Translations under genes and position numbers: made by a program | Source: a virus | Taxonomy: Duplodnaviria; Caudoviricetes | DNA length: 64,000 nucleotides | Virus record (IMG/VR): IMGVR_UViG_3300026549_000032 | Span: 96,001 to 160,000 of that record | Reading direction: 5' to 3' (one strand) | The notes under the pieces: model-generated | The model's input: only the letters and a program-made list of their open reading frames with translations | Told to the model about the DNA's origin: nothing | Databases searched by the model: none | Shown: in pieces, positions 1 to 64,000 of the stretch | Layout of the letters: every line of letters starts with the position of its first letter | How positions within the stretch are numbered: position 1 is the stretch's first letter

Positions 1-5
1 TAACA

Positions 6-215
6 TTAATTAAGTTTATAAATTTTACCACACTTGGGGCACCGATACGTTGAAATACCGAGCCCTTCTTCGTTTACATTCTGTGCAATTAAGTCGCACT
101 TAGTCTTACAATCCTCACAAAGGACAACATCTTCGCCATTCCCTCCTGCAAGGATAGCAGCGAGAGCTAGAACTACCACTGCTCCGATTAATGCTAATAC
201 TAAAGTAATAATCAT
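6..215 (-). CDS. Small membrane-anchored Zn-ribbon protein
   Basis: Hydrophobic N-terminus, CEDC...CPKC pairs, CCTTATT motif upstream (237-243). Confidence 0.6.
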   Translation of the reverse strand: MIITLVLALIGAVVVLALAAILAGGNGEDVVLCEDCKTKCDLIAQNVNEEGLGISTYRCPKCGKIYKLN

Positions 216-269
216 AAGCTTTAAGTTTTAATCATGAATAAGGACCTGGGACTTCCTTAGTAGTGAAAT

Positions 270-818
270 ATGAAAAAGATAATAGCAAAATTGATTTTAA
301 CAGTATTACGGTGGAAAATTATAGATAATGTTAAACCCACTAATCCAAGTGTGATCCTATTCGCACCCCATACATCCTTTGCTGACGGATTCTTGGGAAA
401 ACTCTTCTTCTGGGCACTCGGCCTGAAGCATAAACTGATTATGACCGACAAGTATTTCTATTGGTGGTCTGCACCTATTCTCAAGTTCTTTGGATTTGTA
501 CCCGTCGGAAGTAAGAGTAGTAGGAATGCCATCATAGACGCGGCGAAAACCATTAGGGAGGATGGAAATTCTATTCTGATATGCCCTGAGGGTCACCTTC
601 GAGCCGTGGAAGATTGGAATCCTGGAGTATACTTGATAGCAAAGAAAGCAGAATGCCCAGTAGTCTTCGCAGTTTTAGATTATAAGAATAAGCAAGGAGG
701 ATTACTCGATGTGATGGGACCCGAAGAGATAACCTGGAACGGAATAAAAGAAAAGTCTTGGGACTTATATTCCCCAATCCAAGCGAAACACCCAGAGAAA
801 TTTCTACTCCCCAAATAA
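270..818 (+). CDS. 1-acyl-sn-glycerol-3-phosphate acyltransferase family protein (PlsC-like)
   Basis: PHTSFAD (HxxxxD) and ICPEG motifs. Confidence 0.88.
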   Translation: MKKIIAKLILTVLRWKIIDNVKPTNPSVILFAPHTSFADGFLGKLFFWALGLKHKLIMTDKYFYWWSAPILKFFGFVPVGSKSSRNAIIDAAKTIREDGNSILICPEGHLRAVEDWNPGVYLIAKKAECPVVFAVLDYKNKQGGLLDVMGPEEITWNGIKEKSWDLYSPIQAKHPEKFLLPK

Positions 819-829
819 AAAGAGAACCA

Positions 830-1390
830 TTATTGGCTCTCTTCTTTTTTACTCTCCTCGATCATCTCTAGGAATTGTTTTCTACCTTCCATTCCTTTCT
901 GACCAAAGGATCCTATATATTCTTCTCCGTTTTCCATGTTTATGGCTTCGAACTTCTGTGAGATTCCTCTGAAACCGGGCCAGTCATTCCACAGGGCTAT
1001 TGGATATACAACTCTATGTTCCTCAGAGTACTTATCAAGTTGGTCTAAGAGACTCTGCTGGATATCCCTTGGCTCTGGATCAAAGTCATTCTGGTACTCA
1101 GTGTACATTTCTGACCAGAGAATTAACTCTTTGACAACCCCTAAGAAGTCAGACCAAGCTTTATGGACAACTTCAATGGGATGTTGTTTGATAGGTTCCG
1201 GGTCTAAGTTCCAGCCCTGTTCTATTGTTCTGAACTTAATCGGTTCAATAGCTTTTAGGGCTTTCTCCAGGAGCTCTTCATACTCCTTACACCACTGCTC
1301 TTCTTCGAAAAGTTCACCATCTAATGCTTGCCAGACTTGCCTCATACAGCATCTTTTCTTTTGTTGTACTGATACTTGACGAGTTGCCAC
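830..1390 (-). CDS. Hypothetical protein
   Basis: 186-aa ORF in the minus-strand run with nadE; true start may be downstream. Confidence 0.65.
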   Translation of the reverse strand: MATRQVSVQQKKRCCMRQVWQALDGELFEEEQWCKEYEELLEKALKAIEPIKFRTIEQGWNLDPEPIKQHPIEVVHKAWSDFLGVVKELILWSEMYTEYQNDFDPEPRDIQQSLLDQLDKYSEEHRVVYPIALWNDWPGFRGISQKFEAINMENGEEYIGSFGQKGMEGRKQFLEMIEESKKEESQ

Positions 1391-1836
1391 CAGAGATACT
1401 TGATATCCTCTTGTAGTTCTCTGGCTACCTTAAGCTGATGATTATCGGGGCCATAGTTAATAATGGTCTCTTTATTCTCCTCAAACTTCGCCTTATCCGC
1501 CAGTCCTTCCTTCATGAGAGACATACAGGTTGTGAGATACCTCTTACCATTGCCAGTCACCATGAGCTGCTCAATCCATTCCCATACCATCTGAGCAAGA
1601 CCATCAGTCTTAATGGCTTTTACATACTTAATCTCTAAGTACTCCTCTGGGTGACCCCAAAGTTTAATCTTGCTGTAGTACTGGTTTTCGGTTGGAGCGA
1701 TACATTTCCTTGATCGTTGGCCGACAGTTGAGCACCATTTAGTCCATAGGGCACAATGGCGACACTTTTTCTTTACGTCTTTGGCTTCTAGTAATTCAGT
1801 ATTCTCCGTTAAGTTTTCCAAGATGTTTGTTGACAT
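1342..1836 (-). CDS. Hypothetical protein
   Basis: 164-aa ORF in operon, Cys cluster CRHC..C..C. Confidence 0.65.
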   Translation of the reverse strand: MSTNILENLTENTELLEAKDVKKKCRHCALWTKWCSTVGQRSRKCIAPTENQYYSKIKLWGHPEEYLEIKYVKAIKTDGLAQMVWEWIEQLMVTGNGKRYLTTCMSLMKEGLADKAKFEENKETIINYGPDNHQLKVARELQEDIKYLWWQLVKYQYNKRKDAV

Positions 1837-1840
1837 GTCT

Positions 1841-2104
1841 TTATGCTTTTTTATGAATCGTTACTCGTCTGATTTTTAGGTTAGCATCCCACTCACACTG
1901 CGGGCACTTAAGTTTAATCATACCTTCTGTGACTTCGGCATCCTCAAGGTGCTCTAGTTTCCAAATCTGTTCGTCACTAAGGTTTGAGTCTAGAGTAATG
2001 TGAACTGGATGACCGCAAGCGGGGCAGTGATCCTTATCTTGATCATCAAAGATACGACCATCCTTTGTAGTTCCTTTGATTCGTAATAGGTCTTTAATCT
2101 CCAT
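1841..2104 (-). CDS. Small Zn-ribbon protein
   Basis: CPACG and CPQC; overlaps the nadE stop. Confidence 0.65.
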   Translation of the reverse strand: MEIKDLLRIKGTTKDGRIFDDQDKDHCPACGHPVHITLDSNLSDEQIWKLEHLEDAEVTEGMIKLKCPQCEWDANLKIRRVTIHKKA

Positions 2105-4016
2105 ATTCTTTTAATTGTTTAAACCATTCATACTGATTAGCATCACTTGGCATTCTCCAATCACCTCTTGGGCTTAAGGAGATTGAACCAATCTTAGGTC
2201 CATCAGGGAGACAGCTTCTCTTAAACTGTTGGCTGAAGAATCGATTGATAAATACTTGCAACCACTGTTTAAGGTCTGCTCTCGTATAGTCCTTACTCCA
2301 ACCTTCTCTGGTGTGCTCTGCCAGGTACATAATCTTAGCAGGACCATAACCATGACGAAGCATATTATACAGGAAGAAGTCATGGAGCTCGTAAGGACCA
2401 ATCTTATCTTCCGTTACCTGAGCGTCTTGTCCACCGGCTCCAGAACCAGTAAGCTCTGGACTAACTGGAGTGTCAAGGATATCCATGAGAGTGTCATGAA
2501 GTTCTCTATTGGATACCATAACCCAGCTAGCGTACCAGCCAATGAGCTTCTTGATGAGAGTTTTGGGAACACTAGCATTTACACCATACATACTCATGTG
2601 GTCGGCATTGTAAGTACACCAACCAAGAGCAAGTTCCGATAGGTCACCAGTTCCGATAACCAGGCCTTTCTCCTGATTAGATAGGTTCATGAGGATTTGT
2701 GTTCTACTACGTGCCTGTACATTTTCATAGGTAACATCCTGTGTGGTCAAGTCATGACTAAGGGCCTTGAGTTCAGCGGTAGCCATGTCGACGATACTTA
2801 TCTCTCTAGTGTCAATCCCAAAGGCCTTCATCAGGGCCCAAGAGTTCTTCTTCGTTCTCTCACTGGTTGCAAATCCAGGCATAGTCACGCCAATGACGTC
2901 AGAGACGGGATTCCCTAACATCTTCATAGCTTCTATGGCTACAATCAATGCCCAGGTAGAGTCTGATCCACCAGAGATACCTATGACAGGTTTCATTCTA
3001 GTGTGGTATAGTCTCTTAGCTAGGGCAGCGGACTGCATTGTCAAGATATCTTTGCAACGATCATCTAGTTCTTTGCCTGTTGGGACGAATGGTTTAGGAT
3101 TCCACTCTCTCACTGTATCACCTTCACCAATGATGGATCCTGGGATCTGCCATTTTGTCACATCTCTTGGATTATAGTCGGCCCTGAACTGACGGAATGT
3201 CGTATTGACTGCACGTTCGTTCCTGAGAGACTCTAGGTCTATGTCATTCACAACAATCTGACCACCAGTATTGGCGACTAGGGATCTGTTGTTCTGAGCC
3301 AAGAGCTTACCATTCTCAAAGATCAGGGCATTTCCCTGATAGACTAGATCTTGAGTAGATTCACCAAAACCAGAGCTAGCGTATACATAACCACAAATGT
3401 GGTCTGCACTTCTCTGACGAAGCATGGACACTAAGTACTGATGTTTGCCAATGAGCTCATTGCTTGTGGAGAGGTTGAAGATAACCTCAGCTCCAGCCTG
3501 AACCATAGTCGTACATGGCGGATAGGGAGCCCAAACGTCTTCACAAATCTCAACACCAAACTTCACGCCATCTTCTGACTCAAAGACGCGGAAGGGGAAG
3601 TTATCACGACTGAACCATCGAGGCTCATAGAACTCTTTATAACCTGGAAGATTTCTCTTACCAACGGCCTTAACGACTTCACCTTTGTAGATGACCAGGG
3701 CGGTATTGAAGATTGGTTCATTTCTGTCCGCTCTAGCAGGAGCACCAACAATAATAACCTGCTTGTGATTCTTTGTATGTTCACAGATATCTGCAACACC
3801 ATTTTCGGCAGCTTCAATGAGACATTCCTGGAAGAATAAGTCACCGCACGAATAGCCAGTTACACAGAGTTCCGGGAAAACGATTATATCAACTCCTTGT
3901 TCTTCTGACTTATCAAGGAGTTCTATTATTTTACTAACATTATAGGATACATTTCCTACAGTTACTTCTGGAATAGCTGCTGCTACTCTTAATAATTTTG
4001 CTTGTTTCCTGTTCAT
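2094..4016 (-). CDS. nadE: Glutamine-dependent NAD+ synthetase
   Basis: Nitrilase-type glutaminase triad (VFPEL, KRNLP, EICEDVW) fused to synthetase domain (GISGGSDS, ENVQAR, GTGDLSE, QQFKRSCLPDGPK, SPRGDWRMPSD). Confidence 0.97.
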   Translation of the reverse strand: MNRKQAKLLRVAAAIPEVTVGNVSYNVSKIIELLDKSEEQGVDIIVFPELCVTGYSCGDLFFQECLIEAAENGVADICEHTKNHKQVIIVGAPARADRNEPIFNTALVIYKGEVVKAVGKRNLPGYKEFYEPRWFSRDNFPFRVFESEDGVKFGVEICEDVWAPYPPCTTMVQAGAEVIFNLSTSNELIGKHQYLVSMLRQRSADHICGYVYASSGFGESTQDLVYQGNALIFENGKLLAQNNRSLVANTGGQIVVNDIDLESLRNERAVNTTFRQFRADYNPRDVTKWQIPGSIIGEGDTVREWNPKPFVPTGKELDDRCKDILTMQSAALAKRLYHTRMKPVIGISGGSDSTWALIVAIEAMKMLGNPVSDVIGVTMPGFATSERTKKNSWALMKAFGIDTREISIVDMATAELKALSHDLTTQDVTYENVQARSRTQILMNLSNQEKGLVIGTGDLSELALGWCTYNADHMSMYGVNASVPKTLIKKLIGWYASWVMVSNRELHDTLMDILDTPVSPELTGSGAGGQDAQVTEDKIGPYELHDFFLYNMLRHGYGPAKIMYLAEHTREGWSKDYTRADLKQWLQVFINRFFSQQFKRSCLPDGPKIGSISLSPRGDWRMPSDANQYEWFKQLKEYGD

Positions 4017-4065
4017 GTTTGTTTCGTTATAATAATCACCAATAAGGCTTACACCTTAAAGATGT

Positions 4066-4449
4066 ATGAACGAGAAATTAGTACTTTTATCAAAAAAATA
4101 TATACCGTCCTTCGATACCGTCGACAAGATTATCGAGAGCTATGATATAAGAAGCAAAGTCGTAAAGGAGGTTGCCGAGAAGATGGTTAGAGATGTCTTG
4201 GATGAAGAGATCCTTAGGACAACGCCAATCTATTTCCACCACTTCTATTGTGGAGAATGGAGAAACCCTCTAACGAGCCGTGCTTTTGATATAGGAGGTG
4301 CAGTATTTAGGGTAGCCGGGGTAATGTTCACTTTGAATAGACTTTTTGGTCCGAATCAAAAGCCTGTGTACGATATTATAGTGGGTGATAGCTTAGAAGA
4401 AGAGATAGAAGGAGACGTTATAAGAAAGAAAATAAAAAGAGAGGGTTAG
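4066..4449 (+). CDS. Hypothetical protein
   Basis: 127-aa ORF between a CCTTAAA motif and a terminator. Confidence 0.65.
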   Translation: MNEKLVLLSKKYIPSFDTVDKIIESYDIRSKVVKEVAEKMVRDVLDEEILRTTPIYFHHFYCGEWRNPLTSRAFDIGGAVFRVAGVMFTLNRLFGPNQKPVYDIIVGDSLEEEIEGDVIRKKIKREG

Positions 4450-4462
4450 CTCTCTTTCTTTT
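4431..4462. terminator. Bidirectional intrinsic terminator
   Basis: aaaaagagag-ggttag-ctctctttctttt hairpin with A/T tracts between convergent genes. Confidence 0.65.
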
Positions 4463-4794
4463 TACCAGGATTCAATGAAAGTGAAGACATAGGCTGGATT
4501 ACTGTTATCGTCAGATCCCCTATAGTCATCTATGTAGTAAGACTTCTTTGGGATATATCCTGAGTCCATAGGTTCAATCCTATAGCCAACCATTCCCCTA
4601 TCTCTGACTATTTCAACTAAGCGAAATCCTTTTGGCAGTCTAATTATTGCTTTCTGCCTAGAATCCTTTGTAATTTCAGCTGTATAGTCTTCTAGGGCTA
4701 CTGTATTTTCTACCGTTTCAATCTTTGTCTCACACCCTAGAAAGAGAGTGAGGATCAAGAATAAACTACCAACTTTCGATAATTTCTTTAACAT
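4462..4794 (-). CDS. Putative lipoprotein (paralog 1)
   Basis: Signal peptide with LFLGC lipobox; shares LPKGFR, MDSGYxPKKS and terminal IESW with its neighbour. Confidence 0.75.
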   Translation of the reverse strand: MLKKLSKVGSLFLILTLFLGCETKIETVENTVALEDYTAEITKDSRQKAIIRLPKGFRLVEIVRDRGMVGYRIEPMDSGYIPKKSYYIDDYRGSDDNSNPAYVFTFIESW

Positions 4795-5080
4795 ATGTAT
4801 GTTCTGTATCATTGTACCTCTGATATATTATACTTTTCTTAGGGACATAACCAGAATCCATTTCTGTCATAGCAATAATGATGGCACAGCCACTTTCTTT
4901 GCTAAATCCAGAAAACCGGAATCCTTTGGGAAGATATATAGTCTCTTTCTCACAGCTCCCCGGTGGGGTGTTTCCAGTGTAATCCTCTATAATAGTTTCT
5001 ACTGGTTTGGGTACGTCATTAGGTTCATAACACCCAACAAATAATGTTGCTATTAAAATTGCAAATACTGTTTTCTTCAT
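4766..5080 (-). CDS. Putative lipoprotein (paralog 2)
   Basis: MKKTVFAILIATLFVGC lipobox; start placed at ATG 5080 just after a CCTTAC motif. Confidence 0.75.
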   Translation of the reverse strand: MKKTVFAILIATLFVGCYEPNDVPKPVETIIEDYTGNTPPGSCEKETIYLPKGFRFSGFSKESGCAIIIAMTEMDSGYVPKKSIIYQRYNDTEHTYVKEIIESW

Positions 5081-5132
5081 ATCATAAGTAAGGTATTCCT
5101 TATTCATGATAAAACAAAAAAGGAAGAAAATT

Positions 5133-5774
5133 ATGAAATACATTAGTGCAAGTGGCTATCAAAGATTTATAGGATTATGTAATAAGAAAGGCCACAAATT
5201 TAAAACAAATAAGTTTGGAGTAACCTGGTGTGTTAGGTGTGGAGCAGTAGGTCCTTGGACTATTGATGATCCCATCACAGAGGATGATCGTTTCATAGTA
5301 GTTCCCGACGAAGATCCTCGCCTTGGTCTTATTCCAGGTCGAGTAGTGGGAGTGGATGTAGATGCTACTATATTTCAGGATGAGTTTCCGCAGTGTGGTG
5401 ATCCAGTTCCTGGTGCCATCGAGGTTCTTAAGGAGCTTCAAAAGTACCATCAGAAGATTCTTCTCCATACTATGCGAGAACACGAACCATTCGGGAATTG
5501 TCCTGATGTCCTGCAAGTTGCCTTAGACAGACTGGCGGCAGAGGGAATTGAGATATATGCAGTAAACGAGTTCCCTCGTGTTGATAATCCCTATTATCCA
5601 AGCAGGAAGACATATGCTGACGTATACATAGACGATCATAACGTGGGAATACCACTCATCGACTATGTCAACTCTAAAGGTGAACACTCTCCTTACGTAG
5701 ATTGGAGAGCTATTGATAAGTGGTTTGTTGACAATAAATACTACCCAGCCTGTGTTTTGGAAGCCGGACAATAA
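5133..5774 (+). CDS. HAD-superfamily phosphatase with N-terminal Cys/His element
   Basis: VGVDVDATIF (DxD) and ADVYIDDHN motifs. Confidence 0.8.
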   Translation: MKYISASGYQRFIGLCNKKGHKFKTNKFGVTWCVRCGAVGPWTIDDPITEDDRFIVVPDEDPRLGLIPGRVVGVDVDATIFQDEFPQCGDPVPGAIEVLKELQKYHQKILLHTMREHEPFGNCPDVLQVALDRLAAEGIEIYAVNEFPRVDNPYYPSRKTYADVYIDDHNVGIPLIDYVNSKGEHSPYVDWRAIDKWFVDNKYYPACVLEAGQ

Positions 5775-6291
5775 CTATTTCTTATGGTTCTTAATACATA
5801 ACGACTTTTTTGGTGGGTGGACATATTACTATCTCTTCCCAACCTATCTCCTACTCCCAGAGGACAAGAATATTCTTGATATCCCACACTTCTTGACAGA
5901 GGAGAGTGTGAACAAAGTTAAGAGTTGGGGAAAAGGAACACACGAAGTACCAGTCTGGCTTGAGGCTCATGGTACAACTACTTTCGAGAAGAAAAGGAAG
6001 AAGTGGGCACCAAAACTAGAAAGCATCCTAGAGAATGTAAACTATGAACAAAGATGTTCGGTTGTTAGGTCTAGGCAATCTCTAAGCCCCGATCTCTGCA
6101 TAAAGATAGTATCAAAAGAGATAAACCTCTGGCGAGGACATGGAGGAGACTGTGTTGTTGATGCTGGTAAAGTAAAAGCACCAGACGATTGGAAGTACGT
6201 GGAGATGGTAGGAGATCCAGAACACTTCCCAAACGATTACCTACAATATTTACTAAGAGATGGAAAAAGATTTGGAGAAACTGAAGCTTAG
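5713..6291 (+). CDS. Hypothetical protein
   Basis: 192-aa ORF overlapping neighbours. Confidence 0.55.
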   Translation: MISGLLTINTTQPVFWKPDNNYFLWFLIHNDFFGGWTYYYLFPTYLLLPEDKNILDIPHFLTEESVNKVKSWGKGTHEVPVWLEAHGTTTFEKKRKKWAPKLESILENVNYEQRCSVVRSRQSLSPDLCIKIVSKEINLWRGHGGDCVVDAGKVKAPDDWKYVEMVGDPEHFPNDYLQYLLRDGKRFGETEA

Positions 6292-6529
6292 AATAACTTA
6301 TGCTATGTGGCGTGAGTATGCTAGGAAGATAACAGCCGTAACCCAGGACATAGAACAAAAGAAAACATCTGCCAGGACTAAAGAAGACTTTGCAGCTAAA
6401 GAGGCGTGGAGAGAAATCAAGCACCTCAAAGAAGTTCGTGTTTATTATGGGAAGAGGGCTAAAAAATATAAGAAAGATTTTAGATCCATGAATAGGGCCT
6501 ATTCGATGAAAAAGAAAGGAGAGAATTAA
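6260..6529 (+). CDS. Hypothetical basic protein
   Basis: 89-aa ORF ending at a terminator hairpin. Confidence 0.6.
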   Translation: MEKDLEKLKLRITYAMWREYARKITAVTQDIEQKKTSARTKEDFAAKEAWREIKHLKEVRVYYGKRAKKYKKDFRSMNRAYSMKKKGEN

Positions 6530-6567
6530 CTCTCCCTCTTTTTTTTCGGAACCTCATTACAGAGGTG

Positions 6568-7071
6568 TTACTTTATTATAAACTCTTCTTTGCCGTTTAG
6601 CCACTTGTTACGATAGTTCTTCTTGTAACGAAGACACTTAATGACCTCCTTGAAGTGACTCAGTTCTTCTGTCGGGAACTTAACACGTACGCTCAGGCTA
6701 GACTTCGTAAGCATCATCTTCACGTCATCGCCCAGAGTATAATATTGTCTTGTCTTAGCCGCCTTTTCACCTCTCCCTGAGCGTGTGGCAGTTAATCCAA
6801 TGACATCGCCATCTAATTCATTAACGTCATCAAAACCATGACCAATCAGGTAATCCGAAATCTCTTTCTGTGCTTCTTCTGACCTAACATGAATAGTAAC
6901 TATGCACAGATTGGAATCCAAGGATAGCTGGAATAGTCGCCTGAGATCTTTCTGATTGATGTCTTGATCGTTTTGGTAATGTAGGAATGGGTACACCTCT
7001 ATGAGGCCGAATTCTTGTTTTTCTCCATTAACTGGATTGTCGATTTTTAATAAGTTCTCCATATGTTTCAA
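6568..7071 (-). CDS. Hypothetical protein
   Basis: 167-aa ORF with promoter-like motif upstream. Confidence 0.65.
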   Translation of the reverse strand: MKHMENLLKIDNPVNGEKQEFGLIEVYPFLHYQNDQDINQKDLRRLFQLSLDSNLCIVTIHVRSEEAQKEISDYLIGHGFDDVNELDGDVIGLTATRSGRGEKAAKTRQYYTLGDDVKMMLTKSSLSVRVKFPTEELSHFKEVIKCLRYKKNYRNKWLNGKEEFIIK

Positions 7072-7153
7072 ATATTTTATGTTTGTACATACATAAGAAT
7101 TTCAATTAAACTCTTATTAATGTCATAGGACTAATTCCTTGACTAATTAAAAC

Positions 7154-7627
7154 ATGATTAGTAACAAAATTGACGAATTAATTTCGGAAGCACGTAGTTC
7201 TAAGGATAGAGAACTACTGAAAGTATTAACCCTGATCAAGGCGGAACTTCAGAAAGCAAAGACCGCTAAGAACAGGAAAGCTACTGGTGAACTGACGGAG
7301 GTAGAAGAGGCAAAGACTCTCATCGCCATGGTAGAACAAAGAAAAGGTTCTATCGACGAATATATAAAGGGCAAGCGAGAGGACTTAGCACAGGCTGAAC
7401 AGAAAGAGATTGATATTATTCAGCCCTACATTCCAGAGCTTCCCACCGAAGAAGAACTTAAGGAGTATATTGCCGGAGCAATAACCGCCTACAAGACAAC
7501 GAAAGAGGATGGTTATGCACTAAGTATGAAGGATATGAAACCCTTGATTGAGATTGTTCAGGGTAAATATCCTACGGCTCCAGGTAAGTTAATCAGTAGT
7601 ACACTTCAAGGAATCCTAAGAGGATGA
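7154..7627 (+). CDS. GatB/YqeY domain protein
   Basis: Typical YqeY pattern (QRKGSIDEY..GKREDLA..E..EI.II..YIP; MKDMK). Confidence 0.9.
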   Translation: MISNKIDELISEARSSKDRELLKVLTLIKAELQKAKTAKNRKATGELTEVEEAKTLIAMVEQRKGSIDEYIKGKREDLAQAEQKEIDIIQPYIPELPTEEELKEYIAGAITAYKTTKEDGYALSMKDMKPLIEIVQGKYPTAPGKLISSTLQGILRG

Positions 7628-8172
7628 AACCGCTTATTGCTAATCAGTATTGCCCAGAGTTCCTAGAGAAATGGGAATCTCTTCGGGAATGGATTAACCA
7701 GACTCGTTCTAAGACTTGGCAAGGATTCTTCTTTGGCCTAGACTTAGTCGGAACGGTTGTGTTTGCCGTAATAAGTACGGTTGGTGTTTTTGGTGTTTTC
7801 GGAGAGCCCCTAAAGTGGTTTGGTATTCTCAATCTTCTGAGAGTGACAATAAGTCTCGTCATGATAGGAGTAGTATCAAGTCAGGTACTAGATCGAGGAC
7901 GAATACCTCTCGCACAAGGACCAAGCAACGTTACACAGGTCTTATATTGGATCCTGTATATGTCCTCTCATGCAGCACTTATCATGATTGCAGAGGGTGG
8001 TCTTTGGTCACAGATGACTATAGGGGCTAGGTGGCTTATCTTTGGATTATTCTTATCCAAGATTATCAACTTGAACCATACCAAAGACTTTGACCTACAG
8101 GGTGCTTTCATAGGAGCACCAAAGTTTCTCTTAAAGGATATTCCTGAGTGGATTAAGAGCCGAGTTTCATAA
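7624..8172 (+). CDS. Multi-pass membrane protein
   Basis: About four hydrophobic segments; ATGA overlap with yqeY. Confidence 0.65.
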   Translation: MKPLIANQYCPEFLEKWESLREWINQTRSKTWQGFFFGLDLVGTVVFAVISTVGVFGVFGEPLKWFGILNLLRVTISLVMIGVVSSQVLDRGRIPLAQGPSNVTQVLYWILYMSSHAALIMIAEGGLWSQMTIGARWLIFGLFLSKIINLNHTKDFDLQGAFIGAPKFLLKDIPEWIKSRVS

Positions 8173-8209
8173 AGCTCGGTTTTTATTTTCGAACCCCTTA
8201 TTAACAGAT

Positions 8210-8557
8210 ATGAACGAAATAAAACTACACGAACTAGTAGCAAACGTATTTAGGGATTACCCATATAATGCGTGTTTATATATAGGAAAATATAGATTTA
8301 AGGCGGAAGGAGAGACAACTCCAGAGGTAGATGTATGTTTCCCATGGGAAGCGACTGACGTGGAGGATATTCCCTTCTCCGTCTATAGTAGAGGACCAAT
8401 TATCACTGGTAAACCAAAGGAGAGCATAGACAAGTTGCTTATGTTCTTCTTGGATGATAGTCCGACGAACTATTTCACAGTAGTTCATAGAGAGCCCGGC
8501 AAAGACTACTACATGTACATAGATAGACATTCAGATATATACGTAACAAAAGTATGA
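8210..8557 (+). CDS. Hypothetical protein, first gene of the TNSS/radical SAM operon
   Basis: CCTTATT at 8196-8202; ATGA coupling to next gene. Confidence 0.7.
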   Translation: MNEIKLHELVANVFRDYPYNACLYIGKYRFKAEGETTPEVDVCFPWEATDVEDIPFSVYSRGPIITGKPKESIDKLLMFFLDDSPTNYFTVVHREPGKDYYMYIDRHSDIYVTKV

Positions 8558-9123
8558 TCAAGGTTAAAAGTATAACTGACGTTATTACTAACTCAAGCAC
8601 AGAAGTATTTGTATTGAAATTAACAAGTAAAGAAGTTGAATGGCTTGAGAATAAAAGAATAACGTACGCCAGAGAAGCTCTGAAAGCTAACAAGGAAAAT
8701 AAAACTTGGATGAGAAGCTTGAGTGAGAAAGAGAGAAAAGAGTATACTTCCCTCGACTTTCTCCTTGAAGAGGTTGACGAATGTAAGGTTGTCTTAGCTC
8801 CCTGCTTCACTAGGGAAGGTCTCTTGTGGGGCTTGGGCAATAAAGAAGATAGAAAGAGATTCTGGGTTAATGATGACTGGGAGTATATCAGAAAAATTAT
8901 AGGCGGTAAAGCCATCGAAGAGACAGACGAGGATCCAGATTTTAGGTCATTTAATAAATGGTTGGCAAATAATATAGACTGGATCTCCGAGAAGATGAAG
9001 GATGTCTGGCTCATGGAAGTCTGTAACTATGACGAGAAAATCTATGAGAAGCTAGATCTCTATGCTCACATGGATAACCTACCCAAAGATGGTAAAGTTT
9101 TGTTTTATGAATGTAGGCATTAA
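8554..9123 (+). CDS. TNSS-motif protein 1
   Basis: N-terminus MIKVKSITDVITNSSTEVFV. Confidence 0.8.
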   Translation: MIKVKSITDVITNSSTEVFVLKLTSKEVEWLENKRITYAREALKANKENKTWMRSLSEKERKEYTSLDFLLEEVDECKVVLAPCFTREGLLWGLGNKEDRKRFWVNDDWEYIRKIIGGKAIEETDEDPDFRSFNKWLANNIDWISEKMKDVWLMEVCNYDEKIYEKLDLYAHMDNLPKDGKVLFYECRH

Positions 9124-9526
9124 GAGTATCACCGACGTCATAACTAACTCAAGTACAGAAGTATTTGTAGTTAAGAAAAGAGGTAAACAAGTAGCTGAGA
9201 ATGGTTACTTCTCTGGAATAAACACACCACAATCTGTTAACTGGGAACCCAAGGAGATAACTTGGAAGTGGTTAAGGTCTAATCAAGGGAAGTCTGAATG
9301 GATGATGATATGTGACCTGGTTGACAAACCCTACACTGAGCTATCAACTTCTGGGGATGAACCTGATTGGGGTAGGTGGAACGACTGGGTTACTCTTCAC
9401 AAACATAGAATCCAAGATAGAGCTATTGGCTTATGGTTCCTAACAATCCGAGATGGCTTTGGTGGATTCTTAGACATGGTAAAGGATATAAAAGATTACA
9501 TTGTCTGGCATGAAAATAGGCATTAA
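9107..9526 (+). CDS. TNSS-motif protein 2
   Basis: Start moved to ATG 9107: MNVGIKSITDVITNSSTEVFV. Confidence 0.8.
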   Translation: MNVGIKSITDVITNSSTEVFVVKKRGKQVAENGYFSGINTPQSVNWEPKEITWKWLRSNQGKSEWMMICDLVDKPYTELSTSGDEPDWGRWNDWVTLHKHRIQDRAIGLWFLTIRDGFGGFLDMVKDIKDYIVWHENRH

Positions 9527-9803
9527 GAGTAGGACAGATATAATAACCAATTCTAGTACGGAGGTTTATGAGATCATCATTAATGGATCTCCTAAGAGAG
9601 TTGAAGAGGTACTTCAAGGAATCTTAGACACCTTAGATTGGGTTGGACATGACACAGCTAGAGTGACCACTGAAGATAATGTTATAACTTTAACTGGTAT
9701 TGAAGACAACTCGATCCCATTCCCCTTGATAAACTTATTAGAGAAAGGAAAGTTTAAAGAGTGGTTTGATGAAATTAGTGAAATTAAAAATAGAAGAATA
9801 TGA
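9510..9803 (+). CDS. TNSS-motif protein 3
   Basis: Start at ATG 9510: MKIGIKSRTDIITNSSTEVYE. Confidence 0.8.
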   Translation: MKIGIKSRTDIITNSSTEVYEIIINGSPKRVEEVLQGILDTLDWVGHDTARVTTEDNVITLTGIEDNSIPFPLINLLEKGKFKEWFDEISEIKNRRI

Positions 9804-10918
9804 AAAATTTTACAGGCTGGGGAACAAAGATTAGAAGAGACCTTAGCAAGAACTACTATGCCATATGGCAAAACTTAGTAACAACGCGTCTCGACCTGGG
9901 AGATGAGATTGCCCTAGAGCCGGAGAAGTCTGAGTTCATGGATGTTGGTATAACCTCCAGATGTAATGCATGTTGTCCGTTCTGCTATGTCAGTGCAAGC
10001 GATAAAGGTCTTGATTACAAGAATATTGCCAAGACATGGAAGAAATGGATGGCAACAATGCCCGCTGATAGACCAATAGATCCTAGTCTTCTCCCGGAGG
10101 ACGATCCATTGAAGGAGGTCTTTGATGACAAGCGAACTCCAAAAGAGCTGCTCATAGATATAGCAGAAATTGGAGCGGGTAAGAAAAAGACCAATGACGC
10201 TGGTGAAAACATGGACGACCTGGAGTTAATTCTCAAGATCAAATCCTTCACAGCCCTGGGACTTCCGCTGGTAGAAACATTTAGGCCTTATCAGGTGGCT
10301 TGTGGTTCGATTGGTGAGCCAACAATTCATCCAGAGTTTGTAGAATTCTTACAGGCTGTCTTTGAGACTGGTGTGGTTCCCAATTATACAACAAACGGAA
10401 TCGTACTCTCAGACTATAGGACACAAGAATGTAAGGACCTCCTAGAGGCAACTAAGCAGTTCTGTGGTGGTGTGGCAGTTAGCTTTGGTAATAAGAAACT
10501 TCACCCACATGCAAGAGTAGCTATAGAGAACTTAATTTTATACGGGGAATGCAAGGTGGTCATCCACCACATCATTAGTGACAAGGCTAGTGTGGACGAT
10601 ATGATTAGTCTTGCCAAGGAATATAAAGATCGACTCCACTACCACGTCCTGCTGCCACTTATGGCTCATGGTCGTAGTAAGGAAGGCCTCCAGGAAGGAG
10701 TCTTTGAGTATATGTATGAGAAATGTGAAGAGGAAGGAGTGACGAATTTGGCCTTTGGTGCTAACTTCGCTCCTCAATTGAAGGCACATCCAGACCTCTT
10801 CCCCGTCTATGAGTATCCTCAGGAGATCTATAGCAAGAATGTACTCCTGCAGGAGGATAAAGTAGTAATAACACCAAGTAGCTTTAATTTAAAGCCATGC
10901 AAGACGATAGAATTGTAG
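9800..10918 (+). CDS. Radical SAM enzyme
   Basis: CNACCPFCY (CxxxCxxC), GEPTIHPEF, NYTTNG, VAVS; long insertion after the cluster motif; no C-terminal SPASM Cys cluster seen. Confidence 0.92.
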   Translation: MKNFTGWGTKIRRDLSKNYYAIWQNLVTTRLDLGDEIALEPEKSEFMDVGITSRCNACCPFCYVSASDKGLDYKNIAKTWKKWMATMPADRPIDPSLLPEDDPLKEVFDDKRTPKELLIDIAEIGAGKKKTNDAGENMDDLELILKIKSFTALGLPLVETFRPYQVACGSIGEPTIHPEFVEFLQAVFETGVVPNYTTNGIVLSDYRTQECKDLLEATKQFCGGVAVSFGNKKLHPHARVAIENLILYGECKVVIHHIISDKASVDDMISLAKEYKDRLHYHVLLPLMAHGRSKEGLQEGVFEYMYEKCEEEGVTNLAFGANFAPQLKAHPDLFPVYEYPQEIYSKNVLLQEDKVVITPSSFNLKPCKTIEL

Positions 10919-11079
10919 ATTTTACAACATGCGCAGGAATCGTAGATTTTTATAGCTCCTGTCGTGCGCCAACGGAAAGAGAAAAACTCAAGAGGAGTCT
11001 CAAGATGGATAACGACACTTGGGAGATCTATGAAGCCTGGCTGGACAGTAAGAACGACGATTGGCTTATCTTGAGCTGA
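10897..11079 (+). CDS. Small hypothetical protein
   Basis: 60-aa ORF filling the gap in the operon. Confidence 0.5.
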   Translation: MQDDRIVDFTTCAGIVDFYSSCRAPTEREKLKRSLKMDNDTWEIYEAWLDSKNDDWLILS

Positions 11080-11080
11080 G

Positions 11081-11890
11081 ATGTTTGGTCATACTAAACA
11101 ATTCAAACAGCTTACCGAAGAAAAGAAAGAAGAAAAACCTCCCATAAAACCTCTCCTAGAGGACCTACAGTTTATATCAGACTGTTACAGGGCGTTCTTT
11201 AAGATAGGGGTTAATGATTCTTGGAAGGTTGTATTCAGAGAATTCTTTAAGCAGGTTAAGTTTCACTTTGGTGATAGACGATTCTTGGTCGTTACTAGAT
11301 CAGACTTTGTTGATATGGCCGACAGACAAGGAATCCTAGTATTCAGTAGAGAAGAAGATAAAACTGAAAGAATGGGGACATTCAAGTCTAGGACCCTATT
11401 TAATTGTAGCCTAGGATTTGTCTATGATTTTATCAAGACCGTTCCTAGTGTGACATTAAAGGACGGTATAGAAGCTGGTAACCTTGTATTCCAAGTACAC
11501 CAAGGAGTCATAGAGAAAGGTGGTCGAAAATTAGTAACTACCATTCAACGTGAGAGTCCAGAAGAGATCACTGCCAGAGCAATTTTCAATGCTCTCTGGG
11601 GAATATTCACAGAACCTAAAAGGAGTGTAATAGGAACTCCCATCGAACTAGCTGCGACGAGTGTGGCATCTGGTTTTAGACCAGACTGTGATTATGTAAA
11701 GAGCAATGAAAGGCCGACAGGAGTTAGTAAGTATGTGGTGCCGGAGGACAATATCTTGGTTGGAAAAGGGAAGGACAACGAAAAAGAAATTAAGTTTACA
11801 CCAACACCGTTTGGATATATAATTTGGTTAAGTCCAGACGTAGATGGCGGAATAGTAGAGAAAGTAGGATGGTTATACTCAAGGGTATAA
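11081..11890 (+). CDS. Hypothetical protein
   Basis: 269-aa ORF. Confidence 0.7.
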   Translation: MFGHTKQFKQLTEEKKEEKPPIKPLLEDLQFISDCYRAFFKIGVNDSWKVVFREFFKQVKFHFGDRRFLVVTRSDFVDMADRQGILVFSREEDKTERMGTFKSRTLFNCSLGFVYDFIKTVPSVTLKDGIEAGNLVFQVHQGVIEKGGRKLVTTIQRESPEEITARAIFNALWGIFTEPKRSVIGTPIELAATSVASGFRPDCDYVKSNERPTGVSKYVVPEDNILVGKGKDNEKEIKFTPTPFGYIIWLSPDVDGGIVEKVGWLYSRV

Positions 11891-11947
11891 TCCCTATTTT
11901 CTCTTTTCCTTATTCATGATTAATATGAACAACAAACTTTTAAGACA

Positions 11948-14143
11948 ATGGAAGCAATAAGAAAATTACTACAAGAACAGTTTAAGAATCTCCTAGCAAC
12001 TGGACATTTATTCAGGTCTAATATTGAAGGAGACTTGTTGTGGGCGGGTTATCTGGAAGGATTCAACCAGGATCCAATCTGGCGAGCCGAGGATAGCTCA
12101 ATTCACAACTGTAACTATTGTAAAGGTTTTATTCGCCATTATGGACCGATCGTAGCTATCAATCAGAACTACGAGCTCATCTCGTTATTTGATATAGATG
12201 ACAACAAGATCCCTGACGAATATAAGAAGTCTATTAAGGATATGCGCGACCTGATTCGTGCACAGGGAAAGGTCAATGATATCTTCATCGAGTCGTTTGC
12301 TCACCTGGCTGATCCGCGTACCCCGTATGAAGAGAATCCGAAAGACAATCAGCCTACATATCGAATTGGCGTTGAACATAATATCAAGAGATACTTGGCT
12401 GAAGATATAGCTAGATGGCCAAACTCTGGCTTCAAGCTCAATCAGGTGGAGACGTATCGTCACTTCTACCTGGATCTGCCTCGTGAGTATGTCAACTTCA
12501 GTACTTCATCAATTCAAGAGATCATGTCTATTAAGAGAAGTACGAAGGATGCATTCAAGCGTATCTTGGACGAAGTTAGTCCTGATACTATGCAGCTAGT
12601 AATCGAGCTTGAGGAGCAGGGTAGCTTGCTTAATGCAGCTCAGTATATGCCCTCCTTGAAAAAGTGTTTAGAGGTAGCTGAGCAATACCAGAGCCTGACT
12701 GCCAAGCAGCGAGACAATTTCGCCTGGATTCAGAGCCTGGAGAACCGTGGTGCCATAATCAAGAATAGTAGTGCACTCGGAAAACTTCTTGAGGATCTGG
12801 CTGATGGTGAAACAAGTTTGGAGAAAGCTTGTGAGAGCTACAATTATATGGTAGATTCCGCAAACTATCGTAGAGCAACTGCTCCCGTCTCAAAGAGTGC
12901 CATCCTAAAGGCCCAGGAGTTCATTGAGAAGAATGGATTCGAAGAGTCCTTCATTCGTAGGTGTGCAACTATCGAGGATATCCAGGCCGACTTGGTGCTC
13001 TTCAGTAATCAGACGGAGACACAGACTAAGACGAAGGTGTCCATCTTCGATGGCCTGAAACCAACTACTGTGGCTAAGACGAACAACATGGCCAAAGGTT
13101 TCGATAAGCTAGAGAAGGTTCCCGTCGATGCCTTCATGACTGACTTCTTGCCGAGATGTGAGAGCGTGGAAGTTTACTTGGACAATATTCACAAGAATAA
13201 CTTCATGACCCTCCTCACCTCGAACAACAAGGACAGCAAGAGGATTTTCAAGTGGATGAACAACTTTAGCTGGTCCTATGTTGGTGGCAATGCAGGTAAG
13301 TCTATGATCAAGACGGCCGTTAAACAGGCTGGTGGTAATGTAGAAGCACCGTTCAGATTCTCCATCATGTGGAACGAAGATTGGCAGACGAATCCCGTTA
13401 CCGTGGACTTTGATGCCCATGCTATCGAGCCTAATGGAGTGGAGATATTCTACTCAACCCCCTACCGAAAGGATAGAGGAAATCAGATGACTCCATGCTC
13501 GGGACAGCTGGATATTGACATGATCAATCCTCCAAAGACTGGTGTTGAGAATATTTACTGGACAAACACCGCCCGACTGAAGGATGGTAAGTATGTACTG
13601 TTTATCAACAACTTTGGTGGTACAAACCGTGGATGTAAGGCAGAGATCTTCATTGATGGCGTGACCTATCAGTATCATGTCACTAAAGCCTTCAGGAACA
13701 AAGAGAATCAGACTATAGCAGAGGTTTGGATTAAGGATGGACATCTCCAGAAGATCGACCACTCTCAGTGGCTGGTCAAGGAGGAAACAAAGCAGGAAAC
13801 CGTATATGGCCTGGATACATGTCAGTTCCATCCCGTTAGCCTGGTTTGTGTAAGTCCTAATTATTGGCAGGGAGAGGGAGTCGGTAATAAGCACTACTTC
13901 TTCATGCTGAAGGGTGCTAAGGCTCCGGAGAAGATTCGTTCTATTTACAACGAATTCTTGATCCCAGAACTCTACAACTATCGAAAGGTGTTGGAAGTTC
14001 TCGGTAATCAGCTGAAGGTAGACTCTACACCTAACCAGCTGTCCGGTCTCGGCTTCAATGCTACCGTACGTGATGAAGTTGTACTCCGCTTAACAGGAGA
14101 CTTCGAAAATAATAAACAAAAACTCATTAAAGTAACATTCTAA
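11948..14143 (+). CDS. Large phage protein with C-terminal YfaP/DUF2135-like domain
   Basis: 731 aa; HNCNYC near N-terminus; DFDAHAIEPNG..GQLDIDM..VENIYW resembles DUF2135. Confidence 0.6.
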   Translation: MEAIRKLLQEQFKNLLATGHLFRSNIEGDLLWAGYLEGFNQDPIWRAEDSSIHNCNYCKGFIRHYGPIVAINQNYELISLFDIDDNKIPDEYKKSIKDMRDLIRAQGKVNDIFIESFAHLADPRTPYEENPKDNQPTYRIGVEHNIKRYLAEDIARWPNSGFKLNQVETYRHFYLDLPREYVNFSTSSIQEIMSIKRSTKDAFKRILDEVSPDTMQLVIELEEQGSLLNAAQYMPSLKKCLEVAEQYQSLTAKQRDNFAWIQSLENRGAIIKNSSALGKLLEDLADGETSLEKACESYNYMVDSANYRRATAPVSKSAILKAQEFIEKNGFEESFIRRCATIEDIQADLVLFSNQTETQTKTKVSIFDGLKPTTVAKTNNMAKGFDKLEKVPVDAFMTDFLPRCESVEVYLDNIHKNNFMTLLTSNNKDSKRIFKWMNNFSWSYVGGNAGKSMIKTAVKQAGGNVEAPFRFSIMWNEDWQTNPVTVDFDAHAIEPNGVEIFYSTPYRKDRGNQMTPCSGQLDIDMINPPKTGVENIYWTNTARLKDGKYVLFINNFGGTNRGCKAEIFIDGVTYQYHVTKAFRNKENQTIAEVWIKDGHLQKIDHSQWLVKEETKQETVYGLDTCQFHPVSLVCVSPNYWQGEGVGNKHYFFMLKGAKAPEKIRSIYNEFLIPELYNYRKVLEVLGNQLKVDSTPNQLSGLGFNATVRDEVVLRLTGDFENNKQKLIKVTF

Positions 14144-14556
14144 TGTACAAAAAAGCAACACGACTGAAGCTCCGCTTCAATGTAGGTAACGGTCCCTTGA
14201 CTGTTGATCAGCTTTGGGACATCAACATGAATAGCCTGAAGAAGGTTGTAGAAGTAACTCACAAGCAGCTCAAGGAATTGTCTCAGGCCAATGATGATGA
14301 TGACCTCGCCTTCCTCGAGTCTGAAACTCCCGTCGAGAACAAGGAGTTGGATCTGGCTAAGCTCCGTTTCGAAATTGCCAAAGACGTCTATGTGACTCGC
14401 CGCGATGAGCGTACAGCTGCCAGCGAAGACGCTAAGAACGCCGCTGAGATCAAGCACTTAGAGGAAGTTTTGGCCCGTCGTAAAGAACAGGAATTGGAGA
14501 ACCTCAGCTCGGAGGAACTCGAGAAGAAGATTGCTGCTCTGCGAGAGAAGAAATAG
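14143..14556 (+). CDS. Coiled-coil phage protein, translationally coupled to the 731-aa gene
   Basis: TAATG overlap; KLRF...LTVDQLWD motif; coiled-coil C-terminus. Confidence 0.75.
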   Translation: MYKKATRLKLRFNVGNGPLTVDQLWDINMNSLKKVVEVTHKQLKELSQANDDDDLAFLESETPVENKELDLAKLRFEIAKDVYVTRRDERTAASEDAKNAAEIKHLEEVLARRKEQELENLSSEELEKKIAALREKK

Positions 14557-14602
14557 GAGAAAGAAAAAGAGAACCCTAGAGAATTAACTCTAGAGTTTTC
14601 TT

Positions 14603-14893
14603 TTATTTTTCAAGGCTCTTGGCAATGGCCTCTTTAAGCTCATCATAAATTGACTGAAGACTTGCTAAGTCTAAGAGATCAGCAGTAGTTCCCTTTTCTG
14701 GTCCCTCAACACACAAGGTATTCCCATCAGCCAACGTTAAGTTTCGATAGGGATGTCGTGTAGTGATTGGGAAGGCGGTAAGATTTGTTTCTACCATCCA
14801 CTCAGTCATAGTCTGAAGAAGCTTGATCTTCAGATTCTCTGTTACTTCACTAATCTCTTCAATCTGTCTACTAAATTTTATCTTGTCTATCAT
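14603..14893 (-). CDS. Hypothetical protein
   Basis: 96-aa ORF, ATGA-type overlap. Confidence 0.6.
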   Translation of the reverse strand: MIDKIKFSRQIEEISEVTENLKIKLLQTMTEWMVETNLTAFPITTRHPYRNLTLADGNTLCVEGPEKGTTADLLDLASLQSIYDELKEAIAKSLEK

Positions 14894-15189
14894 AAGCCAA
14901 AGCCCTCCTTCTTTATTCGCTTCCTGTCATATACCGGGAGATTCTTAAGCCATTCATTAACCCACTCTTTGTTTCTGTTCTGGTAGGATACACGAATGCC
15001 TTCTTCTCTAGCGTCCTTGAATTCTGGAGTCATGGAAGTAATGGATACTACCTTTAGGACTAAGCCTCTCGGGAATTCAATGTTGACAAGATGCTTCTTT
15101 GTATAAACTTGTTCATCACTATCTAAGACGTCTGTTTTCTTTGTCGTCTCACAATTATTCAATAAGTATTGTAGTATTTGTTTCATCAT
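14890..15189 (-). CDS. Hypothetical protein
   Basis: 99-aa ORF directly after CCTTATA (15191-15197). Confidence 0.65.
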   Translation of the reverse strand: MMKQILQYLLNNCETTKKTDVLDSDEQVYTKKHLVNIEFPRGLVLKVVSITSMTPEFKDAREEGIRVSYQNRNKEWVNEWLKNLPVYDRKRIKKEGFGL

Positions 15190-15204
15190 ATATAAGGCTT
15201 TTCA

Positions 15205-15600
15205 CGGAAAACAGAGAGGACTATAAAGAAAATTACACCTCAGATTAGGTGCACAAAGGAGTGAGCGCAGCGATTCCCACATAGACAAGCAGTAACAAAA
15301 CCAGCACCCGCTCGGCCAAAGATTCTTTACGCTCCACTTCGCTTCTCCACGAAGCTCGTTCCACTAAACTTTGTCCTCGCGGGCCTCTGGGTTACGACCC
15401 CTCTTCGTCTCCGACAGCAAGGTCTCCGACTCATCGGCCGCTTCGCGGAAGGTCGAACCTTGAGGTGGTATTATGTATTATTTTTCGTAGCTGAGCACGA
15501 GCATAGCGAGGGCGAGGCAGAGAGGTGTAATTTCTATGACATTTTTTGGCAAAAACTTATAATAGTCTCTTTCGCATAAAAAATTACACCTTTAGGGGAC
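15205..15600. repeat. Non-coding origin-like region with three AAATTACACCT boxes
   Basis: AAATTACACCT at 15230-15240 (+), 15523-15533 (-) and 15581-15591 (+), flanking GC-rich hairpin-prone sequence. Confidence 0.6.
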
Positions 15601-15654
15601 TCCCTGGGGGAGGCTCCTGGGTCAAAAAAGAAAGGGACCGAAGTCCCCGAAGAA

Positions 15655-17709
15655 TTATTTCTTCTTAGTAAAAGTTAATCCATTATCTCCGTTTACTTTG
15701 GCTCGAGCAACTTCAAACCATTTCTTGAGATCACTGGCTTTGGCTTTTATTGTTAAGCCAAAATCTTTGTAGACTTTTGCTAATCTATTTTTAGCCTCAG
15801 CATTAGTCAGTCTTTCTCCAACGGAGAACTCGGAATAAACTTTTTCTTTTAATCCTTCTTCGTCGATTACCTCTTCTGGTTCGAGCATCTGATTAAGCCT
15901 CGTAATATGATATCCGTTAGCCATAATCACATCTCTTCCCAAGCTCAGGTAGCCACGAATCTTACTATCCATCTGGTTTTCGACTATGTCTCTAACTTCT
16001 GGTGTCATGTTCGATTCACATAACCATCTCAGTTTATCTACTAACGTTGTCTGGCGTTCGATCGAAAGTAGTGCTACTTTAACGTCGAGTGCTGTTTGGC
16101 TCTCTTTCCCACCAAAAACCTCGTCAATTGTACTGAAGACTGTGAATCTATCCTTGTAGTCGATTTGCTGGATATCGAATGCTCTCTGTTCTGCGATGAG
16201 CACTAAATTGTTCATGACGGGAAGTTTATTTCTCCCTGCATGTTTATTAATGCCTACGTAGTCATCTTTGTAGTTTCTATCTCTACACCTATCCTCCAGC
16301 TGCTTAACAGCTACGTCTTTATTAGGGGCCGCCTGATAGTTCTCTAAGGCTGCTTCACTAAAACGAATTTTGATCTCGATCTTTCTTTCGTAATCTTCTC
16401 GAGTCATTTTTCGATTAGTTTCTTCATCCCTGAGAGTTTTGTAGTAGAACTCCGCTGAATTCTTCCATGGATTCTCTTCAAGTCTTTGTCTTCCGAGAAT
16501 CTGAGGAAGATCCAAGCTTATATCTACTGCCAAGCAGTCCACATTAGCGTCACTTAGAATAAATGTCCTAGCATTATCAGAATAGAAGTCAGCCCCAAGG
16601 TAGACCGTTCTTGTACAGATCGTAAACATCTTCCTAGGTTCATCCTTTAGAGGAACTTTTCCGATGATATACTTTTTCGAACCTAGGCCCTTGTTAAATT
16701 TGGCCTGATTATCTGGGGTATTACTACAAAGGATATTCACTTCCTCTGGTTGAATACCACACTTCTTTATGATCTGGATGATATTCTTTACGGAGTTAAC
16801 GAAGATCATAGCTTCTCTACTTTCTATGGTCCTGATCTGACCAGTATCTTTGTCTACCTCCCTGAAAGTTTCAAACTTACCTCTCCTATATTCTCTTACT
16901 ATTCTCTTAATAGGTTCATAGATAGAGTCGATTATTCTAACTTTCAAGTTTGGTTTCCTTGTTCTTCCCGGGTCAGCTGTCTCCCAATCTAATTCATAGT
17001 AAGGAAGATTAGCAAATTCTGGGATTCTCTGGAGGTATGTCCTCATCATCGGGGTAGCACTCAGGTAGCAAACCTTATCTATCCCTTGGAGGACGTTAAC
17101 GAACTCCAGTTCCGTATCACTTTTAAATCTACTGTCGACGAAAATTGATTGAAACTCGTCAACTATCACTTGGAATGAGTCTAATAAGCCAAACTCGATC
17201 AGTACATCTTTGAGTTGGCGAAAAGAGTCGTAGGTTACGATAATCTTTAAGGGTAAGCCTTTCCTAGCCATGTTGGCTTGATAGGTCCTTAGTTCTCTAC
17301 GAAGTTTTTCTCGGAAGGAATTGTCAGCTTTAGCTGTATCCTCAGCCAGTTTCCGGAGGAATTCTTCTACGTCGATTCCTTCATCTCTGGCCTTGTCTTC
17401 TTCACTTCGATCCATTCCAGTTTTATCAATATCTTTATCAATATTGAGGTCATAATCTCTAGAGTCGTTGACTACTCTATAGACCGTGTCCGGATGCTGT
17501 TCCCATTTATTCTGAATCAGCATGTTTCTCGGACTACATAGGACAACGTTATCCTGGTTTGTGAGACACCATTCGGTGAAGCCACACCCAGGGATCTGTT
17601 TGTCCATAATGTGGGGAATCCTAGGAAAGTTGTTGTAGAATTCTTTCCAGTCCCCAATGTACCTAATTCCAGGAGGTACAATTAATGTTGTTACGTTATT
17701 ATTTTTCAT
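15655..17709 (-). CDS. SF2 helicase-fold protein, possible origin-binding/replication protein
   Basis: IPGCGFT (degenerate Walker A), IVDEFQ, LSATP, IFVNSV, TVYLGADF, QILGRQR. Confidence 0.8.
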   Translation of the reverse strand: MKNNNVTTLIVPPGIRYIGDWKEFYNNFPRIPHIMDKQIPGCGFTEWCLTNQDNVVLCSPRNMLIQNKWEQHPDTVYRVVNDSRDYDLNIDKDIDKTGMDRSEEDKARDEGIDVEEFLRKLAEDTAKADNSFREKLRRELRTYQANMARKGLPLKIIVTYDSFRQLKDVLIEFGLLDSFQVIVDEFQSIFVDSRFKSDTELEFVNVLQGIDKVCYLSATPMMRTYLQRIPEFANLPYYELDWETADPGRTRKPNLKVRIIDSIYEPIKRIVREYRRGKFETFREVDKDTGQIRTIESREAMIFVNSVKNIIQIIKKCGIQPEEVNILCSNTPDNQAKFNKGLGSKKYIIGKVPLKDEPRKMFTICTRTVYLGADFYSDNARTFILSDANVDCLAVDISLDLPQILGRQRLEENPWKNSAEFYYKTLRDEETNRKMTREDYERKIEIKIRFSEAALENYQAAPNKDVAVKQLEDRCRDRNYKDDYVGINKHAGRNKLPVMNNLVLIAEQRAFDIQQIDYKDRFTVFSTIDEVFGGKESQTALDVKVALLSIERQTTLVDKLRWLCESNMTPEVRDIVENQMDSKIRGYLSLGRDVIMANGYHITRLNQMLEPEEVIDEEGLKEKVYSEFSVGERLTNAEAKNRLAKVYKDFGLTIKAKASDLKKWFEVARAKVNGDNGLTFTKKK

Positions 17710-17785
17710 ACTAAAAACGTTGATTTAACAAATGAAATAGACCCCATCGTTTTTAATTAAAACAATGAGATCTTTACTATCCATA

Positions 17786-17814
17786 TATAAGGGTTTCATG
17801 GCTTCTGAGACGGT
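17786..17814 (-). promoter_or_regulatory. Bipartite phage promoter ACCGTC-N16-CCTTATA
   Basis: Same architecture at 18176-18205, 18716-18744 and 37249-37278. Confidence 0.65.
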
Positions 17815-17837
17815 GGGTCCAAAAAGAAAAGAAAGGG

Positions 17838-18068
17838 CTACTTAGTAGCAGCCTGCTTTCCTTCTTCTTCGTATTTATCTGTTTTGTTCCAAAGCCATAC
17901 AACGGCTGGACCACAGACAATCATCATCACTGTACCGAAAATTTTCTCGGTCTTACTCATTTCATCACTGAAATCTGCAAAACTAGCAACTTCAAAAAAT
18001 GTTACCAGTAATACGAGGACCATGCCTAAGAAGCATGCAATCCATTTTGCAATTGTTAACTTTTTCAT
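17838..18068 (-). CDS. Small two-TM membrane protein
   Basis: Two hydrophobic helices. Confidence 0.65.
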   Translation of the reverse strand: MKKLTIAKWIACFLGMVLVLLVTFFEVASFADFSDEMSKTEKIFGTVMMIVCGPAVVWLWNKTDKYEEEGKQAATK

Positions 18069-18175
18069 GTCTTTATTCTATTAGTTTGTTTCTCTTGCTT
18101 AATTAAAAATGACCGAACTACTTTCTCGCTGTTCGGTCTCTAGGTAGAGAATTAATTCATCTCTTTCTCTACATA

Positions 18176-18205
18176 TATAAGGTTTTCGACCCTTTCCTAG
18201 ACGGT
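18176..18205 (-). promoter_or_regulatory. Bipartite phage promoter ACCGTC-N17-CCTTATA
   Basis: Motif pair read directly from sequence. Confidence 0.65.
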
Positions 18206-18312
18206 CATTTTTTAAGGACCTTCTTGAGGATCAGGTAGATGATATACATTCCTAGTGCCCCAGCGCACCAAATTCCTAAATCGATTAAGTCTTTTGGATC
18301 AATGTAAATCAT
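18205..18312 (-). CDS. 35-aa membrane peptide (not in ORF track)
   Basis: MIYIDPKDLIDLGIWCAGALGMYIIYLILKKVLKK; CCTTAC at 18321-18326. Confidence 0.55.
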   Translation of the reverse strand: MIYIDPKDLIDLGIWCAGALGMYIIYLILKKVLKK

Positions 18313-18337
18313 ATTCACTGGTAAGGAAAAGAAAAGG

Positions 18338-18691
18338 CTATTTGTTAGCCTCTTCCTCTTTCTTTAACCACTCGACGGATCCAACGACATCACATATATT
18401 GTCTAGGGTCGCCAGGAGTTCATAATTCTGCATCTTTTCCAAGTCCTCTTTGGATTGGATGGGGATGTATGTTATTCTTCTTCTCTCCTTAATGGCCTCT
18501 TGTGTGAGTCGATCCATAACCTCGTTGTAGAGGTCGAGTGACATGTAGCGTTTTTCGTCATTTAGTTTTTCCCAAACTTTATCGACCAGGTACTCCCTTC
18601 CCCGGCGATACGCTTTCTTACATAGAATTGGTGTCCCAATCAGGACTGTCAATATTCCAAGTAAGATTAATCCATTTGATTTTGTTTTCAT
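18338..18691 (-). CDS. Hypothetical protein with N-terminal TM
   Basis: 117 aa, own promoter motif. Confidence 0.65.
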   Translation of the reverse strand: MKTKSNGLILLGILTVLIGTPILCKKAYRRGREYLVDKVWEKLNDEKRYMSLDLYNEVMDRLTQEAIKERRRITYIPIQSKEDLEKMQNYELLATLDNICDVVGSVEWLKKEEEANK

Positions 18692-18715
18692 TTTTAATAG
18701 ATTTATTTCTTCATA

Positions 18716-18744
18716 TATAAGGCGTTGAGTACTATTTTGACAGT
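18716..18744 (-). promoter_or_regulatory. Bipartite phage promoter ACTGTC-N16-CCTTATA
   Basis: One mismatch to the ACCGTC box. Confidence 0.55.
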
Positions 18745-18759
18745 AAAAGAAAAGGGAAT

Positions 18760-18936
18760 TTACTTCCCCTTCCTTGGTAATTCATATACGGCAATTCCTC
18801 GTAAGTTTTTGCCGATAGCTTTCTTTACACCTTTCGTAAAGGCCCAGCCCACCAAGTAGGCACCTATTACTGTCAAAACTGCTTTAGCTGTCTCATTGAG
18901 TAGCCAATCTACTGTTTCCTCTTGCTCTTTTGTCAT
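18760..18936 (-). CDS. 58-aa membrane peptide (not in ORF track)
   Basis: MTKEQEETVDWLLNETAKAVLTVIGAYLVGWAF...; starts just after the preceding stop. Confidence 0.55.
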   Translation of the reverse strand: MTKEQEETVDWLLNETAKAVLTVIGAYLVGWAFTKGVKKAIGKNLRGIAVYELPRKGK

Positions 18937-18937
18937 T

Positions 18938-19447
18938 TTACTCTACCTTATTGAAGTTATTATAATTATAGTAAGTGTTCATCTCAAACCTATGAGTCAC
19001 GTCCTGTTCGACTTGAACTCTCATGTATCTTTCATTGGCTATCTTAAGAGCAGCTTCCTCGTTAGGAGCTCTGAAGTGGAAAGTCCATCCATGACTGTCT
19101 ACGCAGAAAACGTCATTGATTACATTGAATGAGTCTGATGCATAGTAGTAATCGTCTCCTTGACTTTCATCGATTTCCCCAAGACATCGAGCGCTCCAGT
19201 AGGCTTTACCTTTCTCAATGTCTCTTCTTTCCCCACAATTAATTGATCTGTGGACATACCAACCGAATACCCAGTCTTGATTTTCCTCACCAAGTACGTA
19301 CTCCTCAACGTCTGCTTTTCCATCATAGGAGCTGTCGCTGATAGATTCTCTGTACTTTTCAGCCTTCTTTTTGTCTAAGAATACTCTACAAATGTGATAA
19401 TCACTGTAACTTCCTTTAGTTACTACATAAACTTTTTGTTCTTCCAT
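18938..19447 (-). CDS. Hypothetical phage protein
   Basis: KVYVVTKGSYSDYHICRVF N-terminus, common in phage accessory proteins. Confidence 0.7.
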   Translation of the reverse strand: MEEQKVYVVTKGSYSDYHICRVFLDKKKAEKYRESISDSSYDGKADVEEYVLGEENQDWVFGWYVHRSINCGERRDIEKGKAYWSARCLGEIDESQGDDYYYASDSFNVINDVFCVDSHGWTFHFRAPNEEAALKIANERYMRVQVEQDVTHRFEMNTYYNYNNFNKVE

Positions 19448-19510
19448 CTATTATTCTTTTATTATTCACATATAAGGCATAGACAAACAATAAACACCTT
19501 ATGATTGAAT

Positions 19511-20128
19511 ATGAAAAACGAAATTAAGAAATTAGGATTATTACTTGGTACATTTGATCCTATACACATAGGACATATTGAATTAGTAACTAGAGTACTT
19601 GGTGAGGGTCTTGTAGACAAAGTTTACATTGTTCCTACCCCAGGTAATCCTTGGAAAGATCACAAACCGGCTTCTTTCGAGTTTAGGTGTTACATGATAA
19701 AACATCTTCTCAAGAAAGAAATAACGGATGCTGGTCTTCAGGATAAGGTGGGGTTTGTAACGGGAGCTTTCTGCGAATACAATCCAGTTGACCTAGCGGA
19801 TCCAGAGGACGGTAAGTATTATTCTTACCTACAACTGGCCAGGGTTAAGGATGAACTTGGACCCACCTACGAGTACTATATTATAGGTGGCACTGATGTT
19901 GCCGAGAGTGTGAAGGGATGGAAGAAGAGTGAAGAAATACTTAAAGAATTCCATCTCTTGGGGATGGACCGTGCTGGATATGTAGATTTTCCTGAGGGAG
20001 GACCATCGATTAAGGTCTCTTCAACGAACATTCGAGAGATGATTGCTCAAGGTAAACCCGCATTCCCATGGCTCATGCCTAGTACAATTGACATAATTCA
20101 CAAATACAGACTATATGAACGAGAGTAA
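19511..20128 (+). CDS. nadD: Nicotinate/nicotinamide mononucleotide adenylyltransferase
   Basis: GTFDPIHIGH (HxGH), NPWK, IIGGTD, SSTNIRE. Confidence 0.92.
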   Translation: MKNEIKKLGLLLGTFDPIHIGHIELVTRVLGEGLVDKVYIVPTPGNPWKDHKPASFEFRCYMIKHLLKKEITDAGLQDKVGFVTGAFCEYNPVDLADPEDGKYYSYLQLARVKDELGPTYEYYIIGGTDVAESVKGWKKSEEILKEFHLLGMDRAGYVDFPEGGPSIKVSSTNIREMIAQGKPAFPWLMPSTIDIIHKYRLYERE

Positions 20129-20861
20129 TTCAAAATTTCAAAAGAATCCTTTCCCGTGGTTAGCCTTAATGACAGTTTGGTCTGTCATGTTAGCTTGTTT
20201 ATGTGGCTACATAGGTGGCTGTACACAAAGGGGAAAGGCTGAGGATCGCCTACATGACGATCGGCTTGAAGCAAAGCTGAAACTACAAGCTGCTTCTGAA
20301 CTTGAGGCTAAATCTGTAATGGAGCTTCAGAAGCTTAGGAAGGAACAGAAGGAGTTTGAAGAGAAACAAGCCAAGTTTAGGGCAGAACAAAACCAGAAAG
20401 CTAACGAGGCAGTAGCTAAGAGAGACTCTTTTATGAAGGCTCAGGCTAAGAACTCACAAGTTCCTGATTCTGCTTCCCCCAGTCCTAGTCGAGTTATCTT
20501 GAAGGGTAATCTATTGAAAGTAAAAGATACAGGGAGATCTATCTTTGACCTTGATGCTGCTAAGAATGATAAGTGGCATAACTGGTTCGCCAGATTCCAC
20601 TATGTCTTAGAGGGAGGTGAATTTAGAACTATCTCTGTATCGGTTGGTGAACTGAGTGTTATCCAATCTGAGGAAAGGATAGCTTCTGTCGAGACTGGTG
20701 GTAGCCCTGATGTAGAGGGTGTACTAAGATCTCTTAACTATGATAGTCCGGGTAAGTATGCGGATAGGAAGAATGGAGATCAGAATAGATCCGCACAGGT
20801 CTATGTACATATTCCCATTGAGGAGTTTAATAAATATGTCGAACTTTATCATAACGATTAG
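20115..20861 (+). CDS. Single-TM membrane protein, paralog array member 1
   Basis: N-terminal TM, coiled coil, C-terminal VHIPIEEFNKYV. Confidence 0.7.
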   Translation: MNESNSKFQKNPFPWLALMTVWSVMLACLCGYIGGCTQRGKAEDRLHDDRLEAKLKLQAASELEAKSVMELQKLRKEQKEFEEKQAKFRAEQNQKANEAVAKRDSFMKAQAKNSQVPDSASPSPSRVILKGNLLKVKDTGRSIFDLDAAKNDKWHNWFARFHYVLEGGEFRTISVSVGELSVIQSEERIASVETGGSPDVEGVLRSLNYDSPGKYADRKNGDQNRSAQVYVHIPIEEFNKYVELYHND

Positions 20862-20864
20862 TGT

Positions 20865-21392
20865 ATGAATACAGGGAAAGATAGAACAGCTGACTTGAAT
20901 GTTGGCTCACGACTACAGGAAGTTGTTATGTTCCTGGCAATAGTAGCATTCTTTTGTGTTGTCTTATACGGAATATATCGTTTGGTAAAGGCAAATGACG
21001 GAGATGGTCAGCCTGCTAAGGTTGAGATAATTCAGCTTGGTACTCCACAGAGAATCGGAGATGGTACATTGAACTTGAGAAGTCTCTTGAGTGATCGAGA
21101 GGTAGCTGTCAAAAACCAGATTACATACTCTATCTGTACGAAGACGGCAGATGGAATTATACACTTCTTGGATATTCGGGCCATTGATGTTAAGTTTATT
21201 GATGCGTCCGGGATTAGATTAGAGGCAGAAGTTAAAGAACCCCTTGGCCTTGATGTTTTTGACTACATTGAAAAGAACATGGGACGTGCTCAATATAGTT
21301 GGGCTAGACCTAATGATAAAGTCAGTGTACGACTGTGTTGCCCAATGGATAGTGTTGAATTTTACTTGAAGAGAGGCAATGGAGCAAAGTAG
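20865..21392 (+). CDS. Single-TM membrane protein, paralog array member 2
   Basis: N-terminal TM, C-terminal VRLCCPMDSVEFYL. Confidence 0.7.
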   Translation: MNTGKDRTADLNVGSRLQEVVMFLAIVAFFCVVLYGIYRLVKANDGDGQPAKVEIIQLGTPQRIGDGTLNLRSLLSDREVAVKNQITYSICTKTADGIIHFLDIRAIDVKFIDASGIRLEAEVKEPLGLDVFDYIEKNMGRAQYSWARPNDKVSVRLCCPMDSVEFYLKRGNGAK

Positions 21393-22032
21393 AGGGAAGA
21401 AAGGACATCCTTTATTGAAGAAAATCCTAACCCCATTCTCTATTGTTTGGGGATGGTGGATGAAGCAAACAAAAGCCTCTAATGGAGTTAACTGGGTTGT
21501 CTTATGTCTTTTCGTGTTTGTAAGTTTCTTAATAATGTTCCTCATTAATCAGTGTACTAGTGAAACTAAGTGGATTGAGGAACATCGTTTACATAAAGTC
21601 GGCGACATAGTTCCGGATCACGGAAATACTAAAGATCTTAATATCAACGGTCTTAACTTTAATGTATCGTCTGATATGAGGACGCTTACTATGAGAGTTC
21701 GACCAGACTCTACTTATCTTAATACTGAATTTATAGCAATTAGCCCGATTAACTTTGTCTATTTCGTAGATTCCCCTAAAGAACATTCGCTCTGGGTTTA
21801 TGTAACAAAAAAGGGAGCCCAAACTCTTTTAGATTGGGATAAAGAGGGTAGTAGTGCTAATTGGCCCGCCGTCATTAATGGTTACGGAAAAGGTGGAGGT
21901 AATGGCCTTTGTAAGGAAGTTTCTTATATTGAAATTCGGATGCCAAAGAAAGACATCCCTAAGTACATAGGAATAATTGATAATGGAACAGAGTCAAAGC
22001 AAGAAGACGCCAAAGTGGAAAATAAAGACTAA
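21379..22032 (+). CDS. Single-TM membrane protein, paralog array member 3
   Basis: TM; WIEEHR; C-terminal IEIRMPKKDIPKYI. Confidence 0.75.
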   Translation: MEQSRGKKGHPLLKKILTPFSIVWGWWMKQTKASNGVNWVVLCLFVFVSFLIMFLINQCTSETKWIEEHRLHKVGDIVPDHGNTKDLNINGLNFNVSSDMRTLTMRVRPDSTYLNTEFIAISPINFVYFVDSPKEHSLWVYVTKKGAQTLLDWDKEGSSANWPAVINGYGKGGGNGLCKEVSYIEIRMPKKDIPKYIGIIDNGTESKQEDAKVENKD

Positions 22033-22606
22033 AGAGATATCTTCTAAGATATTTCGTGGTCTAGGAAGATTTCTTGAATTCTTAATAGATCTTGGTTACG
22101 AGACAGAGGGAGCCAGTTGGCTTGTTATATTCTGTATTGCCGCTGCTTTTGTACTCTTCTCGCCCGTTAAGAGTTGTATAAATAGGAAGAGCGACTGGAT
22201 TGATAAGAATCGTGTTACTAAGTTAGCCGACCTATCACAGCTTCCTTCGACGGTAGTTCCTTGGGACATTGATACCCTAGATGTAGAGAAGGAGGATAAT
22301 CAGGGAATTGTGTTTATTATGAGAGGTTTTACTAATAAGAAGTCTTATAACCTAACTACTTTCAAAGTTCCCTACCCTAAGAGAGTTATCTTTACCAAGA
22401 CTAATTCCTCTACACCGTCGTTGTGGATTCGCTTAACGAGAGACAATGCTGATAATCTTTTCTACAAAAAAGATAAAGGTATTTCTCAGTTTATCGAACA
22501 CATAGAACACTCAGAGGATACTATCGAAATTCAGATTAGGAAGGAAGATATTCCAAAGTATATAATGATAAAACATGGAAACAGGAGCAAGCAAGAAGAC
22601 GTTTAA
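21983..22606 (+). CDS. Single-TM membrane protein, paralog array member 4
   Basis: TM; WIDKNR; C-terminal IEIQIRKEDIPKYIMIK. Confidence 0.75.
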   Translation: MEQSQSKKTPKWKIKTKEISSKIFRGLGRFLEFLIDLGYETEGASWLVIFCIAAAFVLFSPVKSCINRKSDWIDKNRVTKLADLSQLPSTVVPWDIDTLDVEKEDNQGIVFIMRGFTNKKSYNLTTFKVPYPKRVIFTKTNSSTPSLWIRLTRDNADNLFYKKDKGISQFIEHIEHSEDTIEIQIRKEDIPKYIMIKHGNRSKQEDV

Positions 22607-23207
22607 ACAAAGAATAGCCTGGCTTGGGGATGTAATCAGTAATATATTCAAGTCTGCTAGGTCTCTAATAAAAACTCTAATATCTATCGCCATCGTTGGT
22701 GCAATCCTATTCTTTGGTGGTAGATGGGGTTGGAGTACTTGGAAAGAGTGGAGAGAATCATCTGCTAAGGAAGATGCTTGGGTTCTTAAGAATCATGTCT
22801 TTGAGGTTGGTGAACTCATGGTCCTAGGAGAAGATGAACTGGGAACGTCGTTTGATCAGATTATCAAAGATATAGAAACAGCCCCGGCTGATTTTGTGGC
22901 GGTTATGACAGTTCGATCAAAGAAGGAAGGTCATATCACAAGAATTATTATACCTCTAGATCACCTTTACTTAGGACAACAGCCCCAGGGGAAGATCGCT
23001 CCGGTCATAAAACTTAAGAGCACCCATTATGCAGAGGCCCTATATGAAGGGAACCTAGAGAAAAGTAACTTGATAGAATATGTCAAATCTCATTTTGCTG
23101 AGAAAGGCTCGAACAGTTTTGCGGATGGAGGTAAGAACGATATCTTATATGTTTATATAGATCGTGAATTATGTCAATCATATATTATGATTAAGAAGAG
23201 AGATTAG
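22575..23207 (+). CDS. Single-TM membrane protein, paralog array member 5
   Basis: TM; WVLKNH; C-terminal VYIDRELCQSYIMIK. Confidence 0.75.
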   Translation: METGASKKTFKQRIAWLGDVISNIFKSARSLIKTLISIAIVGAILFFGGRWGWSTWKEWRESSAKEDAWVLKNHVFEVGELMVLGEDELGTSFDQIIKDIETAPADFVAVMTVRSKKEGHITRIIIPLDHLYLGQQPQGKIAPVIKLKSTHYAEALYEGNLEKSNLIEYVKSHFAEKGSNSFADGGKNDILYVYIDRELCQSYIMIKKRD

Positions 23208-23302
23208 TGTCTCTCTTTCTTTTTCTCCCGTGATGCAGAGTCCGCTTGAAAATAAAAGGCCTCGACTTTAGTCTTAGCCTTCTTTTTATATAGAATCGGT
23301 AC

Positions 23303-24694
23303 CTAGTATAAAAGTTCTCCTCTATACATTCCACCATTTTTCTGAACACCACTTATAATAAAGCGACGTTCAACCTCACCATATCTGCTATAGAGCCAGC
23401 CATCTTTATCTTCTTTGTAGATTTCTCCAAAGTTTTCGGTTCTGGTTCCTACATGCAGGCGAGTTCCCTTCACACGAATTGTATCTGTGTAAAGACTGAA
23501 CTTGTTTGCCAGGTAGTCATCAACCCAATGGCTTGGTTCTTCAACGGTCTGGTTCTTTTCCTCCTCGACCTCTGGATTAACTTCTTCCTCTTTACAAGGA
23601 TCTTCCTTGATCTTAAGTCCTTTTCCAGCACTGATAGAGTTCAAGACTTTTCCGACTACAGCATTCAACTTACCTTTCTTAACGGGAGTTGGGTGAATGC
23701 ATTCGTCCTCTTCTTCATTCTCATGATACCAGTCATAGTCTGGATCAGTTCGACGATCCCACTTACTGTAGAGCCATGAGGAGAGTTTGTCTTTTCGTCC
23801 ATACTTCTTGATGTAGACTTTGGCTTCATTGAATCTCTTCTCAAAGTCGTCCACATCATCACGCCCATCAACATAGTCCATATACAGGACACTAACGTAA
23901 TTTGTACGAACCTGTATGTTCAGGCAGTTGTCGTCCTCAATCTGACCATGGATGTTGGCCTCATCAACAATAGACTTGAGAGTATCGATGGTACTAACCT
24001 CCAAGGAGTTGACAAGCTCCATAACGTCGGCACGGGCCTCTTTAACTTCAAGGTTCTCATCAACATACTGGTTGATAGCCTTGGCAGAGATGTTACTGAA
24101 TGTCTTGATGTACTTGATACGGCCAGGTCGACCAACCAAGTTTTCATTAATATTCAGTGTGTTCGTTGTCAGGATATAGAGCTTTCTGCTCTTGTTCATG
24201 ACACCATCAATCATCTTAAGAAGTGCTTGGCTTGCATTGGGGTCATCATTCCGGAAAACTTTCTCAGCCTCATCCAGGAAGATAATACACTCAAACTCCA
24301 GCATCTGCACAAACTCAATCATACCAGGGATAAACTGGTTGATGATAATGACGGGGATATTGATTTCATTACAAAGAATCTTGGCAGAGATGGTCTTTCC
24401 CGTGCCCTTGATTCCATTAAAGATTATACCCAGATTCTGGTTACGTGAAATTACATACTCACTATTCCAGGTCTTCTTTATTTTCTCAATGAATTCGTCA
24501 ATTCCCAAGTCATATACTTTGAATGGGAATTCGAACTTCTCTGCAACCTTCTGGAGGCCAAGTCGTTGACTCATCGGGTTTGGGTCTTGAACCAGGTTAA
24601 ATATGCCTGGTCCTGGGGAAGGATAGACTTTAAAGTCAGCCGAGATTGGAAAGAATATACCATGCTCGGGGATCCACTTGATTTGATTACTCAT
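23303..24694 (-). CDS. AAA+ ATPase
   Basis: GIKGTGKT Walker A, IFLDEAEK Walker B, LTTN, GRPGRI. Confidence 0.9.
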   Translation of the reverse strand: MSNQIKWIPEHGIFFPISADFKVYPSPGPGIFNLVQDPNPMSQRLGLQKVAEKFEFPFKVYDLGIDEFIEKIKKTWNSEYVISRNQNLGIIFNGIKGTGKTISAKILCNEINIPVIIINQFIPGMIEFVQMLEFECIIFLDEAEKVFRNDDPNASQALLKMIDGVMNKSRKLYILTTNTLNINENLVGRPGRIKYIKTFSNISAKAINQYVDENLEVKEARADVMELVNSLEVSTIDTLKSIVDEANIHGQIEDDNCLNIQVRTNYVSVLYMDYVDGRDDVDDFEKRFNEAKVYIKKYGRKDKLSSWLYSKWDRRTDPDYDWYHENEEEDECIHPTPVKKGKLNAVVGKVLNSISAGKGLKIKEDPCKEEEVNPEVEEEKNQTVEEPSHWVDDYLANKFSLYTDTIRVKGTRLHVGTRTENFGEIYKEDKDGWLYSRYGEVERRFIISGVQKNGGMYRGELLY

Positions 24695-25562
24695 ATTCGT
24701 ATTTACCAGCTAATAAATTGTACATATCAATATAGTCAATTCCACAAGCATGGGCAGCATCAGCATCTTTACTACTGAGACCCCATCTACCGGAATTGAT
24801 TCCTATGTAGACCATATCTTCTTTATTCCTCCAATCACGAACCGCCCCATAGACAATTCTCTCTTTTGGAGAACCTTCCACCTGCTGTTTCAGAATAAAC
24901 ACAGAGTCTTTCCGAATTCTCAGATACGTGCTCACACAAACTTTGATATATTCCAAGGTTAGGTTTGCTACCCCAGGATTACCAAAGGCTGGAACAATAT
25001 CATTAGCCGGGAAGATCACATATAGTCTAGTGGGATTGAAACTAGCTATCTTATCCCATACGTCGAACTTTGGCTTCAGATCAAAGAGAGCTCTTGGCAT
25101 AATGTTTGGTCTGCCATTACTCTCCCATGATTCATACAGGCAGTCTAGGACGTCACAAATGACTACTTTCTTTCTGTTTCCCAGACCTCCGGTCGGTGTA
25201 ACTTTAGGTTCTTCTTTCTTTGGTTGATTGAAAGAACTACTACCACCCCAGCTACTGCCTGCTGACCATCCTCCGCTACCTCCCCAGGAGGGAGTTGTAT
25301 CTTTCTTTTCCCATGGGGCTCCTCCACTTCTGGCGGAACCGAATGGGCTATTTCCGTTGTCGAAGGGAGTATTGTTGCTCATAGGCACCCAATGCCTCCT
25401 TTCTTCGAACTCGCTGTCGAGTCTACTATTGAGTTCTTCTTGTTCATCAAGTAGTTTTTCTATTTTAATATCGTCCTCGTCTATCATCTCCTCCAGGGGA
25501 TCGTCTTCTTCCCTGGGGTGATCTGTATAGTCGGGTGGAATATATTGTCTGTTATCGCTCAT
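24687..25562 (-). CDS. Degenerate HAD / polynucleotide 3'-phosphatase-like protein with low-complexity N-terminus
   Basis: VICDVLDCLY; MVYIG...SSKDADAAHACGIDYID; acidic and G/S/W-rich N-terminal region. Confidence 0.55.
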   Translation of the reverse strand: MSDNRQYIPPDYTDHPREEDDPLEEMIDEDDIKIEKLLDEQEELNSRLDSEFEERRHWVPMSNNTPFDNGNSPFGSARSGGAPWEKKDTTPSWGGSGGWSAGSSWGGSSSFNQPKKEEPKVTPTGGLGNRKKVVICDVLDCLYESWESNGRPNIMPRALFDLKPKFDVWDKIASFNPTRLYVIFPANDIVPAFGNPGVANLTLEYIKVCVSTYLRIRKDSVFILKQQVEGSPKERIVYGAVRDWRNKEDMVYIGINSGRWGLSSKDADAAHACGIDYIDMYNLLAGKYEYE

Positions 25563-26116
25563 GGAGCACAGGTATTACCAACGCTGTTACAATCCTCTTC
25601 CTTGTCGCATTCTTTCTGCTCTTCAGCTTCATGCTTAGCAGCAAGTTCAGCTTCTATGTTGGGATTGTAGTGGCAGCTCTTCAGGAGACTATGCAACATA
25701 CATGATCCGTTGCTAGGTGAACATGCAGAGTGGCAGTCGTTATACAAGCCACATACGCCATCACATACGGCATCAATCACATTGGTCATTCGAACATAAC
25801 CATTCTCCTTGATGATGTTCTGATATACATCTTCATATTCGGGGAAAACCTGTTCGATAGTTCCCTCAACCGGGACATAATCTTTGTAATCCTTGTTTTC
25901 TTCATCGTCTATGATTCCGAGGTTACCGCAGAAATCCAGGAATGTTTTGTCTGGGTTTTCAGGGTCTCTAGGATCACGGAGAGATCCACAGATCTTAGGC
26001 CCGTAAGGACATACACTGAGACATGAAATCTCGTTGTGGTTGTCTAAGACGGGTCTGAATACTAGGTAGCGATCACCATTACTAGTAACCACTTTGATTC
26101 TTTTAATTTTTTCCAT
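25559..26116 (-). CDS. Cys-rich hypothetical protein
   Basis: 185 aa, multiple Cys clusters; CCTTATT upstream. Confidence 0.65.
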   Translation of the reverse strand: MEKIKRIKVVTSNGDRYLVFRPVLDNHNEISCLSVCPYGPKICGSLRDPRDPENPDKTFLDFCGNLGIIDDEENKDYKDYVPVEGTIEQVFPEYEDVYQNIIKENGYVRMTNVIDAVCDGVCGLYNDCHSACSPSNGSCMLHSLLKSCHYNPNIEAELAAKHEAEEQKECDKEEDCNSVGNTCAP

Positions 26117-26328
26117 ATTCTATATTAAAATGTTATTTGTCTTTAATAAGGTTAAGAAGTCCCAGGCCAATTTCTCAGCCCAGGACTATTAAGTATTAAT
26201 GTTCGTTATTCTCAGATAGCCACCTCTCTAGTCTCCCTTTATCGGCGGGAACGACATGGTTTTTAATGCTATCTATCTGAATACTAAACATCATCTGTAT
26301 CTGCTTCTTGGTGTACGTGGCACCGTTA

Positions 26329-26580
26329 TCAAGTGTTATTGTTACTGGCATATTTTTCCTTGTATTTTTTATCACTGATTATTGTTAAGGTTCCGTCCAC
26401 TGGATCTTTCATGATCCAATCTCCTTCCACAAGTCTCTTACCCTCTATGGTACAATGAAACTTATGATAGGGCATTCGAGAAGCACATGTGAAGTTACCT
26501 GCACGATTTTCTGTGTATAAAATAACTTCAGCTATGTTCTCTCTCGTAAATTGGATTGCGGTTGGCTCAGATTCTAACAT
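26329..26580 (-). CDS. Small hypothetical phage protein
   Basis: AIQFT...GDWIMK pattern. Confidence 0.6.
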   Translation of the reverse strand: MLESEPTAIQFTRENIAEVILYTENRAGNFTCASRMPYHKFHCTIEGKRLVEGDWIMKDPVDGTLTIISDKKYKEKYASNNNT

Positions 26581-28123
26581 TGATCTCTTTGAATCTCCAG
26601 GAAATCTCTACACCTTTCAGGGTAAGACCACTGAGTTCTACCTTCTTCGTAGTCTGACCAGCTGATGGACGATACTTGTCTGCGAACTTGGCCGTCTTGC
26701 TGGCGATCAGCTTGAAGGTATTCTCACGGATGATGCTCTGAGAGTTCTTCTCAATGGCTTCCCAATAGGACTTATTCTTGCTAGTCCGCTTGATATATCC
26801 AAGGATCCTAATCAGGTTCTCTGCTTTGATACCACCACGACTGATCTGTCCATGCTCAACATAGTCAGTCAAGGCATTGGTGATAGCTGTCGAGTCTGAG
26901 AAGAGGCCCTTCATAGTGGACTGTAGTTCAACAGTCTTATAGGAACCATGACTCTGAACGAGAATCTCTCGTGTGGGATAGTAATGGTCTCCGTAGATAC
27001 CAATTCCCCGGAGGAACTGTTCTGCGCTGCTAACCTGAGTACGATGCTGACGGTTCTGAGAGTTTTGCTCAGCGGCCTTATTCTCCATCATTGTCAGGTA
27101 TTCCTGAGCAACCTTGGCGATATACAGTCTTGCCTCAGCGTCAGCCAATACATAGGACGGCATGGCCTTTACGTTGTTCCTACATACGATAGGAATCTTC
27201 TTGAGGTTGACCAGGTAGAGATTGTCGTAAGCTTCGTTCATCTCTATGCAACCTACTGCTCTCAATCGACGGGCAAGGTTGCTACTTACCTTCACTCCAA
27301 GGAGAGGCATGTTGAGACGACCATCACGAATTATGTTTATGGTTTTTAAGCAGGTCAATCCTTCACGACGACCAGGCTCTACACCAAATTCATTCTCGGG
27401 AACGTCCACACTAACAAGAGCTTTATACTGCAGGCTCAGGTTAGCACGAGTCTTATTACCAACGATTGCCGTCACGGGGACGAGCTGATTCATGATATAT
27501 TCGACACCTTCCGGCTTACGAGTTGATGAGGCCGTGATTCTTTCGTATCTACCAACCAGTTCTGGGTCAATCAAGATCTTAGCGCCATCCTCCACTAGGT
27601 CGTTCACCAGCTCAAAGACACTATATCTACGACCCTTTTTGTAGAGTCTTGGACAGGTCATGATATCGAAGTCTTGGTTGATGGTTGGTCTCCAGTTAGC
27701 GCTTTCATACATCTCTCCTGCCATGTTCTCCAGAGCATTAAGTCCGGATTCACCGTAGACGGAGTAGAATTGATCGATGAGTTTAGAATCACGTGTGCTC
27801 AGAACCAGGTCTTCAATAGTATCCATGTAGACTTTTGGGGTACCAATAATCATTACCAGGATTTCACGAAGGTCATTGATCTCATATGTCTGGAGAGGAT
27901 TCTTGGTAGTAGTCTTGAGGATCACGTAGGCGTGAGTTCCTTGTACCTCTACCTCGTTCAGGCCATAGGTTTGGTAACACCTGATGGAGTTTGATACAAC
28001 ATCGAGAGTCACTATAAATTGTGCTCTCTGTTGGGATTTATTCGTTAAACGAACTTTCCCGTTTTCAATCGTTTGTGGGGTAATCTTAATTCTTGCTCCA
28101 CTAATTAATACTTCGTTGTTCAT
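26567..28123 (-). CDS. Hypothetical protein (518 aa)
   Basis: Long ORF with own promoter motif. Confidence 0.75.
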   Translation of the reverse strand: MNNEVLISGARIKITPQTIENGKVRLTNKSQQRAQFIVTLDVVSNSIRCYQTYGLNEVEVQGTHAYVILKTTTKNPLQTYEINDLREILVMIIGTPKVYMDTIEDLVLSTRDSKLIDQFYSVYGESGLNALENMAGEMYESANWRPTINQDFDIMTCPRLYKKGRRYSVFELVNDLVEDGAKILIDPELVGRYERITASSTRKPEGVEYIMNQLVPVTAIVGNKTRANLSLQYKALVSVDVPENEFGVEPGRREGLTCLKTINIIRDGRLNMPLLGVKVSSNLARRLRAVGCIEMNEAYDNLYLVNLKKIPIVCRNNVKAMPSYVLADAEARLYIAKVAQEYLTMMENKAAEQNSQNRQHRTQVSSAEQFLRGIGIYGDHYYPTREILVQSHGSYKTVELQSTMKGLFSDSTAITNALTDYVEHGQISRGGIKAENLIRILGYIKRTSKNKSYWEAIEKNSQSIIRENTFKLIASKTAKFADKYRPSAGQTTKKVELSGLTLKGVEISWRFKEINVRI

Positions 28124-28198
28124 ACCTTTTTTTTTGTAGTTTATGTATGTTTTGTATTCACATATAAGAATTTAACCATTAATATCCTTATTAGTGAT

Positions 28199-28840
28199 AT
28201 GAAAAATAAAATCGGTAAATGGAATGAAGTAACTTACGAAACAATGACAGACATTTTTCGTAGATTCTTGGAGATGGAGGACTGGACCAAGGACATGGTT
28301 CTGGAGATTCAGGATCCTATTGCCATAGCGGCTGGGGACCATGAACGACGCATGTATCTTGGGAATAGAATAGGTATCGATGGCTGGGAGAAATATGACG
28401 AGCCTTATCTCGATTGCATAAAAGCAGTTACGGAGGTTAAAGGCGTCGACAGCTCAATCATGTTTGACAAAGATTATATAATCTTGTGCATGCTTGAGAA
28501 CAAGAACCCAACAATAGTGCCTATCTTTACAGTTGATGAGAAGATGAGCAGAGCACTACTAACAGCTTTCTTTGGAGATCCGTCTATTGATGGTAGCTCC
28601 TTTGCAGACCTTATCGACACAAGTTCTCCTAAGTGGTATACAATCGGAGAAGATGGCAAGAGGTATGTTCACCTTGGGCCAGAAGCTTATAAAGAGTTTC
28701 CGATAGAAAAAAAGTTTATTAGGATAAGAACCCTAGACTATGAAACCTGGAAAAAAGATATTACTGGATTCCTAGAGGACGACCAACCTCTTCAGTATAC
28801 TGACTTAGACCTACAAGAAATAACCCTCCTTAACCCATAG
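28199..28840 (+). CDS. Hypothetical protein
   Basis: 213 aa; CCTTATT at 28186-28192; terminator downstream. Confidence 0.7.
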   Translation: MKNKIGKWNEVTYETMTDIFRRFLEMEDWTKDMVLEIQDPIAIAAGDHERRMYLGNRIGIDGWEKYDEPYLDCIKAVTEVKGVDSSIMFDKDYIILCMLENKNPTIVPIFTVDEKMSRALLTAFFGDPSIDGSSFADLIDTSSPKWYTIGEDGKRYVHLGPEAYKEFPIEKKFIRIRTLDYETWKKDITGFLEDDQPLQYTDLDLQEITLLNP

Positions 28841-28917
28841 GGAGGGATTTTTATTTTTTGCGTTCGGAGAGACATGAAAGCCCTATAAGTGTATAACAAA
28901 TAACAAAGAATTTAACA

Positions 28918-29667
28918 ATGAATAAAGATGCAGTTTATGTGGTAAAACAACCAATACACTCAATTGTATCAATTGTTGTTGTAGACGAGGCAAAAACACC
29001 ACTTCATCCATCAGCTCATGCAAACCTAGATCAGCTTGTGGATATGACAGATGTGATTTTTGTTTTCTCAGACAGATTCTCAGTAAGCGGTTTTATGCCT
29101 GACAAGTTTACTAACTTGTATAGAGGCTGTGCGTACATTCATGGAAGTGGGAATGTCCTAGGACGACCTATCTTCCAGGCTATGTTGTATGCACAGGAAA
29201 TCTTTAGACGTCATGCTTCCTATGTGGTGACAGACCTAGAGAGACTTGGGAAGATAAGATTCCAAAATAAAGAGCTCTTACAAACTCTAACTGCCAGTGC
29301 CATCGTAAAGCCAATCCTAAGAATCAAGAGACTCAGTCCAGAGGAACTCTACTCGATATATCTCCCGGAGAAGGAGGAAGAGGAGGAGAAGACCCCATGG
29401 TGGAAGTTCTGGGAAACTGAACCTACAACAACTCAAGGGGAAGATAGAATCAATAGTAGATACTGTTCTGATTCTAATCTGATGTTCTTTAAACAGACGT
29501 TAGTGAAGATCTTCCTGAAGAATTATGAAGATAAGAAATTTATGAAATATATAAATACATTCTCAGAGGATGACCCAAGTTATCTATTTGCCTCGTATAT
29601 CAGGGAGCTAGGCATAGATAATATTGATTCCTCCCCAGAGGAGCTAACTAACATTGGAGAACTATGA
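28918..29667 (+). CDS. Hypothetical protein
   Basis: 249 aa. Confidence 0.7.
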   Translation: MNKDAVYVVKQPIHSIVSIVVVDEAKTPLHPSAHANLDQLVDMTDVIFVFSDRFSVSGFMPDKFTNLYRGCAYIHGSGNVLGRPIFQAMLYAQEIFRRHASYVVTDLERLGKIRFQNKELLQTLTASAIVKPILRIKRLSPEELYSIYLPEKEEEEEKTPWWKFWETEPTTTQGEDRINSRYCSDSNLMFFKQTLVKIFLKNYEDKKFMKYINTFSEDDPSYLFASYIRELGIDNIDSSPEELTNIGEL

Positions 29668-29996
29668 TCAAGTATAAACAACGAGGCCAAAATGATACTT
29701 TCCCGGGAGAGGTCACAACATGGAAATATGGAGATGACGTCCCAGAGTGGTTAAGTGACATAGCTAAAGTGGCCAGCATAGATAATAATACTCATAGAAT
29801 CTCCTTAGAGACGAGGGAGACTAATACTGGGGGATTCGAAATCCTAGATTCAAGTGGACAACATGTCTTGGCGAGACTAGATTCGAAAACCGACATCTTA
29901 TGTAGGGATATTAGTTCGGAGGTTAAAGGAATTACTCTATTCTCCATGACCCCACGTCAATTTGACTTAATTTATGTAAGCTATGGACAATTATGA
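29664..29996 (+). CDS. Hypothetical protein
   Basis: 110 aa, ATGA coupling. Confidence 0.65.
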   Translation: MIKYKQRGQNDTFPGEVTTWKYGDDVPEWLSDIAKVASIDNNTHRISLETRETNTGGFEILDSSGQHVLARLDSKTDILCRDISSEVKGITLFSMTPRQFDLIYVSYGQL

Positions 29997-30432
29997 TGAA
30001 CTTCAATCGAAGATTAGCACGATTGAATCTGAGCTTGCCAAAGCCAAACTAGAACTAGAGAGCAGTAAGAAAGACGACTTCAAAGCAGAAGTAGAGAAAT
30101 TCTTTGAAGCTGCCCTTGATGAGCAAGCTATTACTGGAATGGGACTTAGCTTTAATCTATCAGAAGATATGAATTTTGCTAAGGGGATGATAATTGCTCT
30201 ACTAGGAAATGAATCAAGCGATGACTATGCTATGGCCAAGACTTATTTCAACTCTTTCAAATCTAAGTACCTAGAACTTAGTGAGAAGATTGCTGAAGTA
30301 AATCACATCAGGGCTAGTGTAGAAAACATGGTTCGTGTCTTCAAGAATGAAGTACACCTAGCGGAGGAGAAAAAGAGAAAAGCGGCGATTGAGAGTGACT
30401 ATAGTCTCAAACCGGAGATCGCTGAGATTTGA
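29983..30432 (+). CDS. Coiled-coil hypothetical protein
   Basis: 149 aa. Confidence 0.65.
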   Translation: MDNYDELQSKISTIESELAKAKLELESSKKDDFKAEVEKFFEAALDEQAITGMGLSFNLSEDMNFAKGMIIALLGNESSDDYAMAKTYFNSFKSKYLELSEKIAEVNHIRASVENMVRVFKNEVHLAEEKKRKAAIESDYSLKPEIAEI

Positions 30433-30528
30433 TAAATTTCTGACAAAGCCTGTGGGGAAACCGTCTGTGATGGATAGTTTTCCCACTTTTTACCTTATAT
30501 ATGAAATGAATAATAACACAACAAAAGT

Positions 30529-30717
30529 ATGAAGAAAAGTAAGAATTGGCTATTGATTATTGTAGTAGTGATCGTAGCAATCTGGGTTCTCCCGGCCGCT
30601 TTAGGTGCACTAGGGAGTTTAGTATGTGTCAGCTTTTCCTTGATTGGATCGCTGATTAGTGTCGGATTCTGGGCTTTCGTAGCCTGGTTGTTATGGAAGC
30701 TTTGGAAGAAGGCTTAA
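30529..30717 (+). CDS. Small membrane protein
   Basis: 62 aa hydrophobic; CCTTATA at 30493-30499. Confidence 0.65.
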   Translation: MKKSKNWLLIIVVVIVAIWVLPAALGALGSLVCVSFSLIGSLISVGFWAFVAWLLWKLWKKA

Positions 30718-30741
30718 GAGTAAAAATAAAAGAGGGGCAGC

Positions 30742-31671
30742 TTAATTGCTGTCGCCTTCTTTTTTATTTATCCACCAGATTATGTGGTCTTCGAGAGGTT
30801 TATCTGGTTCAAGCCCATATGTATTCCCGAATTTTGCTACGGAGGACTTAATCATCTCCTTTGTTTTCTCAAAGAACCCATCGATCAAGTCTTCATGGCC
30901 ATCCATAAATTCCTCATACTCTATGTTGGTATATTGAGTAGGATTATATATGACTGTATATCCCATACAGGCCGAAGTGTATCGGAGTTCTAGATTTCTA
31001 TCAACGGACACCCAGTAGTAATCATCTGCTCCATCAACGGCTCCTAAGAGATATGCTAGGTCTCTTGGTTCTACCTTATCGTAGTTCCCTGGATAATCAG
31101 GGTTTCCCCATGCCCAGTGAACGTACTTACCAACATCGTCCTTAGCTTCTTTCAAGATAGCTAGTTCATTATTGGCGTGCCAGAAGAGATGGTGTTTGCT
31201 GTAGTAGGCGTTCTTAAGTTTCTCTAAGACGTCTACATTACATTCCTCTATGGGATTTCTGGGGTTACCGTTTTCATATTGATCACCAAAGATATCTAAG
31301 ATAAATCGCCCAACGGCTTTCGACCTAGACTTTCCAGCTTTACAATGAATAACGAAGTCCTTTCCTAAGTTCCTTTCAATGAAGGTAACTATCTGAGCTC
31401 CCTGTCCACCAGTCATGGCTTTCATCCAATGTCCTTTGTAAGGATAATCACCCGGTCCGGGGACATCATCAAACTCTATATTAAAGACGTTCGGAGAATC
31501 GGAGAGGATGTGATCATTATCGAAGTCATCCTTATCCTCTTCCAGTCGATACTTGATACAGTCTGGGGAACCTTCAATAGAGATAAAGGCTGTCTTAGTG
31601 GGATCTCTCTTGTATATTTCTTCTCGGAAATCTACTTTCGAGTATACACTTACTGTTTTCTTTTCCTTCAT
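30742..31671 (-). CDS. Cys-based (PTP/dual-specificity-like) phosphatase with C-terminal extension
   Basis: VIHCKAGKSRS matches HCxxGxxR(S). Confidence 0.8.
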   Translation of the reverse strand: MKEKKTVSVYSKVDFREEIYKRDPTKTAFISIEGSPDCIKYRLEEDKDDFDNDHILSDSPNVFNIEFDDVPGPGDYPYKGHWMKAMTGGQGAQIVTFIERNLGKDFVIHCKAGKSRSKAVGRFILDIFGDQYENGNPRNPIEECNVDVLEKLKNAYYSKHHLFWHANNELAILKEAKDDVGKYVHWAWGNPDYPGNYDKVEPRDLAYLLGAVDGADDYYWVSVDRNLELRYTSACMGYTVIYNPTQYTNIEYEEFMDGHEDLIDGFFEKTKEMIKSSVAKFGNTYGLEPDKPLEDHIIWWINKKEGDSN

Positions 31672-32030
31672 GGTAATTCCTCTATTCCTTGATCCAACCA
31701 ATCAGCCACTATATGGCGGTGACAGAAGTCACCCGGTTTCTCGTAGCATACCAGAGCAATTTCTTCCCTACCGCCCGCTAGTTTCTCTAAGTTCTTTAAA
31801 ACTGACTCTTTGTCTAGGACTCCAAGTCTTTCATGTAGGAACCTCTCAGTGTACCTTTCGGGTGAACCACCACGATTCTTGTATTCATCATAGATATCCC
31901 AGGAAGGAGCCAAGAGTTTATACTCAGGGTACTCCCAGCCTGGAACAGCTTTCCCACATATAGCAATAGGCATTATCTTGTCCGTATCTATTGACTTAAT
32001 GTAAGCGAAATAGGTTGTCCAAATCTTCAT
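31668..32030 (-). CDS. DUF488-family protein
   Basis: IWTTYF, LAPSWDI, LVCYEKPGDFCHRHIVADWL. Confidence 0.8.
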   Translation of the reverse strand: MKIWTTYFAYIKSIDTDKIMPIAICGKAVPGWEYPEYKLLAPSWDIYDEYKNRGGSPERYTERFLHERLGVLDKESVLKNLEKLAGGREEIALVCYEKPGDFCHRHIVADWLDQGIEELP

Positions 32031-32905
32031 TTCTTTTTCTTTAAGGCCCGCCAATTGGGTACTTCATCCTCCGCACCAGCTTTGATGTTTATAGCTGGTT
32101 TAATGAAGTACAAGATGTCGGCGGTCGGTTTAATATTCTCAATGATTTCCTCCATTGGTTTATATGCCATAGGGGATTCATCGATTGTACTTATGTTGAC
32201 GGACGTCGAGTAGATACCTTCCATAGACTTTTCAAAGTCCTTTAACTTCAAGGTATCTTTTGCCTTTGCTCTCGACATAACACGCCCTGCGCCATGTGAG
32301 CAGGAGTAGTTCCAATCAGGATTTCCTTTCCCCACACAGACTGCCATACCGTCTCTCATGTTGAATGGGAGAAGGAATGTCTCATGAAGATTAGCTCGTA
32401 CGGCACCCTTTCTAATCATAGGAATACCATCAACTGTATCAAAGTCTATATAGTTGTGAGTAGTAGTTACCACCCCAACTTTCTTAGCCTCTTTGACAAT
32501 CCCTTGATAAATCTCCTCAGCTAAGCGAAGGATAGTTTGATGATTATAGGCTGCATAAGCCTGTGCTATTACCATATCTGTCAGGTAGTAGCGAAGATCT
32601 TCTCCTTCCAAGTAGCCAGGATTTCCCTGAGATTTATACTCGGCTATAGCCTTGTCTATCTCCTCACGAATCTTAGTTTTATCTTTGGTTCTTTCGCGAA
32701 CCTCTCTTGTGATTTGTCTTTCGACTTGTTTATCGAGTTTAACTTTATTGGCTATGTCGTGCCACTTTCTCCATACCCTCTGGCCTAGGTTTCTAGAACC
32801 AGTATGAATGGTAACGGCCTGGATTGGTGTCATCATATCTCCTCCTACACCACCAAAGATGGCAGTAGATGGAGAAACGCCCGTTCCATACTCGATAAAG
32901 TGATT
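32027..32905 (-). CDS. rtcB: RtcB RNA ligase, exon 2
   Basis: NHFIE, IHTGSRNLG, THNYID, RKGA, SCSHGAGRVMSR, DESPMAYK. Confidence 0.95.
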   Translation of the reverse strand, partial: NHFIEYGTGVSPSTAIFGGVGGDMMTPIQAVTIHTGSRNLGQRVWRKWHDIANKVKLDKQVERQITREVRERTKDKTKIREEIDKAIAEYKSQGNPGYLEGEDLRYYLTDMVIAQAYAAYNHQTILRLAEEIYQGIVKEAKKVGVVTTTHNYIDFDTVDGIPMIRKGAVRANLHETFLLPFNMRDGMAVCVGKGNPDWNYSCSHGAGRVMSRAKAKDTLKLKDFEKSMEGIYSTSVNISTIDESPMAYKPMEEIIENIKPTADILYFIKPAINIKAGAEDEVPNWRALKKKK

Positions 32906-33804
32906 CATTTTTGTTACTTAAATACAATCTTATTATTATGTTCTTTTAGGAATAATCCTTTTCCAATTTTGTATTTCCATAGCTTTTTTATATTTTCTAT
33001 CAATATATAAATCGCTATCTATATACAATTTATGAGCAATAATTACAGCACTCTCATTTTTTATAACAATGTTGTAAACATTATCTCTCTTATTTCTATT
33101 TACTTTTTTATCTATGTTTAGCTCTTTCTTCAAGAATTTTAAAAATTCTTCTTTTAAAGACTCACTTTTAGTAACTAAACTTACAAAGGGTTCTGGATTT
33201 TTAGCTCTTGTAAATCCAATACTACCATCACCATCTATTACTCCTCTCCAGAAAGAATATTCATCGTATTCTACTTTTGGAGTAGAGGCATTTATCGTTT
33301 TATCTGATGTTGGAAATCCAAATGAGATCAACTTATCTCTGAACTCTTTTCTATGGTTTGTAAAAATTTTTGTTTTATATCCATTTTTGAAATTGGTATT
33401 TCTAGTTCTTTCACGTATTCCAGAATTAGGAATCACGCTGAATAGTTTCATTACAATATCTTCGTCTTTTTCACCAACCTCAAGAGTCACTTTACCTCTA
33501 TTTCTAGTAGTTAGATAAAGTGAACCATCAGTTATGAGCAGACCATAGATATAGCTTTCTATTTTATCCATTCAATTTAATTAATTTTATGTATTTAAGG
33601 CTAGATCATTTCTGTCTAGCTCTGCCAGTTCTTAGTTCCTGACAGATCGGAGCACACCTTCAGCCTTTATAGACTGCTCAAGTCCCTCTGCTCTCTACGG
33701 GGGTATTTAAACCTTCCCTCGGCGGTTAGCATCACAGCTTTCCCCGATATGGACGAGTTTTACAACTACTAGCTATTAACTAGTATGGAGGCAATCATTT
33801 CCTC
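32906..33804 (-). mobile_element. Group I intron (899 nt) in rtcB
   Basis: Interrupts GTIGGG|NHFIE; P1 pairs exon GGAGGU with intron GCCUCC (U-G at the splice site); terminal G at 32906; P10 UGAUU/AAUCA; core elements ATATCGGGGAAA, GTAGAGAGCAGA and AAGGTGTGCTCC (P7 GAGCA/TGCTC). Confidence 0.93.
32936..33571 (-). CDS. Intron-encoded double-motif LAGLIDADG homing endonuclease
   Basis: YIYGLLITDGS and FWRGVIDGDGS; more AT-rich than flanks. Confidence 0.92.
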   Translation of the reverse strand: MDKIESYIYGLLITDGSLYLTTRNRGKVTLEVGEKDEDIVMKLFSVIPNSGIRERTRNTNFKNGYKTKIFTNHRKEFRDKLISFGFPTSDKTINASTPKVEYDEYSFWRGVIDGDGSIGFTRAKNPEPFVSLVTKSESLKEEFLKFLKKELNIDKKVNRNKRDNVYNIVIKNESAVIIAHKLYIDSDLYIDRKYKKAMEIQNWKRIIPKRT

Positions 33805-34317
33805 ACCTCCACCGATAGTTCCTATTGATTTATAGAATGTGGCTGGATCTATACCAACATCCTTCATCCATTCCTCCAAGTCATCTTCGTCTTGGAATTC
33901 TGGGACTATTGTTAGACCACCTGTTTTCTGATAAGCCTTTCTTAAGGACTCTCTAAGGAATTTTAAGAAATCCTTAACCTCAAACATCCTTTGTTCCTGA
34001 AGTCTCTTCCCTAAGGGGAACGTTTTCTTCAGGCGGTGTTCGAAAAGTGGATATTTATCGGCCGGAATAGGTTCGCTCATAAAAAGAGCACTAATGGAGC
34101 AACCTAGGTCGCAACCAACATGATCAGGATTAACCCAATCTCCGAGAGGAGCAGTAAATCCAATCACTATTCCTTCTCCTGAATGCACGTCAGGCATCAC
34201 TCTAACCTGTTTTCCTTCAAATGCTTTGTTTCTACAGACTTCGTAAATGGTTTCCATAGCTCCAGGTTCTACATAGTCTGTGAATATTTTACAATTAAAA
34301 TTCTCTAGTTCAATCAT
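33805..34317 (-). CDS. rtcB: RtcB RNA ligase, exon 1
   Basis: VMPDVHSG, VGCDLGC, SIGTIGGG; spliced product about 463 aa. Confidence 0.93.
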
Positions 34318-34525
34318 AGTCATCAAGTGATCTTTCTTGTTTTCTATACTCTGCCATTCTCTCCTCGTATTTAGTACCAGCCAAGAATCCTTTTCTGAAA
34401 GCAAAATTCATGGCCTTTGTTACGATGGAGTTTATATCCAGTCCCTCTGCAATAAACTTCTTGACTGGTTCGTCAGTATCCTTGAAGTGATTCTGCAGGT
34501 CTGGTTTCTCTGGTTCTCTAATCAT
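34310..34525 (-). CDS. Small hypothetical protein
   Basis: 71 aa, overlaps the rtcB start. Confidence 0.55.
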   Translation of the reverse strand: MIREPEKPDLQNHFKDTDEPVKKFIAEGLDINSIVTKAMNFAFRKGFLAGTKYEERMAEYRKQERSLDDYD

Positions 34526-34627
34526 TGTTTATTTTCTTTTGGTTTATAGAACGGACAATTCATATAGGCTAGTGGACTATGTTCAAAGCATTCACTTTGA
34601 TTCCACGCCTCAGCACAGTTTCCTGAT

Positions 34628-35029
34628 TCAATGCACATTGTTTAGGTATATATTACTTAAAATTAGCCAAGTTACTACAATCTGGCACATATGTACTATT
34701 TGATCTGTCCAAAGACTAATCTTTTTTTGATTTGCTTTTAGATCGTCTATTATGTAGTGTGCCGTTGCATTTAATACAAATATTACGGTCACAGTCTCAT
34801 TAATTCCCTCCCATCCCCAAGTTATAACTAAGAATGGAAAAAGAATCATGATTGACCACGACATACTATGGATAGCTAGTGCCATTTTATAGTCGTTCTT
34901 ATAAAGATCGTCAGGGGCGTTCTTTTCCCACCAACACCTCTGTTTCATACTGCTTAGGCAGATTGGTTGTAACACAAAATCATCAATGATATGTGCTAGG
35001 ATCATAAATAGTAGGAGCTTAGTCATCAC
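34628..35029 (-). CDS. DUF3307-family membrane protein
   Basis: LAHIIDDFVLQ...AHYIIDDLK...DQIVH. Confidence 0.8.
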   Translation of the reverse strand: MMTKLLLFMILAHIIDDFVLQPICLSSMKQRCWWEKNAPDDLYKNDYKMALAIHSMSWSIMILFPFLVITWGWEGINETVTVIFVLNATAHYIIDDLKANQKKISLWTDQIVHMCQIVVTWLILSNIYLNNVH

Positions 35030-35220
35030 TTATTAGCAATAATGTAACATAACACTACAATTCCAGCTACCATAACTGCTGGCCAGAATAACCAGGCTCC
35101 AACTGGGATTAGATTCCTTTTCCACCAAGAATCAGCTTCTTCAACTAAGACTCTTCCTATAATTAGAGCCCAAATTCCAAATACTAGATAAAGTATTGTT
35201 GCAATGATAATAGTTAGCAT
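35026..35220 (-). CDS. Small two-TM protein
   Basis: 64 aa hydrophobic. Confidence 0.6.
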   Translation of the reverse strand: MLTIIIATILYLVFGIWALIIGRVLVEEADSWWKRNLIPVGAWLFWPAVMVAGIVVLCYIIANK

Positions 35221-36254
35221 AATACTCTTGTTATTCTATTTAAAAATTTAACAGGTTCTCGGTTTTCGAAGTAGAATAGGAGGTCGTAATCGTCGGGCTG
35301 AGGAGGAATACCATGTAGGTCTTCATAGATTTGAGCCATATAATTCTTCGTCACTCCTTTCATTTCATAGGTTCCGTCAGAGAACTCCTTGAGGTATGCT
35401 CTGACACTCTGATCTGTAACTGTCTTGTATTCGACTGACTTCAGGAAGAATATCTGAGGATTCACGTAGGTCTGTTGTTCGGCAGCTACCCAATCACGAA
35501 CCTCTAAGAGGCCTTTCCAATCGATCTCTACTGGATCTGGTCCGAGGGCGAAGATAATTTCGTCGTTATCACGGGTAATAATCTCTCCCTTATCTCCAAT
35601 GAATTCTTTAATCGGTCCAGCAGCCTTGGTTATCATCCACTTCTCAATAGTCATCTGTCTGGAGGGATTTGTATTTCCAAAGACAACCACTCTAAGGTGT
35701 TTACTCTTCTTGATGTAATTCTTCACTGACTCCGGACACTTATCCCCAATGATAGCATCAACCCACTTATCGTAGAGTTCTTTAGGTTTCTTACCTTCCT
35801 CTGGTCCGACCGGAACTCCTGTGAAGAAGTCTGGAGAGATAGAAGATAGGGCTTGGTAATTAGCTCGAGACATATCTATACTCAGATAGTATTGCCCTAC
35901 CTTACTTTCATTATAGATATTATTCTTTGGGAGTTTCTCGGGGATATAATCAAACTCCTTGTTCGTAGCGGAGTACTCTTGAAGATCTTTCTTATTGAAA
36001 ACATCATACCAAGGACTCTGCAAAATACCTTGTAATAGAGCTTCTCGACCTTGGAAGTAGGAATCTATAAATGCCTTCGGATTTCCACCAAAGTCTTTCT
36101 CTACTCCTTGGAGAATCTCATCCCAGAGGGTTTTAGTTTTAAACATACCCTCATAAAGGTTCACCAGGTATTCAAAAGGACCATCTTCCATAACTGTAAT
36201 TGGAAGTTTCATGTCCTCAATAAATCTGTACTTTAATTCTCTATTTTCTATCAT
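35214..36254 (-). CDS. Hypothetical protein with polymerase-palm-like motifs
   Basis: YLSIDMSRANY, RDNDEIIF, EMKGV. Confidence 0.55.
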   Translation of the reverse strand: MIENRELKYRFIEDMKLPITVMEDGPFEYLVNLYEGMFKTKTLWDEILQGVEKDFGGNPKAFIDSYFQGREALLQGILQSPWYDVFNKKDLQEYSATNKEFDYIPEKLPKNNIYNESKVGQYYLSIDMSRANYQALSSISPDFFTGVPVGPEEGKKPKELYDKWVDAIIGDKCPESVKNYIKKSKHLRVVVFGNTNPSRQMTIEKWMITKAAGPIKEFIGDKGEIITRDNDEIIFALGPDPVEIDWKGLLEVRDWVAAEQQTYVNPQIFFLKSVEYKTVTDQSVRAYLKEFSDGTYEMKGVTKNYMAQIYEDLHGIPPQPDDYDLLFYFENREPVKFLNRITRVLC

Positions 36255-36291
36255 ATCATAGGTAAGGGGAACAAAAGAGAAAGGAAGTGTT

Positions 36292-36906
36292 TTATACTTC
36301 CTCTATCTTTCTTATCTTAACATCACTCCATATATCCATAGGTGCTCCTACTGGTGTAAGGATATCCACACGATTAGTAAACCTTGGATTCATAGTATCA
36401 TGTACGATGTACCGACCATTGATTCGTTTGTTTCCTTTAACGACGGTCAATTCAATAATGTTCCCGTAGCTGTACTTATCAAGTAAGTCTCTACTAACGG
36501 CAACCCACCGAATTTGTCCTCGCTCAAGTTTCTTTAGGTCTATCTTACTATTATCCGCAGTCACTAGTGGATCTTCATCACATTGTAATACCACTGGATT
36601 ATACTGAGTAACTGTTACTCTTCCTCTGTGTTTCTTTTTCTTCTGAGCAACCATAGCCGGTTTGATTGTTTTCTTCACGGCTGGTTCTTCCCAGAGTAAA
36701 CACTCATCTATGGCTTCAGGATCAGGTCCATCATACTTACCAATGGATGCAATAGCTCCCTCCAGCCACTCTTTCTCCCGTTGTTCCTTGCTTTTAGGTT
36801 TGTCGGGGTTCAAGTTATGCCCGAATAGACAAAACATGAACATAACTGTTAGGGTGAACATTAATCTGTCGTCCCTCTTTTCATCTTTTGTCATACTTCT
36901 TGGCAA
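36292..36906 (-). CDS. 3D-domain (lytic transglycosylase-like) protein with N-terminal TM
   Basis: VTVTQYNP..QCD..PLVTAD, VAVSRDL, VHDTMN.RF..RVDIL. Confidence 0.82.
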   Translation of the reverse strand: MPRSMTKDEKRDDRLMFTLTVMFMFCLFGHNLNPDKPKSKEQREKEWLEGAIASIGKYDGPDPEAIDECLLWEEPAVKKTIKPAMVAQKKKKHRGRVTVTQYNPVVLQCDEDPLVTADNSKIDLKKLERGQIRWVAVSRDLLDKYSYGNIIELTVVKGNKRINGRYIVHDTMNPRFTNRVDILTPVGAPMDIWSDVKIRKIEEV

Positions 36907-37219
36907 TTATTTTAAGTTCATCATTCTTGCCATTTAAAGTACTCTTTAAGAGTGCGTCGGCAAGTAAAATTAGCGTATCAACTCCGACCGTATTTTTTAC
37001 TTTCGGAATATTCTCTTCTGTATATACCGTTCCATCGGTATCTTTATTATTAAACTGGAAAGAGGTATTTTTGTCCATTTTAATGGTCCTCTTTTTCAGT
37101 CGCTGTACGTAATACTGACAAGTTTCATTTACGAAACCTACCATCTCATCAATGACTTTACGTCTTTGTATGTCGAACTTTGCCCAGTTCTCATACCTTT
37201 TTCTGAAATAATTTTCCAT
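36881..37219 (-). CDS. Hypothetical protein
   Basis: 112 aa after a bipartite promoter motif. Confidence 0.65.
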   Translation of the reverse strand: MENYFRKRYENWAKFDIQRRKVIDEMVGFVNETCQYYVQRLKKRTIKMDKNTSFQFNNKDTDGTVYTEENIPKVKNTVGVDTLILLADALLKSTLNGKNDELKIIAKKYDKR

Positions 37220-37248
37220 ATTATTCTTCGTTTAATTATTCTACTATA

Positions 37249-37278
37249 TATAAGGCGCTGATATACTTTTCAGACGGT
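37249..37278 (-). promoter_or_regulatory. Bipartite phage promoter ACCGTC-N17-CCTTATA
   Basis: Motif pair read directly from sequence. Confidence 0.65.
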
Positions 37279-37442
37279 CGAAATTAAAATACAGGACTCG
37301 ACACCTCCTTTCAAAAGATGTTGTCGTCTCTGTATACACAAACACAAACTACTTAAAACTCACTAAAAACCGGAACAATTATCATCGTTAATCGTTATTA
37401 CATTATTAGTTTTCACATTAATAAGGGTTTGAAGGGGAAGAC

Positions 37443-38372
37443 CTAAATCTCCCCTCCTATAATTAATTTTTCGAAGTCTTCCAAGCTAAGCTGTGTACCA
37501 GCTGCTCCAGCATGACCTCCTGCTTTGTCTGCTCCGAAACGACTTTGTAGGTATTCGCCACAGTTGAATTCTGGTCGTCTACCATTTTCCATGTACATAC
37601 CGAGCGTGAAGTATACACCGCCCGTAGTCTCGTCGGTTTTTCGATTGGCAGTCATGTAGATGTCATAGTCATCCTTAACTGAATCGAAAATCCTAGAACC
37701 CATGCTATTGGTCAGGATACAAATTCCTTTGTATCTTCCTGCAACAGTGACAGGGAATGAATACGTCTTCACGGCGGCCTTGAATTGCTGCTTCTCATAC
37801 TCATTGATCATTCGACCGGCCTCTAACATGTGATCCATAGAGAAACCATCAGTCATAAAATTATCGAAGTTCTCATAGATCTTGTCGAAGTTCATTCCGT
37901 ACTGTGCTTTTAGCGCGAGTTGGAATGGAACAATCTCTATGTCCCAGCTGAAACGTCCATGATCCCAGACGTCGTAGGCAGAGAGATATTGGATAGTCTT
38001 CGGAGGTTTAGCACCTCTGGTAAAGAATTCCCAGGCAAGTTCACACGCCCCCTGACCAATTCGTCTCAGGCCATCAATATCGTTATAGCCGTTGCTATCA
38101 GCGAGGTTTAGGGCAGTTACATGATGATCAATCCAGATCACGTCTACATTTCCCTTTAACCATTTCATAATGTTGGGAGGGAATGATATGTCAACCAGAA
38201 TGGCAGCATCAAACTCCATCTCATCGAACTTAGGCATTGGATCACCGTGTGTCCATCCTAGCATCTCAATTTCATCCCAATAATTCTCCTTAGTGAGGGC
38301 CCACTTAGTGACTCCCGCACTGAACAGTCCATCGTAATCTACTCGATGGTAAACTATAATTACTTTTTTCAT
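37443..38372 (-). CDS. DHH-family phosphoesterase
   Basis: YHRVDYDG, LVDIS, WIDHH, GGHAGAAG. Confidence 0.9.
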   Translation of the reverse strand: MKKVIIVYHRVDYDGLFSAGVTKWALTKENYWDEIEMLGWTHGDPMPKFDEMEFDAAILVDISFPPNIMKWLKGNVDVIWIDHHVTALNLADSNGYNDIDGLRRIGQGACELAWEFFTRGAKPPKTIQYLSAYDVWDHGRFSWDIEIVPFQLALKAQYGMNFDKIYENFDNFMTDGFSMDHMLEAGRMINEYEKQQFKAAVKTYSFPVTVAGRYKGICILTNSMGSRIFDSVKDDYDIYMTANRKTDETTGGVYFTLGMYMENGRRPEFNCGEYLQSRFGADKAGGHAGAAGTQLSLEDFEKLIIGGEI

Positions 38373-39163
38373 ATTATATCAAGGAAGGTAGAATCTCCGT
38401 CGTAGACTCTCAGAAGGATTAACTCTTCATTGAAAGCGGTTCTCTCAATGTTTTCTTGAGTCACCACCATGCCACTCCAGGTGGAGATATCTTCGAATAC
38501 TTTATCCGTCCCACCAACGGTAGCGAAGTCACACTCTAAGAGATTGGAGATAGTCTCTCCATAGCGTTCACCAAAGAAGGACTTCTGACTATCCGTCAAG
38601 TCGCGAGCTACAAACAGGGCTATGGCTGTGTGGAAGTAATTCCTGATGTGCTCGGGATCTGAGAAGAGAGGATAGGATTTCATCTCCTTAAACTCCATTT
38701 TCTCCTTAAACTTGTCCTTCGAATAGAGAATTCTCTCATTGGCTTTCTGTCGATCGGGAGTTGAGATAGCTGAGCAAAGACTGCGTTCTGCCTCTTTGAT
38801 TTCCCACTTCCAAGTGGCAGCCTCTAAGACACAATCTGATAATGTGTCTATGTACCTGTCGATCAGTCCATTGGCAGCCTCCAAGGAATCAAACCAATAG
38901 TCATCAGCCTTAGTCTCGGCACCAACCCAGAAGTCTTTCCATGGGGCTGGGATCTCTAATTTCTCAGCAGTCTCCCTGACTTCCGCATATTTTCTACGGC
39001 AATGCACCTTGTACTTGTCCAGCTCTAGTGTTACGTCTATGAGCTTATCTTGGAAAGCACTAATTTCACGTCTGGCTGCATTTGCCTTCTCAAGTTCTTT
39101 CTTCTTAGTACTTAATAGTCGATCTAATTCATCGGTACTAATTTCTTTGTTCTTGAATTTCAT
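38369..39163 (-). CDS. Hypothetical coiled-coil protein
   Basis: 264 aa. Confidence 0.7.
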   Translation of the reverse strand: MKFKNKEISTDELDRLLSTKKKELEKANAARREISAFQDKLIDVTLELDKYKVHCRRKYAEVRETAEKLEIPAPWKDFWVGAETKADDYWFDSLEAANGLIDRYIDTLSDCVLEAATWKWEIKEAERSLCSAISTPDRQKANERILYSKDKFKEKMEFKEMKSYPLFSDPEHIRNYFHTAIALFVARDLTDSQKSFFGERYGETISNLLECDFATVGGTDKVFEDISTWSGMVVTQENIERTAFNEELILLRVYDGDSTFLDII

Positions 39164-39259
39164 TTGTCTTGTTTTGTTATTTGTTTCTCAAAGGTAAGGG
39201 GAACCTATGACTTTGTAGGTCTAAATTCCCCTTAGTGAATTCCTTCGTAAGTATGGCAG

Positions 39260-40327
39260 CTAGGAATTCTTTTGTCTAAGTTTGGTATAACTCTGCTTCC
39301 CTTTCGCCACTGACGAGGGATCAATGAGTCTCCAATACCTATTATTTTTGTTTTCAAATATGTTATCCGCGTACTCTGGAGGACGTTTATCGCTTTTAGA
39401 AGTTTCATGTACGGATTCTCCATCCTGCTTTATTCCAAAAGCATTGTCCCAAGAAACGTCAAATATGTCGCCTGCCTTACGACCTGTTAATGAGAGTGGT
39501 GATATTCCTCCACCATTCTTTACTAGTCGGATGATAATATACATATTACCTTCAATATCAATGAAGTCCGACTCTTTTACTTTTTCCGATCCTTTAAAAT
39601 CCCCTGTTATCATAGTCCAAGGAACATCTTCTCCCTTCTTATAGCCCTGATAAGAGCCTATTCCCTGAATATCATTCTTTATGGATATTCTGAGGGATAC
39701 AAGGAAGAGTTCCGCATCTAAGAAGTCACCACCTGGGGTTTGGATTATATTCTTATCGGAGGTATTCTTGAAACCACTAAGCTTCAATACCATGTACCGA
39801 ATTGATCCTCTCCATTCTTCCAAGGCGGAAGTTGGATACGTACTCAGGTCTAGGTTATCAAAGACCTTTTTCTCAGGATCAAACTGTCTCCAGGCAATGA
39901 TGTCAGCTGGGAAGATGATGAGTTTTGGCTTATATTCAATTCCGAAATACTCACACATCTTTTCTGAGAGGAACTTCTTGTGACCTATCTCACCGGTCTG
40001 ATGAGACATTATCACAGAATTGAACTTCTCCGTCTGAACAACCTTTTCCAGCTTATAGACTGTCTTAAGTCCATTCTCGTAGAGGTGTCCAGGGATGAGT
40101 TCTCCACTAGAATCCTCTACGGCAGGGAGGGGAAGTCTTGGCTTCTCAAGACGTTGATCGAGGAAGGATAGATAGCGATCCGTTGGGATAACATCTATCC
40201 TATCTCCCTTTAATCTAACGTAATGTGTTGCACGAGACCTATAGTGAAAGACGGGATATCCTTTCTCATCTTTCCCCTCGGTTACTCTAATCGTATCAGT
40301 ATCGTTATAACAATACATCCCTGCCAT
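39260..40327 (-). CDS. Hypothetical protein
   Basis: 355 aa, TAATG-coupled to telA. Confidence 0.7.
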   Translation of the reverse strand: MAGMYCYNDTDTIRVTEGKDEKGYPVFHYRSRATHYVRLKGDRIDVIPTDRYLSFLDQRLEKPRLPLPAVEDSSGELIPGHLYENGLKTVYKLEKVVQTEKFNSVIMSHQTGEIGHKKFLSEKMCEYFGIEYKPKLIIFPADIIAWRQFDPEKKVFDNLDLSTYPTSALEEWRGSIRYMVLKLSGFKNTSDKNIIQTPGGDFLDAELFLVSLRISIKNDIQGIGSYQGYKKGEDVPWTMITGDFKGSEKVKESDFIDIEGNMYIIIRLVKNGGGISPLSLTGRKAGDIFDVSWDNAFGIKQDGESVHETSKSDKRPPEYADNIFENKNNRYWRLIDPSSVAKGKQSYTKLRQKNS

Positions 40328-41523
40328 TACTTAAGCTCATCTGCTGTGATAGCTGCCTTACCAGTACCGTACATTTCTTCGAGGTCCTTGGCAATACCAC
40401 GGAGTTCCTCGCTGGTTTCTTTATTAATCCTAGAGATTTCTGCACGAGCTTCTGCTCTCTTCTGAGCAGCTTCACGTATATTCTGGGCTGATGTCTTGAG
40501 GGCCTCCACAACACTGGTATTAGCCTGACGATAGGCATCGAGATCGATGATATCACGCATGGCATTCTCCTCTACCTTGATGGTGATGTTCTTCATGTTC
40601 TCAGCATTCTGAACAATCATCTTATTGTGCATATCCTTGATGAGCTTCTGAGATTCTGCAATCTCTTCACTTCTCTGGTCAATGATAGCAATGGCGATAG
40701 AGGTTTCCCACTCTGGGAGCACATGATTCCTGATGTTCTCCGCACTGGAGGCCAGGATCTCAGTATTATCCTTCATCTTCTGGATCTGCGGGAGAAGGAT
40801 GTGGCCATTATATTGAGCTGCCATGAACAGCTGGTGACCACGCTCGTCGATCTTCTCAAGAAATCTCTTCTTAGAGATAAGTTCCTGATCAGACCACTTG
40901 CCCGGAGTTTCCTTGTTTTCCTCAAGCATTCTGTTATACTCGTCCTCAGTATCCTTAAAGAGCTGAGCGAGGGCAACGTAATCCATACCAAGCTGCTCTA
41001 TATAGGAGACAGTCTTTCTCTGAATCTCGTCCAAGGTATTGTAATCCTGGAAGAGGTCAGCCTGTTGTGTTGCCAGAGAGTCAGAGACACGGCCAATAGT
41101 CTTCTTAGCGGATTCGTGTTTCTGAATGAGTTTATCTACACGAGCTGCTGCCGGGACTCCGATAAAGGGGAGTTTGGCTACGAATTTCTTCCAACCGGTC
41201 AGTTTGTCGGGATCTGCGAGCTGAGACTCATTAATGACGTCTACAATCTCCTGAATATAACCACCGACAGGACCGGCCTTATCTATCTTGTTCATTTCCA
41301 GCAACTTCGCCGAGCACTCACTCTTTGTGGACTCAAGCTTAATGCCGAAAGATGACAAGGTCTTCTCGTCTTTTACGTGGCGAGTGATCTCACGACACCG
41401 AGCAACTGCCTCTGGAGACAAGCTACTGACGTCAACGCGACCATCTTCACCAACAACACGACTAAGTTTCACCAATGCGTCGTCCGCACTTTCTCTTACT
41501 GTTTTTACAATTTCGTTTGCCAT
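40327..41523 (-). CDS. Toxic anion resistance protein (TelA-like)
   Basis: SSFG, KLPFIG, helical body, LPQIQKM..N..L, VLPEWETSIAIA. Confidence 0.75.
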   Translation of the reverse strand: MANEIVKTVRESADDALVKLSRVVGEDGRVDVSSLSPEAVARCREITRHVKDEKTLSSFGIKLESTKSECSAKLLEMNKIDKAGPVGGYIQEIVDVINESQLADPDKLTGWKKFVAKLPFIGVPAAARVDKLIQKHESAKKTIGRVSDSLATQQADLFQDYNTLDEIQRKTVSYIEQLGMDYVALAQLFKDTEDEYNRMLEENKETPGKWSDQELISKKRFLEKIDERGHQLFMAAQYNGHILLPQIQKMKDNTEILASSAENIRNHVLPEWETSIAIAIIDQRSEEIAESQKLIKDMHNKMIVQNAENMKNITIKVEENAMRDIIDLDAYRQANTSVVEALKTSAQNIREAAQKRAEARAEISRINKETSEELRGIAKDLEEMYGTGKAAITADELK

Positions 41524-41576
41524 ACTTTAAAATAGTTTATGTTTATCACACCTATAAGGAAATTAAAACCCAAGGA

Positions 41577-42260
41577 TTATTCCAAGGGTTTTGTCATGTC
41601 ATACTTATAAAGTTCAGCCGGAGAGACGAGATGTTTCTCGAAGAATTCCTTACATCTCTTCTTTCTAAACTCTAGTTCTCCTTCTGGAGTTCCATAAGTT
41701 TGCTGAAGCCAGCCGTAGGAAGAAAGTTCTTTCTTTTTCTTCTTCTCAGATTTCCAACGTTTCTTGATCTTCTCAAGGAGGGCAGCCTCTTCTTTCAGTT
41801 CTTCACGAAGTTTGATCATCATGGGCCAATCCTCCATGAATTCAATGATTTCATAGGTCTGTCTCTCTTCGGGTTTTAATTTCTTAATCCATTCCCGCTC
41901 GTCTTTGGTGGGTCTCCGGATAAGACGGCCATTATCGTCCTTGATATAGAAATAGTCGGAGTCGATAACATAATAGTTCTTAAGGAGGTAGTCTATGACA
42001 TCGTCCTTAGCTTCATCAATGTCAAGCATGGACCAACCTTCGGGGATCCAATCATAAGTGTCACCCCAATCTTTATTTGCCGGACTTGTATTATCATAAA
42101 TAGACAATTCTCCTCCCATGCCAGAACTTTTCCCGGAGTCAATAGACTCAAGGTCCTTCAAGATGTCGGCCACACTCTTTCCGTAGTTTCTAAAGATGAA
42201 AACTTCTGAGGATGAGTTGGTAATGACATCTGTCTTACTTCTTACTCTTCTTTTTGCCAT
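41577..42260 (-). CDS. TNSS-motif protein 6
   Basis: MAKRRVRSKTDVITNSSSEVFI; SGMGG motif. Confidence 0.8.
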   Translation of the reverse strand: MAKRRVRSKTDVITNSSSEVFIFRNYGKSVADILKDLESIDSGKSSGMGGELSIYDNTSPANKDWGDTYDWIPEGWSMLDIDEAKDDVIDYLLKNYYVIDSDYFYIKDDNGRLIRRPTKDEREWIKKLKPEERQTYEIIEFMEDWPMMIKLREELKEEAALLEKIKKRWKSEKKKKKELSSYGWLQQTYGTPEGELEFRKKRCKEFFEKHLVSPAELYKYDMTKPLE

Positions 42261-42538
42261 GTTGTATCCTTTACTTTACTTTTACCAAATGCTCTCTTTA
42301 AGTGCTTCTCAGTATCAATCAGACCACAAGGGCCATGGAGATACTCTATATCAACGGCAGTCCCATCGAAGGTATCACTGAAATCTGCCGTAAAGATATC
42401 CGGTTTCTTTGGGTTATTCCTAGTTCCAAATGTACCAAGACCTTCTAGGTAATCATACCAAGTTTCCATGACGGTTTCCCAATCACCGCTCTTTTGGATT
42501 CGGTACGATTCTATAACCTCGTCGTATTTGTTGATCAT
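42242..42538 (-). CDS. Hypothetical protein within TNSS cluster 2
   Basis: 98 aa, overlaps both neighbours, lacks the motif. Confidence 0.6.
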   Translation of the reverse strand: MINKYDEVIESYRIQKSGDWETVMETWYDYLEGLGTFGTRNNPKKPDIFTADFSDTFDGTAVDIEYLHGPCGLIDTEKHLKRAFGKSKVKDTTWQKEE

Positions 42539-43023
42539 GTTCTATAGTGTTCTATGAATTTTCTTTTATTCTTCTTCATCCACTTCTCTATGACCTCAAC
42601 ACAGCTGTTCCAGTGGTCAAGTTCTCCGTAGGCCTTTCCAATCAGCTCATTCCAGGCAGGATCTGCCAGAACTTTATCCCAAAACTCTTTATCCTTCTTC
42701 TCAAGATACTCCTTAACTTCTGTCACTGTATGACCAAAATCAACGAGTACTTGGAGAGTTGTGGTACTAATCCTCAAGTTAGCTGACGGAGGAACAGCAG
42801 CTGGAAGTCCTAACCCTGAGGGAGGTCTCATTATACGCTTGATGTCCTCCTTGCTGTGATACACTTTCACATTCTTGGTTAAGGAGGTCTCTACGTATTC
42901 TTTGTTCTCCAGGTCAGACTCCTTGAGATACTCCATGAAGTCATCCCAGTCCTGAACCTTCATTATAAAAACCTCAGAACTACTGTTAGTGATTACGTCT
43001 GTTTTGCTTCGTACTCTAAACAT
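42535..43023 (-). CDS. TNSS-motif protein 5
   Basis: MFRVRSKTDVITNSSSEVFI. Confidence 0.8.
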   Translation of the reverse strand: MFRVRSKTDVITNSSSEVFIMKVQDWDDFMEYLKESDLENKEYVETSLTKNVKVYHSKEDIKRIMRPPSGLGLPAAVPPSANLRISTTTLQVLVDFGHTVTEVKEYLEKKDKEFWDKVLADPAWNELIGKAYGELDHWNSCVEVIEKWMKKNKRKFIEHYRT

Positions 43024-43547
43024 TTCTGTACACTCATATAATATCGTTCCACTTTCTCATATTCTGGCCAAAGCTTCTGAAGGTCTTTATCAGATTCTAG
43101 GTTGGCCATCTTATCTTGCATTTCCTGCCATCTCTTCTCCCAATGGTCCTTCAGCCAACCCCAGAAGAGATTCTTTGGGGAATGTCCAGGCCAAGCTAAA
43201 CATTGGATATAGTCTGGGTTAGTCATAATCCACCTTCTCTTCTCCTGGAAGGCATAGTCCAGGTCAATGGCTAGGTAACCGTCGGGGAGACATTCAAAGG
43301 GTTTATGCTCATCAATAACATCACTTGCTTCAGACTCATAGTCTTCCCAATCCCAGTAGTAACAATCGTTCTTAGTGGTTTGGTTATCATAGACTTCAAC
43401 TATTCCTCCCATCCCTGAAACGCGACTGTCCTCTTCCTTTATTTTCTCTAGGAATCGTTTCATTGCCTCCGGACTCTTATCACTTTTTATGATGAAGACC
43501 TCCGACGAGGAATTAGTTATGACATCCGTTTTGCTCTTGACTTGCAT
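42993..43547 (-). CDS. TNSS-motif protein 4
   Basis: MQVKSKTDVITNSSSEVFI; SGMGG motif. Confidence 0.8.
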   Translation of the reverse strand: MQVKSKTDVITNSSSEVFIIKSDKSPEAMKRFLEKIKEEDSRVSGMGGIVEVYDNQTTKNDCYYWDWEDYESEASDVIDEHKPFECLPDGYLAIDLDYAFQEKRRWIMTNPDYIQCLAWPGHSPKNLFWGWLKDHWEKRWQEMQDKMANLESDKDLQKLWPEYEKVERYYMSVQKCLEYEAKQT

Positions 43548-43879
43548 GATGGATTTGTGTAATATATGATTCTACTTTTCTCAAGTATACGTCGTTCCAA
43601 GAACCAAGAGGTTACTTTCCTAATAGCCAGATAGCTAAGTTCATCTAATCCGACAATGTAGTGGGGCGTGATTTCACCATGTTCGTTATCATAGTTAATC
43701 TGCTTCACCCCTAATACGATGGCCGATGCTATCTTGGGTAGTTTGTACGGGTCTATCTCTTTGACTTCGAGATCTCCAGGAAGTCCAAGTTCGTCGGAAC
43801 CCTCTATACAATCTTCCTTAGTCAAGAATACGTAAAACTTTGGTTTTAGAACATCCTCTTTAGTCCAAGCGATGTACAT
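43517..43879 (-). CDS. Hypothetical protein
   Basis: 120 aa in operon. Confidence 0.6.
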   Translation of the reverse strand: MYIAWTKEDVLKPKFYVFLTKEDCIEGSDELGLPGDLEVKEIDPYKLPKIASAIVLGVKQINYDNEHGEITPHYIVGLDELSYLAIRKVTSWFLERRILEKSRIIYYTNPSCKSRAKRMS

Positions 43880-45237
43880 TTCTTATTAATCCAGCTTTTC
43901 CAACCCAGACCATAAAACTCCTTCCTGACTTCTCGAATGAGATTGTCAACGAAATCCAGGTCAATCTCATCAGGGAGTTTAGAAGAGGCCATGGCGTCTT
44001 TCATTTCCTGATCGCGAGAGGTTAAGTACTTCATCAAGTCTTCATAGACGATATCGCCATTCCTAATCTGAAGCAACCAATCTCTGTCGATCCCTCGGCG
44101 GTCTATCTTAACACCTTCACCACGGGCAATCTCAATTCCCATGGCAAGGAGTCGGGCTGAGTGCATACCATTCTTCAGGTCATAGTGACCTTTCTTGGCC
44201 AGGTTGAAGCGCTCTTCATTGTGATGTTTGCTCCAGTCGTGATACTCCTTATACTGCTGACAATAGGTCGAATAAGCATCCTTGTTATAGGATACTAGGA
44301 GTACGGCTTTCTCACCTTTGGGGATAGAGCTTAAGCGCACCTGATTTGACGTATCCTTCTCATTGACAAGACCTTTATAACCAAAAGGCTGTTCTACATC
44401 ATCCCAGAATTTCTCTACCTCATCCCAACAGATAATACTTCCGTAGGGGTCGTAACCGAGGAGTGAATATCCTTTCTCCATTCCGTAATGGAACAAGGAC
44501 TTCAAGAAGGGGTTAGAGAAATCATCCTCTACCTTTTTATCGAAATCCTCGGTACAGAACTTCTTCAAGTCCTCAAAGCATCGAATATTGTATTCGAAAT
44601 AGAGGTGTGCTGGGAAGTCATAGTACATGTCGTAGCAGCAAATCATCTTATCAAGATTCACCAAGCCACAATACTTCTGGAGGAGGCCATGATTCTTGAG
44701 CCAGTTGACTACGGTATCAGAACCGCCTTCTTTCTCGTACATAATGAATTCCAAGACACTCTGTTGCGGACCCTCAATGGGATGAACAATTTTCTTTTTG
44801 AGGTTCTGTGCCTTCTCAATCTGAGTTTTTGCATAACCCATGAAAGATCCGAAACACTTCTTCGTTACGAACTGATCTCTTTTGGAGAGAATAATGTCCA
44901 TAACGGGATGCTTATAGAGGATCTTGTCTTCAGGGACATACAGTGACTCTAAGACGTTTGGATTTGACTTAATGAGAAGATCCATGAACTTCCTCAATGA
45001 GAACCACGAATCGTCGTTCGTCGCATCATGAACGTCCTCTGGGAATTCTAGGCCATGTCCGAGAAGAGTGTCATGGGGTTCTATGTAGACACCTCCATGG
45101 TCTTCATCCGATTCTGGCCGATCCAGTCCATACAACTTACTTCCTCTTACATACTCATACAAGAGAAGTCCTTTCTCTCTAAGATACTGAAAGTCAATCT
45201 TTCTCTTTAGGGGTTCCATTTTAATGATGTGAGTCAT
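43846..45237 (-). CDS. Pol-beta superfamily nucleotidyltransferase (YcgL/RlaP-like) with central insertion
   Basis: RGSKLYGL...SDED, KSNPNVLE, YDLKNGMHSARLL, LLQIRNG. Confidence 0.85.
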   Translation of the reverse strand: MTHIIKMEPLKRKIDFQYLREKGLLLYEYVRGSKLYGLDRPESDEDHGGVYIEPHDTLLGHGLEFPEDVHDATNDDSWFSLRKFMDLLIKSNPNVLESLYVPEDKILYKHPVMDIILSKRDQFVTKKCFGSFMGYAKTQIEKAQNLKKKIVHPIEGPQQSVLEFIMYEKEGGSDTVVNWLKNHGLLQKYCGLVNLDKMICCYDMYYDFPAHLYFEYNIRCFEDLKKFCTEDFDKKVEDDFSNPFLKSLFHYGMEKGYSLLGYDPYGSIICWDEVEKFWDDVEQPFGYKGLVNEKDTSNQVRLSSIPKGEKAVLLVSYNKDAYSTYCQQYKEYHDWSKHHNEERFNLAKKGHYDLKNGMHSARLLAMGIEIARGEGVKIDRRGIDRDWLLQIRNGDIVYEDLMKYLTSRDQEMKDAMASSKLPDEIDLDFVDNLIREVRKEFYGLGWKSWINKKCTSLGLKRMF

Positions 45238-45604
45238 ATTGCTTAATAAATTCTTCTAAGTATGATGTTACATCCTTATTCGTCTTCTGTTTATCTTTAG
45301 GAATCAAGTGGGCCTTAGCGAAGACTTGTTTAGTCCATCCATTCTCATGGCCGTGATTGTTTCCTATCTTGACTCCCTTCTCTCTATCGATCGCATATAC
45401 TTTATGAGTATAACAATTTCCGTGAACCTTGGCGAAAACAATATCACCTTCCTCCAGAGAATATAGCTCTTCCTCGTCCTTTATGGGGACTAGAATAACC
45501 GGTTCTCTAGATTTCAGGATAGGCTCCATTGAATTGCCCGGCTCTCTACTAACGATAATTTCTCCGTTTTGGAGTCGTTCAATTTTATTTTGTACGTAAT
45601 TCAT
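45221..45604 (-). CDS. S24/S26 peptidase-fold protein
   Basis: GNSMEPILKS, GDIVF, THKV. Confidence 0.65.
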   Translation of the reverse strand: MNYVQNKIERLQNGEIIVSREPGNSMEPILKSREPVILVPIKDEEELYSLEEGDIVFAKVHGNCYTHKVYAIDREKGVKIGNNHGHENGWTKQVFAKAHLIPKDKQKTNKDVTSYLEEFIKQYDSHH

Positions 45605-45643
45605 ATTCACCAATAAGGATTATAGAAAAGAAAAGGAGTACTT

Positions 45644-46144
45644 TTAATACTCCTTTCTAAAATCTTTATCAAAATAGTCGATCCTGTGGATCAATTCTCT
45701 CCATTTCTCCCTCATGGTCTCCTCATTATCAGTGCTTTTGAATCTTTCGCTGGCAGACATTCCAGTGTCGTAATACCTGAATATGTAAAGCTCCTTTCTA
45801 GGATTCCAGCTTTCTTCGTTTTTATCCGTCCTGTCTAAGTCATATTCGATACGAACCTGTATACTTTGATGACGATCCTTTGTTACCATATTCTCATATC
45901 TTTTTTCTAACATGAGAAAGGCTCTTTTAACAACGTCATCAAAGCTCCACCCAAGCTCTACTTTATCGTGAGACTCATTTACTCCTTTATCAGGAGCAGG
46001 TAGTGGTGGAGTAGCTTCCTCTTTTTCTTTTGGCTTAGGAAGTGCTATTTCTTTTGCTAATAATTCCTTCTTGTAGGGACAGGTCTCACTTGGACATAAG
46101 TGTTTACAGAATGCTTTAAAAAGTCCCATTCTTATTGAACCCAA
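45644..46144 (-). CDS. Hypothetical protein
   Basis: 166 aa. Confidence 0.6.
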   Translation of the reverse strand: MGSIRMGLFKAFCKHLCPSETCPYKKELLAKEIALPKPKEKEEATPPLPAPDKGVNESHDKVELGWSFDDVVKRAFLMLEKRYENMVTKDRHQSIQVRIEYDLDRTDKNEESWNPRKELYIFRYYDTGMSASERFKSTDNEETMREKWRELIHRIDYFDKDFRKEY

Positions 46145-47229
46145 ACTTCTTCATCATAGTAACCTTTATCCAGAGCGTTCAGGAAGAATCTGATTTCCTT
46201 TGAGGCACGACAGGGTGTGAAATTGTTAGTATCAACACCTACATCGAGTCCGAAAGGTTTGATTCTCTGACGTCCATGAATATGTCCAAAAAGCGCACAC
46301 TTAGTACCAAACTTAAGTCTGGCATTGTTCGTAGCTATAGGTTCGTGGCCTAGAGTGATCTTTTGACTATCCTTGAAAGACGTATAGAGATCCGTCTCGA
46401 AAGGTTCATCTGAGAACTGATCGAATCCTTTCTCACAAAGAATCTCTCCATACCTCTTAACGTCTCCGTCATATTTCTCCTGGATATCTTTCTTTTCGTA
46501 GTTCCCTAAGACTAGAAGAATCTGTCCATTGAGGTACTTCACCATATCTAAGTTACCGAAGTCTCCTAGGTGATAAACTTTGGAGTTAGGACGTACAACC
46601 TGATTCCATTTCTCGATCATGGTCCAGTCCATCTCTTCAACATTCTTGAATGGTCGAACACTCAACTCTAAGGTTCGCTCTGAGCCGAAATGCGTATCGC
46701 TCGTGAAGAACGTGTTAACACTTCTGTCAGTGGTTTCTAGGTCAGACTTAATTCGTTCTTTTAACTCTTTAATACAGTCTTCAAGATTATCGTGGACTGC
46801 ATATAAGCCAGAATTAGCTAACCTATACTCCTCAGCCTTGTGAACTAAGTACCTTCGAGTATGAATCTCTGGGTGGATACCGAGAATAATTCTCTTTCCA
46901 CGAGCCAGGTTTTCCATGAGCTCGATCTTTGTGGTCTGAGCATAATCTCGTCCCTCTATCTTTTCTTCCTCGGGTGGAATCCAGAATAGAACGTAGTCAC
47001 TAACCCTAAGAGCCTTGGTTTCCCAATCTACCTGTTCATTCCAGTCGAAGGTTGATTTATCTAGGGATTCTCGACGAGGGCTTATAACAGTTACTCCTTC
47101 ACCGAGATCAGGTACATCATTCTTTTGCCAATCATGAACCCCTTGAATAGGTCCTGCTAAGAAGACATAAATACTGTCTTTCTTCTGACCTGGGATAATT
47201 GGATTTGGCGCTTGAATAAATCTACTCAT
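46132..47229 (-). CDS. Nucleoside 2-deoxyribosyltransferase-like domain fused to calcineurin-like metallophosphoesterase
   Basis: VFLAGPIQG..WQ, SPRR, QVDWE; FTSDTHFG, HLGDF, GNYE, HEP, GHIH, DVGVD. Confidence 0.85.
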   Translation of the reverse strand: MSRFIQAPNPIIPGQKKDSIYVFLAGPIQGVHDWQKNDVPDLGEGVTVISPRRESLDKSTFDWNEQVDWETKALRVSDYVLFWIPPEEEKIEGRDYAQTTKIELMENLARGKRIILGIHPEIHTRRYLVHKAEEYRLANSGLYAVHDNLEDCIKELKERIKSDLETTDRSVNTFFTSDTHFGSERTLELSVRPFKNVEEMDWTMIEKWNQVVRPNSKVYHLGDFGNLDMVKYLNGQILLVLGNYEKKDIQEKYDGDVKRYGEILCEKGFDQFSDEPFETDLYTSFKDSQKITLGHEPIATNNARLKFGTKCALFGHIHGRQRIKPFGLDVGVDTNNFTPCRASKEIRFFLNALDKGYYDEEVWVQ

Positions 47230-47594
47230 GCGTGTATGAATATATCTGTCTTTTCAACACCAGCCTGACCAGACTCAATACCATCCAAGGTAATCTTGAA
47301 ATCCAAGGGCTCATCACGATTCTGTACCTTCTCAATGAGCTGATCCAGCGTGAGATCTGTGTCCAGGATGAATGGAATTACTCCATTGGTACCTACGATC
47401 TTACATTTCTCTAGGGTCAGAAGCTTGTTACCGTCCAGGAAGTCAAAGAGACTCTTGAAGTCAGTAGCATGAGTGTTAACGTGATTTACGAACGCCTTCA
47501 TAGCATCGTCTTCCGTTGCAGCTTCTACAACAACTGATGGCATTTTATCCATCACATAAAACATTGCGAATAATTGTTTCTTTTGATTATCCAT
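47226..47594 (-). CDS. Hypothetical protein
   Basis: 122 aa in operon. Confidence 0.6.
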   Translation of the reverse strand: MDNQKKQLFAMFYVMDKMPSVVVEAATEDDAMKAFVNHVNTHATDFKSLFDFLDGNKLLTLEKCKIVGTNGVIPFILDTDLTLDQLIEKVQNRDEPLDFKITLDGIESGQAGVEKTDIFIHA

Positions 47595-47940
47595 ATCTAT
47601 AATTCTTGATAATATCTTCTCCGCTATATACTTTATATTCTACACCATTAAGGCGATAAACTCTTTTTGGTACTAGAACCTGAAGATTCTTGACTGTGAA
47701 CTCTACTATTTTAGGGTCCTCAAAGAAGGCAACCTTTCTTTTTAAGAGCTCAACTGTTGGGAACTTATTTGTTCCTAAGTTTGCAAAGAGTAGGGTATTC
47801 TTCCAAGTGTCGGGATCTAAGAGAATCAGGGAGGCGATTTCCTTCCATGCATTGACCTTAGTAGGGCTGTCCATGACAATTCCGGTCCAAAGAGGGTCTC
47901 GCCTAATTCCTATTTCGCTTGTCCTACAACTAAAGTACAC
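47587..47940 (-). CDS. Hypothetical protein
   Basis: 117 aa in operon (GTG start). Confidence 0.55.
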   Translation of the reverse strand: MYFSCRTSEIGIRRDPLWTGIVMDSPTKVNAWKEIASLILLDPDTWKNTLLFANLGTNKFPTVELLKRKVAFFEDPKIVEFTVKNLQVLVPKRVYRLNGVEYKVYSGEDIIKNYRYG

Positions 47941-49030
47941 CGTATCTAATCACGTTTTTAAAGTCATTCCAGTTTCGTGTGCCGGTCATCATGAATGCAT
48001 AATAAGCACACTCTTCAAAGTCCTTGCACCACTCATCTAGGTTTGCATTGATTTCAATCCATTCCCAGGCAGTATCGCTGACCTTGATTCTGGGTTTACT
48101 TCTTCTCCAAGATTCGACGTCTTGGAACCCAGCTCTCATAGCTCTAGCCTCTGGAGATGTGTTTCCATAGTACATTCTAGAGAAGCCATTGAGCTTAGCT
48201 TTAACACCATCCATGCCTCGAACTGTGGAAGGATCAATCTCATCCTTCACGAAGTCTCCGGATTTTGTCTTACTACACTTATAGATAGGTCCATAAGCCT
48301 CAATGACACGAGCAAAATCTCTACCTATCATTACATAATCTGCTCCCAGGGCAATGGCTTTAATGATATCAGAGGGACATGTTATTCCTCCATCAGCCAC
48401 AATCTTAACTTGCTTTGGGAGAGTTATGCCTCCTGTCTTCTTGAAATTCTTAATGCCCTCAAGGAGAGATGCCATTGGGTAGTGGAATCCATACTTCCCA
48501 CGATCTACTTGTGAGCCAGAAGCTATCCCAACGCGCATATAGTCAAAACCAGCGCGAGCATATTGAGAGTATACTTCTGGAGTACCTATGTTACCGCCCA
48601 TGACGATGACCTGTGCGCCATACATCCTCTTAAGATCTCCACATAGGTTGATTAGTCCTTGGTCATGTCCATTCCCCGAATCTATGCAGATATGGTACTG
48701 AGTATTTCCTCCAATCCTATTACGATTCAAGAACTCTGCTTTGACTTCGTTCATGGAGAATGCACAGAATACCCACTGACATAGTTCGAGTCTTTCCGTG
48801 AGGGGATCACAGGCAGGGATAACGGGCTTAATTCCATGATCAACAAAGTCCTTTATATTCTCTTTACCAATAATGGCTGAACTAGGACTTGTGAAGATAG
48901 GTAGGGTTCTAGCATATCCCGTCTGGTCATTTGGATCTGTTACTGAATAATCGGCCGTATTACCTAAGTGGCCATTGTTTGTAACGCTTGGAATAAGCGT
49001 AATGTCTTCTAATTCGTAATAATTTTCCAT
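47930..49030 (-). CDS. IMPDH/GMP reductase family paralog lacking the catalytic Cys
   Basis: IDSGNGH, GGNIGT, IVADGGI..DIIKAIALGADYVMIG; loop RVGIASGSQVD has no Cys. Confidence 0.8.
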   Translation of the reverse strand: MENYYELEDITLIPSVTNNGHLGNTADYSVTDPNDQTGYARTLPIFTSPSSAIIGKENIKDFVDHGIKPVIPACDPLTERLELCQWVFCAFSMNEVKAEFLNRNRIGGNTQYHICIDSGNGHDQGLINLCGDLKRMYGAQVIVMGGNIGTPEVYSQYARAGFDYMRVGIASGSQVDRGKYGFHYPMASLLEGIKNFKKTGGITLPKQVKIVADGGITCPSDIIKAIALGADYVMIGRDFARVIEAYGPIYKCSKTKSGDFVKDEIDPSTVRGMDGVKAKLNGFSRMYYGNTSPEARAMRAGFQDVESWRRSKPRIKVSDTAWEWIEINANLDEWCKDFEECAYYAFMMTGTRNWNDFKNVIRYGVL

Positions 49031-49060
49031 AATTCATTTGTAAGGAAAAGGATGACCGTT

Positions 49061-49390
49061 TTAGTCATCCTCATCTCTTGTTACATGTTGCTTCATCCAT
49101 TTACTCATATCTACTCGGTCATCTGGGAAATGAGCACTCCAACCTTGTCTGGCGATCTCTATAACAAAAACCTTTCCATCATCTCCATGTTGATTCAGGA
49201 TTGAATAGATGTAGTCTCGTACGTAATCTTTGTTTCGTTTACTTCTGAGACCCCAGGTTGTTTTTGTCAAGGCAAGTGCGGAACTTCCTTTCTCTTGTCC
49301 GAGACGAGTAAGACCATCTACGACAGCTTCAAACTTTTCTTTTAAGTTCTTTGCTTTATCGATCGAGAATGTTACTATGTATGTCTCCAT
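49061..49390 (-). CDS. Small protein, Cas2-like ferredoxin fold predicted
   Basis: TYIVTF..., TTWGL, KVFVIEI..GW pattern. Confidence 0.45.
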   Translation of the reverse strand: METYIVTFSIDKAKNLKEKFEAVVDGLTRLGQEKGSSALALTKTTWGLRSKRNKDYVRDYIYSILNQHGDDGKVFVIEIARQGWSAHFPDDRVDMSKWMKQHVTRDEDD

Positions 49391-49396
49391 CTCTCT

Positions 49397-49738
49397 TTAC
49401 TTGGTATCTAATATTAATTGCCATTCGGGATCTTCTGGACTACCAGTAAGCTCTTCTGCACTGGCTATTACTAGAGCACATGTTTGTACCTCCCACTTGT
49501 AGTACTTGTTGTATAGTTCGGTAATAGCTGCATCTAGTTCCGGAGTCATTGGTCCATATACATAGACCCAATCTGCATCAGTCCACCCTTCGTATTCATC
49601 TTCGTAAAATCCATCTTCACTTACGTAGACAAATCGATTTTCAGGGAACTTAGACTTTAGATCTTCCTGAATATGTTTCTTAATCCATCTCTTTGTCCAA
49701 AATCTATCGACCCAATGTGGTGTTCTTTTTCTTCCCAT
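49397..49738 (-). CDS. Hypothetical protein
   Basis: Probable ATG start MGRKRT. Confidence 0.55.
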   Translation of the reverse strand: MGRKRTPHWVDRFWTKRWIKKHIQEDLKSKFPENRFVYVSEDGFYEDEYEGWTDADWVYVYGPMTPELDAAITELYNKYYKWEVQTCALVIASAEELTGSPEDPEWQLILDTK

Positions 49739-49797
49739 CGTATGGCTAAAAAGTAATCCCGACCTCTGAGAGACCGGGACCACACAACACAAGTAGT

Positions 49798-50334
49798 TTA
49801 ATCCTCTTCCACAGGAGGCTGATCATCTGCCTTCGGAGCCTCCTCAGCGGCAGGGGCTGCATCAGATTTGGAGATTTCATCCAGTGCCTCGTTGAGCTTC
49901 GTTGAGAAGACGCCAGCAATGGTCTTGCTGTAATCAACGGCCTTCTTCAGACGGTTCTGGGCATCGATGGTCTGCTTGATCTCCTCGATCTTATCCGACT
50001 CCAGGAGAGCATCAACCTTCTCCTTCAGCTTGTTCAAGCTCTCATTCTCACCGAGGGCCTTCTTGAGGTCACTATAACCCCAGCGAAGCTTCTCCTTCAG
50101 GTCGGCGATAGTCTCTTCAGTTTTAGACTTCTTGCCGATCTCGTCCAGGATGTCAACAATCTGAGCATGAGAGAGATCCGGATTCTTGCGAATCGTGTCG
50201 ATGGCGATGTCCACCTTTTCCTCGTAGGTCTTCGGACGAAGATCATCTTTTACTTCGTTTACTAACTCGGTAGCTGCATCTTTTACTGCTGCTCCAATGC
50301 TGTTAAGTTTCTCGTTAATTGTTGTCCAATTCAT
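49798..50334 (-). CDS. Helical hypothetical protein
   Basis: 178 aa; CCTTATT at 50362-50368. Confidence 0.7.
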   Translation of the reverse strand: MNWTTINEKLNSIGAAVKDAATELVNEVKDDLRPKTYEEKVDIAIDTIRKNPDLSHAQIVDILDEIGKKSKTEETIADLKEKLRWGYSDLKKALGENESLNKLKEKVDALLESDKIEEIKQTIDAQNRLKKAVDYSKTIAGVFSTKLNEALDEISKSDAAPAAEEAPKADDQPPVEED

Positions 50335-50369
50335 AATTAATGGGTTTTAAAATTACTCATTAATAAGGA

Positions 50370-50525
50370 AAAGAAAGGGGAGGAGTAATTCCTCGCGCCG
50401 TGAGTCATCAGAGTCTTTAATGCAAAACAAGTCATTGATTGGCGGCGATACCCATTCTCTCTCCCCATAATAGAAGGCCGCCTTCGGAAAAATCTAAACT
50501 TATGGCAGGACAGCGACCTCCTTGT
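50370..50525 (-). ncRNA. Candidate small structured RNA (~155 nt)
   Basis: Follows a CCTTAA motif (50531-50536); GGCGGC/GCCGCC stem; ends in a hairpin plus pyrimidine tract. Confidence 0.3.
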
Positions 50526-50549
50526 CAATGTTAAGGGTTTTAGGGGAAG

Positions 50550-51290
50550 GAGGAAAAAAAATAAAACGTCAACTTTCCATTAACCTTAGTCAGTCACTAT
50601 GCAGCGGCTAACTTTAGTCATTGGTCTGTATCCGTGTTATGTCTTGGTTGTGGAACCTATTACTCCTTAGGATTCCTAGTGAGTAATGATTTACGTAGGT
50701 TTCTTTGATTTTCATCACCTACTACCACAGTAATTTGTAACTTAGTATACCTGATTCCAACAGGTTCCTCTTCAGAAGCAAGTTCCAAAGTGTGCTGGCC
50801 CATATACACCAATCAAGTTATCGTGTTTGGGGCACTTAAAGGTGCGACTAGACATCCCACCTCTCCTTCACACCATCAGTCTTAAACACTGCGCTGCTTT
50901 AAGTGCCTGTATCGTTATAAAAGTGTTTTAATGTTCTACTACCGTGTCGCCCTTGGGGAAGTAGGTTAGTAGGGCAACTGACTTTTGACATCCTACACCC
51001 TCGATAATAGAACATTAAAGGTTGTTTTTGTTGTGTTAATCGGTTTTAGAGTATCCTCTTTCGGGCGATTATTCTCGTCCTAGTGACTTCATCAATTTTC
51101 TGGGCTGTGATGTCATCACTAGAGGTTGCTCTAATTTAGTTTGTTGTTTTGTGTTATAATATAAATTTCAGGTTATGAAGTGTTGGTATATGTTCAGGGT
51201 CTATGCAGATCCTGTTCCGGCCTAGCCCTTCAAGTGAAAGAGCTCTCAATCACTAGAGGGGTTCTGCCAGACCATATAACAACATTAGTT
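50550..51290 (-). ncRNA. Candidate large structured ncRNA (~740 nt)
   Basis: No ORF of 60 aa or more; TCTTATA motif at 51297-51303; perfect stems 50831-50841/50897-50907, 50927-50938/51008-51019 and 51080-51086/51116-51122; A/C-rich linkers and terminal U-tract on the minus strand. Confidence 0.65.
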
Positions 51291-51306
51291 CACAGTTATA
51301 AGATTT

Positions 51307-51669
51307 TCAGGGGATTGGTCCAAGATAGTTGGTTGCATCGTGTATAGATACATGTTTTGTTCCTTTCTCTTTTGCAATCTTTAATCGCAGGAGGACACCA
51401 ATCACACGATCAGTGTCGTTCCCGTAATCCTGATCTATCTCACCTGTAAGGAAATCAAGCTTTTCCTTGACGTCCTCAATCATAAGATTTTCAGGGGCCT
51501 TCTCTGGGTAGAGGTCTGTATTGTAGGTTAGTCCACATACCGGACACTTGAATTGTCCAAAGGAGTAACCATCAAGATCCTCTAGCATCCCATGGAAGGT
51601 TTCTTTCCTAGTGATACTAATATTTGTCTCTCCCCCACAGATGGGGCATTCAACCTTCTTATTATTCAT
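51307..51669 (-). CDS. Zn-ribbon protein
   Basis: CPICG, CPVCG. Confidence 0.65.
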   Translation of the reverse strand: MNNKKVECPICGGETNISITRKETFHGMLEDLDGYSFGQFKCPVCGLTYNTDLYPEKAPENLMIEDVKEKLDFLTGEIDQDYGNDTDRVIGVLLRLKIAKEKGTKHVSIHDATNYLGPIP

Positions 51670-52847
51670 ATTCGATAATAAGGATATCGTCTTTGGCGTC
51701 TCTCGTTAGTGAGGAAGATAGCCTGACCGAATAATCCTATGAAGGACAGTACCACGACCGTCCAGAGTATAGTGGATCTTTGTCCACTCGTCAGGAAGGA
51801 CTTAATATAGTCAAAGTCATGGAAAGGCTTACGATTCCACATGGATAAGTTTCCCTCAATCCAGTAAGATAACTTTTCTAAGTCAAACCTCGGATTAGAC
51901 AAGAGAAATTCTTTACACTGAATGTCCATGGTGATGTCGTCTTGCCAAGAGAAGCACCTAGCCCATCTAATGGAATCTCTTGAATCCTTTCCGATACAAA
52001 CTACGAACTCATTCTTATTGCCTCCCTGCCAATAGGCTCGTTGGTCTTCACTAATGGAAGCTCCTTTCTCCCAAGGCCAGACTAAGACGAACACATGAAT
52101 CTGCTTGTTCATCCCGTAATAGGCATTGATGAAGTTAAATCTTTGAGTGTCGTAATGAGAGGCCTTGATTCCAATGATTGGTGAATTCTTTGCGGTAGGA
52201 TAATCGTAGAGACCTAGTTCTTTCGCTTCCTCCTTGGAGACTTCTCTTAAGCGGAAAGCACTTTGACTTCCTAAGAGTCGATTTTCATAGGAGTGAGTCG
52301 TGGTGAAGGTTTCACAGGTCTGCCAGGATCCATCCCAATCGTACTCTTGTGCATCACCATCTATTCGATAGTAGTTTCGATGCATATCAATGAACCTCAT
52401 TGGTGTACCCCATCTTCTTCTAAGTTCCTCGAACTCCTCTCGATCAATATAAATGTCATCACCTTTATTGTCATATTTCAGCCATCTCTCTGGGTGATAT
52501 TCTCGATAGGAACAATCATAGGTCTCGGTTCTGTACTTAGTGTTTCCTTTGCTGTCAGTTCCATCGGGAACTTCTCTAGTACAAGTCCTATGAATCCACT
52601 CATCCCATTCGTCGGTATGGCGGATCTTTGTGATGTAGTAAGAGAGGTATTCAGTATCACTGAAGTTACTGTGCCTCATTCCCAGAGACATCCCCAGCAC
52701 GATCAAACCTATAATAAAGGTTGGAGCTAAGCCAATCACAATAATTGATCCTAAGGTATGATCCTGATGAATATGGTTTCCTTGGTATAAGTAATAAACT
52801 AATACTCCTGATAATACGAAAGGAATTAATAATACTAATGCTTCCAT
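51666..52847 (-). CDS. Phage membrane protein (393 aa)
   Basis: Two N-terminal TMs and one C-terminal TM; YWQGGNKNE motif. Confidence 0.75.
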   Translation of the reverse strand: MEALVLLIPFVLSGVLVYYLYQGNHIHQDHTLGSIIVIGLAPTFIIGLIVLGMSLGMRHSNFSDTEYLSYYITKIRHTDEWDEWIHRTCTREVPDGTDSKGNTKYRTETYDCSYREYHPERWLKYDNKGDDIYIDREEFEELRRRWGTPMRFIDMHRNYYRIDGDAQEYDWDGSWQTCETFTTTHSYENRLLGSQSAFRLREVSKEEAKELGLYDYPTAKNSPIIGIKASHYDTQRFNFINAYYGMNKQIHVFVLVWPWEKGASISEDQRAYWQGGNKNEFVVCIGKDSRDSIRWARCFSWQDDITMDIQCKEFLLSNPRFDLEKLSYWIEGNLSMWNRKPFHDFDYIKSFLTSGQRSTILWTVVVLSFIGLFGQAIFLTNERRQRRYPYYRI

Positions 52848-52990
52848 ATAAAAATCCCCATGACCCGTTTCCAGGCCACAGGGCTTTGTTTTATGTTAAT
52901 GAAGTGTTGCCTTGTTGGTTATTACCATTGTTGTCCATAAACCACATAGCAACGACCATAGCTATAAATATCGCAAGATAGAATCCCCAA

Positions 52991-53533
52991 TCAATTGAAG
53001 AGATCGACATTGTCGTCTACTTTAGAGTCCATTACGCTCTTTGTAGTAGTTGAGGAGATAACCTCCCACTCGAGTTTCTTTCGTCCTCCTAAGAACCACT
53101 TAGAGGGAACGACGTCAAGCATGTTGTTGTGCTCTCGAACAATGTCTATGATCTTAGTCTGCGCATTCAAGAACTTCTGGCGTTCCACTTCAATAGCTAC
53201 TGATAGGTCTTTGTACAAGTCTGCCGTAAACTGAGGATTAGACTCCTGAATCCAATTCATCAGGACACCATCATTCTTGTCATACCTAGCGGAAGTGATG
53301 TGAGTATAGATGCTGTCAAATTGAGCAGCATACTCCTTACTTACACCAGCCTTCTGTTGAATTGTTTTCCACATGTTGTCGTGGACAGCCTCAATCTTAG
53401 ACTTCTGAGACTCAAACTCGTTAACGTACCGAACTTCATCATTCTGATAACCCCAGGCAGTAGCCATAGTGATAACAGCGAAAACAATGATTCCGGCAAG
53501 GGCGATTAACCCAATCAATAATTTCTTACTCAT
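52991..53533 (-). CDS. LemA-like membrane-anchored protein
   Basis: N-terminal TM, WIQESNPQ, helical bundle ending PSKWF. Confidence 0.6.
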   Translation of the reverse strand: MSKKLLIGLIALAGIIVFAVITMATAWGYQNDEVRYVNEFESQKSKIEAVHDNMWKTIQQKAGVSKEYAAQFDSIYTHITSARYDKNDGVLMNWIQESNPQFTADLYKDLSVAIEVERQKFLNAQTKIIDIVREHNNMLDVVPSKWFLGGRKKLEWEVISSTTTKSVMDSKVDDNVDLFN

Positions 53534-53979
53534 CTTCTTTTAAATTTTCTTGGACGATCAAACTTACGAATATCTGCTCTCAACTTATTCTGAATCTCAT
53601 ACTTAAGCTCGGGAATGAGAATACTTGTATCAACATCCCAGACATAAGTCTTGTGCTGGTTTCCATGAGTACCAAGGACCTCGATCTTATACAAGTTCTT
53701 TTCCTTCTCCTCATCATAACCAACCAAGTTAATTCTAAGCTTATCAGCATACCAGAACTCACCGTTTCCGATGGATTCTAGATAAATACGACCCTCTAGG
53801 CCGGTGTCAATGTCTATGACCTCTCCTATCTTTCCTTCCTGGTTGAAGTAGTTGATAAGATTTCTAGTCACATCTTTGTCGATGCCTACCATGGCTCTGG
53901 CATAAGCATCTCTAATGTTTCCCATCTTCTTTCGAAGATCAATTAGGACATACTTTCTGTCTTCGTTTTTTCTGAACAT
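53530..53979 (-). CDS. Hypothetical protein
   Basis: 149 aa in operon. Confidence 0.65.
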   Translation of the reverse strand: MFRKNEDRKYVLIDLRKKMGNIRDAYARAMVGIDKDVTRNLINYFNQEGKIGEVIDIDTGLEGRIYLESIGNGEFWYADKLRINLVGYDEEKEKNLYKIEVLGTHGNQHKTYVWDVDTSILIPELKYEIQNKLRADIRKFDRPRKFKRR

Positions 53980-54230
53980 ATATACGATTTATAACTAACA
54001 TGTTCGTGGAACTTTGATCCACCTTTCTTTTGTCTGGCTCCCTTCGATTGGTATTTATCCCATCTCTGGTAAAGACAACCATCCTTCTTTGAGACATGTT
54101 GTTTTAAAGTCACAAGTCGGAAATACCAGGCAACGGCTATTCTCCACTTCCTGATCTTACCACTACCCGTCTCAAAGGAGAATTCAATTTCCGGAGGAGT
54201 TCCCTTCAGGTATCTTATTCCTACCTTCAT
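53943..54230 (-). CDS. Hypothetical basic protein
   Basis: 95 aa in operon. Confidence 0.55.
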   Translation of the reverse strand: MKVGIRYLKGTPPEIEFSFETGSGKIRKWRIAVAWYFRLVTLKQHVSKKDGCLYQRWDKYQSKGARQKKGGSKFHEHVSYKSYICSEKTKTESMS

Positions 54231-54825
54231 TCTTTCTGATTATGATAAGTTCATTTTCACCGTAATTAAGGAGGAGAGTCCCAAGTTCTCCTAAGACGCT
54301 CTGTCCCAAGAGGTTAGGTGACTCTACGCTCCTTCCGACGAAGACTTTCACACCATGGACAAGTATATTGCCAACGGAAAGTGAATCCACGGTAACTACG
54401 GCCTTCGTATGTTCAAAGCCATCAGCATTTACAGTCACGACGGAGTCCTCATCAAGAGTGGTCTCCTTAATGAAACCATTTCTCAGGAGGAAAGCATACT
54501 CTGCACGTCCAATCTGAACGTCACTACAGCCCGTGTCAAGGATGAACTTTGTTGGAACACCATTAACGTGGACTAGGAGATACGCCGTTCGACCTTCTAC
54601 CGTGAGAGGCACACGAATCGTATCAAGCGGACTCTGTATTGTTGCGACAGGTTCCACTTTCACTGTGTCTGTAACAGTAGAGTCTTTCTTAGTTCCGAAG
54701 TGATCTTGGATAAACTGCATACTCTGCTGTGGCCAAGTAGTCATTATAAACGCTATACAACCTATTATAATAAATAGGATCAACCAAAATTTAATGTGAT
54801 AATTTTTCTTTTTACCGTATTTCAT
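54184..54825 (-). CDS. Membrane-anchored retropepsin-like aspartic protease
   Basis: VNGV...FILDTGCS, LLGQSVL. Confidence 0.9.
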   Translation of the reverse strand: MKYGKKKNYHIKFWLILFIIIGCIAFIMTTWPQQSMQFIQDHFGTKKDSTVTDTVKVEPVATIQSPLDTIRVPLTVEGRTAYLLVHVNGVPTKFILDTGCSDVQIGRAEYAFLLRNGFIKETTLDEDSVVTVNADGFEHTKAVVTVDSLSVGNILVHGVKVFVGRSVESPNLLGQSVLGELGTLLLNYGENELIIIRKNEGRNKIPEGNSSGN

Positions 54826-54827
54826 AT

Positions 54828-55118
54828 CTACACATAAGGCTTTTCCCTCGGACGAAAAGAAAAAGAGTCCAAGTCAATTCGCTTGTCTCTCTTTCTATCG
54901 TATTTCTTCTTGTCCTTGTAAACTCGGTTCATGGCTACCCACTTACCATCATTTCTCTCAAGTTCCTCATCACGGGCAATCATTCTCAGTATCTTATACT
55001 GGTCATTGCTCTTAGTTGGTTTGCTCTTTTTCATTTTCTTGTTGCTGTTGAGCTTTAACCCTGGCCGCCCAGGCTGCTGCTCGTTGTCTTTGTAGTTCTT
55101 CGGCCTTTTCTTTTTCAT
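54828..55118 (-). CDS. Highly basic small protein
   Basis: VYKDKKKYDRKR motif; true start may be internal. Confidence 0.5.
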   Translation of the reverse strand: MKKKRPKNYKDNEQQPGRPGLKLNSNKKMKKSKPTKSNDQYKILRMIARDEELERNDGKWVAMNRVYKDKKKYDRKRDKRIDLDSFSFRPREKPYV

Positions 55119-55494
55119 GCATCAATGAATCTCTGACTTCTCTTTTGCCTCTTGCCCATCCACGAGACTCAGCAAAGATGACTTGCTGTTCCATGGAATC
55201 TTCTATCTCGTACTTAACTTTTCCTACCATATCCTCTGCCATTCTAGCCTTCGAATAGAAATATACACTAGGGAAGAATCCGACAAGTATGATAATAGCT
55301 ACTTCTACAGCGAGACCCAAACATGGAATCTTTACACGGAAATAAGCTAGGTATACGAAACATTCTTTAATGAATAGGACAAGGTTCTTTATAAAAAGCC
55401 ATATAGATTTCAATATCATCCTGCCTCTTGTTTTTACTTTTGTTGACTTTAATACGTCGTCAATGTGCTGTTGAATTATTTCTTTACTTTCCAT
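55012..55494 (-). CDS. TM plus coiled-coil protein
   Basis: 160 aa; CCTTATA at 55499-55505. Confidence 0.65.
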   Translation of the reverse strand: MESKEIIQQHIDDVLKSTKVKTRGRMILKSIWLFIKNLVLFIKECFVYLAYFRVKIPCLGLAVEVAIIILVGFFPSVYFYSKARMAEDMVGKVKYEIEDSMEQQVIFAESRGWARGKREVRDSLMHEKEKAEELQRQRAAAWAARVKAQQQQENEKEQTN

Positions 55495-55633
55495 CAGCTA
55501 TAAGGCAGTGAAGGAAAGGAAAGGACCTATTAATATAGATCCTCATCCCCGAATGCAATATTCGGTGTTGTTTATTGAAAGAACACATACGAGCTATGGA
55601 CTTTTGACAACACTTTATACTTCTGCATTCTGT

Positions 55634-56779
55634 TCATCTGTTAATGCTAGTAATGGCAGAAACAGAATTTGTGACCAACTTTGTGTTCGTAGTGAACTGC
55701 TGCAGGTCCCTTGCTCCTGCATATGACATCGCTGATCGTAGGTAATCTGTGAAATTCTCGACCCAAGCCTGCATGGTATACTCAACATCAAGTGTTGTTT
55801 CAATGCCCTCGCTCGTATGAGTCTTTTTACCGTTCATGGCTAACTGGCCACGTTTGGAAGCCATGCCATAGAACGTCTTCTTGATAGTGACCGGCCCGAG
55901 AAGGGTATTATCATCCTTCCACGCCATAAACTCGCCACTACCAAAGGTAACCCTATAGGTACCCATGAATTTCGTTAGATCATCTTGTTGTTGTTTGTCC
56001 TCGGGATCAACCCAAGAGACGGTTCCGGGAGCTGCGCTTTCTAGCATCTTAGTGAAGACAGAGCCAATCATGACTCGATCCGCACCCAAGGCTAAAGCTT
56101 TGATGGCGTCACTATATCCACGTACTCCTCCATCAGCCACTATGAGCGGAGTAGTATGGACCAATTGACCGCCTTCAGTTAACAGCCGCTTCTTAATGGA
56201 AGAAATCTCATTCAGGAGAGATGCCATAGGATATCCTACCCCAGTATTGGAAGAGGTTATGCAACCACGACCAACCCCTATACCGACTCGTACGTAATCG
56301 GCACAAGCTCTAGCGGCCGCTAGATAGGTTTCGGGATTCGCTATGTTCCCTACCATGACAATAAGATTCTTCGTCTGGGCCTTGGCTGAACGGACTAGGT
56401 TGTATAACTTTTCCATATGACCGTTCGCTATGTCAATGAGGACACGGAAGAACTTTCCATCCCATCCGTCCCAGATTGACTTTACGAAATACTCCTCAAA
56501 CTCTCCCAACGACATAGCCACCCAATACCCAAGACTGAGTAATTGGAGACGATCTGTAAGGGATTCCGTTCGAGGGATGATCGGTGTTATACCCTGAGCG
56601 ACCCAGAGATCCATATTATTAATCCCAATAACCGAATCCATCGGTGCCGTGAAGAGAGGAAGTTTATTAGTTCCTTCCTCTACGTAGGGATTGCAGTCTT
56701 TTCTTGAATCAATGGGGCTGACTGCTGCCGGTACAATTGAAACATCTTTATAGGAAAATTTCAATTCTGTATCTAACAT
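55634..56779 (-). CDS. IMP dehydrogenase / GMP reductase family protein (no CBS domains)
   Basis: TAPMDSV, IDIANGH, VGIGVGRGCITS (catalytic Cys), ADGGVR, FYGMAS, SEG, LRSAMSYAGA. Confidence 0.9.
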   Translation of the reverse strand: MLDTELKFSYKDVSIVPAAVSPIDSRKDCNPYVEEGTNKLPLFTAPMDSVIGINNMDLWVAQGITPIIPRTESLTDRLQLLSLGYWVAMSLGEFEEYFVKSIWDGWDGKFFRVLIDIANGHMEKLYNLVRSAKAQTKNLIVMVGNIANPETYLAAARACADYVRVGIGVGRGCITSSNTGVGYPMASLLNEISSIKKRLLTEGGQLVHTTPLIVADGGVRGYSDAIKALALGADRVMIGSVFTKMLESAAPGTVSWVDPEDKQQQDDLTKFMGTYRVTFGSGEFMAWKDDNTLLGPVTIKKTFYGMASKRGQLAMNGKKTHTSEGIETTLDVEYTMQAWVENFTDYLRSAMSYAGARDLQQFTTNTKLVTNSVSAITSINR

Positions 56780-56874
56780 AACTTGTTCTTTATATTATAT
56801 TTTATTTTCCATATATAAGTAAAATAGAGGGACCGAAACGCGTTTCCTTGATTTCAAAGACCTTATTGATGACT

Positions 56875-57756
56875 ATGAAAGATAAAATAGTAGAAATCAT
56901 TGAAAAAATTAGGTGTTATCCTTTTAGTGATAACAGTATTGATTATGCAGAAAAAGAACTCCTGAATGAGTTGGAATGGGGTTGGACTTGGGAAGTAAAG
57001 AATTCCCTGAAACGACTAGAGGAACTTTACCAATTCGGAACAAGTTTCGATACCTCTCTGGAAGGGGATGTAGAGAAAATTAATAAGTGGGATAAGAAAT
57101 ATGATCAGCTAATGGACGACATATGTGATCGCTCACAGAGGTGGTATAGGAAATACGCCGAGGAGATGACCGATCATAAGAGACCCATCCTCCCCTTTGA
57201 TAAATGGGTTGTTGCGACCGATGAGGAACAAGCTATCTTCACAGAAAAGGAGAGGTTTATTATGGAGAGGGAACTTAGGTTTAGGTTAATCTCTCAAACT
57301 TTAAAAGTACGTAACCTAATGCATGAAGAAGATACTCAGGTAACTAGAATGATTGGTCTTCGGGAGATTCAACCTTATGGTATGTTTCATATCCTGGTGG
57401 GGGAAGGTGACGAACCTGAAACTGATTATGAGAATATGTATGCCTTCATAGAGGATCTTCGACCGATTCTCTGGCCCATGTCTTGCTTGACTGAATGGGT
57501 GACTGTTGGAGGAAAGAAGGTGTGCTGGTTATATGAGATGAAGAAGCATCTTTTCGGCCCAAAGAAGGTGGAAAACATAATCCCAGAGAGCGGTAGTGTA
57601 TGTGTTCAGTTCTTTGACAACACCTGTCAGTTCCTCGACCCACGTCGTATTAGTATAGAAGATGTTAATTTCATGTACGAGCATGACATTGATTGTAATG
57701 GGTTGATCCCTAAAGGGTTAGCTATGAACGCACTAGAGGAGAAAGTTTATGAGTAA
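56875..57756 (+). CDS. Hypothetical phage protein
   Basis: C-terminal LRPILWPMS...HDIDCNGLIPKGLA domain; CCTTATT at 56861-56867. Confidence 0.7.
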   Translation: MKDKIVEIIEKIRCYPFSDNSIDYAEKELLNELEWGWTWEVKNSLKRLEELYQFGTSFDTSLEGDVEKINKWDKKYDQLMDDICDRSQRWYRKYAEEMTDHKRPILPFDKWVVATDEEQAIFTEKERFIMERELRFRLISQTLKVRNLMHEEDTQVTRMIGLREIQPYGMFHILVGEGDEPETDYENMYAFIEDLRPILWPMSCLTEWVTVGGKKVCWLYEMKKHLFGPKKVENIIPESGSVCVQFFDNTCQFLDPRRISIEDVNFMYEHDIDCNGLIPKGLAMNALEEKVYE

Positions 57757-58477
57757 AGTAAGTGAGGCTTGGTACTTCGGAAACAGAGAATATTTAAGTG
57801 AGGAAGTTGAAAAGAACGCCCTTGACTTCGAAAAACTAATTGACCCTAAGCTCTGGGAAGAAGATGATGAAGCTGACACCAATGTAACTGGTTGGGGCAC
57901 AGTTACTCTGGACTTCTATGTTCCTGATAATGGGCTAGTATCGGCGGAGGTCGGCAAGACAAAAGTTGGTTATTTTACGGACTTCGATCACGGAATTAAT
58001 TATGGGTCAGACGGATTTGATTGGCCTGATCATACAAAAGTAAGCGACGAAATGTTAGAATGGTTTTTGAAAGGAAAGAATAAGAAGATGGAAGAAGAAA
58101 AAGAATTCCTCAAGCAGAGAGCAATTTTCTGTGGTCTACCCAACGTTTGGGTTATGTATAAAGATACTCCATACCTTGTCTTTGGATATGGGGCTGGAAG
58201 ACTAGAACTCTTGACTAGTCCGCTTAGTTCGTGCACATACCCAGAAGCTCCTCTTATCAAAGAAGTTCAAGTTATCCTAAGAAAAGAGGAAGACCTAAAC
58301 GAAGAGGAAAAGAAAGAGTATGCTAAGATTGGTATGACTGACGAGCTTGAGGACTGGATGAATATACATTGTGTGGATCATCGAGACTTAATTTCACGGG
58401 GCTGGGCCGTTGATGCTGTTAGTCTAGGAGACAAGAACCCGTATAAATACGGAGTATGCTTTGGAGGCTTGATATAA
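57749..58477 (+). CDS. Hypothetical phage protein sharing a C-terminal domain with the upstream gene
   Basis: VILRK...HCVDHRDLISRGWA. Confidence 0.7.
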   Translation: MSKVSEAWYFGNREYLSEEVEKNALDFEKLIDPKLWEEDDEADTNVTGWGTVTLDFYVPDNGLVSAEVGKTKVGYFTDFDHGINYGSDGFDWPDHTKVSDEMLEWFLKGKNKKMEEEKEFLKQRAIFCGLPNVWVMYKDTPYLVFGYGAGRLELLTSPLSSCTYPEAPLIKEVQVILRKEEDLNEEEKKEYAKIGMTDELEDWMNIHCVDHRDLISRGWAVDAVSLGDKNPYKYGVCFGGLI

Positions 58478-58830
58478 TACATATCGAAGTAAACGATTGG
58501 GATCCGACCGACAAAGAAAAAGAGTTAATAGAATACATAGAAGAGCAGGGCAAAGAGAATGACGGCTATAACTACTGTTGGACTATGTACGACATGGCTC
58601 AATACTACTTAATAACTACAACAAAGAGGTGGTTAATGGAACATGGATTTGAATCCTTGATTTCTCATGCTGCCGATTGGGGTTATCACTTATATTCACT
58701 CAGAATGTATCCCACTAAATTTACGGGAGAATTCTTAGATGGATTTGATAACGAGATTTATGCTGGGAAGGAAGAGATAAATAAGTGCCTCCTGAGAGGG
58801 ATAGAATTAGGATATCGTAAAAAGAAATGA
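58456..58830 (+). CDS. Hypothetical protein (MLWRL start)
   Basis: 124 aa. Confidence 0.65.
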   Translation: MLWRLDIIHIEVNDWDPTDKEKELIEYIEEQGKENDGYNYCWTMYDMAQYYLITTTKRWLMEHGFESLISHAADWGYHLYSLRMYPTKFTGEFLDGFDNEIYAGKEEINKCLLRGIELGYRKKK

Positions 58831-58857
58831 TATCCTTTTCTTTTTCTTATAGGTGAT

Positions 58858-59247
58858 ATGATATATAAATTTAGAATAAAACCAGAGTTAATGTGGTGGA
58901 GGTCTGGAAAAGATTATGCAACAGACAATCCACGTGACCTCTGGGAAGTAACTAATTATTTAATCGAAAGATCATTGAAAGAGTTTTTCGAATATAGGCC
59001 AATGACACTTACAGCCAAATATGAGATGGAACGTACTATAGAAGTAGCCATCGAAAAGTGCATACGAGGATATACAGGTAAATGTTCTATTGAACCTGAT
59101 TGGTTTGTACACCTAGTGGGAAGTTGGTATCCTGAAGCACTTTCAAATTATGGTGGGAGTATGGACTTGGTTATCTATAAGCCGGAGGAGTTAAAAGTAA
59201 TCATCAACTCTCTGATGGTGGCGAAGTACATGCAGAAACTCTTATAG
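58858..59247 (+). CDS. Hypothetical protein
   Basis: 129 aa; TCTTATA upstream. Confidence 0.65.
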   Translation: MIYKFRIKPELMWWRSGKDYATDNPRDLWEVTNYLIERSLKEFFEYRPMTLTAKYEMERTIEVAIEKCIRGYTGKCSIEPDWFVHLVGSWYPEALSNYGGSMDLVIYKPEELKVIINSLMVAKYMQKLL

Positions 59248-59251
59248 GTGT

Positions 59252-59650
59252 ATGGAAGAAAAGAAAATAAAAGACCTAGAAAAAGAACTACGAGAAGTAG
59301 ACGAAAGAAGAAAAGAAATCATTAAAGAAATGGCTGATCTCAGAGCTAAGATTGCTACTAAGAAGTTTAAAGATATGATAGGAGGGTGTTATAAGCATCC
59401 TAACTATTACTGTGGCAGTCCGAGGTCAGAGCATTGGTACATATACTCAAGAATAACTGGTATCTCTGGGATGGATTCTCTAGGGGATCCGATCTACGTG
59501 ACGGAATCTATTCAGAAGACTTGTGATGGAAGGATTGAATATAACCCGAATAATCATGAGACTATGAATAGTAATGACGTGGGTGGTTGGATCAAGATAT
59601 CCTTTGAAGAGTTTATGAAAGCAAGAACAGAAATCTTATGCTTGACTTAA
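59252..59650 (+). CDS. Hypothetical protein
   Basis: 132 aa, N-terminal coiled coil. Confidence 0.65.
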   Translation: MEEKKIKDLEKELREVDERRKEIIKEMADLRAKIATKKFKDMIGGCYKHPNYYCGSPRSEHWYIYSRITGISGMDSLGDPIYVTESIQKTCDGRIEYNPNNHETMNSNDVGGWIKISFEEFMKARTEILCLT

Positions 59651-60195
59651 ATTATAGGAACACAAACCCTGGGGACCTGGTACAGGGGAAGAAAACAGGA
59701 ACACTCCTCAGAGTCTTGAGGGTTGAGAAGGATGGCCTTTTCGTGGAGGGTTTCAAACAGAAAATTCAATACGAAGACGTAGAACCTTTCTGGATCTATC
59801 CCATTGAGAGGGTTGAAGCCCTAAAAGATATAATCATGGCTGACCCAAGAGAAGACATCGATGGAAAAGGAGATAAGAAGTATGAGTTCTGGTTTGGGGA
59901 TTATAAAGTTTTAACTTTCATGAAGTCGGTAGGTAATAAGGTTAGTGCTTCATGGAGAGAATATCTCCAGACGCCTACCAACCTAGATATTACCACAGAT
60001 CGTTTCAGTGATGTTCAAAGGATGTTCTTTGAGGCAAGTGATGGGTACAGAGAACTACCACTTACCCTTCCAAAACTACCAACCTTAAAGTGGAGGTGTT
60101 TGGGTTGTGGTCGAGTAATGGCTGAGCCTGGACCTCATAGATGTGGTAGTAACTTCCAAAAACATCACTTGACTTGGGAAAATTTGATACTATAG
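59638..60195 (+). CDS. Hypothetical protein with C-terminal CxxC..HxC
   Basis: 185 aa, followed by a terminator. Confidence 0.65.
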   Translation: MLDLNYRNTNPGDLVQGKKTGTLLRVLRVEKDGLFVEGFKQKIQYEDVEPFWIYPIERVEALKDIIMADPREDIDGKGDKKYEFWFGDYKVLTFMKSVGNKVSASWREYLQTPTNLDITTDRFSDVQRMFFEASDGYRELPLTLPKLPTLKWRCLGCGRVMAEPGPHRCGSNFQKHHLTWENLIL

Positions 60196-60241
60196 GGGAC
60201 GTAAAACACGTCCTTTTTCTTTTCACTCCCTTACCTCTGAA

Positions 60242-60469
60242 ATGAGATTTAATTTAATTTATAAAAGAATTAAAGATACAGATCCAATAGAGATTCCTAG
60301 TCTGGTGAGGGATGATGAAGGAGGAGCATTATCAGGACCAGAAGCTTATAAAGCATTCTGGAAAGCCTATAATGAAACTCAACGCACCATAAACGCGCTG
60401 ATATATCAGTTAGAGATGGTACGTGACTCACTTAACAAGGAATCTAATCAAACAAATAATATATGCTAA
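60242..60469 (+). CDS. Hypothetical protein
   Basis: CCCTTAC upstream. Confidence 0.6.
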   Translation: MRFNLIYKRIKDTDPIEIPSLVRDDEGGALSGPEAYKAFWKAYNETQRTINALIYQLEMVRDSLNKESNQTNNIC

Positions 60470-60918
60470 TCCGGATAACAAATCAGAAACTGATTCGTGA
60501 TGCACTGAATAGATTAGCAGACTTAATGTACGAAACTAATGGACACTACCTCAGGAAGGTTCTTTACGTGGACGATTACTTGTATCTAGGGCGACACGGT
60601 AATAATCTGAAGTACTCTGATAGGTTGGGCATAGTATGTGTAAAAGCATGGCAGAAAAATTGGAGAGAAGGTTACTTCTTAATGAAAGAATTAGCGACCG
60701 TCTTAAATTCTCAAACCCTCGCTCTACCTTTCGAAGAAGTTCAGAAAAGAATCTGGCAGGAAGCTGTTAATAAACCTTCTAATGTAGATTACCTAGAGTA
60801 CTTAGATAATGCTTACATAACTGTTATGAAGTTTAATAGCATTGTGTTCAATTGGTTTTGGGCTAACTTTTTACATCACTGGGACAATGTTGTGGCAGCC
60901 TATAGAAAGAAAACCTGA
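60463..60918 (+). CDS. Hypothetical protein
   Basis: 151 aa. Confidence 0.6.
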   Translation: MLIRITNQKLIRDALNRLADLMYETNGHYLRKVLYVDDYLYLGRHGNNLKYSDRLGIVCVKAWQKNWREGYFLMKELATVLNSQTLALPFEEVQKRIWQEAVNKPSNVDYLEYLDNAYITVMKFNSIVFNWFWANFLHHWDNVVAAYRKKT

Positions 60919-61393
60919 TGTTGTTATATCTATGGGGAGGTCCTATGTAGAGGATTTCCTCGCCTCAAAAAGAAAGATGAGCGAACAAATTCCCTCCTGG
61001 ACAACAATAGCTAGGTGGAGAGGTCATCCCGGAAGGGGGATAAGAGATTTTGGTTTAAATATAACAGATGCTCCTTTTACGAGAGAACTCTTACATGACT
61101 GGTGGGTACATGGAATCGTATCAAACCAGTGGAGAGGTGTCGATGGTACAAAAGCTTTGGAATTATTACCAAACAAAACTATTCATGACGCACTCCGTGA
61201 ATTTATCTACCCAGAAGTGAGTGGTGATTGGAGTGCTAGAGAGGAAAGAGAGGAGAAAGCTTTTGCGTTAGCAATTGTTAGGATAGACTCTCTATGGACT
61301 AAGTTTTGTGAATATTTTATAATTAGAAGATTAATATATGATAGAGTACAAAGAAGGGAACATTTTCACATCTCTAGCGCAGACTATTACTAA
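60887..61393 (+). CDS. Hypothetical protein (MLWQP start)
   Basis: Probable ATG at 60887. Confidence 0.6.
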   Translation: MLWQPIERKPDVVISMGRSYVEDFLASKRKMSEQIPSWTTIARWRGHPGRGIRDFGLNITDAPFTRELLHDWWVHGIVSNQWRGVDGTKALELLPNKTIHDALREFIYPEVSGDWSAREEREEKAFALAIVRIDSLWTKFCEYFIIRRLIYDRVQRREHFHISSADYY

Positions 61394-61967
61394 TACAGTA
61401 AACCTGATGGGAGTCATGGGAGCTGGCTTGGCGTTAGTCCATAAAGCCATATTTCCAAGGATGTATCAAACCTACAGGGACTACTGTAAGGCTGGTCAAT
61501 TTAAAGCAGGTCAGCTTTGGGTATGGGATCAGTCCTGGAAATGGCAGGTCTTAAACTTCCCGACGAAACGACATTGGCGTGATTGGTCAGAGATCCCTCT
61601 CATCGAAATGGGACTAATGAACTTAGTGAGAACGTATCAGGAGAGAGGAATAACTTCTCTGGCAATACCACTCCTGGGTTGTCAGAATGGTCACCTGAAA
61701 GAGAAGGATGTACTGCCAGTCATGGAGAAGTGGTTAGGACAGATGAATATCCCCGTAGAAATATGGAGACGAAATCCTGATGCCCCAAATCCAATCTGGA
61801 ATGAGCTTAAGTTTAAGTGTTCGGCAGGGAAGACAACTTTCGAGAGAATAGTTCTGGAATGTGAATCTTTCGAGGACTTGGTTAAACGACCAGGTATAGG
61901 AAGAGACTCTTGGGCTAAGGAAACAGGTAAAATACTAGGGATAGAGAAAGATGATATTCAGAATTAA
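61338..61967 (+). CDS. Macrodomain protein (DarG/Poa1p-like ADP-ribose hydrolase)
   Basis: GNIF, TNTVNLMGVMGAGLA, LNFPTKRHWR, SLAIPLLGCQNGHL. Confidence 0.9.
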   Translation: MIEYKEGNIFTSLAQTITNTVNLMGVMGAGLALVHKAIFPRMYQTYRDYCKAGQFKAGQLWVWDQSWKWQVLNFPTKRHWRDWSEIPLIEMGLMNLVRTYQERGITSLAIPLLGCQNGHLKEKDVLPVMEKWLGQMNIPVEIWRRNPDAPNPIWNELKFKCSAGKTTFERIVLECESFEDLVKRPGIGRDSWAKETGKILGIEKDDIQN

Positions 61968-62097
61968 TAATGATATATCTGACCTTGTCGGTTGGTATAA
62001 CGGAATACCTGTCATCCGAGTAGATCGAAGGGAATTGAAAAGAAAATATCTGACCTTCTTGACGATGCGAGATTTATTCGGAGTTCAGTTTATATGA
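61951..62097 (+). CDS. Mini-ORF MIFRI (48 aa)
   Basis: Hand-translated; ATGA-coupled to the next ORF. Confidence 0.55.
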   Translation: MIFRINNDISDLVGWYNGIPVIRVDRRELKRKYLTFLTMRDLFGVQFI

Positions 62098-62204
62098 AGT
62101 GGAAATTGAAAACGATAATTGCATCTTGGAAAGGGAAACAGCCCGTATTCCATGCAGAAAGATTTCCATTTCGTTTCTGGAATGAAATTTGGTTACCGGG
62201 ATGA
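62094..62204 (+). CDS. MxW mini-ORF MKWKL (36 aa)
   Basis: Hand-translated; ATGA overlaps on both sides. Confidence 0.6.
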   Translation: MKWKLKTIIASWKGKQPVFHAERFPFRFWNEIWLPG

Positions 62205-62368
62205 TTTGGAAAATAAATCAAACAGAAGAAATTGGGTACTCTATAACCCATGATAGACCTGTCTATAATTTTAGAAGGGAATATGGCCAAACAACTAGTA
62301 GCAATATATCTGATTGGTTTAAAGAATGGTATGGGAAGTTAAAAATACTAGAAGGAAACTTAGAGTAA
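62201..62368 (+). CDS. MxW mini-ORF MIWKI (55 aa)
   Basis: Hand-translated. Confidence 0.6.
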   Translation: MIWKINQTEEIGYSITHDRPVYNFRREYGQTTSSNISDWFKEWYGKLKILEGNLE

Positions 62369-62508
62369 CTGTTAAGATACCTTTTGGCAAAGTATCATCC
62401 AATGGGATAATATATAACAGTGAAGCTCTTCTTGAAGCGATCAAAAGCTGTAATGGCCTAGGAGAGATAACTCATAAAAGTTCTGACGGACTATGGTTTG
62501 GAGTATAA
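62326..62508 (+). CDS. MxW mini-ORF MVWEV (60 aa)
   Basis: ORF track; contains SNGIIYNSEALLEAI..GLGEITH. Confidence 0.6.
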   Translation: MVWEVKNTRRKLRVTVKIPFGKVSSNGIIYNSEALLEAIKSCNGLGEITHKSSDGLWFGV

Positions 62509-62726
62509 GCCAAGAGGTATTGTTTAGTGAAACCGTCGATAGATTCATGGGAGAATGGCAGAAAATACTTAGAGCGAGTATGCGTGCCTTCAGTGCTTCC
62601 ATGACAGTTGACTTGAATCCAAAGAATATAAACTATGTCACGAAGACTTCGACAGGAACGTGGATTCCAAGTCAGTATGACATAGATACGACTTTGGGAA
62701 ATAACAATATAGGATATTCGACATGA
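62493..62726 (+). CDS. MxW mini-ORF MVWSI (77 aa)
   Basis: ORF track; LFSETVDRF similar to the next ORF. Confidence 0.6.
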   Translation: MVWSISQEVLFSETVDRFMGEWQKILRASMRAFSASMTVDLNPKNINYVTKTSTGTWIPSQYDIDTTLGNNNIGYST

Positions 62727-62884
62727 CTTGGGAAGTAAATGCGATACTGTTTAGTAGGAAAGTTGATAGATTCTCTACTAAATTTAGAAGCTCTTTCCGA
62801 AAGGCAATGATGCTTTCCTACATGTATGGTGGGGATGGACATGTCGTATTTGATTACGAAACAGCAGGATGGAGTGGAAGTTAG
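62723..62884 (+). CDS. MxW mini-ORF MTWEV (53 aa)
   Basis: Hand-translated; LFSRKVDRF. Confidence 0.6.
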   Translation: MTWEVNAILFSRKVDRFSTKFRSSFRKAMMLSYMYGGDGHVVFDYETAGWSGS

Positions 62885-63123
62885 CGAAACTAGGAATGCC
62901 TAAGCGTTTTTATGATAAGTTAGTCAGAGATGGGAATATAATATTTGCTCCCTACATGCCACTAACTAGTACGCCAACCATAGGCAACTTCAGCAATCCC
63001 GCGCAAACCGTAAATACCAAATATTATTGTGCGGATACTACTATCTGGTCTTCTAAGAAGATACATACTATCCGTCCCTGCACGCTTGACGAGGGAGGAG
63101 ATAGTGACGTTAGTGAAACATGA
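62869..63123 (+). CDS. MxW mini-ORF MEWKL (84 aa)
   Basis: ORF track; contains GNIIFAPYMPLTSTPTI. Confidence 0.6.
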   Translation: MEWKLAKLGMPKRFYDKLVRDGNIIFAPYMPLTSTPTIGNFSNPAQTVNTKYYCADTTIWSSKKIHTIRPCTLDEGGDSDVSET

Positions 63124-63290
63124 CTTGGAACTTTTCAGACACAATGACCATGGCGATAGAACAGAGGGGAAAGATGGGAAGAGGTCCTAAAAGACCTAAC
63201 CTACTCTACTGTTTTAAGACTTGGGTTGAATTGAAAGAGAAAAATGAAACGCTTTTCAAGGCGTGTGAGAAGGAGCTTTTGAGGAAATGA
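63120..63290 (+). CDS. MxW mini-ORF MTWNF (56 aa)
   Basis: Hand-translated; ATGA overlaps. Confidence 0.6.
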   Translation: MTWNFSDTMTMAIEQRGKMGRGPKRPNLLYCFKTWVELKEKNETLFKACEKELLRK

Positions 63291-63391
63291 TTTGGAGGAT
63301 CAATCCAAGAAAACGGACAAGGACTAGTGGTGTGTTTATCTTGACCAAGGATGGACTTAAGCCTATAAACATTCCGAGGACATGGAAATGA
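63287..63391 (+). CDS. MxW mini-ORF MIWRI (34 aa)
   Basis: Hand-translated; ATGA overlaps. Confidence 0.6.
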   Translation: MIWRINPRKRTRTSGVFILTKDGLKPINIPRTWK

Positions 63392-63513
63392 AGTGGAATA
63401 TAGACATAGATATTTCAAAAGTCCTCCGCCTACGGAGATTAGAATTGATGATGTTTGAGTATTACATTAATCATGATCTGGGACGTATTAATCGAAGAAA
63501 TAGGACTTGCTAA
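63388..63513 (+). CDS. MxW mini-ORF MKWNI (41 aa)
   Basis: Hand-translated. Confidence 0.55.
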   Translation: MKWNIDIDISKVLRLRRLELMMFEYYINHDLGRINRRNRTC

Positions 63514-63598
63514 ACTAACCATCACTACTTCAACTAAAACAACAACTCATACATGTAAGTTGACGTTAATAACCTCCAGCGATGGTGTTAAACGTTGA
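63473..63598 (+). CDS. MxW mini-ORF MIWDV (41 aa)
   Basis: Hand-translated. Confidence 0.55.
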   Translation: MIWDVLIEEIGLAKLTITTSTKTTTHTCKLTLITSSDGVKR

Positions 63599-63606
63599 AA
63601 GAAGAT

Positions 63607-63816
63607 ATGAGGTGGGAGTTTAGTGAACTGGTTAATAGATATGTTAGTCCTCCTATCCCAACACTAGATGATATGTCTAACTTAACCTTCTGGGAAAACA
63701 CCAACAGTAATCTCAGAGATGGGATAAAGGCATACAAACAATTATTACACGTTTACAATGCTTTGGGAGTTAAACCTGATTTTGAAACCCATCCTGTGGT
63801 GGGCGAGGGATTCTGA
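63607..63816 (+). CDS. MxW mini-ORF MRWEF (69 aa)
   Basis: Internal ATG of track ORF 63595..63816. Confidence 0.6.
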   Translation: MRWEFSELVNRYVSPPIPTLDDMSNLTFWENTNSNLRDGIKAYKQLLHVYNALGVKPDFETHPVVGEGF

Positions 63817-64000
63817 GATTTTCATAGTAGACAGAACCACAGATCCGGTCACCCAAGTAATAGAAGATACAGATGCAGCCTGGAATAGCTATCATGAATA
63901 TCAAGCAAAGTACGGGACAAGACTCTTTCCAGAGTACCCAAGCAGGAATGACTGGTATTTTGCAGTAGCTATGACTATGCTTGAGAATGGTGATTATAAA
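63758..64000 (+). CDS. MxW ORF MLWEL (partial, runs off the window)
   Basis: Hand-translated; 81 codons with no stop. Confidence 0.55.
   Translation, partial: MLWELNLILKPILWWARDSEIFIVDRTTDPVTQVIEDTDAAWNSYHEYQAKYGTRLFPEYPSRNDWYFAVAMTMLENGDYK

What the first reader, a model, noticed from the sequence alone, without database searches (positions are those of the whole stretch)
8554..10918. Radical SAM enzyme preceded by three proteins sharing only an N-terminal SxTD(V/I)ITNSSTEV motif
Seen: ORFs at 8554, 9107 and 9510 begin (V/I)KS(I/R)TD(V/I)ITNSSTEV(F/Y), then diverge strongly. They overlap one another and the CxxxCxxC radical SAM gene at 9800. Established: radical SAM maturases often sit beside substrates that share a short conserved recognition or core peptide. 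Inference: a phage post-translational modification system in which the enzyme modifies the TNSS segment of several ~100-230 aa proteins. Alternatively the Asn-Ser-Ser site may self-process. The enzyme has a long insertion after the cluster motif that might recognise substrate, and no obvious SPASM domain.
Basis: partly seen in the sequence, partly recalled or inferred. Interest (0 to 1): 0.78.

Follow-up and report, generated by a model that had tools for sequence, protein, structure and literature searches.

The report
Radical SAM enzyme with tagged client proteins
A large uncultured phage carries one radical SAM enzyme and eleven otherwise unrelated small proteins that all begin with the same invariant tag (DxITNSS[S/T]E); the enzyme-plus-tag pair recurs in hundreds of large phages and in a bacterial immune-type operon, which points to an undescribed protein-modification system.

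Summary
Three translationally coupled genes (8554, 9107, 9510) share an N-terminal tag, [KR]-h-[KQ]-S-x-[TS]-D-[VI]-I-T-N-S-S-[ST]-E-V-[FY], and run into a radical SAM (rSAM) gene (9800-10918).

Three more tag genes lie at 41.5-43.5 kb and five elsewhere in the 218-kb phage record, which has one rSAM gene.

- **Selection:** the tag is kept at the protein level. Ser codons switch between AGY and TCN.
- **Position:** it sits at residues 2-17 in 149 of the 150 best of 1126 database clusters.
- **Structure:** its first part is modelled as a disordered arm in front of a confident small domain.
- **C-terminal parts:** they fall into at least 25 BLAST clusters that are mostly unrelated.
- **Linkage in phages:** 78 of 80 IMG/VR rSAM loci have 1-5 tag genes directly upstream. 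This holds in 23 of 24 dereplicated groups, and no other neighbour exceeds 14 of 24.
- **Linkage in cells:** a distant SPASM-bearing homologue sits in a SMEK-nuclease/STAND operon directly after a protein that starts MKxKxDF[VI]SNSSSTSFVYI.
- **Enzyme fold:** the nearest solved structures are the peptide maturases SkfB and SuiB.

Best reading: the enzyme recognises the tag and probably modifies it. The chemistry is unknown and no modification has been shown. I found no description of it in the literature or the family libraries I searched.

The parts
8554..9123 (+). Tag protein 1 (189 aa, P0001). The tag is encoded at about 8560-8610. The start overlaps the stop of the preceding ORF (ATGA).
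   Evidence: its C-terminal part belongs to the same subfamily as tag protein 2 (hhalign cluster 3 vs 8, prob 94.8)
9107..9526 (+). Tag protein 2 (139 aa, P0002). The tag is encoded at about 9119-9166. The rest is a small alpha+beta domain with a conserved D116 and a C-terminal [DE]xxH.
   Evidence: AF2 pLDDT 86, with residues 1-14 below 50; no clear fold match
9510..9803 (+). Tag protein 3 (97 aa, P0003). The tag is encoded at about 9522-9569. The stop overlaps the rSAM start (ATGA).
   Evidence: its C-terminal part is a singleton in clustering
9800..10918 (+). Radical SAM enzyme (372 aa, P0004). It has no auxiliary-cluster cysteines and is the only copy in the genome.
9962..9985 (+). Codons for C55-x3-C59-x2-C62, the [4Fe-4S]/SAM cluster motif.
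   Evidence: invariant in 40 homologues
10097..10279 (+). Variable helical insertion (about residues 100-160), absent in most homologues.
   Evidence: alignment A2
42993..43547 (-). Tag protein 4 (184 aa), with a second SGMGG motif. It belongs to the largest C-terminal cluster.
42535..43023 (-). Tag protein 5 (162 aa).
41577..42260 (-). Tag protein 6 (227 aa), with the SGMGG motif.

Best explanation
This is a two-component protein-modification module. One radical SAM enzyme recognises a short, invariant, flexible N-terminal tag, core D-x-[IV]-[ST]-N-S-S-[ST]-x-x-[FY], that is carried by many otherwise unrelated small proteins (its 'clients'). It most likely performs radical chemistry on a residue inside that tag, probably in the Asn-Ser-Ser-Ser/Thr stretch. 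Shown here: the tag, selection on it at the protein level, its N-terminal position, its exclusive and conserved linkage to this enzyme clade in phages and in bacteria, and the enzyme's rSAM fold with peptide maturases as nearest structures. Inferred: that the enzyme binds the tag directly, that the tag is the modified site rather than only a docking peptide, and the type of chemistry. Candidates include Ser oxidation, an intra-tag cross-link and backbone cleavage. The phage enzyme lacks the auxiliary clusters that its bacterial relatives keep.
For: (1) Linkage in phages. 78 of 80 IMG/VR rSAM loci have 1-5 tag ORFs within 3 kb upstream on the same strand, and none downstream or on the opposite strand within 10 kb. 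One of the two exceptions has a variant tag (TNSSTS) directly upstream. The other genome has three tag genes elsewhere. After dereplication at 85% identity, the tag family is upstream in 23 of 24 enzyme groups, whereas every other neighbouring gene family is found in at most 14 of 24. Three records rated complete hold 2-5 tag genes. I checked that they lie beside the enzyme in G005, and the G003 coordinates also fall within about 10 kb of it; I did not check G004.
(2) An independent recurrence in cells. In 13 of 14 cellular loci, a distant homologue of the enzyme (hhalign probability 99.6, E 2.4e-24, 38% identity) is directly preceded by a protein of about 133 aa that begins MKxKxDF[VI]SNSSSTSFVYI. 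Only the tag aligns with the phage proteins.
(3) Selection acts on the peptide, not the DNA. D, T, N, S, S and E are invariant in 189 unique ORFs, although the search pattern allowed alternatives. Information content is about 4.3 bits at these positions and falls below 1 bit after position +13. Ser codons switch between AGY and TCN, and synonymous sites vary freely.
(4) The tag is a terminal arm. It starts at residues 2-17 in 149 of the 150 best of 1126 clusters. In the AF2 model of P0002 the domain is confident, but residues 1-14 have pLDDT below 50.
(5) One enzyme serves many clients. There is one rSAM gene and 11 tag genes in this genome. The C-terminal parts form at least 25 BLAST clusters, and profile comparison of the 10 largest links only one pair.
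(6) Enzyme fold. The AF2 model has pLDDT 93.6. The best structural matches are the peptide maturases SkfB (Z 20.8, rmsd 3.0 over 254 residues, model 8-372) and SuiB (Z 19.1, rmsd 3.3 over 267), and both alignments include the N-terminal sheet. Other rSAM enzymes align only from about residue 30-45. The bacterial relatives carry a SPASM domain and score best against MftC, PqqE and WgkB-type peptide maturases.
(7) Complex prediction (rSAM + SAM + 4Fe-4S + P0002) gave weak support: score 0.56 against a best control of 0.00. The mark was reached by 58 of 80 solved complexes and 2 of 110 mismatched pairs. At 0.60 or under, however, it was reached by only 7 of those 80 and by both mismatches that passed. 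The runs agree in at least 30% of contacts, and the partner's pLDDT is at least 58.
Against: No modification has been observed, so everything about chemistry is inference. The complex prediction is only a weak pass and returned no contacts, so it does not show that the tag is the interface. The phage enzyme has no auxiliary cluster and no conserved extra Cys, whereas most known peptide cross-linking and oxidising rSAM maturases have one. Eight of the 11 tag genes in this genome are not next to the enzyme. One contig has four tag genes with no enzyme of this clade within 10 kb, and its full record could not be searched. No RRE/PqqD-like domain was detected by sequence.
Confidence: 0.55

Rival explanations
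1. The tag is a docking peptide only. The tag proteins are interchangeable adaptor or regulatory subunits that bind the rSAM enzyme through the tag, and their variable domains bring different targets (host proteins, nucleic acids, metabolites) to it or control it. The enzyme's true substrate is something else.
For: It rests on the same linkage data, the disordered arm and the weak complex pass. The many unrelated C-terminal domains fit a set of specificity adaptors. The phage enzyme lacks the auxiliary cluster usual for peptide maturases.
Against: Six invariant residues, including three consecutive small polar ones (N-S-S), are more than docking peptides usually need. The closest structures and family scores are peptide-modifying enzymes. 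One bacterial operon carries a single tag protein, not a set.
Confidence: 0.2
2. The tag has a function of its own, for example binding or covalently carrying a small molecule that the rSAM enzyme makes, or forming part of a small catalytic or metal site with other conserved residues. The linkage would then reflect a shared pathway rather than direct enzyme-tag contact.
For: Some subfamilies have further conserved polar residues. The P0002 subfamily has D116 and a C-terminal [DE]xxH, and the largest cluster has SGMGG. Viperin, BlsE and DesII, which act on small molecules, are also good structural matches (Z 15-17).
Against: These extra motifs are subfamily-specific, and only the tag is universal. 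The tag arm is modelled as disordered and outside the domain. No enzyme fold was found for the domain: Foldseek E at best 0.13 and best Z 5.6. The weak complex pass favours contact.
Confidence: 0.13
3. Self-processing: the Asn-Ser bond of the tag cleaves or rearranges autocatalytically (succinimide or N-O shift chemistry), and the rSAM enzyme acts afterwards or independently.
For: Asn followed by Ser is invariant.
Against: Nothing tested here supports it. A self-processing site normally needs a folded catalytic environment, whereas the arm is modelled as disordered. It also does not explain the strict linkage to the enzyme.
Confidence: 0.05
4. The tag is a phage-specific sorting or cleavage signal (for example a capsid-targeting sequence cut by the prohead protease after S-x-E), and the neighbouring rSAM gene is a passenger of gene order.
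For: The tag is N-terminal, and SSE/STE resembles protease sites recalled from phiKZ-type phages (from memory, not tested).
Against: The same enzyme-tag pair occurs in chromosomal operons of bacteria with no phage genes around it. The adjacency holds across 23 of 24 diverged phage groups while all other neighbours change.
Confidence: 0.03

Closest known systems
RiPP radical SAM maturases with multiple precursors (SkfB/SkfA, SuiB/SuiA, MftC/MftA, PqqE/PqqA)
   Same: An rSAM enzyme is encoded directly after one or several genes whose products share a conserved N-terminal recognition sequence and vary elsewhere. SkfB and SuiB are the best structural matches. The bacterial relatives carry a SPASM domain and score best on MftC, PqqE and WgkB models.
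   Different: The clients are folded proteins of 97-290 aa, not short peptides. The conserved part is an invariant 9-residue core rather than a loosely conserved leader. No RRE domain, protease or exporter is linked. The phage enzyme has no auxiliary cluster. All scores are far below every family cut-off.
Protein-activating rSAM enzymes: anaerobic sulfatase maturase (anSME) with sulfatases, and PFL-activating enzyme with glycyl radical enzymes
   Same: One rSAM enzyme acts on a short conserved motif in whole proteins and can serve several paralogous clients. anSME (Z 15.6) and PFL-AE (Z 13.5) are among the structural matches.
   Different: The tag has neither (C/S)xPxR nor a glycine. The clients share no catalytic fold. 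anSME has two auxiliary clusters, and the phage enzyme has none.
[quoted passage not shown] 2020, PMC7159879)
   Same: This is a predicted rSAM-plus-small-protein pair embedded in an NTPase-centred prokaryotic conflict system. The bacterial relatives found here sit in a SMEK-nuclease/STAND NTPase operon.
   Different: The NTPase context differs (STAND/Avs2-like here). Whether it is the same rSAM family was not checked, and that paper's text gives no motif.

Membership tests
Radical SAM superfamily | CX3CX2C motif binding the [4Fe-4S] cluster | tested here: met
   C55, C59 and C62 are invariant in 40 homologues.
Radical SAM superfamily | Partial TIM-barrel core with a GGE-like SAM-binding motif | tested here: met
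   AF2 pLDDT 93.6. Foldseek and VIA matches are almost all rSAM enzymes, with the top Z at 20.8. The GS(I/T)GEP block is conserved.
Radical SAM superfamily | Pfam PF04055 at gathering score | tested here: inconclusive
   P0004 scores 23.2 bits against a cut-off of 29.5. Many homologues carry a precomputed PF04055 hit.
SPASM/twitch radical SAM enzymes | C-terminal cysteine motif binding one or two auxiliary Fe-S clusters | tested here: not met
   The phage clade has no conserved Cys beyond the three cluster ligands. The cellular relatives do reach the TIGR04085 SPASM cut-off: 29.0 bits against 27.
RiPP biosynthetic system | Precursors with a conserved N-terminal recognition sequence encoded beside the maturase | tested here: met
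RiPP biosynthetic system | Short precursor peptide whose variable core is the modified product; RRE (PqqD-like) domain; leader protease or exporter | tested here: not met
   The clients are 97-290 aa, and one models as a folded domain. No linked protease or exporter family is conserved. No RRE hit was found by Pfam or NCBIfam. The N-terminal sheet aligns structurally with the N-terminal parts of SkfB and SuiB, which leaves the RRE question itself open.
anSME-sulfatase system | (C/S)-x-(P/A)-x-R target motif in a sulfatase fold | tested here: not met
   The tag is D-x-I-T-N-S-S-[ST]-E. No Pfam family reached its gathering cut-off on the client proteins tested.
Glycyl radical enzyme / activase pair | Conserved Gly in an RVxG-type loop on the client | tested here: not met
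   There is no glycine in the invariant tag.
Known anti-phage defence systems (PADLOC) | Match of the rSAM enzyme or tag protein to a catalogued system component | tested here: inconclusive
   There are only weak generic pVip hits on the rSAM core and none on the tag proteins. The neighbouring bacterial NTPase does match Avs2 and a SMEK-type nuclease N-terminal region.

The most novel reading that the evidence does not exclude
The NSS tag plus its rSAM enzyme is a general, previously unrecognised protein-tagging modification system that arose in, or was shared with, bacterial STAND (Avs-like) immunity. Large phages captured it, dropped the auxiliary clusters, and now use one enzyme to arm or disguise a whole repertoire of up to 11 fast-evolving effector proteins, for counter-defence or host takeover. 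The modification would be a new radical chemistry on an Asn-Ser-Ser motif of folded proteins.
Probability: 0.25. Interest if true: 0.9.

Novelty: new variant of a known kind. Interest (0 to 1): 0.8.

Why it matters
Radical SAM maturases are known for short peptides and for a few dedicated protein clients. Here one enzyme clade is tied to more than a thousand sequence clusters of small proteins that share only a nine-residue invariant core. The pair occurs in large phages (contigs of about 100-430 kb, including human-gut metagenomes) and in a mobile bacterial operon built around an Avs-like STAND NTPase.

If the enzyme modifies the tag, this is a new post-translational modification with a ready-made portable recognition sequence, which could be useful for protein engineering. 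It would also give a biochemical handle on a large block of phage 'dark matter' genes, and it would link phage accessory genes to bacterial immunity. It can be tested directly with two genes and a mass spectrometer.

Tried and rejected
**Searches that found nothing**
- blastn of the region and tblastn of the enzyme against 50,697 deposited phage genomes gave no match. The module seems confined to uncultured phages in that collection.
- The single-protein locus search found nothing. The alignment-based search worked.
- Pfam, PHROGs, NCBIfam and PADLOC gave nothing above cut-off for any tag protein. The ESM Atlas gave only viral 'hypothetical' clusters.
- No paper holds the motif strings.

**Ideas considered and dropped**
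- SGNH-like or catalytic-triad hydrolase (Ser in the tag plus a C-terminal DxxH): the extra residues are subfamily-specific, the arm is disordered, and no enzyme fold was found (Foldseek E at best 0.13, best Z 5.6).
- A DNA- or RNA-level element: rejected because of the Ser codon-class switches.
- The insertion as a recognition module: rejected, since most homologues lack it.
- C-terminal 'RH' conservation as a by-product of gene overlap: this could apply in this window, but the RH end is also kept where the genes do not overlap (L003).
- A phage counterpart of the bacterial small protein A: none found; the ORF at 8210-8557 shows no similarity.

**Calls that failed**
- The record of L098 is not held, so 'tag genes without the enzyme' could not be tested there.
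Full report
**1. The observation**

Listing ORFs and translating them confirms three plus-strand genes. They are 8554-9123 (189 aa), 9107-9526 (139 aa) and 9510-9803 (97 aa). They begin MIKVKSITDVITNSSTEVF, MNVGIKSITDVITNSSTEVF and MKIGIKSRTDIITNSSTEVY, and have little else in common. Each overlaps the next by 17 nt. The last ends in an ATGA overlap with a 372-aa gene (9800-10918) that carries CNACCPFC, a CX3CX2C motif. The ORF before them (8210-8557) is also joined by an ATGA, so the genes are probably translated as a coupled unit.

A six-frame motif scan found three further members on the minus strand at 41577-42260, 42535-43023 and 42993-43547. The window is bases 96001-160000 of a 218,381-bp IMG/VR virus record rated 60% complete. 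A profile of the six proteins finds 11 members in that record, in four clusters. The record holds a single copy of the enzyme gene.

**2. The tag**

In 189 unique ORFs collected from related loci, the residues D, T, N, S, S and E of D-x-I-T-N-S-S-[ST]-E never vary, although the search pattern allowed alternatives at several of these positions. Information content is near the maximum (about 4.3 bits) across the core and drops below 1 bit from position +14.

The conservation is at the protein level. Serine codons switch between the AGY and TCN classes, and synonymous positions vary freely, even among the 11 paralogues of this one genome.

An HMM of the 32 N-terminal residues, run against 1.84 billion cluster representatives, finds 1126 clusters at E ≤ 0.001. 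In 149 of the 150 best hits the tag starts at residues 2-17. The exception is a 500-aa protein in which a DHH/DHHA1-like region precedes the tag at residue 304.

The parts after the tag fall into at least 25 BLAST clusters. Among the ten largest, profile-profile comparison links only the P0002-like and P0001-like groups (probability 94.8); all other pairs score below 16%. No Pfam, PHROG, NCBIfam or PADLOC family describes any of them.

An AlphaFold2 model of P0002, built with 26 subfamily sequences, has mean pLDDT 86 and is mostly above 90 over residues 21-139, apart from a looser stretch at 31-50. Residues 1-14 (MNVGIKSITDVITN), however, have pLDDT below 50, and only EVFVVK forms the first strand. 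The domain is a generic ferredoxin-like alpha+beta arrangement with no convincing relative: Foldseek E at best 0.13, and the best Z is 5.6.

The most conserved segment of these proteins is therefore modelled as a flexible arm, not a buried strand.

**3. The enzyme**

P0004 has 713 or more homologues, all from metagenomic contigs, many of them 100-430 kb long. It has none among deposited phage genomes. Forty homologues share the following:
- the three cluster cysteines;
- the blocks GS(I/T)GEP, VVPNYTTNG, GGVAVS.GN and YHVLLPL..GRS;
- a well-conserved N-terminal 50 residues.

No further cysteine is conserved. The segment at residues 100-160 of P0004 is a variable insertion that most homologues lack.

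The AF2 model is confident (pLDDT 93.6, pTM 0.91). Foldseek returns rSAM enzymes, led by SuiB and SkfB. An exhaustive structural comparison gives SkfB Z 20.8 (rmsd 3.0, 254 residues) and SuiB Z 19.1 (rmsd 3.3, 267 residues). Both align from residue 6-8, so they include the N-terminal three-stranded sheet. Viperin (17.1), GDGT-MAS, BlsE, anSME (15.6), ChlB and PqqE follow, and these align only from residue 30-45.

Sequence models place the enzyme in no curated family; all scores are far below the cut-offs.

**4. Linkage**

Of 80 IMG/VR loci that hold a relative of the enzyme (37-61% identity), 78 have one to five tag ORFs within 3 kb upstream on the same strand. None has a tag ORF downstream or on the other strand within 10 kb. 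One exception has a variant tag (DVITNSSTS) immediately upstream. The other genome carries three tag genes about 100 kb away.

After grouping the enzymes at 85% identity, the tag family is upstream in 23 of 24 groups. Every other neighbouring gene family occurs in at most 14 of 24, and none of those is in this window.

Three records rated complete carry two to five tag genes. In G005 they lie directly beside the enzyme, and the G003 coordinates also fall within about 10 kb of it; I did not check G004. Metagenomic contexts fetched by exact protein identity show the same arrangement.

One 334-kb contig has four tag genes with no enzyme of this clade within 10 kb. It does have a different rSAM gene 7 kb downstream. 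Its full record is not held, so the converse question (tags without the enzyme) stays open for it.

**5. A bacterial counterpart**

A scan of one genome per prokaryotic species found 17 loci. Two (L100, L101) carry the phage-type cassette on contigs binned into MAGs. A third (L102) is a 3.8-kb MAG contig cut off upstream of the gene, with no tag ORF on what is held. Fourteen are a distinct cellular clade, separated from all phage enzymes by one long, fully supported branch and nearly identical across distant phyla (quick tree).

The cellular enzyme is specifically related to the phage clade: hhalign probability 99.6, E 2.4e-24, 38% identity over 189 columns, including the region before the cluster motif. 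Unlike the phage enzyme, it keeps a SPASM domain, and it scores best on MftC, GeoRSP, NirJ2, PqqE and WgkB models.

In 13 of the 14 loci it is the last gene of a conserved four-gene operon:
- a protein of about 885 aa with a SMEK-type nuclease N-terminus and an Avs2-like STAND NTPase;
- a small protein of about 125 aa;
- a protein of about 133 aa whose first 19 residues, MKxKxDF[VI]SNSSSTSFVYI, are almost invariant;
- the rSAM/SPASM enzyme.

Only the tag aligns between the bacterial and phage client proteins. The bacterial client family is small (26 hits), and wherever a source names it, it is called 'hypothetical'.

The enzyme-tag pair has therefore been kept together across a divergence in which everything else about the client changed. 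This is the strongest argument that the tag is what the enzyme needs.

**6. Mechanism**

The most economical reading is an enzyme-client relation. The rSAM enzyme binds the free N-terminal arm and abstracts a hydrogen from a residue of the N-S-S-[ST] stretch. The rest of each protein is irrelevant to recognition.

A variable domain cannot offer a defined site, so any modification must be in or next to the tag.

A complex prediction of the enzyme with SAM, the cluster and P0002 gave weak support. The score was 0.56, and the best of three controls was 0.00. The mark was reached by 58 of 80 solved complexes and 2 of 110 mismatched pairs. At 0.60 or under, it was reached by only 7 of the 80 and by both mismatches that passed. 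The runs agree in at least 30% of contacts, and the partner's pLDDT is at least 58. No contacts were returned. Given the strong prior from gene linkage, this adds a little support, but it does not show that the tag is the interface.

The chemistry is open. The phage enzyme's lack of auxiliary clusters argues against a simple copy of SPASM-type cross-linking. The options are Ser oxidation, a cross-link, epimerisation or cleavage.

Rival readings are given with odds in the report sections: docking-only adaptors, an independent function of the tag, self-processing, and a virion sorting signal. The sorting-signal idea is hard to keep in view of the bacterial operons.

**7. Comparison and novelty**

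The system works like a RiPP or protein maturase pair, but it fails several defining tests of each known family:
- there is no short core peptide, no detectable RRE, and no linked protease or exporter;
- the phage clade has no auxiliary cluster;
- the tag has no sulfatase or glycyl-radical motif.

Full-text searches for the motif returned nothing. The closest published statement I found is a one-line prediction of an rSAM enzyme that 'likely modifies a peptide-effector' in a different NTPase-centred conflict system (PMC7159879). I did not check whether that is the same family.

I rate this a new variant of a known kind. It is large, conserved and directly testable.

**8. Limits**

All evidence is comparative or predicted. 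Many of the 80 loci are near-duplicates, which is why the dereplicated count of 23 of 24 should be quoted. The tree is a quick search with a midpoint root, so it shows separation of the two clades but not direction of transfer.

Noticed in passing
window 39260-45237 (minus strand): The second tag-gene cluster (41577-43547) sits between a TelA-family gene (40327-41523) and an RlaP-type nucleotidyltransferase (43846-45237). TelA also lies near the cassette in another phage contig (L096 17510-18634).
   Followed up: partly
L007 3078-4695 and L008 2943-4869 (G000:C1:166000-174000 and 190000-198000): There are five more tag paralogues outside the window, including the two longest in this genome (257 and 286 aa). 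Several have a YSGD(V/C)Q(D/E)IE motif where others have SGMGG.
   Followed up: partly
L104 2471-6924; L111 2479-6927 (Roseovarius albus, Henriciella pelagia) and 11 further cellular loci: A conserved four-gene operon: SMEK nuclease + Avs2-like STAND NTPase, a small protein of about 125 aa with no known family, the SNSSS-tag protein, and an rSAM/SPASM enzyme. The enzymes are nearly identical across Pseudomonadota, Thermodesulfobacteriota, Bacteroidota and archaeal MAGs, which suggests a mobile, uncatalogued defence-type system.
   Followed up: partly
L098 9233-12407 and 17432-18445: A 334-kb contig has four consecutive tag genes. About 0.5 kb after the last of them, beyond one intervening 151-aa ORF, lies an anti-Pycsar Apyc1-like metallo-beta-lactamase gene. 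It has no enzyme of the P0004 clade within 10 kb. A different rSAM gene 7 kb downstream matches only around the cluster motif (hhalign probability 77).
   Followed up: partly
protein P0286 (500 aa, metagenomic): This is the only non-N-terminal tag among the 150 best hits. A region with the DHH motif and a sub-threshold Pfam DHHA1 hit (19.5 bits against a cut-off of 25.9) is fused in front of a tag protein, with the tag at residues 304-332.
   Followed up: partly
window 9107-9123 and 9510-9526: The last codons of tag proteins 1 and 2 (..R-H-stop, AGG CAT TAA) are the same bases as the G-I-K codons of the next gene's N-terminus in another frame. In this window the two conserved ends therefore constrain each other.
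   Followed up: yes
window 46132-49030 and 55634-56779: There are two IMPDH/GMP-reductase-like paralogues (47930-49030, 55634-56779) and a nucleoside 2-deoxyribosyltransferase-like domain fused to a metallophosphatase (46132-47229). A YqeY-like gene lies at 7154-7627, upstream of the cassette.
   Followed up: no
L097 17381-18580 vs L096: An IS605 OrfB/TnpB (Cas12f-like) gene is inserted in one of two otherwise collinear large-phage contigs.
   Followed up: no

Follow-up and report, generated by a model that had tools for sequence, protein, structure and literature searches.

A predicted large structured non-coding RNA, made of six domains and A/C-rich linkers, in a narrow clade of huge phages

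The DNA described here, a stretch of 64,000 nucleotides referred to throughout as the window, corresponds to bases 96001-160000 of an IMG/VR virus record of 218,381 bases. The record has a GC content of about 41%, and is about 60% complete according to CheckV. Identical or near-identical members of the cluster (P0001) of a 120-aa protein of the window are encoded also on contigs of 420-428 kb. Since proteins are shared with contigs of this size, the full phage genome probably measures about 420 kb. The source is probably a huge phage of the rumen or gut. The RNA locus is embedded in a long block of minus-strand genes, all transcribed in one direction. Upstream, in the minus sense, the block includes the genes for a virion structural protein (phrog_1383, 180 aa), a 393-aa protein (phrog_2087) and the 120-aa protein, a putative zinc-ribbon protein. 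Downstream, a gene encoding a 178-aa protein, the product of which starts with Met-Asn-Trp, and two small ORFs are followed by nucleotide-metabolism genes, encoding an IMPDH-like paralogue, a deoxyribosyltransferase-like protein and an RlaP-type nucleotidyltransferase. The gene for the RlaP-domain protein (463 aa, 43846-45237, minus strand) follows the RNA in this block at a distance of 5 kb; the RlaP domain is a polymerase-beta-type nucleotidyltransferase of RNA repair pathways. A 131-aa ORF (49397-49792) is found in the window and in one related locus (L017), and the stretch 49399-49747 is absent from another (at L016:2148-2153). Near-identical phages hence differ in whether they carry this stretch.

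The 120-aa protein is peculiar to this group of phages. Just three clusters were found among 5.8 billion proteins, all in the same clade as the RNA. The protein changes rapidly, differing by 18% at the amino acid level, versus 10-12.5% at the fourfold sites of its own gene. The differences fall mostly in the N-terminal half, and the C-terminal 40 residues are nearly fixed. The AlphaFold model is of low confidence (pLDDT 51) and uninformative. One member of the P0001 cluster is an NCBI hypothetical protein from the 1.9-kb contig of a "Bacilli bacterium" MAG, which is either a weak hint to the host or a binning artefact.

The longest stretch left uncovered across the 218-kb record when ORFs of at least 70 aa are masked measures 972 nt (50335-51306), the runner-up being only 567 nt long. 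The earlier note had described it as the longest ORF-free stretch of the window, and the claim can be extended to the entire record. The gap stays closed under alternative genetic codes in which TAG, TGA or TAA is read as sense, and none of its ten short frames matches a Pfam or PHROGs family. A decayed gene was considered and rejected: the short frames carry no protein-family signal, and the constraint described below is too strong for a pseudogene. A 465-nt ORF-free stretch is found elsewhere in the window (15190-15654). Its GC content is raised (0.48), and it hosts three copies of GGTGTAATTT or its complement. The z-scores of its fold are only -1.6 and -0.6, and such weak values make a regulatory region more probable here than a structured RNA.

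Genes of this phage are frequently preceded by the motif CCTTAY-N3-TG. The record contains 48 copies, 33 of which lie no more than 60 nt upstream of an ATG ORF on the same strand, a placement expected for about 5%. The usual distance between the first C and the ATG is about 13 nt, and a short hairpin and a T/C-rich run often come before the motif. A Shine-Dalgarno signal is almost missing upstream of genes. CCTTAY-N3-TG looks like a phage-specific promoter giving rise to transcripts with very short leaders, or none. The sequence TCTTATA, previously noticed as promoter-like at the right-hand edge of the gap, proved to be part of a one-mismatch copy of this genuine gene-start motif. By the usual 13-nt spacing from TCTTATAACTG, the RNA would start at about 51290, six bases ahead of the first structured domain. 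An exact 16-nt direct repeat, CCCCTGAAAATCTTAT, occurs at 51294-51309 and 51478-51493 on the minus strand, the two copies being 184 nt apart, one inside the 120-aa gene and one across its stop codon. N3-TG comes after each copy, the two are invariant in 5/5 sequences, and only about 0.01 such close repeats are expected. The repeat may represent a duplicated RNA start site. The TCTTATAACTG copy lacks both the first C and the upstream CT-rich tract, and because of this imperfect start motif the RNA could be the 3' part of the transcript of the upstream operon.

At the opposite boundary, the U-rich end proposed earlier corresponds to a T-run at 50555-50566, read in the minus sense. The T-run is followed by a CT-rich tract and CCTTAA, the usual terminator/start cassette of this genome. 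A consensus scan did not flag this 3' end as a canonical terminator, so that the transcript may continue to 50380. The predicted transcript may accordingly measure about 735 nt, or about 915 nt with read-through. The intervening second non-coding unit (Table 1) represents a small RNA or, alternatively, the leader of the 178-aa gene. A 63-aa TTG frame in this unit is broken by indels of 1, 2, 4 and 5 nt relative to L019, a related locus. The pairing of its first hairpin survives several changes, and the z-score of the fold is just -1.2. A 7-codon mini-frame (50334-50368, minus strand) lies between the start motif and the 178-aa gene, stops 2 nt before the ATG and is invariant across all relatives.

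Table 1. Features of the RNA locus and of its surroundings, with positions in the window
Feature	Position	Strand	Observations
Predicted ncRNA, about 735 nt, six structured domains and linkers	50556..51290	minus	ORF-free; fold z = -4.7; threading
D1, Y-shaped, two hairpins, 11-bp closing helix	51165..51290	minus	z = -3.7 alone; helices 1-4
Linker 1, 32 nt, 75% A+C, predicted unpaired, AACAC and AAnAAnAA stretch	51135..51166	minus	zero variable columns
D2, three-way junction, peripheral hairpins variable	51044..51136	minus	z = -4.9 alone
Linker 2, 26 nt, 88% A+C, predicted unpaired	51020..51045	minus	invariant
D3, 18-bp stem and two inner hairpins	50925..51021	minus	z = -4.1
D4, GGCAC...GUGCC stem, two hairpins and purine-rich junction inside	50825..50912	minus	z = -3.1; nearly invariant
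D5, multi-hairpin junction, most conserved part	50646..50792	minus	z = -2.8
D6, long irregular hairpin, T-run 50555-50566, probable 3' end	50555..50650	minus	z = -3.5
Start/promoter-like motif TCTTATAACTG	51294..51304	minus	one mismatch to CCTTAY-N3-TG; invariant in 5/5 sequences
Second non-coding unit, about 160 nt	50375..50536	minus	canonical terminator hairpin 50394-50380, just before the 178-aa gene
120-aa zinc-ribbon protein gene	51307..51669	minus	weak zinc-ribbon Pfam matches; adjoins the RNA in 4/4 related loci
CCTTAY-N3-TG, examples	36267, 41559, 45618, 49045, 50368, 55505	minus	
CCTTAY-N3-TG, examples	28186, 56861	plus	

Relatives were retrieved by using the 120-aa protein as bait. 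Four metagenome loci, from JGI and other contigs, were recovered in this way. Identity to the window is about 97-98% for two of them (L016 and L017), and about 89-90% for the other two (L018 and L019). The element is found in the same place, adjoining the 120-aa gene, in 4/4 loci. The locus occurs on many rumen contigs up to about 420 kb in length, and roughly 100 further contigs are known. Searches directed elsewhere were negative. INPHARED phages yielded zero matches in blastn, and exact-pattern scanning, twice of IMG/VR and once of GTDB genomes, brought up no real match. A sequence look-up among the other genomes surveyed likewise gave no look-alike of the RNA. The sole IMG/VR pattern match (L078) is a GC-rich coding region hit by chance. 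The 178-aa and 120-aa flanking proteins have no relatives in IMG/VR, the alignment of the latter found zero matches in GTDB genomes, and paralogues of the RNA are missing in the phage's own record. The 393-aa protein leads to more distant phages (36-44% identity, genomes of 350-412 kb, GC 31-34%), which have in common with the window only the gene pair formed by the 180-aa structural protein and the 393-aa protein. The RNA was detected in none of these distant phages by BLAST, nhmmer --max, or covariance models of D5 and D3 (best E = 1.4). As far as these searches can see, the element would be confined to one narrow phage clade.

The earlier note proposed that the gap encodes a large structured RNA, and listed several long helices. 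All the listed helices and motifs are in place, including the 7-bp helix 51080-86/51116-22 and ATTACTC/GAGTAAT nested inside AACCTA/TAGGTT. The 11-bp helix 50831-41/50897-907 can be extended to 16 nt with 88% complementarity, and the 12-bp helix 50927-38/51008-19 to 18 bp with 89%, the two exceptions being G.U pairs on the minus strand. The 7-nt complementarity between AAACACT and AGTGTTT, once regarded as a possible pseudoknot, exists and is invariant in 5/5 sequences, but such a match is about what is expected by chance. No pseudoknot or long-range pair is supported. A long-range helix between the 5' flank and the linker 3, suggested by the alignment fold, was discarded, since its 5' arm falls mostly outside the RNA, ahead of the predicted start. 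As a whole, the 751 bases 50550-51300 fold more stably than their shuffled versions on both strands (z = -4.7 minus, -3.7 plus), and each of the six domains, folded singly, has a z-score between -2.5 and -4.9.

The choice of the strand comes from the substitutions. The 69 substitutions that set L019 or L018 apart from the window were threaded onto the minimum free energy structure of the window sequence alone, and compared with 400 random placements of identical base changes. The test is not circular, since the structure was derived from the window sequence only. In the minus sense the threaded energy is -163 kcal/mol, versus -130 +/- 10 kcal/mol in the null (z = -3.3 and -3.4), and 0/400 random placements were as good; in the plus sense the real set fares no better than the random ones (z = -0.6 and -0.5). 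Preservation of the fold in the minus sense only points to selection acting at the RNA level on the minus strand. Wobble pairs had earlier been read as mixed evidence on the strand. The threading z-scores and the G.U pairs, each an A.C mismatch if read on the plus strand, settle the matter in favour of the minus strand.

A curated structure includes 203 pairs; together with RNAalifold it shows 98.5% of the cells paired. In the five sequences 6 pairs have changed on both sides, and 19 show one-sided changes compatible with wobble pairing. When partners were slid by 1-3 columns as a control, 0-2 double changes were counted. Seven of the predicted pairs are disrupted in one or more of the sequences. 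The five sequences fall into two subclades, and L018 and L019 are not independent, so that all this effectively amounts to one evolutionary comparison. The compensatory, strand-specific maintenance of pairs expected of a structured ncRNA gene is found in this single inter-clade comparison. Examples are scattered along the molecule. The pairing of the D2 closing helix is kept via a U-A to C-G change, and a different stem substitutes for the small D2 hairpin in L018 and L019. In the D3 stem, two U.G pairs would turn into A.C mismatches if the plus strand were folded; one pair has changed on both sides from G-C to A-U, two single changes are compatible with wobble pairing, and zero pairs are broken. 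Three double compensatory changes map in D6, where one pair is C-G, U.G or U-A in three lineages. In D4 competing pairings are indistinguishable because no column varies there. Additional natural variants of D5 were recovered from spurious ORF calls of 47-64 aa in public assemblies, and fall mostly in loops. The changes in this region hit two unpaired positions, a stem end (a 1-base deletion) and the spacer between D4 and D5, and one natural variant has a broken, uncompensated pair in D5. An analogous protein search with the spurious frame of D3 was empty. The proposed large structured ncRNA, running on the minus strand from about 51290 to about 50556, is upheld by strand-specific substitutions, compensatory pairs and constraint, while its tentative assignment to GOLLD or ROOL is not, as discussed below. 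A functional structured RNA on the minus strand is hence predicted with good confidence.

Rates of change vary widely along the RNA. At fourfold sites of the flanking genes, the window differs from L019 or L018 by 10-20% (10-12.5% in the 120-aa gene, 14% in the 393-aa gene relative to L019). Between subclades, D5 diverges by 2-2.7%, D4 by 3.4%, D1 by 5.6% and D3 by 7-9%, D6 and D2 by 19% and 22-23%, respectively. Linkers 1 and 2 have 0/58 variable columns in the five sequences; if neutral change amounts to 13% per site, such an outcome has a chance of about 3e-4. The alignment suggests a core fixed in sequence, made of D1, D3-D5 and the linkers, and two domains, D2 and D6, fixed only in shape. 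The genome is mosaic, and recent exchange, instead of selection, could account for some of the low divergence.

As had been remarked before, A/C-rich linkers separate the domains. The unpaired ones join D1 to D4, and the spacers beyond D4 are shorter. Linkers 1 and 2 are alike, being 78% identical over 18 nt. The pentamer AACAC occurs six times in the RNA versus 0.8-1.2 expected (P about 0.001). All six copies are conserved, two of them beside changed bases. Four reside in inter-domain linkers (51155-51151 in linker 1 and 51037-51033 in linker 2, among others), one in the D1 outer helix and one at the base of the D6 stem. ATAAC also occurs six times. CTAGTGA and TCACTAG are found twice each versus 0.05-0.09 expected, but CTAGTGA is not conserved in D1 of L018 and L019. 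GGA motifs of the type bound by CsrA are not enriched in the RNA, and a search of the phage's own record for sequences antisense to the linkers gave none above chance.

Few products of microbial genomes are so poorly understood as large phage RNAs of the GOLLD and ROOL type, and the number of catalogued families is small. The window was scanned with the 4227 models of Rfam 15, which include both, and 0 matches were obtained by cmscan at the gathering score; in particular, no tmRNA, RNase P, 6S, Y RNA, group I or II intron, OLE, HEARO, raiA or riboswitch was matched. A laxer scan of 50200-51600 (E <= 10, relaxed filters) returned snR191, a yeast snoRNA, on the plus strand, a chance match rejected on its score (17 bits versus a gathering score of 46 bits, E = 0.28). 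Neither GOLLD nor ROOL was matched in either scan, and membership in these classes, one of the two options of the earlier note, is not supported. The other option, a new class, is the reading left standing. By sequence and structure comparison the element is most likely a new family of large phage RNA, outside the catalogued ones.

The covariance model of ROOL (RF03087) describes a conserved multi-pseudoknot fold, and the 3' half of GOLLD is universally conserved. In contrast, the element described here is predicted to be a chain of separately folding domains on invariant A/C-rich linkers, not a pseudoknotted compact fold, and has been found so far in one narrow phage clade. ROOL and GOLLD are large phage RNAs of still-open function, often located beside tRNA islands and able to form RNA-only cages; ROOL was first found in rumen samples, and carries a disordered linker (PMC12286853). 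The element resembles both in size class (580-800+ nt), in being phage-encoded, and in having many helices and no coding capacity (PMC12286853). The tRNA-island setting was not found, as ARAGORN detected no tRNA gene either in the window or in the 218-kb record, itself about 60% complete. A different comparison can be drawn with bacterial RNA sponges. CrcZ and CrcY of Pseudomonas titrate Hfq/Crc by means of A-rich AAnAAnAA "CA" motifs, and CsrB and RsmZ titrate CsrA by GGA motifs. The likeness to CrcZ/CsrB-type sponges, a resemblance only, lies in repeated short conserved motifs, predicted to be unpaired, set between stable hairpins. Exact AAnAAnAA-type stretches are found in linkers 1 and 2, invariant and predicted to be unpaired; the other AACAC sites do not fit AAnAAnAA. 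The element is about twice the size of these sponges, its domains are large, mutually different and highly conserved, and GGA is not enriched as in CsrB/RsmZ. Sequence homology to CrcZ/CrcY or CsrB/RsmZ is missing. The 218-kb phage fragment encodes no Hfq, RRM or S1 proteins.

An ncRNA gene of about 735 nt (51290-50556, minus strand), the product of which would work in trans as a scaffold or decoy, is the best explanation as a whole, and one that we hold with moderate confidence. Other views have to be weighed. The RNA could be ornate and self-assembling, in the manner of GOLLD and ROOL, with a compact fold and RNA-only multimers (cages or dimers). According to this view, the invariant D4/D5 loops and the linkers would make tertiary or intermolecular contacts, rather than bind proteins. 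Size class, phage origin and rumen source all match those of ROOL/GOLLD, and ROOL too has a disordered linker (PMC12286853). The near invariance of the D4/D5 loops and the recurrence of several 7-8-nt motifs between domains, as CTAGTGA/TCACTAG, can be similarly read. Yet there is no match to either RNA in sequence or structure, and no supported pseudoknot or long-range pair; two invariant single-stranded linkers of 26-32 nt look like the string of a beaded chain, rather than part of a compact fold; tRNAs are absent from the 218-kb record, and CTAGTGA is not conserved in D1 of one subclade. An RNA of this sort is in our opinion unlikely. Domains that fold independently, with a short conserved motif recurring between them, and that change at widely differing paces, as distinct functional units would, could also be the parts of a precursor, cut at the AACAC linkers to release several small structured RNAs, one per domain. 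A nuclease reading AACAC is neither known nor detected, linker invariance over 26-32 nt goes far beyond the needs of a cleavage site, and two AACAC copies are misplaced, one being in the D1 outer helix region and one in the D6 stem. Processing of this kind seems quite improbable.

The locus might alternatively not be an independent gene. A long structured 3' UTR could stabilise or regulate the upstream operon (the 180-, 393- and 120-aa genes) or, along with the second unit as leader, control read-through into the 178-aa gene. There is indeed no gap in conservation past the stop codon of the 120-aa gene. The start motif, within a block transcribed in a single direction, is imperfect, and the RNA, unlike the next unit, does not end in a canonical terminator. 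We nevertheless give little credit to a role in cis, because 735 nt with six conserved domains and invariant linkers far exceed known stabilisers and attenuators, and because a copy of the start motif is placed exactly at the 5' boundary, a terminator/start cassette at the 3' boundary. Very improbable, and disfavoured, is the notion that no RNA gene exists at all, and the region is a DNA-level element, such as a replication origin, a packaging or a recombination site, or a decayed gene. Inverted repeats may form in DNA too, the plus strand folds with a z-score of -3.7, and the GC skew flips locally (50800-51400). Still, substitutions preserve pairing in the minus sense only, and the many G.U pairs become A.C on the plus strand; iterons and tandem repeats are missing, and the trend of the cumulative skew is unchanged. 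A decayed gene would be at odds with the lack of any detectable protein remnant, and with a constraint far above the pseudogene level.

How the ncRNA may work as a trans-acting scaffold or decoy can be outlined only tentatively, and we regard the mechanism as possible rather than probable. The RNA would act in trans, as a stable and modular scaffold or decoy. Several copies of one protein would most likely recognise, in a sequence-specific manner, the near-invariant core formed by D4, D5 and the linkers that do not vary. Two candidate partners may be envisaged, a host RNA chaperone binding single-stranded A-rich sites of the AAnAAnAA type, and the adjacent clade-specific zinc-ribbon protein. 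As the phage fragment has no Hfq, RRM or S1 proteins, and the zinc-ribbon model is uninformative, the protein partner is a guess. The fast-evolving D2 and D6, which keep their shape only, would provide spacers and a protective 3' terminus. In a more elaborate scheme, which we deem rather unlikely, the RNA would be a multi-site sponge or platform, the linkers capturing several copies of a host RNA chaperone or of a ribosome-associated protein, and D4/D5 recruiting a phage factor, as an example the zinc-ribbon protein.

The layout of domains and linkers is easily testable, and the linkers and the D4/D5 core are the obvious targets. The element would add to the few catalogued families an RNA of a different build, in which six domains are set on invariant single-stranded linkers. 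To our knowledge, no large phage RNA has been shown to titrate a cellular RNA-binding protein; should the sponge or scaffold hypothesis hold, the element would be a phage RNA doing so. If the RNA were truly a multi-site sponge or platform, the phage would rewire the post-transcriptional control of its host during infection.

Follow-up and report, generated by a model that had tools for sequence, protein, structure and literature searches.

The portal, the capsid, and the prohead protease have all been documented to determine immune activation in bacteria (PMC13581612; bioRxiv 10.1101/2023.05.21.541620), and some immune sensors read short conserved segments of the capsid (PMC13581612). In concept, the closest described cases are the Gol peptide of gp23 with Lit and the capsid motif with CapRel, in which short conserved capsid segments are the sensor targets; these segments are parts of a full capsid protein, and they activate defence. 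Short N-terminal tags occur in the internal proteins of T4 and in Alt, which carry a capsid-targeting sequence of approximately 10 residues. T4 itself also has small ORFs (alt.-1 and alt.-2) that adjoin their parent gene and are annotated as old partial duplications of the gene alt (NC_000866).

We found that a rumen phage genome of approximately 384 kb carries an operon with 18 tiny conserved genes, which can be compared with each of these systems. As in the T4 internal proteins and Alt, a short N-terminal tag is present on several otherwise unrelated proteins, whereas the tag has another sequence and no protease cleavage motif was seen in it. Similarly to alt.-1 and alt.-2, small phage ORFs appear to come from part of a larger gene, although the T4 ORFs do not share a tag, nor are they arrayed pieces of unrelated parents. 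One product of the array, member 1, aligns weakly (P = 0.03 only) with residues 86–117 of gp23, which we take to overlap the Gol region; unlike the segments read by Lit and CapRel, those considered here are encoded by separate genes, and the inhibition of defence by them is hypothetical.

A conserved array of mini-genes behind a Macro-domain gene

The window analysed is the whole stretch of 64,000 nucleotides, and the strand is given with its coordinates. On the left, the transcription unit is bounded by a terminator-like hairpin with a T-run (60196..60228, +), recognized from the sequence, which ends the preceding gene. The first three genes of the unit were taken from the ORF list (60242..61393, +; 75 aa, 151 aa, and approximately 168–183 aa); the 75-aa product starts with M-R-F-N-L, and all three genes are also called in the relatives L003 and L004. 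The fourth encodes a Macro-domain protein of 209 aa (61338..61967, +; Pfam PF01661, E = 7.5e-9; phrog_335, E = 4.7e-29), lies directly 5′ of the array with a 17-nt overlap with member 1, and showed a dN/dS of 0.02 against L003. The array forms the distal end of this operon of approximately 4.5 kb, which begins four genes before the array, the Macro-domain gene included. Elsewhere, the phage genome has NAD-salvage genes, encodes a Lon-like protease (phrog_4871, E = 1.2e-179), and has an RT-like gene at the contig's right-hand end.

The array comprises 18 translationally coupled mini-genes. The three ORFs picked out in the original prediction are its members 1 (61951..62097, +; 48 aa, M-I-F start, orthologue in L003), 4 (62326..62508, +; 60 aa), and 7 (62869..63123, +; 84 aa, homologues P0001–P0003), and the peptide strings quoted for them were present on the + strand at these positions. 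Between them lie members 2 and 3 (62094..62368, +; 36 and 55 aa, with ATGA start/stop overlaps and orthologues in L003 and L016) and members 5 and 6 (62493..62884, +; 77 and 53 aa, from the ORF list). Members 8–12 (63120..63816, +; 56, 34, 41, 41, and 69 aa) and member 13 (63758..64000, +; 88 aa, truncated by the window end) come next, and members 14–18 lie beyond the window end (L107:3009-3816). The array is followed by a second terminator-like hairpin with a T-run, also recognized from the sequence (L107:3798-3829). RNA-library contigs of 4.49–4.56 kb from two studies start at approximately 60,240–60,305 and terminate at both hairpins, unlike a DNA contig, which continues for 67 kb.

Comparison of the sequences demonstrated that the array genes are real and under purifying selection and that related rumen phages keep both their order and their reading frame. 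The same array was found in L003–L007 and in the more distant L016. The orthologue of member 1 in L003 was 73% identical, and the orthologues of member 4 were 85%, 81%, and 48% identical, with lengths of 59–61 aa throughout. Of the 16 members that were compared with L003, 15 had a dN/dS of 0.06–0.58; the protein of the sixteenth (member 18) was 100% identical to that of L003, which left its dN/dS undefined. The values were 0.09, 0.12, and 0.32 for members 1, 4, and 7, all of which have orthologues in related rumen phages, 0.06 and 0.15 for members 2 and 3, and 0.18 and 0.06 for members 5 and 6. Because dN/dS was far below 1, a decayed, non-functional head module was rejected as an explanation of the array.

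No significant match to contig ORFs 60 aa or longer was obtained for any of the 18 members (blastp-short), and a blastn search of the phage collection with this region returned no match. IMG/VR protein-pattern scans based on member 7, the Macro-domain protein, and a gene past the contig end retrieved no close relative. Members 5 and 6 appeared paralogous by eye, with the common pattern L-F-S..V-D-[RK]-F; their comparison by blastp-short was not significant (E = 0.73).

An M-x-W-x-hydrophobic start was shared by 17 consecutive products of the 18, member 1 starting with M-I-F. The M-x-W tagged mini-protein array is a class defined in the present analysis, with F for W in member 1, and members 1, 4, and 7 were assigned to it by their tagged start, small size, coupling to the preceding ORF, and conservation in relatives. 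A looser pattern (M-x-[W/F]-polar-hydrophobic), which also takes in M-x-F starts, was found in ORFs of at least 30 aa 36 times on the + strand and six times on the − strand; the tag pattern was not found in the relative LR756500.1. The regions upstream of the array genes had no consistent Shine–Dalgarno (SD) site, and many of the starts were ATGA overlaps. The tag did not contain the T4-type L/I-x-E cleavage motif. A tagged ORF located 27 kb downstream corresponded to the N-terminal domain of EF-Ts (BLASTP E = 3e-6 against residues 9–41 of E. coli Tsf); all five of its PDB matches were EF-Ts, and its sole NCBIfam match was TIGR00116.

Similarity of the mini-proteins to T4-type head proteins

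On sequence comparison, member 4 proved to be a stand-alone look-alike of the N-terminal strand–helix–strand unit of the gp21/S77 prohead protease, in agreement with the resemblance to gp21-type N-terminal motifs originally noticed by eye. An alignment of member 4 built from four orthologues was compared with eight gp21-family proteases using hhalign, which placed residues 7–56 on residues 29–91 of T4 gp21 (P = 8.6e-5, probability of 60%). None of 200 column shuffles reached the real score (maximum of 21.5 vs. 30.0), none of 450 decoy targets reached the real match (best P = 0.0025), and the register was identical for every orthologue and every gp21 homologue taken singly. In the ESM Atlas feature search (scores of 0.97–0.98), 16 of 30 matches fell in Peptidase_S77 clusters, in addition to YonD_N and Phage_GPO, and the nearest clusters were N-terminal pieces of these families (PF03420, PF27290, and PF05929, respectively).

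Member 4 contains N-G-x-x-Y, followed by a helix and then by the strand G-E-x-x-H, and the two motifs flanking the helix resemble N-R-N-x-R-x-Y and G-E-L-N-H of T4 gp21. G-E-I-T-H was invariant in all five member 4 sequences and fell on G81–H85 of T4 gp21, with His50 aligned to His85, presumably the catalytic His; the Pro of the family motif G-E-x-x-H-P was replaced by Lys or Ile. The residues invariant among the orthologues, down to 48% identity (I-Y, L-L-E-A, and G-E-I-T-H), were those common to the protease family. Unlike T4 gp21 (approximately 210 aa), member 4 is 60 aa long, has a helix shorter by eight residues, and carries the M-x-W tag in an accessory operon rather than beside portal and capsid genes. 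It ends 10 residues past the His, before the strand with the nucleophile Ser (G-V-S-S-R-G region) of a family domain of approximately 200 aa; it is therefore not a protease and cannot cleave.

Even when matches at E ≤ 10 were admitted, Pfam returned no PF03420 match for member 4 or any of the four orthologues, and a plain gp21 HMM aligned to the orthologues in inconsistent registers at approximately 3 bits. An exhaustive HMMER search with the member 4 profile retrieved no protease, portal, or capsid protein; it yielded 60–61-aa orthologues and long proteins built of repeats, among them cadherin and BspA-type LRR, and the latter group was judged spurious because their scores add up over many short stretches. 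A protease gene that is broken and read through by frameshifting was also rejected, as the downstream ORFs (members 5 and 6) failed to align with the remaining residues 92–212 of gp21 (hhalign P ≥ 0.29).

Member 15 (L107:3358-3465, beyond the window end) was identified by Pfam, PHROG, and hhalign comparisons as the tag joined to the conserved helix motif of T4-type portals. In two orthologues of member 15 (53% identical), Portal_T4 (PF07230) was the sole Pfam match (E = 0.044 and 0.057), covering profile positions 286–305 with scores of 12.9 and 12.6 bits, below the gathering cut-off of 22.9. The sole PHROG match of member 15 was a portal family, and the hhalign comparison with the portal gave a P of 2.3e-6, which was reached by none of 250 shuffles. 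Among the six-frame gp20 matches of the contig, member 15 was also the sole significant one (E = 0.006, against 1.6 for the next). As a peptide of 35 aa, it cannot be a portal.

The likeness of member 7 to the gp23 C-terminal motif, which had also been put forward, was borderline. Its best match was a 12-residue motif, DGNIIFAPYMPL, against DAGIFFAPYVPL of phage PhaxI, with residues 21–32 agreeing at eight of the 12 positions, and hhalign against gp23 gave a P of 0.0033 (none of 250 shuffles). The motif resembles D-A-G-x-[FY]-[FY]-A-P-Y-V-x-L of T4 gp23/gp24 (PF07068); unlike these capsid proteins, member 7 has 84 aa and cannot form the HK97 fold, and outside the motif it matches nothing. It was the top six-frame gp23 HMM match in the contig, at an E of 2.9; the HMM score for the motif was 3.4 bits. 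Pfam, PDB sequence, and ESM Atlas searches gave no support, and the motif varied among orthologues: the window copy, like those of L006 and L007, has A-P-Y-V-x-L, and L003 has G-P-W-V-S-L. The capsid-like motif was the least conserved part of member 7, although a maintained mimic would be expected to show the reverse.

A head-protein similarity of member 1 was not supported by the sequence comparisons. Its G.(Y/F)NGIPV segment, formerly taken as capsid-type, had no counterpart in gp23 or gp24, and its C-terminus matched residues 86–117 of T4 gp23 weakly (hhalign P = 0.032; one of 250 shuffles reached the score). Members 1 and 7 and their orthologues (48 and 84 aa) had no Pfam match, including to the gp23 family PF07068. 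The view that these tagged mini-proteins carry pieces resembling conserved head proteins was thus borne out for member 4, as well as for member 15, which lay outside the original prediction; it was only suggestive for member 7 and was not supported for member 1. As had been stated, members 4, 7, and 1, with 60, 84, and 48 aa, are not long enough for the structural proteins themselves.

The gp21 and gp23 families had been picked after the ORFs were viewed, and P values of 1e-3 to 1e-4 alone could reflect this selection; the unbiased searches were those of Atlas, Pfam, and PHROG only. When 86 other small ORFs of the contig were compared with the gp20, gp21, and gp23 profiles as a control (258 tests), the minimum P was 0.022, while three array pairs were found at P < 0.004. 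The similarities of the array to head proteins were remote (approximately 20–25% identity plus motifs). PDB sequence searches were negative for members 4, 7, 14, and 15, and NCBIfam gave no match for members 1, 4, 7, and 15. Confidence in the AlphaFold2 models was low (pLDDT of 58.9 and 36.5), and Foldseek searches of PDB and BFVD, like the shape search of the Atlas, returned generic or weak matches only.

It is unlikely that the array members as a whole are ordinary early-gene ORFans, that is, real genes in which the likeness to head proteins is a chance or motif coincidence picked by eye and the M-x-W start is an initiation or reinitiation preference in a host making little use of SD sites. 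The upstream regions and ATGA overlaps described above agree with such an origin, as do the lack of significant Pfam, PHROG, NCBIfam, or PDB matches for members 1, 4, and 7 (HMMER, approximately 3–4 bits), the lack of conservation of the member 7 motif in L003, and the 13 of 18 members without similarity to anything. However, three unbiased library searches returned the predicted families (Atlas for member 4; Pfam and PHROG for member 15), no shuffle, decoy, or control ORF came to the hhalign P values of 8.6e-5 and 2.3e-6, and the matched families all come from one functional module. For members 1 and 7 taken alone, an origin as ordinary ORFans is still likely.

Candidate roles of the tagged mini-proteins

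It is quite possible, though short of probable, that the mini-proteins are fragment-derived competitive binders of the partners of larger proteins. Each mini-protein would present one interaction surface of the larger protein, minus its activity, and would thereby titrate a partner of the parent protein. The likeliest partner would be an immune sensor of the host, one that recognizes conserved features of head proteins or features linked to EF-Tu, and the common N-terminal tag would give a shared handling step (coupled initiation, turnover, or targeting). A role in blocking sensors or poisoning competitors may be envisaged, which fits the Macro-domain gene in the unit and the NAD-salvage genes; by analogy, sensor blocking would also fit the published immune sensing of the portal, capsid, and prohead protease. 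If the members are mimics, they would offer a large phage a cheap and modular way to neutralise the partners of its most conserved proteins, as only the recognised surface need be expressed. The portal, capsid, and prohead protease are the proteins indicated by bacterial sensors and CBASS escape mutations, and natural minimal binders would therefore be direct probes of what the sensors read.

A more specific proposal, which we regard as rather unlikely, is that the whole operon is a library of tagged bait peptides, every one of them a minimal interaction surface copied from the conserved portal, prohead protease, or capsid or from host EF-Ts. The baits would serve as multi-target decoys that simultaneously blind several motif-reading or EF-Tu-linked immune sensors, or they would disable the head assembly of competitors. 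To our knowledge, neither counter-defence nor interference by phages has been described in the form of a tagged bait library.

The matched parents (portal, protease, and capsid) are the prohead initiation and core set, and the shared tag recalls, by analogy, the capsid-targeting sequence of T4. The mini-proteins might accordingly be directed at assembly, as dominant-negative agents against co-infecting related phages, as regulators of prohead timing in the phage itself, or as prohead cargo delivered via the tag, with the Lon-like protease possibly limiting their lifetime. This appears distinctly improbable, because the array stands with the Macro-domain gene in a seemingly accessory unit far from any structural gene, the EF-Ts-like tagged ORF is unsuited to a role in head assembly, and the tag is without the cleavage motif.

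Origin of the fragments and the head genes of the phage

Partial duplicates of head genes and of host tsf may also have been captured behind a fixed start module and retained for functions unrelated to their parents, the likeness then being only historical. The remote similarities, limited to the slowest-evolving motifs of the parent families, are consistent with such exapted debris, as are the precedent of the T4 alt duplications, a 132-aa degenerate S77-like ORF in LR756500.1 with Asn instead of His, and the RT-like gene. We consider this origin improbable, since dN/dS was low throughout the array and the invariant residues of member 4 are those of the protease family, which suggests that the parental surface itself is under selection. 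Even without a mimic function, the array would clearly exemplify how genes arise from parts of larger ones placed behind a constant start module, and it has an M-x-W start conserved on approximately 20 small proteins.

The head genes of the phage itself are not on the 218-kb contig, which makes up the first 218 kb of the 383,912-bp ENA contig of this phage (ERZ27252065:k141_178852); the remaining genome is the rest of that ENA contig. The 218-kb contig had no PF07068 or PF03420 match, PHROG scans of 30 large ORFs of the contig gave no capsid, portal, or protease, and a search with the LR756500.1 capsid returned no protein from the 383,912-bp contig among the best 120 matches. The IMG/VR relatives of the 731-aa protein of the phage were all at most 48% identical to it. 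A relative with 44% identity in this protein encodes a gp23-family capsid and an S77 protease, and T4-type head genes are therefore expected in this lineage.

A conserved array of tagged mini-genes

The three ORFs and the peptide strings quoted in the original prediction were located by reading the sequence: member 1 (window 61951..62097), member 4 (62326..62508), and member 7 (62869..63123). They belong to a chain of 18 mini-ORFs (34-127 aa) on the plus strand, spanning window positions 61951 to 64816, the final 816 bases of which lie beyond the window end. The ORFs are tightly packed, overlapping by 4 nt (ATGA) or by 16-59 nt. The start M-x-W-x-[ILVF] was found in 17 of the 18 products, and member 1 starts with M-I-F. 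As no conservation was found in the DNA 5′ of the start codons, the common feature is the first five codons. At four 16-nt overlap junctions (window 62493 and 62869; L107:3009 and 3706, L107 being the same contig past the window end), the same bases encode the tag M-x-W-x-x and, in the other frame, the upstream C-terminal [W/C]-x-G-x-stop; thus, the tag constrains the C-termini of the preceding proteins.

On comparative sequence evidence, the array mini-ORFs are real genes. Homologues of member 7 (95, 76, and 70% identity) were encoded on contigs that kept the whole array ORF for ORF, 3′ of the same Macro-domain gene, and a more distant relative retains members 2-5. The dN/dS values against the lineage of L003, a related rumen phage contig, were 0.06-0.58 in 15 of the 16 members compared (0.09 for member 1, 0.12 for member 4, and 0.32 for member 7); the member 18 protein was identical in this lineage, leaving its dN/dS undefined. 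A terminator-like hairpin with a T-run, read from the sequence at window 60196-60228, ends the gene preceding the unit, and another terminator-like hairpin (L107:3798-3829) lies on the stop of member 18. RNA-library contigs over the region (4.49-4.56 kb; three metatranscriptome runs from two studies) end at both hairpins, and a DNA contig across the same region continues for 67 kb. This is a weak hint of a single polycistronic transcript comprising three small genes, the Macro gene (PF01661), and the array.

Resemblance to head-assembly proteins

Member 15 (35 aa; L107:3358-3465, window 64358-64465, past the window end) carries the M-x-W tag and a conserved motif of the T4 portal protein gp20, its E-Y-F-R-D-K-I-F-K-A-A-K-I-P-K-E-R-F aligning with the portal Y-F-R-x-K-L-Y-x-A-L-x-I-P-x-S-R. 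Portal_T4 was its sole Pfam match (E=0.044) and again the sole match, at the same profile positions, of a 53%-identical orthologue (E=0.057), and the sole PHROG match was a portal family. Alignment with gp20 by hhalign gave P=2.3e-6 (probability 89%), a score reached by 0 of 250 shuffles, and member 15 was the only significant match in a six-frame gp20 scan of the contig (E=0.006).

The member 4 orthologue alignment matched the family of gp21, the S77 prohead protease (hhalign P=8.6e-5, probability 60%), with residues 7-56 on T4 gp21 29-91. N-G-I-I-Y was placed over N-K-R-L-Y, followed by a helix and then G-E-I-T-H over G-E-L-N-H. Column shuffling never approached this score (200 shuffles; top score 21.5 vs 30.0 for the real alignment), and the lowest P among 450 decoy targets was 0.0025, indicating that the hhalign P-values are roughly calibrated. 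The register was identical for each member 4 orthologue and each gp21 homologue taken singly, and the highest single-sequence score came from the most divergent orthologue. In an independent, unbiased ESM Atlas feature search (7.7 million clusters; scores 0.97-0.98), Peptidase_S77 accounted for 16 of 30 matches, the remainder including YonD_N and Phage_GPO clusters. The AlphaFold model was poor (pLDDT 59) and predicts a strand, a helix, and two strands. Member 4 keeps the His strand without the Ser strand of the protease, and purifying selection falls on exactly the parental motif residues. Member 4 thus resembles the N-terminal part of the S77 prohead protease, and its sequence makes homology probable.

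An exhaustive HMMER profile search with member 4 retrieved only 60-61-aa orthologues and spurious repeat proteins, and a plain gp21 HMM (7 sequences) gave only 3-4 bits in inconsistent registers. Members 1-9 had no Pfam or PHROG match at E<=1, and nothing was found in PDB sequence searches with members 4, 7, 14, and 15. None of members 1, 4, and 7 belongs to the protease or capsid families. The ORFs after member 4 were rejected as the remainder of the protease, which they do not supply.

Member 7 carries a short motif, D-G-N-I-I-F-A-P-Y-M-P-L, resembling D-A-G-I-F-F-A-P-Y-V-P-L of the family of gp23, the major capsid protein (hhalign P=0.0033 with the alignment and 0.0016 with the single sequence; 0 of 250 shuffles reached the score). 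It was the best segment in a six-frame gp23 HMM scan of the whole contig, at only E=2.9 (next, E=29). A plain gp23/gp24 HMM (9 sequences) gave 3-4 bits only. In member 1, no counterpart of G-W-Y-N-G-I-P-V was found in gp23 or gp24. Its C-terminal D-L-F-G-V-Q-F-I aligned weakly with D-I-C-G-V-Q-P-M of T4 gp23 (residues 86-117; hhalign P=0.032, equalled by 1 of 250 shuffles), and control ORFs scored at about this level.

The predicted mimicry of head proteins was therefore partly supported. The gp21-type likeness of member 4 was borne out by hhalign, shuffles, decoys, and the Atlas. The gp23 likeness of member 7 is suggestive but not established, as hhalign, the shuffles, and its top place in the six-frame scan stand against null searches of Pfam, PDB, and the Atlas and a capsid-like motif that varies more among orthologues than any other part of the protein. 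The capsid-type G.(Y/F)NGIPV segment claimed for member 1 found no support.

In member 3 (window 62201-62368, 55 aa), P-V-Y-N-F-R-R-E-Y-G resembled gp23 468-478 and W-F-K-E-W-Y-G-K-L-K-I-L-E-G-N resembled gp21 104-120, neither significantly (hhalign P about 0.1).

Tagged ORFs outside the array, controls, and putative function

A tagged, stand-alone EF-Ts N-terminal domain of 55 aa was identified at contig 191,162-191,329 (L014:11162-11329) by BLASTP (E=3e-6 to E. coli Tsf, residues 9-41 on 9-41), PDB (EF-Ts in five of five matches), and NCBIfam (TIGR00116 as the sole match). The N-terminal domain is the part of EF-Ts that contacts EF-Tu. Member 17 (L003:7564-7737; L107:3548-3721) matched EF-Ts_N (PF25025) with E=6e-4 in L003 and 0.038 in the window copy, both under the cut-off, and BLASTP against E. 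coli Tsf returned nothing. Other plus-strand ORFs of 60-148 aa with M-x-W or M-I-F starts lie at contig 154,456, 161,167, 162,368, 182,135, 184,900, and 186,591. They had no gp20, gp21, or gp23 HMM match in the six-frame scan, and their Pfam matches were all under the family cut-off (best, NuiA_2, E=0.011).

When 86 further small ORFs from the contig were compared with the gp20, gp21, and gp23 profiles (258 tests), the lowest P was 0.022, and 54 such tests of the array gave three pairs with P<0.004 (members 4, 7, and 15). As the head families had been picked after the ORFs were seen, P-values of 1e-3 to 1e-4 could stem from an implicit motif search. This objection is escaped by the library-wide searches (Atlas for member 4, Pfam and PHROGs for member 15, and PDB and NCBIfam for the EF-Ts-like ORF), by the very low P of member 15, and by the matched families sharing one assembly module; member 7 does not escape it. 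The matches of member 4, member 15, and the EF-Ts-like ORF thus make tagged mini-proteins that correspond to pieces of larger proteins a real theme in this genome. Similarity to anything was absent for 13 of the 18 array members, and none was found between the array mini-ORFs and larger ORFs of the contig.

The members may be competitive binders, each presenting one conserved surface of a larger protein and lacking that protein's remaining catalytic or structural parts. This reading fits best because of the tag, the tiny size, the single surface, the selection on the member 4 motif, the possible co-transcription with the Macro gene, and the putative NAD-salvage genes. Avs proteins, Lit, and CapRel act as sensors of portal and capsid proteins (PMC13581612), and type I CBASS escape maps to the prohead protease and capsid (bioRxiv 10.1101/2023.05.21.541620); a putative role as immune decoys was therefore ranked first. 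Our literature search found no paper on head-protein fragments acting as decoys. Interference with head assembly was ranked second. A serious rival is that the members are exapted debris serving unrelated roles.

The phage genome and its relatives

The phage contig comprised 218,381 bp (40% G+C; IMG/VR completeness rating, 60%), of which the window covers bases 96,001-160,000. An ENA contig from another sample, L108 (ena:ERZ27252065:k141_178852; 383,912 bp), carries an identical right-end gene and runs ~165 kb beyond the contig end, so the contig represents the first 218 kb of a ~384-kb genome, and L108 is probably nearly the whole of it. Both begin at nearly the same base, within the first giant ORF. 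No gp23 or gp21 family gene was found on the 218-kb contig, and the missing head genes should lie on bases 218-384 kb of L108. Identity to the nearest annotated relatives was only 34-44% in a conserved 731-aa protein; these relatives were the uncultured 462-kb phage LR756500.1 and phages of Cellulophaga and Bacillus. As LR756500.1 encodes a gp23-family capsid and an S77 protease, a T4-type head module is expected in the lineage.

LR756500.1 also encodes, distant from its head genes, a 132-aa degenerate S77-like ORF (L106, minus strand, ~154,951-155,127; PF03420, E=2.5e-4). It reads G-E-L-Y-N-P, with Asn at the His position, and is a second case, in a huge phage, of a short protease-like protein that is apparently inactive.

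NAD synthetase and NAPRTase genes, a faint isochorismatase-type Pfam match, and a Lon-like protease were located at window 2094-4016, L108:18934-21344, and L012:30-2732. The isochorismatase-type match is possibly nicotinamidase-like, and with the first two it may form an NAD-salvage set. The Lon-like ATP-dependent protease (900 aa, phrog_4871) is encoded in the same genome. Four giant ORFs (1,608-2,653 aa) occupy the left end of the contig (7-56,403; L008-L010), together with genes for tail-fibre-like proteins. A weak RVT_1 (reverse transcriptase) match was obtained for a 447-aa protein (L015:16549-17892, contig 216,549-217,892, minus strand) that was identical in sequence on 10 contigs. DNA of the array region recurred across many metagenomic studies of the bovine and sheep gut.
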